From a virus, in the IMG/VR virus record IMGVR_UViG_3300048904_000313, positions 73,468 to 107,550 of that record: a stretch of DNA of 34,083 bases. One strand, 5' to 3'. Below the pieces are notes generated by a model. It saw nothing but the letters and a program-made list of their open reading frames with translations. It ran no database searches and had not been told where the DNA came from. Position 1 is the first letter of the stretch. The number at the start of each line of letters is the position of its first letter. The position numbers and the translations under genes are program-made. Shown one piece after another: positions 1-34,083 of the stretch.

Positions 1-669
1 CTTGCCACGGCCCTTGAGCCACTTCGGACGGATCAGGATCGACAGCGCGTCGTAGACGAAGACCTCTTCGAGAACGGCGTCGATCCAGGAGTTCCACGAG
101 AAGTAGTCGGGGTCGGGCCGGCGGAAGAACTTGATCGCCTTGGCGCGTCGCTCACCGAAGTCTCGCATGGCGTCGTGGTCGTTGCGCATCGTCTTCGCGG
201 CCTCGTGGGTGGGCATGATGTCCCACTCAAGGCCACGGATCTCCGACTTGCGGAGCTGGATGCACGCACGTGCCACGGAGTAGAGGTCGGCGAGGGTGCG
301 CAGCGTCGAGAAGTCGGCGAGCTTGATGCCCTCTGTGCCCGGCTGACCGACCGGGAGGTTCCAGCCAACCCGGTACTCCTCACGCCTCGGCTCGGCCCGC
401 TCAGCGCCCGGAGGAGGGGCGTCAACGGGTACCGGGAGGATCGGGCTGAACGGGCCGAACGCGCCCTCAGTGAAGTCCTCAGTCGGACGGGGCAGGAAGC
501 CACCGTAGGGCTGAGTCCAGCTGCCACCACCAGAGGAGCCGGTGTCAAGCTGTTGTGCCAGTGGCGAGACCGCGCCGAAGTTGGGGCTGCTTCCCTGAGG
601 AGCTGCGGTCGGCCGTGCCCCGCCAGGGATGTGCTTGGCACTGCTGATGATGGATCCGCGCTTGGCCAC
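1..669 (-). CDS. Phage portal protein, N-terminal part (runs off the left edge)
   Basis: Not in the ORF track because it has no stop in the window. GTG at 669 follows the RBS AGAAGGGGG, and the frame is open to position 1: MAKRGSIISSAKH...DFSTLRTLADLYSVARACIQLRKSEIRGLEWDI...KFFRRPDPDYFSWNSWIDAVLEEVFVYDA. This resembles portal N-termini, and the gene lies downstream of terminase. Confidence 0.75.
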   Translation of the reverse strand, partial: MAKRGSIISSAKHIPGGARPTAAPQGSSPNFGAVSPLAQQLDTGSSGGGSWTQPYGGFLPRPTEDFTEGAFGPFSPILPVPVDAPPPGAERAEPRREEYRVGWNLPVGQPGTEGIKLADFSTLRTLADLYSVARACIQLRKSEIRGLEWDIMPTHEAAKTMRNDHDAMRDFGERRAKAIKFFRRPDPDYFSWNSWIDAVLEEVFVYDALSILIRPKWLKGRGK

Positions 670-732
670 GGTCACCCCCTTCTTCGCCGATTATAACGCC
701 TAATGCTATGGCAGCCCACGCAAACTCCACCG

Positions 733-1296
733 TTAGGCGGTTGTGTTGTCCGTGATGAGACCGAGGGTGGCCAGGGCGGTGATCAGCGAGGCCAGGGCGG
801 CGTTGCCACCCTTCGCTCCCGTCACCGTCTGCCGGCCCACGTTGATGTCACCGAAGAAGCCCACGGTGCCGAAGAACCTGAAGCCTTGGTTGACCTGACC
901 ACCCTGGATGGTGGTGTAGCCGCTGAGCGTTTTGTTGCCACCCGCCGTCTGGTCGGTGGTCAGGTCGACGAAGTTCTGCGTCGCCGAGCCGGTGCCACCC
1001 TGAGCGACGGGGAGTGCCGCGGTCAGATGCGTGGACTTGACCGTCGGGTTGGGCAGCGTCCCGTTGAGGTCGCCACCCACGGCGAGGCCGGTGCCGTTGG
1101 CCAGCGTGACGCCGGTGCCAGGCCAGGCGCCGGCCGCTTTGGGACCGTACAGCACGACGCTGGCGGGATAGCCCGTGGTGTCGAAGTAGTAGTCCCCGTC
1201 GAAGCCGGTGCCCGCTGCGGGCACGCCGACGCCGTTGAGGATCGCGTTGCCGCGTGGCCCACTGGTGCCCGCGGTGGTGACGGTGACGTTGACCAC
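733..1296 (-). CDS. Gly/Thr-rich virion accessory or fibre-like protein
   Basis: 187-aa ORF with GPRG, GDYYFDT...LYGPKAAGAWP, GGDLNGTLPNPTV and LPVAQGGTG segments typical of fibre or collagen-associated phage proteins. Confidence 0.55.
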   Translation of the reverse strand: MVNVTVTTAGTSGPRGNAILNGVGVPAAGTGFDGDYYFDTTGYPASVVLYGPKAAGAWPGTGVTLANGTGLAVGGDLNGTLPNPTVKSTHLTAALPVAQGGTGSATQNFVDLTTDQTAGGNKTLSGYTTIQGGQVNQGFRFFGTVGFFGDINVGRQTVTGAKGGNAALASLITALATLGLITDNTTA

Positions 1297-1305
1297 GAGG
1301 GCTCC

Positions 1306-1674
1306 CTACGGGTTCGCGACGGGGTTGGTGAAGAAGGTGCCGGTGACCAGGGCGGTGGCGTCGCTCAGTCCCTGGTCCATCCACAGGCTGTACGGGCCGC
1401 CACCCTCAACCACGAGGCTCGTCGCCGCGGGAGTGATGATGACCTGTACCGTGGAGTTGACCAGGTTGGGGATGATCGTGCCATACGCGGTGGACGCGGT
1501 GCTGTTCACGGAGAAGGTGACCCGGCCGGAGACGCCGAGACGGTCCCTTACCACGAACTCGAAGACCTTGTTGGTGAGATCGGCGAGGGTGCCATCGTCG
1601 TTGTAGATGGTGAAGATGGATGACCACTGAGAGCCAGACGCGGTGACGATAGTGTAGTTGTTCGGCAGCAACAC
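1306..1674 (-). CDS. Small beta-rich virion protein, BppU-N/Ig-like
   Basis: 122 aa with a DGTLADLT...FEFVVR...VQVIITPAATSL pattern; RBS AAAGGAG upstream. Confidence 0.5.
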   Translation of the reverse strand: MLLPNNYTIVTASGSQWSSIFTIYNDDGTLADLTNKVFEFVVRDRLGVSGRVTFSVNSTASTAYGTIIPNLVNSTVQVIITPAATSLVVEGGGPYSLWMDQGLSDATALVTGTFFTNPVANP

Positions 1675-1746
1675 GTCGACTCTCCTTTCAAACGGGCGGG
1701 CGTGGCTGGCGAGATGGAGACGATCTCGCCGGCCACGCCACGTGTG

Positions 1747-2100
1747 CTACGGCAGAACCAGGTCGGGACCGAGGTCCACGACGCTGAACCCGCGCGGGCC
1801 AGCCTGCTCCTGCTCTTCGTCCTCAGTCACGCGGGCCTGGTAGTCCACGGTGTGAGGGCCGATGGTGAGGAGCTGCATGTACGTCAGCGGGAACTCCGGT
1901 GGCGCCTTGACCACCTCGGTGCCGTCGATGACGAACCGGACGGAGGAGTCCTCGCTGAGTCCCAGGACGTAGCCCTGGAGCTGCACGACGAACCCCAGGC
2001 CGACGACGGGGAGTGGGCCACCCACCAGGGAGACCCACGCGTCGTCGGTGACCAGCGTGCTGTTGGTGGACGCGTATGCGACGTCAGTCACGAGAGGCAT
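1747..2100 (-). CDS. Hypothetical beta-rich protein
   Basis: 117-aa ORF, RBS GGGAG, directly after the 719-aa gene. Confidence 0.6.
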   Translation of the reverse strand: MPLVTDVAYASTNSTLVTDDAWVSLVGGPLPVVGLGFVVQLQGYVLGLSEDSSVRFVIDGTEVVKAPPEFPLTYMQLLTIGPHTVDYQARVTEDEEQEQAGPRGFSVVDLGPDLVLP

Positions 2101-2115
2101 GTTGATGTCTCCCGA

Positions 2116-4275
2116 TCAGACGGTCATGCCGCGGTCACCGTCGCGGAAGGGGCGACGGTCGTCATCGTCGTCGAACCGCTGACGCTGACGCTGACGCTGA
2201 CTCTGACCCTGCAGGTCCGCGATGTTGATGCTGATGTCCCCACCACGACGGTCGTGGTGCGGACGACGCCGCCACTCGCGGTCCTCGGCCTCGAGGATGT
2301 CGAGCTTGGTGCGCAGGCGGTTGCGGTCGGCCAGGGCCACCGCGAAGTCCTGCTCCCGACGCTCTTCGTCCACGTGACGGATGAGGTCACGAGTCTTGAC
2401 CTCGTTCTCGTAGGTGCGACGCTCGAAGCCCCGCATCTCGTCGAGGTTGCGGTCGGCCAGGGTGCGGACCAGGTCGTGCGTGCGGTCCTCGCGGTCGCGG
2501 AGGTAGAGACGGGTCTCCAGCTCCAGCTTCTCCGCGCGCTCCCGGGTCTTCTCGCCCTGGTGCTGAACGTTGTCAGCGATGTGGATGAGACGCTCCGACG
2601 CGCGGCGGTCGTGGTCGCCGAGCTGCTCGGAGAGCTCCTCCAGGTTGTGACGGACGACACCCTCCACGCGACGCTCGGAGGCGTCGACGCGGTTGTCGAT
2701 GCGACGCTCGAAGTCGCCCACCTGCTTGGTGGAGCGACGCTCGAAGTCGCCGACGGCCTCCGAGATCTCCTCGAGGTCGTGGGTGACGTGCTGCTGGATC
2801 TGACGCTCGATGCGACGCTCCGCGTCGTCGAGGTTCTTCGTCTGACGCAGCTCCGCCATGTCGCCGGCGCGCTCGATGCGACGCTCGGTGTCAGCCACGC
2901 GCAGCTGGGTCTCCCGCGCGTTCTCACGCGCGTTGTTGCCCAGACGACGCTCGGTGTCGCTGACCTGGCCGCCCAGGTCGCCGAAGGCCTCGGCGTTCTC
3001 CTCGGCGTTGTGCGCGAGGCGGTTCTCGATGCGGCGCTCGGAGTCGAGGCCCTGGCGACCGAGGTCACCAACGCTCTCAGCGAGCTCCTCACCGACGTGA
3101 CCGACCTTGTCACCGAGACGGTTCTCGATGCGACGCTCGGCGTCCGAGAGGTGCTGGTTCGTGTGACCGAACCCGCGCTCCGTCTCGCGCCGACCGCCGT
3201 CGATGTTCTGGTCCAGGTAGCGCGTGTCGGCACCAGCCTGAGCCGCGAGGCGGTCCTGGCCCTCGCGGAGGAAGCGGGTGTCGTTGCCAGCCTGCTGAGC
3301 CAGGCGCCAGGCGTTCGCGTCCTGACCCGAGTGGAGCCAGCGAGCGTTCGAGTCCTGGCCGTTGTGCAGCCAGCGCCCGTTGTCGTTGACGGCCTCGCCG
3401 ACCTCACCGACGTCGTGACGGATCTCGCGACCCTCACCACGGACGGCCTCGCGGGTCTCGTGGCCCTCCTCGCGGATGTGACGGTGCAGGCCACGCTGAC
3501 CGTCGTTCAGCCAGCGACCATTGGCGTCGACGCGGTCGTCGGTGAGACGCTGACCACGCTCGTTCTCGCGGCCGGTGCGCAGCACGTCGCGGTCGACGTC
3601 GTCGATGTTGCGGTCGAGGTGACGGAAGCCGCTGTTCAGGTTGCCGTCGGTGTGACGCTGACCCTCGTTGAGCCAACGAGCGTTGGAGTTGACGCTGTGG
3701 CCGACCCCATCGATGTCGTTGTCGAGGTGACGTCCCTCTTCGCGCACCTCGTGTCCGAGGTGACGGAAGCCGTTGTTGACGTCGCTGTCGACCCACCAGG
3801 CGTTCTGGTTGACGCCAGCGTCCGTGGCGCGCTGGCCGTTGGCCAGATACATGGCGTCCTGGTTGACCTGACGGCCGAGGCCCTCCACGCCGTCCGCAAC
3901 GCGGGCGTCGGTGAAGCGCTGGCCGGTGAGGCCGGCCAGGGTGCCGTCCTGAACCGCGCGGTCGGTGAACCGCTGGCCGTTGGCCAGGTTCAGGTGCTCT
4001 TCGCTCACACCGCGGAAGCCGTCGTTCAGCTCAGCGTCGGTGATGCGCTGGCCAGCGATGATGCGCTGACCCGTGTCGCCGACGTTGCGGTTGATGCCGT
4101 CCTGGCCGATGAGAAGGCGCTGGTTGCCAGCACCCACGTTGGCGTTGATGCCTGCCTGGCCGGCGAGGACGTCGCGGAAGCCGTCCTCATAGTCGTTGCC
4201 GCCGTTGTAACGGCCCATGCCGTTGGCGGAGATGACCACCGGGAGAACCGGTGCACTGGGCTCAAGGTCTGCCAC
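2116..4275 (-). CDS. 719-aa repeat-rich helical/coiled-coil protein
   Basis: Long ORF with RBS AAAGAGG and recurrent GQRxTD, NARWL, GFRHL and ERRIE repeats; C-terminal EKTR...KTRDLI and QRQRQR. Confidence 0.8.
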   Translation of the reverse strand: MADLEPSAPVLPVVISANGMGRYNGGNDYEDGFRDVLAGQAGINANVGAGNQRLLIGQDGINRNVGDTGQRIIAGQRITDAELNDGFRGVSEEHLNLANGQRFTDRAVQDGTLAGLTGQRFTDARVADGVEGLGRQVNQDAMYLANGQRATDAGVNQNAWWVDSDVNNGFRHLGHEVREEGRHLDNDIDGVGHSVNSNARWLNEGQRHTDGNLNSGFRHLDRNIDDVDRDVLRTGRENERGQRLTDDRVDANGRWLNDGQRGLHRHIREEGHETREAVRGEGREIRHDVGEVGEAVNDNGRWLHNGQDSNARWLHSGQDANAWRLAQQAGNDTRFLREGQDRLAAQAGADTRYLDQNIDGGRRETERGFGHTNQHLSDAERRIENRLGDKVGHVGEELAESVGDLGRQGLDSERRIENRLAHNAEENAEAFGDLGGQVSDTERRLGNNARENARETQLRVADTERRIERAGDMAELRQTKNLDDAERRIERQIQQHVTHDLEEISEAVGDFERRSTKQVGDFERRIDNRVDASERRVEGVVRHNLEELSEQLGDHDRRASERLIHIADNVQHQGEKTRERAEKLELETRLYLRDREDRTHDLVRTLADRNLDEMRGFERRTYENEVKTRDLIRHVDEERREQDFAVALADRNRLRTKLDILEAEDREWRRRPHHDRRGGDISINIADLQGQSQRQRQRQRFDDDDDRRPFRDGDRGMTV

Positions 4276-4284
4276 AAACCTCTT

Positions 4285-4602
4285 TCAAGGCGATTCAGTC
4301 GGTGCCTCGTCGCGAGCGACACGGTCCGACGGTGGTGATGGTGATGAGACCTCGTTGGCGAGAAGGGCGTCCATGACGGACTTCTTCGGCCAGGATGAGG
4401 CGTTGATTTTGCTCGGATCCAGACGGCCGAACTGCCAGGAGACCTGGCAGTACAGCTCGAAGTTCCGCGCAAAGATCTCCAGCTCTTCCATGGAGTCCCA
4501 CTGGAAGGGTGGAGAGATCTTGACCTCGGTCTTGGTGACCGGGTTGAGAGCCAGGAGAACCACGGGAGGGTTCTCATAGCCGACGTCGCAGACGAACCTC
4601 AC
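4285..4602 (-). CDS. Hypothetical protein
   Basis: Start re-assigned to GTG 4602 (MRFVCDVGYENPP...), just after the upstream stop at 4610. Confidence 0.55.
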   Translation of the reverse strand: MRFVCDVGYENPPVVLLALNPVTKTEVKISPPFQWDSMEELEIFARNFELYCQVSWQFGRLDPSKINASSWPKKSVMDALLANEVSSPSPPSDRVARDEAPTESP

Positions 4603-4609
4603 TCGAGCC

Positions 4610-4918
4610 TCACAGGGTGGGAGCGGGAGTGAGACCGTTTTGAACGGCGAGGACCAGGGCGCTGCGTGCGAGGTTGACACAGCGAGGCGGCAGCGCCGAT
4701 GTGCCGATGCCGCGAATCAGGCTGTCGATCGCGGTGTGAGTGTTCATGTGACAGTTGGGGCACAGAACCTTCATCGGCGAGTTGACCGGCTTGCCGGCCG
4801 CCTCCCACCACGACTTCGGGACCACGTGGTGGTTCTCGATGATCGCGCAGTGATGATCGTACAGAGTGCACGCTTGAAGCTGCACCGAGCCACCGACGAT
4901 GACCAGGGTGCTAAGCAT
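4610..4918 (-). CDS. HNH-type endonuclease, probably terminase-associated
   Basis: ATG 4918 overlaps the upstream stop; ENHHVVPKS...LCPNCHMNTH motif. Confidence 0.65.
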   Translation of the reverse strand: MLSTLVIVGGSVQLQACTLYDHHCAIIENHHVVPKSWWEAAGKPVNSPMKVLCPNCHMNTHTAIDSLIRGIGTSALPPRCVNLARSALVLAVQNGLTPAPTL

Positions 4919-5234
4919 CGGTGTCCTCCGCGTCGTAGACGTCGTGAGGAAAGATGGTGTTCTCATCCGCCCAGTCGCCGGGGTGGTGGTACTCGAGCAC
5001 CAGGACGGTGCCGTCGGGGTGCCACTCAATCCGCTTGATCCGCGGACACGGCTGCCGGGACGGAGGCAGGTTGGCGACCGTGGCGTGGATGCCGGCGCAG
5101 AAGTGGCAGGCGGTCTTGCCCTCCGCCTTGCCCTCGAAGATGGCACGAGCGGCGGCCTGCTCCTCCGCGCTGAGGCGAGGCATCACCACGGGCTGCATCC
5201 AGCCGGGGAGAGACTGACTGGGGATCTCAGTCAC
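4911..5234 (-). CDS. Hypothetical small Zn-binding protein
   Basis: 107 aa with CHFCAGIH...CPR; coupled to its neighbours. Confidence 0.6.
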   Translation of the reverse strand: MTEIPSQSLPGWMQPVVMPRLSAEEQAAARAIFEGKAEGKTACHFCAGIHATVANLPPSRQPCPRIKRIEWHPDGTVLVLEYHHPGDWADENTIFPHDVYDAEDTDA

Positions 5235-5410
5235 GCCACACCCCGGGCTCCCGAGCAGAGCTGCTCGTGGGTGACGCGGGCCTTGATGGCCTCGTCGTAC
5301 TGCTCAGGTGTGTTGGCCGACCAGTGACGGCCGCACCAGTGAGCGGGTACGTGACAGAAGAGGACGCGCGGGAGAGGCCGCGGGGTGCCGTGGAAGACCT
5401 GATCGTTCAC
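5231..5410 (-). CDS. Hypothetical 59-aa Cys/His protein
   Basis: Read by hand: MNDQVFHGTPRPLPRVLFCHVPAHWCGRHW...HEQLCSGARGVA; GTGA start/stop overlaps at both ends. Confidence 0.5.
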   Translation of the reverse strand: MNDQVFHGTPRPLPRVLFCHVPAHWCGRHWSANTPEQYDEAIKARVTHEQLCSGARGVA

Positions 5411-5595
5411 TGGTTCGTCCCGGTGAACGTGATGATGGGGTTGCGCTCGGTCGGGACGGCGAAGACCGACTGGCCAGCGTCGTCGCTGAAGATCACGAAG
5501 CCGCCACTGAAGGCGAACTGCTTGGCGGTGATGGTGGTCATCGCCTGGTTGCCACTCACGGTGTTGTCCGTGTAGCTGACGGAGTAGATGTTCAC
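5407..5595 (-). CDS. Hypothetical 62-aa protein
   Basis: GTG 5595 overlaps the terminase stop (GTGA); MNIYSVSYTDNTVSG... Confidence 0.6.
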   Translation of the reverse strand: MNIYSVSYTDNTVSGNQAMTTITAKQFAFSGGFVIFSDDAGQSVFAVPTERNPIITFTGTNQ

Positions 5596-7199
5596 TCCAC
5601 GCTCTCCTCGTCGTCGTCGATCTCGTCGTCGAGGATGGGAGCGTTGCAGTGCGGGCACGAGGTCCGCTCTACACCGTCAGCCTTGGTCAGGTAAGCCTGC
5701 TTGCAGCTGTCGCAGCGCGCGGTGCCGTAGGCGTCGTGCCAGCTGCCGACCTCAGTCCAGAAGGCCTGAACGACGGCGTCAGCACGGTCCGTGGAGCGGC
5801 CGATGCGCTTCTTGATCTCGTCCTTCGACTCGATCTTCAGCTTACCACCTGACTGGGGCTCTGCGGCCTTTGGGGCGGTAAGATCTCCGAGAAGGTCGTC
5901 ATCGGGTGGCAGTGCCACGATCGAGCCGGCCGACGGGTCGAGCATCTCACGCAGGTTCCACCAGGCGGCAGCCCTGGTGTTGAGGAAGCCGAGCTCCCCG
6001 GTCTTGTCGCGGTTGCGGCTGCGAGCCGACGCGGTGAAGGGCTGCACCTTCATGCCCATCTCGCGCAGACGGTCCACGACGCCGCCACCGACGCCCACGA
6101 CGTCGACGATCGCGGTCATGTTCGGGTCGTTCTCCAGGATGCCCTGGACGCGACCCGTGGTGACCATCGTGTCGTTGTGAGTGTAGGCGCGGATCTCGGT
6201 GATGACGTGACCCTGGCGGATCGCGAAGCAGGTCTTGTCGCTGCCGCTGCGGGCAACGTCCACGCCCACCGTGTGCGGGGTACCGGGGTCGACCTTGCCG
6301 CCGAGCTGCCACTCGTGCCAGCGCTCGTTGGCCGCCTCCACCCAGCTGAGTGGAACGACGCTGTCTTCCTCGCCGGCGTAGAACTGGCCGAGGACGCGGT
6401 TCTGGTAGAGCGCGCTGTTCTCGCCCCACTGGAGCTTGCGCTGCTCGGCCCACTCTGGCGAGATGCGGCCGGCCCGCATGGACTCTTCCAGGGTGACGTG
6501 CTTGACCGCCCAGTCCTCGTAGCCAGGCTTCTTCGACTGGATGTCGTAGAAGCGGCCCTGCGGCGGACCAGGCGTGGAGAGCGCCATGACGTACGATTCA
6601 CCGGTGCCGGAGAAGGCACCCTCACAGGCGTCGAACGTGCCAGCGAAGATGGCCTTCGACTCGTCGTAGACGAAGAGCAGGGAGTCGGCGTGGGCACCCT
6701 CGATGAGCTGTGGGTTCGAGGCGGCGGCCGCGAAGGCGTTGCCGTGCTTGAGACGGAGCGCCAGGTTCAGCAGCTCGCTGCCGTTGAACGGGTGATTGCG
6801 GATCTTCTCCCAGCGGAGCTTCATCGACCACTTGCGGATCTCTGGCCACAGGTAGTTGATGAGCTGGCGCCAGGCGCCCGCGGTGGTGACGATCTTCCAG
6901 TCGACGCCGGCCGCGTCGCGAGTGACCGCGAACCACAGTACCGTCAGGGCGGAGACCGCCGACTTGCCCAGGCCGTGAGGACCACGAACGGAGATGCGAC
7001 GCTTCTCCTCCAGGAGGGCCATGATGTCCTCCTGGTAGAAGGTCAGGCCGCCCTCGTCTCCCCAGTCAACGCAGTCGTGCATGAACCCAACGGGGTCGTG
7101 GAGGTACTGCTCCACGCCCTTCTTGAGGCCAGCAGCTCGCGACTGCAGATCCTGAAGATACTGCAGTCGCTGAAGCTTGATCTCGTCCAGGGTTGGCAT
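5592..7199 (-). CDS. terL: Terminase large subunit
   Basis: Walker A GPHGLGKS, Walker B LFVYDE, coupling motif LSTP, nuclease GVDVARSGSDKT and RSTDRADA. Confidence 0.95.
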   Translation of the reverse strand: MPTLDEIKLQRLQYLQDLQSRAAGLKKGVEQYLHDPVGFMHDCVDWGDEGGLTFYQEDIMALLEEKRRISVRGPHGLGKSAVSALTVLWFAVTRDAAGVDWKIVTTAGAWRQLINYLWPEIRKWSMKLRWEKIRNHPFNGSELLNLALRLKHGNAFAAAASNPQLIEGAHADSLLFVYDESKAIFAGTFDACEGAFSGTGESYVMALSTPGPPQGRFYDIQSKKPGYEDWAVKHVTLEESMRAGRISPEWAEQRKLQWGENSALYQNRVLGQFYAGEEDSVVPLSWVEAANERWHEWQLGGKVDPGTPHTVGVDVARSGSDKTCFAIRQGHVITEIRAYTHNDTMVTTGRVQGILENDPNMTAIVDVVGVGGGVVDRLREMGMKVQPFTASARSRNRDKTGELGFLNTRAAAWWNLREMLDPSAGSIVALPPDDDLLGDLTAPKAAEPQSGGKLKIESKDEIKKRIGRSTDRADAVVQAFWTEVGSWHDAYGTARCDSCKQAYLTKADGVERTSCPHCNAPILDDEIDDDEESVE

Positions 7200-7208
7200 G
7201 GAGCCATC

Positions 7209-7814
7209 CTAGCCCAGCATGTCGGTGAGACCCTGGCTGCCGTTGGTGCTCGCCAGCTCTCCCTCGAGCTTCTTGATCTCGTTCTCGATGGAGTCCATCG
7301 TGATGACCTCGCGACGGATCGGCGCGTCCAGGCCGATGAGCTTGGCGCGACGCTCCTTGATCTTGAGGATGCGGTCGATGGTCTCCAGGAGGAAGCGGTC
7401 GTCGGTGACCGGGACGCCGGTGTCCTCGTTGAAGACGATGTGCCCCTGGCTGACCAGGAGCGGGTTCTTCCGGATGGCCTGCCAGGCCAGCCACTCCAGC
7501 TCGTCGAGGCTGCGGAGTTCCATCATCCGCATCTCGTCGTTGGCGAAGCGGGCCATCTCGCCCATCGCTCGCTTGATCGCGGCGGCGGCGCGCTGGGGGC
7601 CGTTGTCCGGGTTGGGCTTGTCCAGACCAAGCTCGGCGGCCACCTGCTCCAGGGTCATGCCCTGAGCCTTGAGGCGCGCGGCCTCGGCGTCACGCCAGCG
7701 GCCACGGGACTTGAAGCCCTTGCTGGGGTCGGGTACGGCGAGCAGGTACTCGTCGTTTCCCTGTGGCTGGTTGAGCTGTCGGGCGGCTTCCGCCTCTTCA
7801 CCCCAGGTTGCCAT
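7209..7814 (-). CDS. terS: Terminase small subunit (HTH plus helical oligomerisation region)
   Basis: Immediately upstream of terL; LKAQGMTLEQVAAELG HTH and IDRILKIKERRAKLIGLDAP. Confidence 0.8.
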   Translation of the reverse strand: MATWGEEAEAARQLNQPQGNDEYLLAVPDPSKGFKSRGRWRDAEAARLKAQGMTLEQVAAELGLDKPNPDNGPQRAAAAIKRAMGEMARFANDEMRMMELRSLDELEWLAWQAIRKNPLLVSQGHIVFNEDTGVPVTDDRFLLETIDRILKIKERRAKLIGLDAPIRREVITMDSIENEIKKLEGELASTNGSQGLTDMLG

Positions 7815-7912
7815 GTGGTCTCACCTCTCGAAGGGTCCGAAATTGCGGTGACACCTCACCCCTCGCCATGATTATATCCCAAAACTCCACAGCGGGAACA
7901 CGGTGCAGGTAA

Positions 7913-8206
7913 TCACTCGGTAAAACGATCTTTCTCACCCGGACGGCCTACGAGGTCGTTGTAGGCCCTGATCAGGGAGTCGGCTTTATAGACCCTAGCG
8001 TGCCGTCCCCCGCGCCCTCTCGCGGTCACTCGACGCTTGCCTACAGGCTGCAGCTCGTACTTCATCCCGAACAGTTTCACGAGCTCCCGCACCTGAGCGG
8101 CTGAGAGCTGAGGTGGCCCCAGGAGGTTGGCGGCGTCGCTGACCGTCCAGAGCTTGGGGTCGTCTCCCACCACGGGGAGACCGTCAGATGACCAGCCCCT
8201 CGTCAC
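7913..8206 (-). CDS. Small DNA-binding (HTH-like) protein
   Basis: WTVSDAANLLGPPQLSAAQVRELV...PVGKR...ARVY pattern. Confidence 0.55.
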   Translation of the reverse strand: MTRGWSSDGLPVVGDDPKLWTVSDAANLLGPPQLSAAQVRELVKLFGMKYELQPVGKRRVTARGRGGRHARVYKADSLIRAYNDLVGRPGEKDRFTE

Positions 8207-8861
8207 TGAGGTCCCTCCGCTTCTCTGGCAGCTCGTCGTCCCAGACGATGTCGGTGGTCCCCGTGTTGAAGTCCATCTCCATGTAGCCGGCCGGCCGGCG
8301 GTCGTGGTACTCGTCCACCGCGCACCCTGGGTTCACGCAATGGATGCGGGCGGTCTGGAGCTGCCACCGCAGCGTGAGGTAGCCGCACCAGGGACAGCGT
8401 GGCTCACTGTCGCCCGGCAGCGTGGGGAGGTGGCGGAGAGGCTCGATGAGGCCGAGGATCTCCTCCGCCTTGTGGACCCACTGCTCCAGCCTGAAGACGG
8501 AGCGCCACACCTCTGAGTCAGGGAGTGCCTCCGCCAGGCGTGGAAGCGCCTCCAGGGAGAGCTCCGTGTTGCGGTCGCTGCCCCCTCTGACCTTCTCGCG
8601 CCCAGTCACCGCGGCGACAAAGACTCGCTCGTGGTCTCGGGTCAGCGCGTGGAGGTCCATAACAAGCAGCGCCGCCCTGGCGTGCCAGGGCGGCGCTGGG
8701 GTGACGCGAGTCCGAGAGGCGACGTCGTCCGGGTTGACGGCTCGGTGAGGCACGAGGGCCTCCAGCGCCTGGCTGAGCCTCCAGGCGCGCTGGCAGGCGG
8801 TCTGAAGGCGGCCGCGGGCGATACCGAGGGTCTCTGACGTCACGTTCGGATTATACGCCAT
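8184..8861 (-). CDS. Hypothetical protein with Zn ribbon (possible late regulator)
   Basis: 225 aa with CPWC...CVNPGC; RBS AGGAG. Confidence 0.6.
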   Translation of the reverse strand: MAYNPNVTSETLGIARGRLQTACQRAWRLSQALEALVPHRAVNPDDVASRTRVTPAPPWHARAALLVMDLHALTRDHERVFVAAVTGREKVRGGSDRNTELSLEALPRLAEALPDSEVWRSVFRLEQWVHKAEEILGLIEPLRHLPTLPGDSEPRCPWCGYLTLRWQLQTARIHCVNPGCAVDEYHDRRPAGYMEMDFNTGTTDIVWDDELPEKRRDLSDEGLVI

Positions 8862-8862
8862 A

Positions 8863-9084
8863 TCACTCCTGGGGGACAGGCTCCAGGTAGCCGTCTTCGT
8901 CCTCGTCGTCGAGGTAGATGGGGTAGCGTCGACGCAGCCAGGCGCGGAAGGCGACGATCGCGCCCACGCTCAGGATGACGACGTACCAGTACTCGATGAG
9001 GTACTTGAGGACGAGGCCGACGACGTAGAGGACGGCCAGGAGCCCGAAGAGGCACAGAATGCCGAGCTCCTCACGGTCAGGCAC
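8863..9084 (-). CDS. Small two-TM membrane protein
   Basis: 73 aa with two hydrophobic stretches. Confidence 0.6.
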   Translation of the reverse strand: MPDREELGILCLFGLLAVLYVVGLVLKYLIEYWYVVILSVGAIVAFRAWLRRRYPIYLDDEDEDGYLEPVPQE

Positions 9085-9094
9085 GGTGGGGTTC

Positions 9095-9178
9095 CTATCT
9101 GATGCTGTAGGTGGTCAGGTACGGGTGGAGCAGAAGCAGGGTCAGCCAGAAGCTGAGCCCCATGCAGATGTATCGCAT
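9095..9178 (-). CDS. Possible 27-aa hydrophobic peptide
   Basis: MRYICMGLSFWLTLLLLHPYLTTYSIR, with AGAGGAAG upstream. Confidence 0.35.
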   Translation of the reverse strand: MRYICMGLSFWLTLLLLHPYLTTYSIR

Positions 9179-9257
9179 TGCTGTCACTTCCTCTGGAGGT
9201 GCTCTTGGCACGTATCGTTCCTTGTCTCTTCCTGAACTGCGTTGCTGCGACGAACTG

Positions 9258-9286
9258 ACTATATCACACGACCGGCGAGGAGTACA
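9258..9286 (-). promoter_or_regulatory. Phage promoter with a 16-bp inverted repeat centred on the -35
   Basis: TGTACT-N17-TATAGT with TGA before the -10; inverted repeat 9267-9302. Confidence 0.7.
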
Positions 9287-9324
9287 CTCCTCGCCGGTCG
9301 TGAAGGCTCAACCGCCCGCGGCCG

Positions 9325-9702
9325 TCAGACGTCGGTGCGGAGGTGGATGGAGAGAACCTCCGCGTCGCCGGCCGCCTTGGGCGCCTCGACCGCGTGAAGA
9401 CGGGCGCCGCCGACCCGAGCGTAGGTGACGAGATCGTGGATGATCCCCTCGGCGTCGTCGTTGAAGACCGACTCCGGGTCCACCGCGTTCTTGTCGTTCG
9501 CGAAGCGGAAGAGCACCTTGCTCGACGGGCCAGCGACCCGCTCCAGGGTGTAGGTGTCGCCGTCCTTGAGCAGACGCACGGTCCGAGCGTCGTCCAGGTG
9601 CGTACGGATCGTGTGGCTGACCCGCTTCAGCACCAGCCGGCCGAGGGTCTCCCCTCGGGCCGTGATCTTCTCGTTCAGCTCAGCGAGCTCGGTTGCGTCC
9701 AT
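9325..9702 (-). CDS. Hypothetical protein
   Basis: 125-aa ORF, RBS AAAGGAG. Confidence 0.7.
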   Translation of the reverse strand: MDATELAELNEKITARGETLGRLVLKRVSHTIRTHLDDARTVRLLKDGDTYTLERVAGPSSKVLFRFANDKNAVDPESVFNDDAEGIIHDLVTYARVGGARLHAVEAPKAAGDAEVLSIHLRTDV

Positions 9703-9721
9703 GCGTCGTCTCCTTTGGACG

Positions 9722-9952
9722 TCAGTCGCGGTCCTTGGGACAGTCGAGGCGACTCACGTACTCGTCCCCGTTCTCCTTCCAGCCGGTCCAGACCCGCCAG
9801 CCGCGCATGTTGGCGCGGGTGGCTGCCTGCTGGGGAGTACGGAAGACCGTGGCCTCAACGATGTCCTGGGTGACGGTCTCATCACCCGTGGTATCGACCA
9901 GCATACCACGACATGTGTCACACTGGGCCACGTGAACCGCAAGAAGGGCCAT
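9722..9952 (-). CDS. Small Cys-containing hypothetical protein
   Basis: 76 aa with CDTC...DCP; TAATG overlap with the upstream gene. Confidence 0.6.
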   Translation of the reverse strand: MALLAVHVAQCDTCRGMLVDTTGDETVTQDIVEATVFRTPQQAATRANMRGWRVWTGWKENGDEYVSRLDCPKDRD

Positions 9953-10185
9953 TAGGAGCGGCGCTCCAGCTCGAAGGTGACGACGATGTCGCCCGTCTCG
10001 GGGTCGGTGACCAGGCGGATCGCGTCGTCGGGCAGCGGCCCGCCCTGAGCGGTGCCGGTGGCCTGCCAGTACTCGTTGGCGGCCACCTGGATCGCCTTGG
10101 TGACGTCGACGTGAGTGAGGCCGAACCCCTCGGTGGGCGTGAGGGTGTACTCCACGCGCTTGATGTTGGTCTCACGACGGTTCAT
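9952..10185 (-). CDS. Hypothetical protein
   Basis: ATG 10185 (MNRRETNIKRVEY...) with RBS GGAGG. Confidence 0.6.
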   Translation of the reverse strand: MNRRETNIKRVEYTLTPTEGFGLTHVDVTKAIQVAANEYWQATGTAQGGPLPDDAIRLVTDPETGDIVVTFELERRS

Positions 10186-10280
10186 CGTCGCTTCCTCCAC
10201 TTTCTCTTCAGGCAGAACGGGCACCCCCGGTTCGGGGGTATGTAGATGGTCTTGCGGCACTTGCCACAGACCCAGCTCAT
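10182..10280 (-). CDS. 32-aa zinc-ribbon mini-protein
   Basis: MSWVCGKCRKTIYIPPNRGCPFCLKRKWRKRR; ATGA overlaps at both ends. Confidence 0.55.
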   Translation of the reverse strand: MSWVCGKCRKTIYIPPNRGCPFCLKRKWRKRR

Positions 10281-10618
10281 CGCAGGCCGGCCTTTATCTG
10301 CCGCTCCGCGATGAGGTTGCGCCAGGTGTCGGTGAGCCTGGCGTACGACTCACCGCCGTCCTCGTCGAGGGTGACGTCGAACCCGTACCAGACGGTCGTA
10401 CCCTCGATGTCGTTGAGGTCTTCCTCGACCTCAAGCTCGTTCCTTACCCCGGCGTAGCCAACCTCCGGGTTGAGCGAGCCCAGGACGCACTGGTCGTAGT
10501 ACCGCGTGTCGATGCTCTCAGGCACCAGGGTGCGGAACCATCCTGGGCTTCGCTCGTCGAGGAGAGCGGCCCCACGGGCCACTCTCTCCCGCACGACGTC
10601 GTAGGTGACGACGGTCAT
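10277..10618 (-). CDS. Hypothetical actinophage protein
   Basis: ATG 10618 overlaps the upstream stop; ERVARGAALLDERSPGW...CVLG. Confidence 0.65.
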   Translation of the reverse strand: MTVVTYDVVRERVARGAALLDERSPGWFRTLVPESIDTRYYDQCVLGSLNPEVGYAGVRNELEVEEDLNDIEGTTVWYGFDVTLDEDGGESYARLTDTWRNLIAERQIKAGLR

Positions 10619-11094
10619 GTCTTTCCTGTCCACCCCGGAACCACGGTGACGGGGATGTTCTCGTTCTTCCACAGGTCGATGATCTGCGGGTTGTCGTCCC
10701 AGGCGTGAGTGACGCTGAACCCGCGCAGACGGGCCGCCTTGAGCATCTCCGCCTTGACGATGAAGTCCTTGCGGAAGTCGCGGTTGCCGCGCATCAGGAG
10801 AAGGCTGAAGGGAACGTTGTGACGGTTGAGCCACGTGACGACGGTGCCACGGAACTTCTCGTTCATGCCCGTCATCACGATGATGACCTTGCCGGCGACG
10901 TGCTGCCGGCGAGCCTCGTCCACCACGTCCTGGTGGGGCGGGCAGATCCCGGTCACGCTGTGGAAGCCGTCGAAGTCGGGCTTGTCACACTCGACCATGT
11001 GTCGGATCGATGAGACGTCGATCAGGGTGCCTTGCACGTCGAAGACAACGGCTTCCGTCATGCTGATGCCCTTCGGGCGGGGAGTTAAGCTCAT
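10615..11094 (-). CDS. HAD phosphatase, polynucleotide-kinase 3'-phosphatase (PseT C-terminal)-like
   Basis: VFDVQGTL (motif I variant), MTG, LLMRGNRDFRKDFIVK, AWDDNP. Confidence 0.75.
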   Translation of the reverse strand: MSLTPRPKGISMTEAVVFDVQGTLIDVSSIRHMVECDKPDFDGFHSVTGICPPHQDVVDEARRQHVAGKVIIVMTGMNEKFRGTVVTWLNRHNVPFSLLLMRGNRDFRKDFIVKAEMLKAARLRGFSVTHAWDDNPQIIDLWKNENIPVTVVPGWTGKT

Positions 11095-11133
11095 GACTCG
11101 CTTCCTCTCTTCTCTTCCTGGCGGGGTGATATC

Positions 11134-11162
11134 AACCTATCAGCTGAGCCGACCGTCGTCCA
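11134..11162 (-). promoter_or_regulatory. Phage promoter
   Basis: TGGACG-N17-TAGGTT with TGA extension; AG-rich CAGGAAGAGAAGAGAGGAAG leader follows. Confidence 0.65.
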
Positions 11163-11664
11163 GGGCCCTCGCCCACTCTCGCACCCTGTCCAGGTGACTC
11201 GGCGTGAGTCCCTGGAATGGCGCCACGAGGACGAGCAGGAAGTTCTCCACGCCGTTCTCGCTGAGCCACTTGCCGTCGTGCTCCACGCGCAGCTCATCGT
11301 CGAGCCACGCGAACGGCCGGCCAGCGGCGTAGTCGGCGAGGTCCCGCGTCTTCCAGTGCACGCCTGGCCCAGGCGTGCCGCTCTCGAACCTCACGAACGG
11401 CAACTGCGGCAGTCCCACGTGTGGAGCGACCCACTCGTTCGCCTCGTGCTCCCAGGCGGTCCCCCAGACGAGCTCAACTGGCAGGTCGAGAAGCTGCTCG
11501 CCGTGAGCCGGGTTGAGCCAGATCCTGAGGGGCTTGACCCTGGGGTTGGCCCAGCCTGAGGGGCGTGTGCGGTGCGTCGTGAACCCCGCAGGGCGCCGCC
11601 CGGAGGTGACGGGCGCGGGGTTGAGGACGCCATCGATGTCCAGGAACAGCAGCGGCTTGGTCAT
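11140..11664 (-). CDS. HAD domain protein, Swiss-Army-knife RNA-repair type
   Basis: ATG 11664; LFLDIDGVLNP, VWGTAWEHEAN, WKT, FAWLDDE. Confidence 0.8.
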   Translation of the reverse strand: MTKPLLFLDIDGVLNPAPVTSGRRPAGFTTHRTRPSGWANPRVKPLRIWLNPAHGEQLLDLPVELVWGTAWEHEANEWVAPHVGLPQLPFVRFESGTPGPGVHWKTRDLADYAAGRPFAWLDDELRVEHDGKWLSENGVENFLLVLVAPFQGLTPSHLDRVREWARALDDGRLS

Positions 11665-12962
11665 GCAGCCTCCATGGTGACTTCGGCACCACCTTGACGG
11701 GTGCCCCAACCGTTGTCTCGCAGGGTCAGCAACGCGTAGACACGGATCCACATCAGCAGACCCACGTGAAGCAGTCCGTAGAGTGGAGCCAAGAGGAACG
11801 TGGCGATCCGTTCACCCATGGGCATCCTCGTACGCTGCCCTGGCTCCAGGAACCGAACGGAGCGAGCGTAGCCCAGAAGCATGGCGTACATCAGGTAGAG
11901 CGACCACGTGTTCACGTCTGCCTTGAACGGCGCCATCACGAGAGCGATCAACAACATCGAGGTGAAGGTGAGCCAGCTGGTGAGCTCGATCAATGAGAGC
12001 CAGAAGGCTGGCCGCTGAGCGCGACCAGTCTGGATGACCCAAAGAGACTCACGGAAGAAGCTCTTGGACCACCGCGTCTGCTGCTTGAGATAGTGCTTCA
12101 GCCGCTCCGGCACGAGAGTCCACGCTACGGCTGACGACTGCATGACCACCTGACCGTTCTTCAGGCAGTAGTTCGTGAGTCGTCGATCGTCACCGTACGT
12201 CGCCTCTCGTCCGAGGAACGTCTGACTGAGGAAGTCGTCGAGATTCTCTCGCACCACGCTGCCGCGGTAGAACGCCAGACTGCCACAGCAACACAGCACA
12301 GACTTAAGAAGACCGTACGCCGCACGCTCGAACAGGAACGCGTTGGCGTAGCGGAGGTCGATGAGCCTGGTGAGCACGTTCTTGCGAGCGTTGAGCGCCA
12401 GCACGAGACCGGTGACAGCGTTGACTCGCCGCGAGGCGAACGGCAGCATGCCCTCGTAGACGGCTTCCACGTCGAGCTCCGTGTCAGAATCCACGCCCAG
12501 GTAGACGTCAGCCTTGAAGAACTGACGAATGCCGGCCGCCAACCCGTGGCGCTTGCCTCGATTGAGCTCGAAGGCAATGACGCGGTAGTCGACACCCATG
12601 GCGCGGAACACCGGCTCGTACTCAATCGCGAGGTTGAGAGCCGACTTGTCTGTGGAGCAATCGTCTACCACCGCGATCGCGTTCGGGAGTCGAGTCTGCC
12701 TTCGCAGTGACTCAAGACACTTGCGAAACGCGGTGACATCCTCGTTGTACACCGTCAGCAAGACCGCCACGGTGAGACGAGACACGCGAGCCGCGTCCTT
12801 CTCGTTCACCGTGATCGGCTTGTGAGTCAGCGACGCTGCGAGCTTGAGCAGCAGGAGCGTGAATACCGCGACACCGTACCAGGAGGCGATGTGACCGTGC
12901 TCAGCGTAGATGGCAAGAGCCACAATCACCATCATGGTGATGGCGGAGAAGACCCTGCTCAT
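11661..12962 (-). CDS. Processive GT2 glycosyltransferase, hyaluronan synthase/NodC-like
   Basis: ATG 12962; N-terminal TMs, VDD, GKR, VDSD, CCCGSL, GDDRRLTN, QQTRWSKS (QxxRW), C-terminal TMs and WGTR. Confidence 0.9.
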   Translation of the reverse strand: MSRVFSAITMMVIVALAIYAEHGHIASWYGVAVFTLLLLKLAASLTHKPITVNEKDAARVSRLTVAVLLTVYNEDVTAFRKCLESLRRQTRLPNAIAVVDDCSTDKSALNLAIEYEPVFRAMGVDYRVIAFELNRGKRHGLAAGIRQFFKADVYLGVDSDTELDVEAVYEGMLPFASRRVNAVTGLVLALNARKNVLTRLIDLRYANAFLFERAAYGLLKSVLCCCGSLAFYRGSVVRENLDDFLSQTFLGREATYGDDRRLTNYCLKNGQVVMQSSAVAWTLVPERLKHYLKQQTRWSKSFFRESLWVIQTGRAQRPAFWLSLIELTSWLTFTSMLLIALVMAPFKADVNTWSLYLMYAMLLGYARSVRFLEPGQRTRMPMGERIATFLLAPLYGLLHVGLLMWIRVYALLTLRDNGWGTRQGGAEVTMEAA

Positions 12963-13111
12963 CGCTGGCGCCTGGCATAGAAGCGCGTCCCGACGAGACC
13001 GGCTCCCACGAGAACGAAGCAGCCGGCGACGACCCACCAGGGCATCACGAGGCTTCCCACGACGAGAGCACCGGTACCGGTGGCGGCCAGGGTGCCGTGT
13101 CCGTATGGCAT
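12959..13111 (-). CDS. 50-aa peptide with LAxTG motif, TM helix and basic tail
   Basis: MPYGHGTLAATGTGALVVGSLVMPWWVVAGCFVLVGAGLVGTRFYARRQR; RBS GAAGGGA; its stop overlaps the GT2 start (ATGA). Confidence 0.65.
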   Translation of the reverse strand: MPYGHGTLAATGTGALVVGSLVMPWWVVAGCFVLVGAGLVGTRFYARRQR

Positions 13112-13183
13112 TGAGAGTTCCCTTCACACAGGCCAGGCTTCCGTATCTCTTCCGGTTCCTGGCGCTTCCTTCATGATAGACCC

Positions 13184-13212
13184 ACCGTATCAGACGAAGA
13201 GCCTGTTGTAAA
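13184..13212 (-). promoter_or_regulatory. Phage promoter for the GT2 cassette
   Basis: TTTACA-N17-TACGGT with TGA extension; GAGCCTGT/ACAGGCTC inverted repeat around the -35. Confidence 0.65.
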
Positions 13213-13226
13213 CAGGCTCCGCGTCC

Positions 13227-13676
13227 TCAATCCCACATGCTGCCGAGGTGCTCCGCGAACAGCGCCATGGCTGCCTGGGCCTCCTTGTACTTCTGCAGCT
13301 CACCCTTGGCGTCGAGCTCGTTGTCGAACTTCTGCTCCGCCCACCAGCGCAGTGGGTCCTCGATCTTGTGGAGCAAGTCGTGCCACTCCTGCTCCTCCAT
13401 CCCCATCGGGTAGCCAGCGCCCTTGAGACGGAAGTCCGCCACCGCGTCAGCGATCACGAGGCAGATGTACGTGTCGAAGCTGATCCAGTCATACCACGAG
13501 AAGCCGTGGTTGACGCGCTCTCGCTCGTGACGACGGATCCGACGGGCTCGCTGCCACGGCCACTCCCAGCAGAGCCAGGATGGCAGGTTCAACCGGTGAC
13601 GCAGACTGCCGCGTCGCCAGTAGCGCTCCCACTCATAGACGTGGCCGGGCTTGTTGAGCCCCCTCTTTTGCTTCAC
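13227..13676 (-). CDS. Trp-rich hypothetical protein
   Basis: 149-aa ORF, RBS GAGGAGG. Confidence 0.7.
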   Translation of the reverse strand: MKQKRGLNKPGHVYEWERYWRRGSLRHRLNLPSWLCWEWPWQRARRIRRHERERVNHGFSWYDWISFDTYICLVIADAVADFRLKGAGYPMGMEEQEWHDLLHKIEDPLRWWAEQKFDNELDAKGELQKYKEAQAAMALFAEHLGSMWD

Positions 13677-13684
13677 TGTCCTCC

Positions 13685-14125
13685 TCAGACTCGGATGACT
13701 GACGCGCGACGGGTCTCGACGGCGTTCGAGCGGCTGCCTCGGGCATCGCCGGCCGGCGACCCCTGGGTCTCCCCGATCTTACCGCCCGAGCCCCCGAGAG
13801 CAGCCGCGAGGGCCGCCTCGAGCCCACCCTCGAACTCGGTGTTCTCGACGTCGTCGACGAAGACGCGCGGCGCCTTCATGAACCACTGGGTGCGGCCTCG
13901 GCGGTACATCTCCACGACAACGCGGAAAGCCTTGCCCTCGCTGTTCGAGCCACGGAACACCATCTCCCAGGTGTTCGAGCGCTCGGTGGGCTCGATCGAG
14001 ACGTCGACGGCACTCTTGGGGTCCACGAAGTGCTTGCTGGCCAGGCGGTGGAGAAGCGCTCGCTCCCGCACCAGGTGGCCACGCAGCGCGGCCGGCAGGC
14101 TCTTCTCGTCGATGATCTGCTCCAT
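13685..14125 (-). CDS. Hypothetical protein
   Basis: 146-aa ORF, RBS AGGAGAGG. Confidence 0.7.
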   Translation of the reverse strand: MEQIIDEKSLPAALRGHLVRERALLHRLASKHFVDPKSAVDVSIEPTERSNTWEMVFRGSNSEGKAFRVVVEMYRRGRTQWFMKAPRVFVDDVENTEFEGGLEAALAAALGGSGGKIGETQGSPAGDARGSRSNAVETRRASVIRV

Positions 14126-14189
14126 CAGCCTCTCCTGTCAGGTCGGCCCGGTGGTCGTGGGGGACCACCGGGCCGCTTGTCGTCTCGTG

Positions 14190-14792
14190 TCACTCGCTGA
14201 CGCCGTCGGACGCGTCCAACGCCTTCTCGATCCGCTTCGCGAGCTCCTCCTTGATGCGGAGCTCCACGATCTCCTCGACCATTGTCATGGCCTTGTTCGC
14301 GTCGTACTTGCCCATCTCGCAGTTGAGGAAGCGAGTGAGCTTGCGGGTGGTGCTCTCCACCGGCGAGAAGTCGATGACACCCGCCTTCGCCGCCGCGTCG
14401 ACGGCCTCGGCCCAGACGCCGCACCAGCCCTCATCGTCGGCAAGCTGATCGAGCTCCTTGAAGGACGCGGGCAGCTTCTCGAGGATGATGATCGCCTGCT
14501 GAGCGTACTCGCTGAGGTAGTTCTCGGCGACGAACTTGACGAGCTTGTCATCGGTCTCACCGGCGAGGGTCGCGGCGAGCGCGTCGAAGTGGTCGTCCTG
14601 CGCGTTGTCCGCGGTCCGGAACGCGGTGACCGCCGCCTGGTAGGCCTTCATGGCCTCGTCGCTGGTGTGACGCTCGTAGTAGAGGTCATTGGAGACGTCT
14701 CGCAGCTTCCGCAGCTTAGTCTGGTAAGCGGCGCGTGCCTCGATGTAGCGCTGAACCTCAGGGAGGACCTGCTTCTCCACGGTCTCGGGCAT
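14190..14792 (-). CDS. Hypothetical helical protein
   Basis: ATG 14792 (MPETVEKQ...) after GAGGAAGGAACGAGAG. Confidence 0.7.
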   Translation of the reverse strand: MPETVEKQVLPEVQRYIEARAAYQTKLRKLRDVSNDLYYERHTSDEAMKAYQAAVTAFRTADNAQDDHFDALAATLAGETDDKLVKFVAENYLSEYAQQAIIILEKLPASFKELDQLADDEGWCGVWAEAVDAAAKAGVIDFSPVESTTRKLTRFLNCEMGKYDANKAMTMVEEIVELRIKEELAKRIEKALDASDGVSE

Positions 14793-14950
14793 CTCTCGTT
14801 CCTTCCTCGTTCTCTTCCGATGGCGTAAGCGCCGGGCTCGCCTACTACGAGCGTGTCGGGATCTTGCATCGAGGCTCACCGCCACGCGGATCTCTCGAAG
14901 TTGGCCTCCCGACACCCAGGCGGAGTAAGGGTTTCCGCAGGTACCGGCCG

Positions 14951-15031
14951 TGGATGGGGACGGAGTTGAACCGCCAATGCCGAAGCGTCTCCTTTACAGG
15001 GAGGTGAGTTCACCAATGCTCAAGCCCATCC
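14951..15031 (-). tRNA. tRNA-Tyr(GTA)
   Basis: GGATGGG/CCCATCC-A acceptor, CT-GTA-AA loop, long variable arm, TTCAACT T loop. Confidence 0.85.
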
Positions 15032-15035
15032 AGAG

Positions 15036-15120
15036 CGGAAGAGACAGGATTTGAACCTGCGAGGCTGTTACACCCAACGCCTTAGCAGAGCGCCACCATA
15101 GGCCACTCGGTCACTCTTCC
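15036..15120 (-). tRNA. tRNA-Ser(GCT)
   Basis: GGAAGAG/CTCTTCC-G, CT-GCT-AA loop, long variable arm. Confidence 0.9.
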
Positions 15121-15122
15121 AG

Positions 15123-15205
15123 CGGAGAGTAAAGGAATCGAACCCTCAGGCTTGCACCTGGCACGGCTTTCGAGACCGCTTGCCCACCATTGAGCGCTAC
15201 CCTCC
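15123..15205 (-). tRNA. tRNA-Ser(CGA)
   Basis: GGAGGGT/ACTCTCC-G, CT-CGA-AA loop, long variable arm. Confidence 0.9.
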
Positions 15206-15225
15206 AAGACTATGAAGTTGTTGAG

Positions 15226-15299
15226 AGCCGGTGACAGGACTCGAACCTGCAACCACTCACTTACGAGGCGAGTGCTCTACCAGTTGAAGCTACACCGGC
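15226..15299 (-). tRNA. tRNA-Thr(CGT)
   Basis: GCCGGTG/CACCGGC-T, CT-CGT-AA loop. Confidence 0.9.
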
Positions 15300-15308
15300 A
15301 CGGTAAAG

Positions 15309-15382
15309 TAGGACCGGCGGGGATTGAACCCGCGACCTCCACGTTATCAGCGTGGCGCTCTAACCGACTGAGCTACGGTCCT
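15309..15382 (-). tRNA. tRNA-Ile(GAT)
   Basis: AGGACCG/CGGTCCT-A, CT-GAT-AA loop. Confidence 0.9.
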
Positions 15383-15514
15383 GACGGAAGGGGTGGAGGG
15401 TGGTTGCGCACCCAGAGCCTCCACTGCACCTCCAGTGACTTTCTGCGAGAGCCGGCTGAGACCAATCCGGCACCTTCTGGCTCACCAGGGTGATCAGCTC
15501 CCCGGTGTCCCGCG

Positions 15515-15587
15515 TGGATCCAGCAGGGCTCGAACCTGCGACACGCCGGTTAAGAGCCGGCTGCTCTGCCAACTGAGCTATGAATCC
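15515..15587 (-). tRNA. tRNA-Lys(CTT)
   Basis: GGATTCA/TGGATCC-A, CT-CTT-AA loop. Confidence 0.9.
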
Positions 15588-15592
15588 CTACG

Positions 15593-15666
15593 TGGATCTG
15601 ACAGGACTTGAACCTGCAACATCCTGTATGCAAAACAGGCGCTCTACCAGTTGGAGCTACAGACCC
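15593..15666 (-). tRNA. tRNA-Ala(TGC)
   Basis: GGGTCTG/CAGATCC-A with G3.U70; TT-TGC-AT loop. Confidence 0.9.
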
Positions 15667-15668
15667 AG

Positions 15669-15771
15669 GATGGCAACCAGGCAGTCGCGCTTCCCCTCAG
15701 GGGCCGACTCCCCCTCCGCACGTACGACCCGCCACAGTCGCAAGAGGTTGTCGGCTGACTACCTGGCCATC
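15669..15771 (-). ncRNA. Unidentified long-hairpin RNA between tRNA-Arg and tRNA-Ala
   Basis: Ends pair as GATGGC-CAGGTAGTC with GACTGCCTG-GTT-GCCATC; inner GCCGAC/GTCGGC and CGAC/GTCG helices. Confidence 0.45.
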
Positions 15772-15780
15772 AGTGTAACG

Positions 15781-15853
15781 TGGACCCAGCAGGATTTGAA
15801 CCTGCGACCTCCGCATCCGTAGTACGGCGCTCTATCCGCTGAGCTATGAGTCC
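15781..15853 (-). tRNA. tRNA-Arg(ACG)
   Basis: GGACTCA/TGGGTCC-A, CT-ACG-GA loop. Confidence 0.9.
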
Positions 15854-15987
15854 TGGCGGGTGACACCCTCCTCACCTTGAGGGCGCCACCCTTATGAGTG
15901 GTAATGCCGATCTTACCCGTACACAGTCGCTGCTGGTCTTAGTTTAACACCATGCGCCGTTGCCGTTACGACCACCGAGTCTCGAAG

Positions 15988-16390
15988 TGACCCGGAGGGG
16001 ACTCGAACCCCTATCTCTCGGTGATGGATCCAGTGCAGTCGATTACGGGATCATCGGTGGTGCTTCAAGCTGGAGCGAGAACTTGAGCCTGACGCTCGCC
16101 GCTGCCTCTGCCAGTTGGGCTACCGGGGCTCGTGGTGCCCCGGGGAGGTCTCGAACCTCCACTGTCACGGTGAGAGCTGAGCTTAAGCCTGAGCTTCAGC
16201 TTTACCAGGAGGGCCTCCTGGCATCCGGTCGCTCAACCGGTAACCTACCCATACACACCGCCTTTGGGTGGCATGGGCAGGAGTCTAGGGGTGTTGCCGC
16301 CCGCGCGTCTCTGCCTTCTTGACTGGAAGGCGTACGCCAGCCGTCTTTCAGGCGGGGGCCGGCCGGCGGAGCCAGCGCGGGCGGCGGCTC
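15988..16390 (-). ncRNA. Large structured RNA with tRNA-like (Leu-type D arm) modules lacking an anticodon loop
   Basis: Three hairpins, then T arm GGAGG-TTCGAGA-CCTCC plus CCGGGGC-ACCA, then GCCCCGG-TA-GCCCAACTGGCAGAGGC, a ~90-nt insert, and a second T arm AGGGG-TTCGAGT-CCCCT plus CCGGGTC-A. Confidence 0.7.
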
Positions 16391-16391
16391 A

Positions 16392-22343: not shown

Positions 22344-22583
22344 ATGGCCAAGTGGAAGCCGAGGCACCCCGCCAAGTGGATCAAGACCGCCACGACCTGT
22401 CAGCTCGGTCAGCGCTACCCCAGCGCGGACCGAGCACGAAGCACCATGACGGGCACCTGGGGCGTTCTCACCGCGAAGCTGAAGATCGCGATCTGCTCAC
22501 AGTGTGACGATGGCTTTCACATCGTCACCAAGGACGAGCTCTTTCGGTACCGCAACGTGCTTACGGAGGTTCCACGTGGCTGA
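22344..22583 (+). CDS. Small Zn-binding hypothetical protein
   Basis: ATG 22344 with RBS AGGAGGAG; CSQCDDGFH. Confidence 0.65.
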   Translation: MAKWKPRHPAKWIKTATTCQLGQRYPSADRARSTMTGTWGVLTAKLKIAICSQCDDGFHIVTKDELFRYRNVLTEVPRG

Positions 22584-22911
22584 GACCAGGACTCCTCACG
22601 ACGGCACTGGTGGTCCCTGCATGCAGGAGGCCCTCCAGGAGGCCGTGGCCAGTCGCATGGCGGCAGACGCCGCCGGCCCGGGTGCGACCACCTGGGCGCA
22701 TCTCCTCGCGGAGGCGATGGCCTTCGTCCTGGTGGAGACCGACCCCGGTCGGCTCCTGGCTCGCCTTGAGGGTCTCGACCAGGTCAGTACCGACTGGCAG
22801 GCGGCGCTGGCTGGCCGACTCAGCGACACGATTCACAGTCCAGGGTGTCTCTGCGTCACGTGCAACCCCGACGCGCCGAACACCCACAACACCAAGCTCG
22901 CGCTCAACTAG
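22576..22911 (+). CDS. Hypothetical protein, possibly degenerate MazG-like
   Basis: GTG 22576, RBS GGAGG; TWAHLLAEA...ETDPGRL...QVSTDW helical pattern, with catalytic acidic residues incomplete. Confidence 0.45.
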   Translation: MAETRTPHDGTGGPCMQEALQEAVASRMAADAAGPGATTWAHLLAEAMAFVLVETDPGRLLARLEGLDQVSTDWQAALAGRLSDTIHSPGCLCVTCNPDAPNTHNTKLALN

Positions 22912-22923
22912 GAACGGAGAAGC

Positions 22924-23682
22924 GTGACCAGCATCAGCACCACGAGTGACGTGACCGTCACTCTCGTGCATGAGGACGCCGCGGACCTTCACGTGGTTCA
23001 CGCTGCCAGGGTCAGCACCCTGGGTGAACACGTCATGGGGAAGCTCGAGGACCTCGGTCTGATCACCTCAGAGCAGTGGCGCACGAGGGAGATGGCTGAC
23101 CGAGACAAGGGTCTCATCGGCTTCCTGATGCGCGATCACCACGGCACCCCCTTCGAGCACAACTCCCTTACCTTCATGGTGAAGGCGCCGATCTTCATCG
23201 CCAGGGAGTTCATGCGGCACCGCGCGGGGTGGTCCTACAACGAGGAGAGCGGCCGCTACCGCGAGTTGCAGCCGAGCTTCTACGTTCCGGGACCCGAGCG
23301 AAAGCTCGTCCAGGTCGGCAAGCCGGGCGCGTATCAGTTCCTGGCTGGGACCGACGACCAGGCACGCATCGTGAACAACGCGGTGACGTACGCCTACGAG
23401 AAGGCGTGGAGCATGTACAAGCTGATGCTCAACGAGGGCGTGGCACGCGAGGTCGCTCGCGTGGTGCTTCCCGTGGGCCTCTTCACCACGTTCTACGCCA
23501 CCTGCAACGCCCGCAGCCTGATGCACTTCCTCTCGCTGCGGACTCAGGACGAGCGCGCGAAGACGATCTCGTTCCCCCAGTGGGAGATCGAGCTCGTGGC
23601 GGGTCAGATGGAGAAGCTGTGGGCGGACGTCATGCCCGTCACGTACGCCGCGTTCAACGAGCACGGACGATGCGCGCCGTAA
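22924..23682 (+). CDS. thyX: Flavin-dependent thymidylate synthase
   Basis: HGTPFEH, AREFMRHRAGWSYNEESGRY (RHRx7-8SxR), AREVARVVLP, NARSLMHFLSLR, QWEI. Confidence 0.97.
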   Translation: MTSISTTSDVTVTLVHEDAADLHVVHAARVSTLGEHVMGKLEDLGLITSEQWRTREMADRDKGLIGFLMRDHHGTPFEHNSLTFMVKAPIFIAREFMRHRAGWSYNEESGRYRELQPSFYVPGPERKLVQVGKPGAYQFLAGTDDQARIVNNAVTYAYEKAWSMYKLMLNEGVAREVARVVLPVGLFTTFYATCNARSLMHFLSLRTQDERAKTISFPQWEIELVAGQMEKLWADVMPVTYAAFNEHGRCAP

Positions 23683-23807
23683 GGGCGGCTCTCCGCACCG
23701 CGTTGCGGTGGACGGGCTACGTAGTGTGCTGGCTGGGCGTGCTCATCGTGATCGCCTGGTTCGGCCTCGCCGTCTTCGGCTGGGGCACCGTCGCCAACTG
23801 GTGGTAG
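23670..23807 (+). CDS. 45-aa membrane protein
   Basis: MRAVRAALRTALRWTGYVVCWLGVLIVIAWFGLAVFGWGTVANWW. Confidence 0.5.
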   Translation: MRAVRAALRTALRWTGYVVCWLGVLIVIAWFGLAVFGWGTVANWW

Positions 23808-23810
23808 ACG

Positions 23811-23912
23811 ATGCCCTGCCCGAACTGCGGCAAGAGCATGGCCCTCTGGGTCAACGAGACGGGCACCCAGGTATGGGTGTGCCAAGGATGCAGCTACCAG
23901 CAGGTAGCTTGA
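23811..23912 (+). CDS. 33-aa zinc-ribbon mini-protein
   Basis: MPCPNCGKSMALWVNETGTQVWVCQGCSYQQVA. Confidence 0.5.
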   Translation: MPCPNCGKSMALWVNETGTQVWVCQGCSYQQVA

Positions 23913-23933
23913 CGACGACAGGAAGAGACTGAA

Positions 23934-25010
23934 GTGGCTGGGACCAGCAACAAGATCAGCAACAAGATCAACCACGTGGCGATCCTCATGGACGCGTCCT
24001 CGTCCATGAGCAGCTACAGCCGCACCATCGTCCAGGTGGTGGACGGCCTGGTGAAGACGCTGGCCGAGGAGTCGGTCAAGTTCGACCAGGAGACCCGCGT
24101 CACCATCTACACCTACTCCAGCCCGAGCGGCTGGAGCACCCACGACGCGATCAAGAACGTCGTGTTCGACAAGGACGCCATGCGCCTGCCGTCCCTGGCT
24201 GGCCACTACTCGCCGGGCGGCATGACCGCTCTCATCGACGCCACCTGGCAGTCCATCGACGACCTGGAGAAGACCGCTCAGCTGTACGGCGAGCACTCCT
24301 TCGTCGTCTACAACGTCACCGACGGCGCGGAGAACGCCTCCCAGCACTCCAAGACCGAGCTCCGCAACCGCCTCACCCAGCTGCCGGACAACTGGACGAT
24401 GGCCGCCCTGGTGCCGAACGAGCAGGGCGCCACGTACGCCCGCGACATGGGCTTCCCGGGCGGCAACATCGCGATCTGGGACGCCACCTCGACCGCCGGC
24501 GTGGAGAAGATGGGGCAGACGCTGCGCGCCTCCACCACCTCGTTCATGGACACCCGCGCCAAGACCGGCGCCCGCTCCACCACGTCGCTCTTCGCGCCGC
24601 AGATGGACAAGGTCGACGAGGCCGCGCTGAAGAAGGCGGGCCTCAAGCCGCTCGACCCGTCCAAGTACGTGCTGATCCCCGTCACCGGAGAGATCCGCAT
24701 CGATGAGTTCGTCAAGCAGTGCACCACGAACTACGTCGTCGGCAAGGGCTATTACCAGCTCACCGGTGGCCGCAAGCCGAAGGGCAAGCGCGGCATCATC
24801 GTCCAGGGCAACAAGTCCATCGCGGTGCTGAACAAGAAGACGAACGAGGTCTTCGTCGGCGACGAGGCGCGCAAGCTCGTCGGCCTGCCGAAGGAGAACG
24901 TCACCGTGGACCCGACGGACACCAAGGGGGACTACATCCTCTACGTCCAGTCCACCTCGCTGAACCGGGTCCTCGGCCCGATCGGCACCAAGTTCCTGCT
25001 CATGCACTAG
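23934..25010 (+). CDS. vWA domain protein with an uncharacterised C-terminal domain
   Basis: MIDAS ILMDASSSM, GMTALIDA, VTDGAENAS. Confidence 0.85.
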   Translation: MAGTSNKISNKINHVAILMDASSSMSSYSRTIVQVVDGLVKTLAEESVKFDQETRVTIYTYSSPSGWSTHDAIKNVVFDKDAMRLPSLAGHYSPGGMTALIDATWQSIDDLEKTAQLYGEHSFVVYNVTDGAENASQHSKTELRNRLTQLPDNWTMAALVPNEQGATYARDMGFPGGNIAIWDATSTAGVEKMGQTLRASTTSFMDTRAKTGARSTTSLFAPQMDKVDEAALKKAGLKPLDPSKYVLIPVTGEIRIDEFVKQCTTNYVVGKGYYQLTGGRKPKGKRGIIVQGNKSIAVLNKKTNEVFVGDEARKLVGLPKENVTVDPTDTKGDYILYVQSTSLNRVLGPIGTKFLLMH

Positions 25011-25089
25011 GAGGTCGGTTGCTCGACCCTCAGCCGTCTCACCCTGACCGACTTCAGCCCTGAGGAGGGGCTGGTCGGAAAGGGTCGAG

Positions 25090-25251
25090 ATGACCAAGCA
25101 CTCGCCGCACAAGCGGTGGAAGGGCTGCTGCATGATGTGCGCGGCGTACATCCGTGGTGATGGCACCGCGCGCCGGCTGCCGTTCCGTGACCTCAAGAAG
25201 ATCGGCAAGGTTCGCCGCATCGACAAGCGGGTTCCGCGGGACGACAGCTGA
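25090..25251 (+). CDS. 53-aa highly basic Cys/His protein
   Basis: MTKHSPHKRWKGCCMMCAAYIRGDGTARRLPFRDLKKIGKVRRIDKRVPRDDS. Confidence 0.55.
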   Translation: MTKHSPHKRWKGCCMMCAAYIRGDGTARRLPFRDLKKIGKVRRIDKRVPRDDS

Positions 25252-25270
25252 GAAACCCCGTCGAGGCAGC

Positions 25271-25299
25271 TGTACATCAGCTGCCTCGACTGGTAAGGT
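25271..25299 (+). promoter_or_regulatory. Phage promoter with a 13-bp inverted repeat around the -35
   Basis: TGTACA-N17-TAAGGT with TGG extension; GTCGAGGCAGCTG/CAGCTGCCTCGAC. Confidence 0.7.
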
Positions 25300-25333
25300 A
25301 GTATCATCAGGAACGAGGGAAGGGAACGAAGAG

Positions 25334-25609
25334 ATGTCGGACGAGACCTACAACCGAGTCCAGGCGGAGCGAGAGCTCCTCAGCCGCGTGGACGCCGACC
25401 CTCGCGTCATCGCCGCACTGGCGGCGAAGAACGCCTTCTACGACAGCGACGCCGGCCATCACCTCGACGAGGCCGTCCACGGTCGCACGTCCTGGTCCCT
25501 CCTGGACGAGGACATCAAGGACGCCGTGGAGGCGTTCACCTTCAACTACTACCGCACCCGCCGGCAGGTCAAGGCGGAGCTGAAGGCCGAGATGGAGGCC
25601 GCGGAGTGA
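25334..25609 (+). CDS. Hypothetical protein
   Basis: ATG 25334 after the AG-rich leader. Confidence 0.65.
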   Translation: MSDETYNRVQAERELLSRVDADPRVIAALAAKNAFYDSDAGHHLDEAVHGRTSWSLLDEDIKDAVEAFTFNYYRTRRQVKAELKAEMEAAE

Positions 25610-26139
25610 AGAAGATCACCTTCCTCACCGGCGACGCCACGCTCCCCGCGCGTCACGCCGCCGAGAGGCTCCTGATCGCTCACGTCGTCAACGACGAGGG
25701 CAAGTGGGGCCGCGGGTTCGTCAAGGAGCTCTCCAAGCGTGACCCGCGTCCCGAGGCGGAGTACCGCGACTGGCACGCCAAGGCCAGCCTCGCGCGTCGG
25801 TCCATCCTGGGTCACGTCCAGGTTGTGCCGTACTCCCCGCTCGGGCCGCGGAGCAGCAGCTTCAACACCTGGGTGGCCAACATGTGCGCTCAGCGAGGCT
25901 GGCGACGCGGTGAGGGCGACCCGCAGGCGCTGGACGAGCACTCGCTCACCTGGTGCCTGCGAGACGTGGCTCGCTGGGTCAACCAGCACCAGTACGACCG
26001 CGTCGTGATGCCGCGCATCGGTGCCGGGCTCGGCGGCGCCGCGTGGGCGGACGTGCGGAAGATCATCGAAGCCGAGCTCTGCGAGCAAGACGTCCACGTG
26101 ACGGTCTACTCGCTGCCGTGGGAAACCTGGGAGGACTGA
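25606..26139 (+). CDS. Macrodomain protein (Poa1p/TARG1/DarG-like class)
   Basis: GDAT, IAHVVNDEGKWGRGF, WVANMCAQ, MPRIGAGLGGAAW. Confidence 0.9.
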   Translation: MKKITFLTGDATLPARHAAERLLIAHVVNDEGKWGRGFVKELSKRDPRPEAEYRDWHAKASLARRSILGHVQVVPYSPLGPRSSSFNTWVANMCAQRGWRRGEGDPQALDEHSLTWCLRDVARWVNQHQYDRVVMPRIGAGLGGAAWADVRKIIEAELCEQDVHVTVYSLPWETWED

Positions 26140-26142
26140 GAG

Positions 26143-26349
26143 ATGCCCATCGAGACGTACACCGCCACCTCGAAGCTGGAGGGCGCGACGTACACGGTCA
26201 CGATCGACAAGGTGCGCGTGAACGGGAAGAACCTCGAGGGAACCGGCACCACTCGAGACGCCGCCGCGTTCCAGGCGAAGCGGGCGCTGGCCAACCACCT
26301 GCGCGTGTACATGCACGAGCTCGCCCTCATCGTGGACGGCGGTCACTGA
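26143..26349 (+). CDS. Hypothetical protein
   Basis: 68-aa ORF, RBS GGAGG. Confidence 0.6.
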   Translation: MPIETYTATSKLEGATYTVTIDKVRVNGKNLEGTGTTRDAAAFQAKRALANHLRVYMHELALIVDGGH

Positions 26350-26631
26350 GTGACGCTCGACCGCCCGTGGCCCTGGGCCCTGGACGCCGCTCGCCGGCGC
26401 TACCACGTCGGAGACGTGGTGGTGACCGGCAAGGCGTCCTGGTTCGGGCCAGGCATCCGCGGCGAGGTGACGGAGATCACCCTCGGCATGGTGACCCTGC
26501 GCACTGAGCTCCCGGCGGCACCTCAGCTGCGAGTCCGTCCCTACCACGTCCTCGTGGCGGAGCGCCGCACCGGCGTCCGCCACGAGGCCCGGAAGCTGTA
26601 TCGGAAGGTCAAGGAGAGGAAGAAGCAGTGA
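26350..26631 (+). CDS. Hypothetical SH3-like protein
   Basis: YHVGDVVV...GEVTEI; abuts its neighbours. Confidence 0.55.
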   Translation: MTLDRPWPWALDAARRRYHVGDVVVTGKASWFGPGIRGEVTEITLGMVTLRTELPAAPQLRVRPYHVLVAERRTGVRHEARKLYRKVKERKKQ

Positions 26632-26960
26632 AGCACCCCGTCGAACGCGCCGACGTCAAGAGTCGCCCCAAGCTGGACGAGCTGGACGTCAAGACGCTGA
26701 GGCTCATCGCCGGTGGCGCCACGAACCAGGCCATCGCGCAGGAGAACGGCGTCTCCACGGCCACGACCGGCCGGCGACTGACCGCTCTCTTCGAGAAGAT
26801 GGGCGCGAAGGACCGTACCCATGCCACGATGATCGCCGTGGCAGCCAGGGTCATCCAGGTGAGCGACGTCGCCCTGCCCACCTGGGTCAAGGTGGAGATG
26901 AACGCCCTCGTGGAGCCCCTTCGAGTCGTCGTGGAGTCGCCTCGTGTCCTCGACGTCTGA
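26628..26960 (+). CDS. LuxR-type HTH regulator
   Basis: LDELDVKTLRLIAGGATNQAIA...LFEKMGAKDRTHA. Confidence 0.85.
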   Translation: MKHPVERADVKSRPKLDELDVKTLRLIAGGATNQAIAQENGVSTATTGRRLTALFEKMGAKDRTHATMIAVAARVIQVSDVALPTWVKVEMNALVEPLRVVVESPRVLDV

Positions 26961-27246
26961 CACGTTCCGCGACGCCGTCGGCCAGCTCGGCTCCGTGGGT
27001 GACCTGGTGGGCGGCGTCCGTCTCGGCCAGTACGCCTACACCGTGGGTGGCCAGGTCGTGAAGGTCGGCACCCAGGGCGCCCGCGTCAAGGTGCGCGTGG
27101 CTCTGGTGACCGACACCGGTGACCACGCGCATCGCTCCAGCACCTACGGCGAGGCCAGTCGGCCCAAGCTCGGTGACGAGGTCTGGATCTACCGTGAGCG
27201 CGTCTTCAAGGTGGACGCGCTCTTCGTTGAGGAGGAAAACCCGTGA
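26944..27246 (+). CDS. Hypothetical protein
   Basis: 100-aa ORF in operon order. Confidence 0.6.
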   Translation: MSSTSDTFRDAVGQLGSVGDLVGGVRLGQYAYTVGGQVVKVGTQGARVKVRVALVTDTGDHAHRSSTYGEASRPKLGDEVWIYRERVFKVDALFVEEENP

Positions 27247-28493
27247 GTGAACTCGCCTGTGGTGGCTGCGGTCGCTTCGAGTGCGACGCGTGTCGTCAGG
27301 CGTACTTCCGCCGCATCACCGAGATGGCCAGCTCCACCGCTGAGCAGGTCGTCACCGGCCTGAAGGGCCTCGCGACCGCCTTCGTGGCCGGCCTGCAGGA
27401 GGGCGGCGTGGACTGGACGCACCTCCAGGGCGCCATGAGGGTCGAGAAGCCCGAGAAGGGCCCCGACCTCGACCCGCGGTGGTGCTGCAACGGCAACGCG
27501 GAGACCTGCGCGCTCTGCGTGGACCCCAACCCGCCATACCCGTTCCTCTGTCCCGGTCACGAGGACCTCCCCTCGAACCGCAAGACGGTGCTCGCAGCGG
27601 CCGCGGCGATGGGCAAGACCGCCGTTCACGACGCGATGGACCGGCTTCGGGCCCACGACGCGGCCAAGAACACCGCCGAGGTCAAGAGGGTCGTCGCGGA
27701 CACGAACACGGACTGCAACGGGTACTGCGAGGCCCCGCATGAGTCGATCCAGGAGGAGGAAGCCTGCGAACGGCTCCGAGAGGCAGCCAAGCGGCGGCGA
27801 GAGGTGATCGTTCAGGCCGAGGGGGACGAACCCCTGGACCGGGAGGCGCTGCGGGCTCTCGTCAGCCGAGAGGTCCTCGCAACGGCCATCGAGCGGGTCG
27901 AGCGGGAGTGGATCTGCTGCAACCCCGTCCAGGTGGACCACGACCTCTGCAAGCAGGGCGAGGCGGCGCTGCGAATGGTGACGGCACTCCTCAGGGACGA
28001 CGAGGAGCGGTTCCCAGCTCGCTCGGACGTCCTCGACGTGATCATGCGGTTCGTGCTGGGCGCGGACGCCTCGCCGGCAGCCACGTCGGTGCTGTCGGAG
28101 GCCGAGCTGCGGGAGCTGTACTTCAAGAGCCTGATGAGCGGCTACAAGGCCGCCAACGCCCACGCCGGCGCGGAGACGGTCCACAAGCTGGTGGACGCGG
28201 TCCTCACGACCCGCGACCGAGAGCTGCGGCGGACCAGGCAGCGGCTGCTCCTGGCCGCGGACCACCACAAGCGGGCCGTTCTCGCTGAGATGGGGCCGGC
28301 GGTGAACCTCGGCGCGGTGCGAAACCGCGCCAAGCTGGAGGGCCGTCTGGAGATGCTGGACGAGGTGCGGGCGATGATGCGAGCGGAGTGCACGTCGCCG
28401 TTCGAGTCCATCGCCTACAACAACCCCTTCGTGTGGCTGCGGAAGAAGACCGCGGAGACGAAGAAGGCACTGGACGAGCGCTCAAGCGACTGA
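27243..28493 (+). CDS. Mosaic hypothetical protein with several Cys clusters
   Basis: 416 aa; CGGC/CDAC, WCCNGNAETCALC...CPGH, CNGYCEAPH, WICC...HDLC. Confidence 0.7.
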   Translation: MSELACGGCGRFECDACRQAYFRRITEMASSTAEQVVTGLKGLATAFVAGLQEGGVDWTHLQGAMRVEKPEKGPDLDPRWCCNGNAETCALCVDPNPPYPFLCPGHEDLPSNRKTVLAAAAAMGKTAVHDAMDRLRAHDAAKNTAEVKRVVADTNTDCNGYCEAPHESIQEEEACERLREAAKRRREVIVQAEGDEPLDREALRALVSREVLATAIERVEREWICCNPVQVDHDLCKQGEAALRMVTALLRDDEERFPARSDVLDVIMRFVLGADASPAATSVLSEAELRELYFKSLMSGYKAANAHAGAETVHKLVDAVLTTRDRELRRTRQRLLLAADHHKRAVLAEMGPAVNLGAVRNRAKLEGRLEMLDEVRAMMRAECTSPFESIAYNNPFVWLRKKTAETKKALDERSSD

Positions 28494-28499
28494 TATGGT
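28471..28499 (+). promoter_or_regulatory. Phage promoter
   Basis: TGGACG-N17-TATGGT with TGA extension. Confidence 0.7.
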
Positions 28500-28546
28500 T
28501 GTATCAACAGCCCGGGGAACCGGGCGCACAGGAACGGAGGACCAGG

Positions 28547-28843
28547 ATGGGACGCGGACGAGACTGGCGAGGCCAGGAGCCCACCCCGCAGGCGAGGCGG
28601 TGCCTCAACGCCCTTCGGGACGGGGAGCAGCCCAGCGCGCGGGTGGCCGTCAGCGCCGGCCTGACGCAGGCCAACGCGATCTCCACCCTCAAGCGCCTCG
28701 AGGGCGACGGGCTCGTCTCGTCGCGCCTCGAGACCACGGCGGAGCACCGCAACCGGGAGAAGGACCCCGGCAACGCGTTCAAGGGCCCTCGCCGGCAGCT
28801 GTGGAAGCTGACGGCGGACGGTCGAGCGGTGGTGAACGGCTGA
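28547..28843 (+). CDS. Winged-HTH (PadR/MarR-like) protein
   Basis: ATG 28547; LKRLEGDGLVSSRLE...PRRQLWKLTADG. Confidence 0.8.
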   Translation: MGRGRDWRGQEPTPQARRCLNALRDGEQPSARVAVSAGLTQANAISTLKRLEGDGLVSSRLETTAEHRNREKDPGNAFKGPRRQLWKLTADGRAVVNG

Positions 28844-29148
28844 TGGGGAACCCGGGATGGCGCGGGGTGGTGCTCTCCGGCCCGCGCCGGAAGATGCTCC
28901 GCGCCATGGCGGCCCAGCCGACGCGGAAGTGGACGATCAAGGAGCTCCAGCTGGCCGCCGGCACCGCGGAGGCCACCACCTACCAGTCCATGCGGGCCTT
29001 TGAGGAGGCCCGGTGGGTGAAGAGTGAGCTGGAGACCGCGGCGGAGCACCGGGCGCGGCAGAAGGGCCCGCACGACCTGAACAAGGGCCCGAGGCTCACG
29101 CGCTGGTTCCTGACGGAGACCGGGCAGCTGGAGGTGAACGCGTTGTGA
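28843..29148 (+). CDS. Winged-HTH (PadR/MarR-like) protein, paralogue of the upstream gene
   Basis: ATG 28843 (TGATG overlap); FEEARWVKSELE...PRLTRWFLTETG. Confidence 0.8.
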   Translation: MGNPGWRGVVLSGPRRKMLRAMAAQPTRKWTIKELQLAAGTAEATTYQSMRAFEEARWVKSELETAAEHRARQKGPHDLNKGPRLTRWFLTETGQLEVNAL

Positions 29149-29462
29149 GCGGTGAGACCGCCGAGGACCTCGTCGAGGCGGAGCTGGAGCGCCTGGCCAG
29201 GGCGGAGCTGCTGGCGCGGGAGGAGACTCAGCGGCACCTGACCGCGCTCATCGAGGCGGCGACGGAGGTCAAGGAGGCCCTCACCGTCGACACCTCGTTC
29301 ACCACGATCAGCAGCTCAGTGTTGATCATGAACCGCTCCCTCTCGGAGGCACTGCGCGAGGTCACCAAGTACGACGCCTGGGGCCTCGCCCGCCGCAACC
29401 TGGTCAGGACGAAGCTGAGGCTGGAGAAGCTGAGGGCGAAGCAGGGAGAGGAGACGACGTGA
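29145..29462 (+). CDS. Hypothetical helical protein
   Basis: 105 aa, GTGA coupling. Confidence 0.6.
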   Translation: MSGETAEDLVEAELERLARAELLAREETQRHLTALIEAATEVKEALTVDTSFTTISSSVLIMNRSLSEALREVTKYDAWGLARRNLVRTKLRLEKLRAKQGEETT

Positions 29463-29803
29463 ACGAGACGGCGCGGGCGGCGGCAGCTGAGGGGCTGCCG
29501 CCCGCCTGGCTTCTGGTCGGGGTCGTTCTCGTCGTGGGGGCGGCGGTCGTTGGCTGGGTTGAGGGGGTGAGCCGGCGGCAGCTTCGGAAGATGGACTCAC
29601 TCTGGGCGGCCGCCCGGCGGCACCAGCTCCGCGAGCACGAGGCGCTGATGGCCAAGCTGTCGGCGATGACGCTGGCGGCGACGGTGAAGGCGACGCCAGC
29701 GCGGAAGCCGGTGAAGCCGGCCGACGCGATCACCGTGGAGCTCGAGACGATCAAGCCCGAGCAGCTGCGCGGGGAGTGGAAGGGAGAGGACGGGGATGGC
29801 TAA
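29459..29803 (+). CDS. Single-TM hypothetical protein
   Basis: WLLVGVVLVVGAAVVGWV. Confidence 0.6.
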   Translation: MNETARAAAAEGLPPAWLLVGVVLVVGAAVVGWVEGVSRRQLRKMDSLWAAARRHQLREHEALMAKLSAMTLAATVKATPARKPVKPADAITVELETIKPEQLRGEWKGEDGDG

Positions 29804-29999
29804 GACCCAGGGCTGCGCGAACGCGACCGTGCACGAGGGCCACGAGTGGCAGGCCGTGATCCGCGGCCGGCGAGGGCGGACGGAGCCGCGGTGGTGTCCC
29901 GGCCGCGTCGAGTGTGGCGCGTGCCAGAAGGCCGTCTTCCGCTCCACCGTCACGACGGTGAACGGCCGGACCGTGTGCCGGGGTGGCTGCCGGACGTGA
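29796..29999 (+). CDS. Zn-finger mini-protein
   Basis: C..HEGHEW...CPGRVECGAC...CRGGC. Confidence 0.6.
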   Translation: MAKTQGCANATVHEGHEWQAVIRGRRGRTEPRWCPGRVECGACQKAVFRSTVTTVNGRTVCRGGCRT

Positions 30000-30142
30000 G
30001 CGAGAGCACGGCGAGGGAGACGGGCCGCTGCCAGTGGTGCGCCCGCGAGCGGCCCGTCTCCCTCATGCGGCGCTGGAACGAGCAGTGGCAGTGCCAGGAC
30101 TGGGAACGCTGCGCCGCCGTGGCGCGGCGACGGAAGAGCTGA
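29996..30142 (+). CDS. Zn-finger mini-protein
   Basis: MSESTARETGRCQWC...WQCQDWERC; GTGA coupling. Confidence 0.55.
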   Translation: MSESTARETGRCQWCARERPVSLMRRWNEQWQCQDWERCAAVARRRKS

Positions 30143-30155
30143 AAGTGAGAGAGCG

Positions 30156-30680
30156 ATGACTGAGTTCACGCCACCGATGGCGGCCCCCGGCCAGGTGCTG
30201 CCGGAGCGCGTGCAGGTCCGAGGCGGGGCTGACGTCCCGCCGCCGGCGCGGCCCCAGCCGAAGGTGGGGGTGTCCCTACTGGTCGTCAAGCACGGCCGGG
30301 TGCTCCTGGCCCGACGGCAGGGCAGCCACGGCGCGGGGGAGTTCGGCACCCCGGGTGGCGGCCACGAGAACGGGGAGAGCTACGAGGAGACCGCCCTGCG
30401 GGAGCTGCGCGAGGAGTGTGGCCCGGACTTCCTCGTCACCACGCCGCGCTTCCTCTGCCTCACCAACCTCCGCCGGTACCTCCCCAAGCACTACGCCGAC
30501 GTGGGCATGGTCGCGCACTGGATCAGCGGCGACGCGGAGCCGCCCACCGAGGAGGAGCGCGCCAAGCTGCAGAGCGACTGGGGCTGGTACTCCATGTACG
30601 ACCTTCCCGCGCCGGTCTTCGGCGCGGTGCGCAACCTCGTTGAGGCGTACCGCACCGGCCGACCGTTCTTCGACGAGTAG
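30156..30680 (+). CDS. Nudix hydrolase
   Basis: PKVGV, Nudix box GGGHENGESYEETALRELREECG, EP..EK...WGWY. Confidence 0.92.
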   Translation: MTEFTPPMAAPGQVLPERVQVRGGADVPPPARPQPKVGVSLLVVKHGRVLLARRQGSHGAGEFGTPGGGHENGESYEETALRELREECGPDFLVTTPRFLCLTNLRRYLPKHYADVGMVAHWISGDAEPPTEEERAKLQSDWGWYSMYDLPAPVFGAVRNLVEAYRTGRPFFDE

Positions 30681-30691
30681 GAAAGACCGAC

Positions 30692-30874
30692 ATGGCGGCA
30701 AAGGCAGCGGCAACGCGGTGCGGGCGACGGACCCTGCACGCCGCTCACGGCGAGTGTGAGGGCCGCGCGGAGTGCGCGGTCTGTCACGGCGTGGCGTGGA
30801 CGAGCGACACCGTGGAGATCACGGAGCACCGGGTTCACAACGGCAAGCGTCGGCACCGGCACTGCCAGTTCTGA
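30692..30874 (+). CDS. Zn-finger mini-protein
   Basis: C..HAAHGECEGRAECAVC...HRHC. Confidence 0.55.
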   Translation: MAAKAAATRCGRRTLHAAHGECEGRAECAVCHGVAWTSDTVEITEHRVHNGKRRHRHCQF

Positions 30875-30896
30875 GAGAGGCGAGAGAGGCGGAGAG

Positions 30897-31325
30897 ATGC
30901 GAAAGCTACGAGCCCCGAGCTGGGTAAGCCCGGGGGTGAAGAACGCGGCCCTGGCCGCTGTCGCGGTGGTCCTGGTCGCCGGCATGGTGGAGGGCCTCAG
31001 TGAGGCGATGCGGGACAACGCGGACGACCAGGTGAAGCCCACCCCAACGGTCACCGTGACGGTCACTGAGACCAGGACCGCCCTGCCGTCCCTGCTGCCG
31101 ACCGCTCGGTCGTCGGCGGAGGACGGGGCGGTCGCCCTGACCAGGGCGGCGATCGAGAACGCGTGGAAGCACCAGTCCAGCGGTGACCGGGACCTGGTCT
31201 GCCAGGAGTGGCGGACGGACAGCTACACGACGCTGGAGGCCTTCATGGAGGAGGCCGGCAGCGCGACGCTGGACAGCGTCACGGTGAAGACGTTCTTCGA
31301 CTCGAAGTGCGGGAAGGGCGGCTGA
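30897..31325 (+). CDS. Membrane-anchored or secreted protein
   Basis: ATG 30897; N-terminal hydrophobic helix, PTPTVTVTVT linker and a Cys pair. Confidence 0.65.
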   Translation: MRKLRAPSWVSPGVKNAALAAVAVVLVAGMVEGLSEAMRDNADDQVKPTPTVTVTVTETRTALPSLLPTARSSAEDGAVALTRAAIENAWKHQSSGDRDLVCQEWRTDSYTTLEAFMEEAGSATLDSVTVKTFFDSKCGKGG

Positions 31326-31326
31326 C

Positions 31327-31635
31327 GTGACGCAGTCCCAGCGCCGGGTGCGCGTGGTGTCCCCCACCCGGCGCCGCGTGCTCGAGAAGCTGGCGGAGCG
31401 GCCCACGGCGTGGCAGACCGCCGCCCAGCTGCACGCCGGCGAGACGAGCTCCGTCGGCAACACCTACGCCGCGCTGAAGGACCTCCTGGAGCTGGAGTGG
31501 GTCCAGGTGCGGCGAGACGAGAGCCGAGAGCGGCGCCCTGGGGTCGCCGGCCGGCGGCCGCGCGGCGCCTACCGGGTGACCGACCTGGGCGTCACCGCCC
31601 TGATCGAGACCGCGCTGACGGAGGGTGACGGATGA
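31327..31635 (+). CDS. Winged-HTH (PadR-like) protein
   Basis: GNTYAALKDLLELEWV...RPRGAYRVTDLG. Confidence 0.75.
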   Translation: MTQSQRRVRVVSPTRRRVLEKLAERPTAWQTAAQLHAGETSSVGNTYAALKDLLELEWVQVRRDESRERRPGVAGRRPRGAYRVTDLGVTALIETALTEGDG

Positions 31636-31952
31636 GGAAGCTGGGGCTGGGGAGGCGGGCCCGGCACGGGTGCCCGCTCTGGGACCCCGAGACGGGCGTG
31701 TGGGTCCTCCTGGACGTCGGCTGGGCGGGGGTTGACGGCACGACCCCGCGCAACGCGGACGTCTGGACCCTGTCGCTTCGGGCTGGCGGCCGAGAGCGCT
31801 GGGGCACCGAGCTCTGGCTGCGCGCGGGACGGCACTGGGGCGCCCAGCTCTGGGTCGGCGCCTGGAACGCGGGCTGGCACGCCCGGTCGAAGGGGTGCCA
31901 GTGCTACGACTGCGTCGTGGCCGGGGGACCGGTGCGCTGGTACGGGCGGTGA
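31632..31952 (+). CDS. Trp/Gly-rich hypothetical protein
   Basis: 106 aa, ATGA coupling, C-terminal HARSKGCQCYDC. Confidence 0.55.
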   Translation: MRKLGLGRRARHGCPLWDPETGVWVLLDVGWAGVDGTTPRNADVWTLSLRAGGRERWGTELWLRAGRHWGAQLWVGAWNAGWHARSKGCQCYDCVVAGGPVRWYGR

Positions 31953-32182
31953 ACGCGGTGGCCGACGAGAAGCGCTGCCGCAGCGGCGGGCGCGGGGGCC
32001 TCGTTCACCGGGCGCACGAGTGGAAAGACGGCAGCGGGACCCGGTGGCGGTGCCCGGGGTTCCAGCGCTGCGGAGACTGCCTGCGCCAGGGCTGGGCGGA
32101 CCTGCTGGAGAGAGACGGCACGCGGTGGCGGTGTGCCACCGGGCCGTGCGCGCGGAGGCGCGGAGAGGCGGAGAAGACGTGA
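31949..32182 (+). CDS. Zn-finger mini-protein
   Basis: MNAVADEKRC..HRAHEW...CPGFQRCGDC...CATGPC. Confidence 0.55.
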   Translation: MNAVADEKRCRSGGRGGLVHRAHEWKDGSGTRWRCPGFQRCGDCLRQGWADLLERDGTRWRCATGPCARRRGEAEKT

Positions 32183-32415
32183 GAGACGGGATCGTGGGCG
32201 TGATCGAGCTCTGGGCGGGGGTGTACCTCGCCGGCGTGGGGATCGGCCTCCTGGAGATGACCTGGTACGCCTGGCGGACCAGGAACGTTGAGCTGGACGG
32301 GGGCGGCCCCTGGTTCTGGCGGCAGTACGTGGTCGTGATCCTGGGGTGGCCGGTCCTGGTGGGGTGGGTCGCCAGGGCGGCGGTCCGAGACTGGTGGGGG
32401 AGGCGACGGCGGTGA
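32179..32415 (+). CDS. Two-TM membrane protein
   Basis: MRDGIVGVIELWAGVYLAGVGIG...VVILGWPVLVGW. Confidence 0.55.
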   Translation: MRDGIVGVIELWAGVYLAGVGIGLLEMTWYAWRTRNVELDGGGPWFWRQYVVVILGWPVLVGWVARAAVRDWWGRRRR

Positions 32416-32570
32416 GGAAGCAGACCTGCGTGCACTGTCAGAACCAGGGCACCGAGAAGACGGTGGAGTGGAACCCGGTGGACGAGCACTGGCAGTGCCG
32501 GGACGTCGTCGGGTGCGCGAAGCGCGCGGCGGAGGCGAAGCTGGCGGAGCGGCTCAAGAAGCTGCTGTGA
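32412..32570 (+). CDS. Zn-finger mini-protein
   Basis: MRKQTCVHC...WQCRDVVGC. Confidence 0.55.
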   Translation: MRKQTCVHCQNQGTEKTVEWNPVDEHWQCRDVVGCAKRAAEAKLAERLKKLL

Positions 32571-32977
32571 ACGCCTGAGTGGGACCGAGGGGGTGCGGGG
32601 TCGGCCAGGGTGGCCGGCCCCGCCTGGCGTCAGGTGCCCCGGGGAGCGGGGCGCAGCCAGGCCTGGAGGAACGCCAGGGCAAACTCCGCCCAGACGGCCT
32701 TGCAGGCCGCCAGGAAGGCTCGCCAGAGACGGTCCGCGTCATGGTCCTTGGCCACCGTGATCACCTCCCCTCGGTCCAGGGTCAAGGATACCATGGAAGC
32801 GGGGAGGGGGACAGTGGTGTGGACACCATACGGGTACGGGACAATTGGGTAGAAGATATATGAGAAGGACAAAACGGGCAGGAGGCCTTTAGAAAAATAG
32901 AATGTGTTCGCCGGCAGTAGTGCAGCCGCTCACAGCACCTATATGATCATGCCCTGGGCCTGCCACCGTTGATCATG

Positions 32978-33013
32978 CGCGAGCGAGTGCGTGATCACCA
33001 CGCACTCGCTCGC
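32978..33013. terminator. Strong hairpin at the point of convergent transcription
   Basis: GCGAGCGAGTGCGTG-atcac-CACGCACTCGCTCGC, just past the stop of the 33020 gene. Confidence 0.6.
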
Positions 33014-33019
33014 TGCTGA

Positions 33020-33415
33020 TCACTTGCAGTTGTCGATGTGGCTCAGCGCCTGCTTCACCATGTGAAGCACACGCTTCTCCTCCTCCTCGTCGCTGAGCGT
33101 GCTCGCGTTCGCAACGAGCGACGTGCTGCTGCTCCTGCCACCCTCGAGCAGGCGCTCACTGGTGGTAGCGGTCCACTCTCGAAGGCCGGCCACCTGCGCC
33201 TGCTCCCCCTCTGCACGCTCCAGGATGCGGGTGATCTTGGCCCAGTGGTTGACGCTGTGCTGTACCGAGATCAACCTCTCCATGGTCATGGTTCCCACGA
33301 CGTAGCCCTTGTCGAACGAGTCCTTGATCTCAGTCCTGATCTTGACCAGACCCTGGTCGGCCTGAGTAGCGAAGCCCTGAAGCATCTGGATGGCGTTCTT
33401 GATCATGGGGGGCAT
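33020..33415 (-). CDS. Hypothetical helical protein
   Basis: ATG 33415 (or 33406) after CAGGAACAGGAAAGG. Confidence 0.7.
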   Translation of the reverse strand: MPPMIKNAIQMLQGFATQADQGLVKIRTEIKDSFDKGYVVGTMTMERLISVQHSVNHWAKITRILERAEGEQAQVAGLREWTATTSERLLEGGRSSSTSLVANASTLSDEEEEKRVLHMVKQALSHIDNCK

Positions 33416-33437
33416 CCTTTCCTGTTCCTGTGATACC

Positions 33438-33466
33438 AGTATACGGTCTGAGTGGTGGCATGTCCA
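33438..33466 (-). promoter_or_regulatory. Phage promoter
   Basis: TGGACA-N17-TATACT. Confidence 0.75.
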
Positions 33467-33529
33467 CACCTAGGGGCTAAGATCTTGAGCCCGTGGCCGG
33501 CCGGCGAGGCCGGCCACCAGCTCAAGATC

Positions 33530-33955
33530 TCAGTGCTGAGGCGCGGCCAGGGTCTCAGTGACGCACTGGGCGTAGTCGCCCTTGGCGCTGATGGCCTTGC
33601 AGAGCTTGAGAACGTAGTCGAGACGCTGAGTGGAGTCGGCCTTGGGCGCGGTGGCGCTGTGGCTGTGGCTGGCCTTGAGGTGGGCGATCTCGTTGTCCTT
33701 GTCGTTGAGCGCGCCCATGGCGCCCACGAGGAGGAAGATCAGGATGCCGATGGTCCAGTTCTTGTTGATCCTGATCCTGAACCGACGGCCCTGGACGGGC
33801 ACGAGCGGCTGGCCGGCCGGCGCGTGGTTGTGGGTCATGCCGGCCGCGTGCTGCGCGGTCTGGTGGGCGTTGTGGGCCTGGCAGGAGGGGTGGAGGCAGC
33901 CGGCGGTGGCGGGCTGGATGTTGGTGCGGGGCTGGCGCTGGTTCCGAGTGTTCAT
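33530..33955 (-). CDS. Single-TM hypothetical protein with His/Gln-rich N-terminus
   Basis: ATG 33955; WTIGILIFLLVGAMGAL; C-terminal Cys pair. Confidence 0.7.
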   Translation of the reverse strand: MNTRNQRQPRTNIQPATAGCLHPSCQAHNAHQTAQHAAGMTHNHAPAGQPLVPVQGRRFRIRINKNWTIGILIFLLVGAMGALNDKDNEIAHLKASHSHSATAPKADSTQRLDYVLKLCKAISAKGDYAQCVTETLAAPQH

Positions 33956-33992
33956 GATCTTCCTTCTCTCTTCCTGTCCTGCTGTTGGTACC

Positions 33993-34021
33993 AATATACA
34001 CCCTGCGTGGTGTGTTGTCCA
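33993..34021 (-). promoter_or_regulatory. Phage promoter
   Basis: TGGACA-N17-TATATT. Confidence 0.75.
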
Positions 34022-34083
34022 CACCCAATCTCAAGATCTTTGCCACAGCCGCCGGCCGGCGATTCGATGATCGCCGGCCGGCG

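What the first reader, a model, noticed from the sequence alone, without database searches (positions are those of the whole stretch)
16043..16202. Startless alternating polar/hydrophobic codon runs inside the tRNA-like RNA (tmRNA-like tag frames?)
Seen: each 3' half is preceded by a hexamer-periodic tract. 16202-16176 reads AAG CTG AAG CTC AGG CTT AAG CTC AGC (KLKLRLKLS). 16096-16043 reads AGC GTC AGG CTC AAG TTC TCG CTC CAG CTT GAA GCA CCA CCG ATG ATC CCG TAA (SVRLKFSLQLEAPPMIP*), with the stop inside a GATG-ATCC/GGAT-C-CATC hairpin. I see no RBS or standard start codon for either, and the Leu codons vary synonymously (CTG/CTC/CTT). Inference 1: an mRNA-like domain that appends an amphipathic beta-strand tag by a trans-translation-like route. 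Inference 2: the hexamers (GCT-GAA, GCT-CAG, GCT-TAA, GCT-CAA, GCT-CCA) are tandem anticodon-loop mimics or repeated binding sites for an oligomer of the 244-aa protein.
Basis: partly seen in the sequence, partly recalled or inferred. Interest (0 to 1): 0.8.

Follow-up and report, generated by a model that had tools for sequence, protein, structure and literature searches.

The report
Six-base repeats form an RNA stem
The two "codon-like" six-base repeat tracts are not hidden peptide tags; they are the two strands of one mismatch-studded RNA stem that carries a tRNA look-alike, inside a widespread and apparently undescribed non-coding RNA that travels with an unknown protein (DUF7873).

Summary
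The quoted letters are exact and the six-base periodicity is real. Tract 1 is the only run of three or more A-R-N-Y-U-N hexamers in the 34-kb window, and the pattern is conserved in relatives.

The tracts are not tag frames. They are the 5' and 3' strands of one imperfect helix of about 27 bp. That helix takes the place of the anticodon arm of a back-to-front tRNA look-alike (T arm, loop-capped acceptor stem, D arm). This is the first of two heads of a non-coding RNA that follows the DUF7873 gene in most of about 160 fetched phage and bacterial loci.

- **For a helix:** cognate tracts pair better than swapped ones (P 5e-9), pairing is register-specific (68% against 39% or less when slid), and compensatory changes occur.
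- **Against coding:**
  - Stops are scattered 2 to 113 codons from a fixed anchor.
  - The hexamer register shifts by one base across a 7-nt box in 84 of 84 relatives.
  - 1-nt indels occur, including in the closest relative.
  - G3:U70 occurs in only 1 of 88, the phage has no SmpB, and no tmRNA is called.

This scan met the RNA-DUF7873 family before on other DNA, including its "six-letter track". Whether the stem is a docking track for DUF7873, a predicted homodimer, is untested.

The parts
16392..17126 (-).
   Evidence: Pfam PF25283, E 7.8e-83, full length. 421 or more relatives found.
16205..16221 (-). 7-bp hairpin (CCAGGAG / CUCCUGG, 3-nt loop) just 5' of tract 1
   Evidence: Sequence; present in the folds. 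A hairpin stands at this place in most relatives.
16167..16202 (-). Tract 1, the 5' strand of the rod: hexamers AAGCUG, AAGCUC, AGGCUU, AAGCUC, AGCUCU, then CACCGU, the inner (anticodon-stem-like) part
   Evidence: Only hexamer run in the window. Pairs with 16067-16102 in the unconstrained fold of 16058-16206 and.
16161..16166 (-). Variable-loop-like linker GACAGU
   Evidence: CAGU is conserved before the T arm in relatives.
16144..16160 (-). T arm of tRNA-like head 1 (GGAGG / UUCGAGA / CCUCC)
   Evidence: Rfam YrlA alignment. T stem 99.8% paired with compensatory changes in 87 RNAs.
16123..16143 (-). Acceptor stem closed by a 7-nt loop (CCGGGGC / ACCACGA / GCCCCGG)
   Evidence: 7 of 7 pairs in 86 of 88 relatives. 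98.5% paired with heavy covariation. CCGGGGC/GCCCCGG here against CCCGAGC/GCUCGGG in L002.
16103..16122 (-). UA plus D arm (GCCC / AACUGGCAGA / GGC) plus A
   Evidence: D stem 98.7% paired. The sequence is nearly invariant in the family.
16067..16102 (-). Rod part of tract 2, the 3' strand of the rod: GCGG, CGAGCGUC, AGGCUC, AAGUUC, UCGCUC, CAGCUU
   Evidence: Pairs with 16167-16202. Cognate-versus-swapped test; pair counts.
16072..16078 (-). Box UCGCUC(C), a 7-nt unit that breaks the hexamer register by +1; the best-conserved stretch of tract 2
   Evidence: offset of 1 in 84 of 84.
16056..16066 (-). Unpaired linker GAAGCACCACC between the rod and the next hairpin.
   Evidence: Folds. A 1-nt deletion lies here in the closest relative L002.
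16023..16055 (-). Hairpin between the two heads.
   Evidence: AUCRA is found 34-35 nt after the box in 81 of 88 relatives. The two letters before it are GG in 53, AG in 12, UA in 5 and UG in 4.
15956..16012 (-). tRNA-like head 2: T arm 15996-16012; capped acceptor stem 15975-15995 (CCGGGUC / ACUUCGA / GACUCGG); UG plus D arm 15956-15974
   Evidence: Rfam YrlA/tRNA/mascRNA sub-threshold matches. Model R1 scores 34.1 bits at 15943-16023. Compensatory changes against L002 and L003.
15854..15955 (-). 3' part of the RNA up to tRNA-Arg; ends in a G+C-rich hairpin without a U tract
   Evidence: conserved in L002. No terminator-like site found. tRNA-Arg lies at 15780-15853.
18948..20744 (-). Ro60/Rsr-like gene (TROVE + VWA); context only, not part of the element

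Best explanation
The two tracts are the opposite strands of one long, imperfect RNA helix (a 'rod'), not reading frames. The rod stands where the anticodon arm would be in a circularly permuted tRNA look-alike (T arm, loop-capped acceptor stem, D arm). That look-alike is head 1 of a two-headed non-coding RNA encoded directly after the DUF7873 gene. Each strand is built from A-R-N-Y-U-N hexamers. In the commonest family register, Y4-U5-N6-A1-R2 of one strand pairs with the same five letters of the other, and the N3 letters face each other as single mismatches. This gives 5-bp blocks punctuated every six bases, interrupted by an internal loop that holds the box UCGCUC(C). Because the repeats are near-palindromic the register can slip. 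In this window AAGCUG (16202-16197) pairs with CAGCUU (16072-16067), and about 27 pairs follow inward to CCGU/GCGG. Shown here: the periodicity, its conservation, the complementarity and co-variation of the two tracts, and the lack of coding signal. Inferred: the rod is the protein-binding platform of the particle, most likely for DUF7873, in the way the stem of a Y RNA holds Ro60 while the tRNA-like head engages other factors.
For: Anatomy:
- The unconstrained fold of 16058-16206 gives rod plus T arm plus acceptor hairpin plus D arm, at -61.6 kcal/mol against -53.2 for shuffles (5 of 200 shuffles as good). The same rod appears.

Family:
- In most of the 160 loci fetched through DUF7873 (80 viral, 80 bacterial), T loops stand about 60-240 and about 150 nt further downstream of the stop, preceded by AAGYT repeats.
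- Model R1 finds the full 146-position module after the gene in most viral loci, including many not in its seed.

Pairing:
- Co-folding gain of cognate tract pairs is -9.8 kcal/mol against -6.4 for tracts swapped between divergent members. The cognate pair was better in 56 of 68, Wilcoxon P 4.8e-9.
- With inner stems included, the gain is -15.0 against -8.7 swapped and -5.7 shuffled.
- Register S_A on an unfitted MAFFT alignment of 61 RNAs gives 68.1% of cells paired, against 26-39% when slid by 1-3 columns. On 25 RNAs it gives 77.6% against 15-42%.
- On the model-fitted alignment of 87 distinct viral RNAs, the rod helices are 71-74% paired with many pair types. For example, the N6:N6' pair is GC 23, CG 11, UA 6, AU 3, UG 3, GU 2.
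- N3:N3' is unpaired in 45 of 60 and 53 of 61 RNAs.

Window against its closest relative L002:
- The letter changes inside the rod keep or improve pairing: C-G to U.G, A x C to A-U, and U.G to U-A.

Specificity:
- This is the only hexamer run in the window.
- The Ro60-proximal Y RNA-like units have no such run and do not match R1 at E 0.001 or better.

Partner:
- A DUF7873 homodimer model scored 0.68, with the best of 3 controls at 0.00. That mark was reached by 20 of 30 proteins solved as pairs of one chain and by 1 of 23 solved as single chains.
- The runs agree in at least 98% of contacts, and the partner's pLDDT is at least 87.
- This supports dimerisation only. It says nothing about RNA binding.
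Against: - The pairing register is not the same in all lineages. This window and L002 fit register S_B better than the family's S_A, so many S_A pairs are non-standard here.
- One Streptomyces subgroup replaces the fourth hexamer by GUCGUG.
- Column-wise covariation on unfitted alignments is modest. For cells changed on both sides, the observed count was 61 against 42 expected.
- RNAalifold on MAFFT alignments did not recover the rod.
- Near-palindromic repeats would give some pairing potential whatever their purpose.
- In two distant one-headed variants (L003, L006) the fold of the repeat region is no better than shuffles.
- There is no transcript, probing or binding datum.
Confidence: 0.8

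Rival explanations
1. tmRNA-like tagging: the tracts are start-less reading frames that a stalled ribosome resumes on, after the permuted tRNA-like head is cut open and charged. This would append amphipathic K/L-type peptides.
For: - The gene order (T arm, 3' acceptor strand, ACCA, short loop, 5' acceptor strand) looks like a permuted two-piece tmRNA gene.
- Hexamer positions 3 and 6 are the most variable. In tract 1 and the first half of tract 2, codon position 3 therefore has the highest entropy: 0.57/0.80/1.38 and 0.63/0.61/1.13 for positions 1/2/3.
- The frame is open by construction, since ARN and YUN are never stops.
Against: - ARAGORN calls no tmRNA, and Rfam's tmRNA models give only a 17-bit T-arm match.
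- After the 7-nt box the hexamer register shifts by +1 in 84 of 84 relatives, so in any fixed frame the variable letter moves to codon position 1 (entropy 1.46/0.61/0.86).
Seven relatives have UAG two codons after the anchor.
- The window's UAA is only one variant of the two letters before the conserved motif AUCGAC; these are GG in 53 of 81.
- The closest relative has a 1-nt deletion inside the 'ORF' and ends ..EARR instead of ..EAPPMIP.
- +1 unit insertions occur inside tract 1 in several lineages, for example L009, L014, L028 and L105.
- G3:U70 occurs in 1 of 88 and NCCA in 29 of 88. The acceptor loop is 4-83 nt, and a normal D stem is present.
- The phage has no SmpB.
- The tracts pair with each other.
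Confidence: 0.02
2. Single-stranded periodic binding sites: the hexamers are not paired in the working particle. They are read one by one by an oligomeric RNA-binding protein (DUF7873 or another). TRAP reads spaced triplets in this way (recalled from knowledge, not tested).
For: - A1 and U5 are the best conserved letters of every repeat, at 88-95% in 67 divergent viral RNAs.
- The middle letters of the hexamer after the box vary freely with no clear partner.
- The register of pairing is not fixed across lineages.
- The hexamer track always travels with DUF7873.
- DUF7873 is predicted to self-associate: score 0.68, best of 3 controls 0.00. That mark was reached by 20 of 30 proteins solved as pairs of one chain and by 1 of 23 solved as single chains. 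Runs agree in at least 98% of contacts, and the partner's pLDDT is at least 87.
Against: - Cognate tracts are more complementary than swapped ones.
- Left-strand repeats end in G and right-strand repeats in C, and these letters covary.
- The two strands always flank the tRNA-like head, as a closing stem would.
- The letter changes inside the rod between the window and L002 all preserve pairing.
Confidence: 0.1
3. An ordinary Ro60-bound Y RNA: the rod is the Ro60/Rsr-binding stem of one more YrlA-type RNA belonging to the phage's Ro60 gene 2.5 kb upstream.
For: - Ro60-like gene at 18948-20744 on the same strand.
- Rfam YrlA matches the whole module at 25.2 bits, E 0.004, covering the full model.
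- The plan is the same: a stem plus a permuted tRNA-like head.
Against: - The score is far below YrlA's gathering cut-off of 69, and the stem part aligns with many non-standard pairs.
- The Ro-contact motif of Chen et al. 2014 (PMC4201824), GNCGAAN0-1G, is absent here and present in only 11 of 88 relatives.
- 3 of 5 bacterial genomes that carry the DUF7873-RNA pair have no TROVE protein. A Streptomyces locus has none within 10 kb.
- The phage's Ro60-proximal units have different stems, with no hexamers and no R1 match.
Confidence: 0.06

Closest known systems
YrlA-type bacterial and phage Y RNAs with Ro60/Rsr (Rfam RF02553; Chen et al. 2014, PMC4201824)
   Same: A non-coding RNA in which a stem formed by the 5' and 3' flanks carries a tRNA-like module in the order T arm, loop-capped acceptor stem, D arm. 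It is encoded next to its presumed protein partner, and is found in phages among tRNA genes.
   Different: Scores 25 bits against a cut-off of 69. It has two heads in one RNA. The stem is a hexamer-periodic, mismatch-punctuated rod with a UCGCUC(C) box, in place of the Ro-contact motif GNCGAAN0-1G. The constant neighbour is DUF7873, not a TROVE protein, and the pair occurs in genomes without any TROVE gene.
Two-piece (circularly permuted) tmRNA
   Same: In the gene, the T arm and 3' acceptor strand (here even followed by ACCA) come before the 5' acceptor strand. An open frame follows the tRNA-like part.
   Different: No G3:U70, a normal D stem, no pseudoknots called, no conserved resume codon, tag or stop, and no SmpB in the phage. 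The 'frame' is one strand of a helix.
DUF7873-associated two-headed tRNA-mimic RNA
   Same: Same gene neighbour, same two permuted tRNA-like heads about 148 nt apart, same hexamer track, UCGCUC box and AUCGAC motif. The window is a typical member.
   Different: This copy has a longer 5' leader (about 190 nt after the stop codon), five hexamers in tract 1, and a pairing register shifted by one repeat relative to most members. It lies between DUF7873 and a tRNA array, with a Ro60 system nearby.
Periodic protein-binding RNA tracks such as the (G/U)AG repeats bound by TRAP (recalled from knowledge, not tested here)
   Same: Short sequence units repeated with a fixed period of 5-6 nt and with variable spacer letters.
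   Different: Those repeats are single-stranded and wrap around a ring. Here the repeats of two strands face each other in a duplex, and no binding protein has been shown.

Membership tests
tmRNA (one-piece or permuted two-piece) | Recognised by tmRNA finders or covariance models | tested here: not met
   ARAGORN finds no tmRNA in the window. Rfam gives only cyano_tmRNA at 17.4 bits on the T arm of head 2, against a cut-off of 70.
tmRNA (one-piece or permuted two-piece) | Alanine identity: G3:U70 in the acceptor stem and a free CCA end | tested here: not met
   3:70 is C-G here, and G:U occurs in 1 of 88 relatives. NCCA follows the stem in 29 of 88. The stem is closed by a loop of 4-83 nt. Whether the loop is cut in vivo could not be tested.
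tmRNA (one-piece or permuted two-piece) | Conserved tag reading frame with a conserved stop | tested here: not met
   Stops lie 2-113 codons after the anchor. The register shifts by +1 in 84 of 84. A frameshift is present in the closest relative.
tmRNA (one-piece or permuted two-piece) | SmpB partner | tested here: not met
   No PF01668 match in the 107.5-kb phage record; the control genomes matched in 10 of 14. A host SmpB cannot be excluded.
YrlA / bacterial Y RNA | tRNA-like module in the order T arm, capped acceptor stem, D arm, closed by a stem of the flanks | tested here: met
YrlA / bacterial Y RNA | Reaches the Rfam RF02553 gathering score | tested here: not met
   25.2 bits against 69 here; relatives score 24-40 bits.
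YrlA / bacterial Y RNA | Ro-contact motif GNCGAAN0-1G in the 5' strand of the stem (PMC4201824) | tested here: not met
   Absent from 15854-16391; present in 11 of 88 relatives.
YrlA / bacterial Y RNA | Linked to a Ro60/TROVE gene | tested here: inconclusive
   A TROVE+VWA gene lies 2.5 kb upstream here. However, 3 of 5 genomes with the DUF7873-RNA pair lack TROVE, and there is none within 10 kb in L167.
YrlA / bacterial Y RNA | Bound by Ro60/Rsr | not testable with these tools
   Needs co-purification.
DUF7873-associated two-headed tRNA-mimic RNA (scan-defined) | Lies directly downstream of a DUF7873 gene on the same strand | tested here: met
   Gene at 16392-17126, RNA at 15854-16391. The same order is seen in the fetched loci.
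DUF7873-associated two-headed tRNA-mimic RNA (scan-defined) | Two permuted tRNA-like heads about 145-155 nt apart | tested here: met
   T loops are 148 nt apart; both heads are matched by R1.
DUF7873-associated two-headed tRNA-mimic RNA (scan-defined) | Hexamer tracts on both sides of head 1, the UCGCUC(C) box and the AUCGAC motif | tested here: met
DUF7873-associated two-headed tRNA-mimic RNA (scan-defined) | Matches a covariance model of the family | tested here: inconclusive
   103.4 bits, E 1e-19, but the window was in the model's seed. Its relative L007 (the same contig as L002) and many non-seed loci score 50-101 bits.

The most novel reading that the evidence does not exclude
The hexamer-periodic, mismatch-punctuated duplex is a molecular ruler. 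It would be a row of pseudo-two-fold 5-bp sites, spaced every 6 bp, on which symmetric DUF7873 dimers dock. The result would be a Ro60-independent particle that presents two tRNA-shaped heads at fixed positions. In this phage it would work beside, and apart from, a Ro60/Y-RNA system.
Probability: 0.3. Interest if true: 0.75.

Novelty: new variant of a known kind. Interest (0 to 1): 0.5.

Why it matters
The result removes an attractive but wrong reading, a second phage-borne tagging RNA. It also shows why the tracts look like codons: a six-base structural repeat whose two free positions happen to fall on 'wobble' places.

Positively, it defines the stem of a widespread RNA that I could not find in Rfam 15 or in the searchable literature. 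That RNA always travels with DUF7873, in hundreds of Streptomyces and other bacterial genomes and in many phages.

One phage here carries both Ro60-type Y RNA-like units and this RNA. Both share tRNA-like heads but have quite different stems. This suggests that the stem specifies the protein partner and the head specifies the shared target. That idea can be tested directly by pull-downs and compensatory mutations.

Tried and rejected
- **RNAalifold on MAFFT alignments.** It recovered the T and acceptor stems but not the rod, because the inner stem is misaligned by indels. I therefore used anchored tracts, named structures and a covariance model.
- **DUF7873 fold.** The model has pLDDT 90.8. 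Foldseek against the PDB gave nothing at E 0.001 or better. The best VIA-wide match was 3kdq, a protein of unknown function (Z 9.3, rmsd 7.7, 147 aligned). The rest were helical hairpins at Z 8 or below. No function can be read from this.
- **Promoter and terminator scan of 15700-17300.** None found, so the transcription unit is undefined. Co-transcription with DUF7873 and the tRNA array is possible.
- **A box-to-leader pairing.** I considered pairing of UCGCUCC with a GGAGCG just 5' of tract 1, as in many Streptomyces copies. I rejected it as a general feature because it is absent here and in several lineages.
- **One-headed distant variants (L003, L006).** Both tracts lie side by side before the head, but their folds are no better than shuffles, so they neither help nor hurt.
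- **Burroughs and Aravind 2016.** An earlier check of this scan named it as nearest in print, but it is not held and I could not verify it.
- **Literature.** No paper holds 'DUF7873'.
- **Phage collection.** A blastn search with the RNA found only a 63-nt T-arm-like match.

Full report
**1. The observation**

TAA lies at 16045-16043, inside the loop of a hairpin formed by 16055-16048 and 16031-16023.

The six-base periodicity is not a trick of the eye. With the strict pattern A-R-N-Y-T-N, 16179-16202 is the only run of three or more hexamers anywhere in the 34-kb window, on either strand. Thirty shuffled windows gave none.

Tract 2 is less regular. It has two strict hexamers (16090-16079), then UCGCUC plus one extra C (16078-16072), then two more hexamers displaced by one base.

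**2. What surrounds the tracts**

The stretch 15854-16391 is non-coding. It lies between a DUF7873 gene (16392-17126; Pfam E 7.8e-83) and a tRNA array.

Between the two tracts lie, in order:
- a T arm (16144-16160);
- a 7-bp acceptor stem closed by the loop ACCACGA (16123-16143);
- UA and a D arm (16104-16122).

This is a tRNA body in permuted order. Rfam's YrlA (Y RNA-like) model aligns to 16074-16191 over its whole length, but at 25.2 bits against a cut-off of 69. A second permuted head lies at 15956-16012.

ARAGORN calls no tmRNA, and no tmRNA model of Rfam matches beyond a T arm. A Ro60-like gene (TROVE + VWA) lies at 18948-20744.

**3. Relatives**

Protein search found 421 or more DUF7873 proteins. 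Through an alignment of 37 of them I fetched 80 viral and 80 bacterial loci. The bacterial ones are mostly Streptomyces and Streptosporangiales chromosomes, and more than 560 genome stretches matched.

In most of the loci the gene is followed by AAGYT repeats, a T loop and a second T loop about 150 nt later.

The closest relative (L002; protein 62% identical) has an RNA that is far better conserved than the protein. It shows compensatory changes in both acceptor stems.

A covariance model of head 1 with its flanks (R1) finds the full module after the gene in most viral loci, including many outside its seed. It scores 103 bits here. It does not match the Ro60-proximal Y RNA-like units of this phage at E 0.001 or better.

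The pair is independent of Ro60. Three of five bacterial genomes that carry it have no TROVE protein. In a complete Streptomyces chromosome, DUF7873 stands alone before about 1.5 kb without called genes.

No paper in the library holds 'DUF7873'. Rfam offers only sub-threshold YrlA hits.

Earlier notes of this scan describe the same RNA-protein pair on other DNA, with 110 notes in 62 or more genomes. One of them (e1-5633710) mentions a 'track of six-letter repeats' and rejects a tmRNA reading. I treated these as leads and tested the points below myself.

**4. The tracts are the two strands of a helix**

Folding:
- The unconstrained fold of 16058-16206 pairs tract 1 with tract 2 into a rod of about 27 pairs. 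The rod carries the three tRNA-like arms.
- The energy is -61.6 kcal/mol against -53.2 for shuffles, and 5 of 200 shuffles fold as well.
- When the tRNA-like body is replaced by a linker, 88 relatives fold into the same kind of rod.

Co-evolution of the two tracts:
- Co-folding a tract 1 with its own tract 2 gains 9.8 kcal/mol. With the tract 2 of a divergent relative it gains 6.4. The cognate pair is better in 56 of 68 cases (P 4.8e-9).

Named structures on unfitted MAFFT alignments:
- The commonest register (S_A) has 77.6% of cells paired in 25 RNAs and 68.1% in 61 RNAs.
- After sliding by one to three columns these fall to 15-42% and 26-39%.
- A second register (S_B), shifted by one repeat, reaches 58.5%. 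It is the one this window and L002 use.

On the model-fitted alignment of 87 distinct viral RNAs, the rod helices are 71-74% paired with many pair types.

The repeat explains itself in this light:
- Y4, U5, N6, A1 and R2 of one strand pair with the same letters of the other.
- Left-strand repeats end mostly in G and right-strand repeats mostly in C.
- N3 faces N3 and is usually a mismatch.
- A1 and U5 are 88-95% conserved in 67 divergent viral RNAs.

Between the window and L002, the letter changes inside the rod keep or improve pairing.

**5. Why they are not reading frames**

- **The frame is open trivially.** ARN and YUN cannot be stops.
- **The wobble-like variation follows the hexamer, not a frame.** Codon-position entropies are 0.57/0.80/1.38 in tract 1 and 0.63/0.61/1.13 before the box. 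After the box they are 1.46/0.61/0.86, because the 7-nt unit UCGCUCC shifts the repeat by +1. This shift occurs in 84 of 84 relatives.
- **Stops are not conserved.** Seven relatives have UAG two codons after the anchor.
- **The window's UAA is incidental.** It is one variant of the two letters before the conserved motif AUCGAC. Those letters are GG in 53 of 81, AG in 12, UA in 5 and UG in 4.
- **The closest relative is frameshifted.** It has a 1-nt deletion in the supposed tail and would end ..EARR rather than ..EAPPMIP.
- **Register-breaking insertions occur in tract 1.** Several lineages carry a 7-nt unit there, after which the repeat resumes in the new register.
- **The head is not tmRNA-like.** 3:70 is C-G here, and G:U occurs in 1 of 88. 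NCCA follows the stem in only 29 of 88. The capping loop ranges from 4 to 83 nt, and the D stem is normal.
- **The phage has no SmpB**.

**6. How it most likely works**

Shown: an RNA with two tRNA-shaped heads, the first mounted on a periodic, mismatch-punctuated rod, always encoded after DUF7873.

Inferred, by analogy with Y RNAs, whose stem binds Ro60 while the tRNA-like module engages other factors (PMC4201824): the rod with its UCGCUC box is the platform for the constant neighbour, DUF7873.

Two observations fit this but do not prove it:
- In this one phage, the Ro60-linked units and the DUF7873-linked RNA share tRNA-like heads but differ in their stems.
- DUF7873 is predicted to form a symmetric, intertwined homodimer. 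The score is 0.68, and the best of 3 controls is 0.00. That mark was reached by 20 of 30 proteins solved as pairs of one chain and by 1 of 23 solved as single chains. The runs agree in at least 98% of contacts, and the partner's pLDDT is at least 87. A symmetric dimer would suit the pseudo-two-fold 5-bp blocks of the rod.

The protein's fold gave no functional clue.

**7. Verdict**

The tag reading is rejected, and the 'binding track' reading remains open in a double-stranded form.

The element is a typical member of an apparently undescribed, Ro60-independent relative of Y RNAs that this scan has met repeatedly.

Noticed in passing
window 20650-22300 (-): Upstream of the Ro60-like gene, between four tRNAs, Rfam gives sub-threshold YrlA matches at 21355-21421 (28.8 bits), 21510-21569 (44.1) and 21961-22143 (24.2). 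It also gives an 18-bit 'tmRNA_permuted' match at 21685-21721. None of these units has hexamer runs or matches model R1.
   Followed up: partly
window 16130-16136 (-), and relatives: The loop that caps the acceptor stem of head 1 starts with ACCA (discriminator plus CCA) here and in 26 of 88 relatives; NCCA occurs in 29 of 88. The first letter is A in 77 of 88. Loop length ranges from 4 to 83 nt. This is either a relic of tRNA descent or a hint that some copies are cut open.
   Followed up: partly
window 16072-16078 (-): UCGCUC(C) is the best conserved stretch of the rod region. It sits opposite the third hexamer as an asymmetric internal loop (6 x 7 nt) in the commonest register. It is a likely recognition element.
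   Followed up: partly
window 16036-16042 (-), and relatives: The motif AUCGAC (AUCRA in 81 of 88) lies at a fixed distance of 34-35 nt after the box, in the loop of the hairpin between the two heads. Its role is unknown.
   Followed up: no
L006:1700-1795 (-) and L003:3760-3860 (+): Distant DUF7873 loci (36-37% identity) have a one-headed RNA. In it, both hexamer tracts and the UCGCUCC box lie side by side in front of the tRNA-like head instead of flanking it.
   Followed up: partly
L088, L100, L111, L118, L125, L146, L148, L157, L166 (about 334 nt after the DUF7873 stop): One Streptomyces subgroup has a third GTTCRA T-loop-like motif 37 nt after the second.
   Followed up: no
window 16392-17126 (-): DUF7873 is predicted to be a symmetric, heavily intertwined homodimer, with about 240 contacts in each of three runs.
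   Followed up: partly
window 11661-13127 (-): A 488-aa family-2 glycosyltransferase (Glyco_trans_2_3 / Glycos_transf_2) lies in the phage, upstream of the tRNA array.
   Followed up: no
window 15700-17300: No sigma-70-like promoter or intrinsic terminator was found around the RNA. It may be co-transcribed with DUF7873 and processed out together with the downstream tRNAs.
   Followed up: partly
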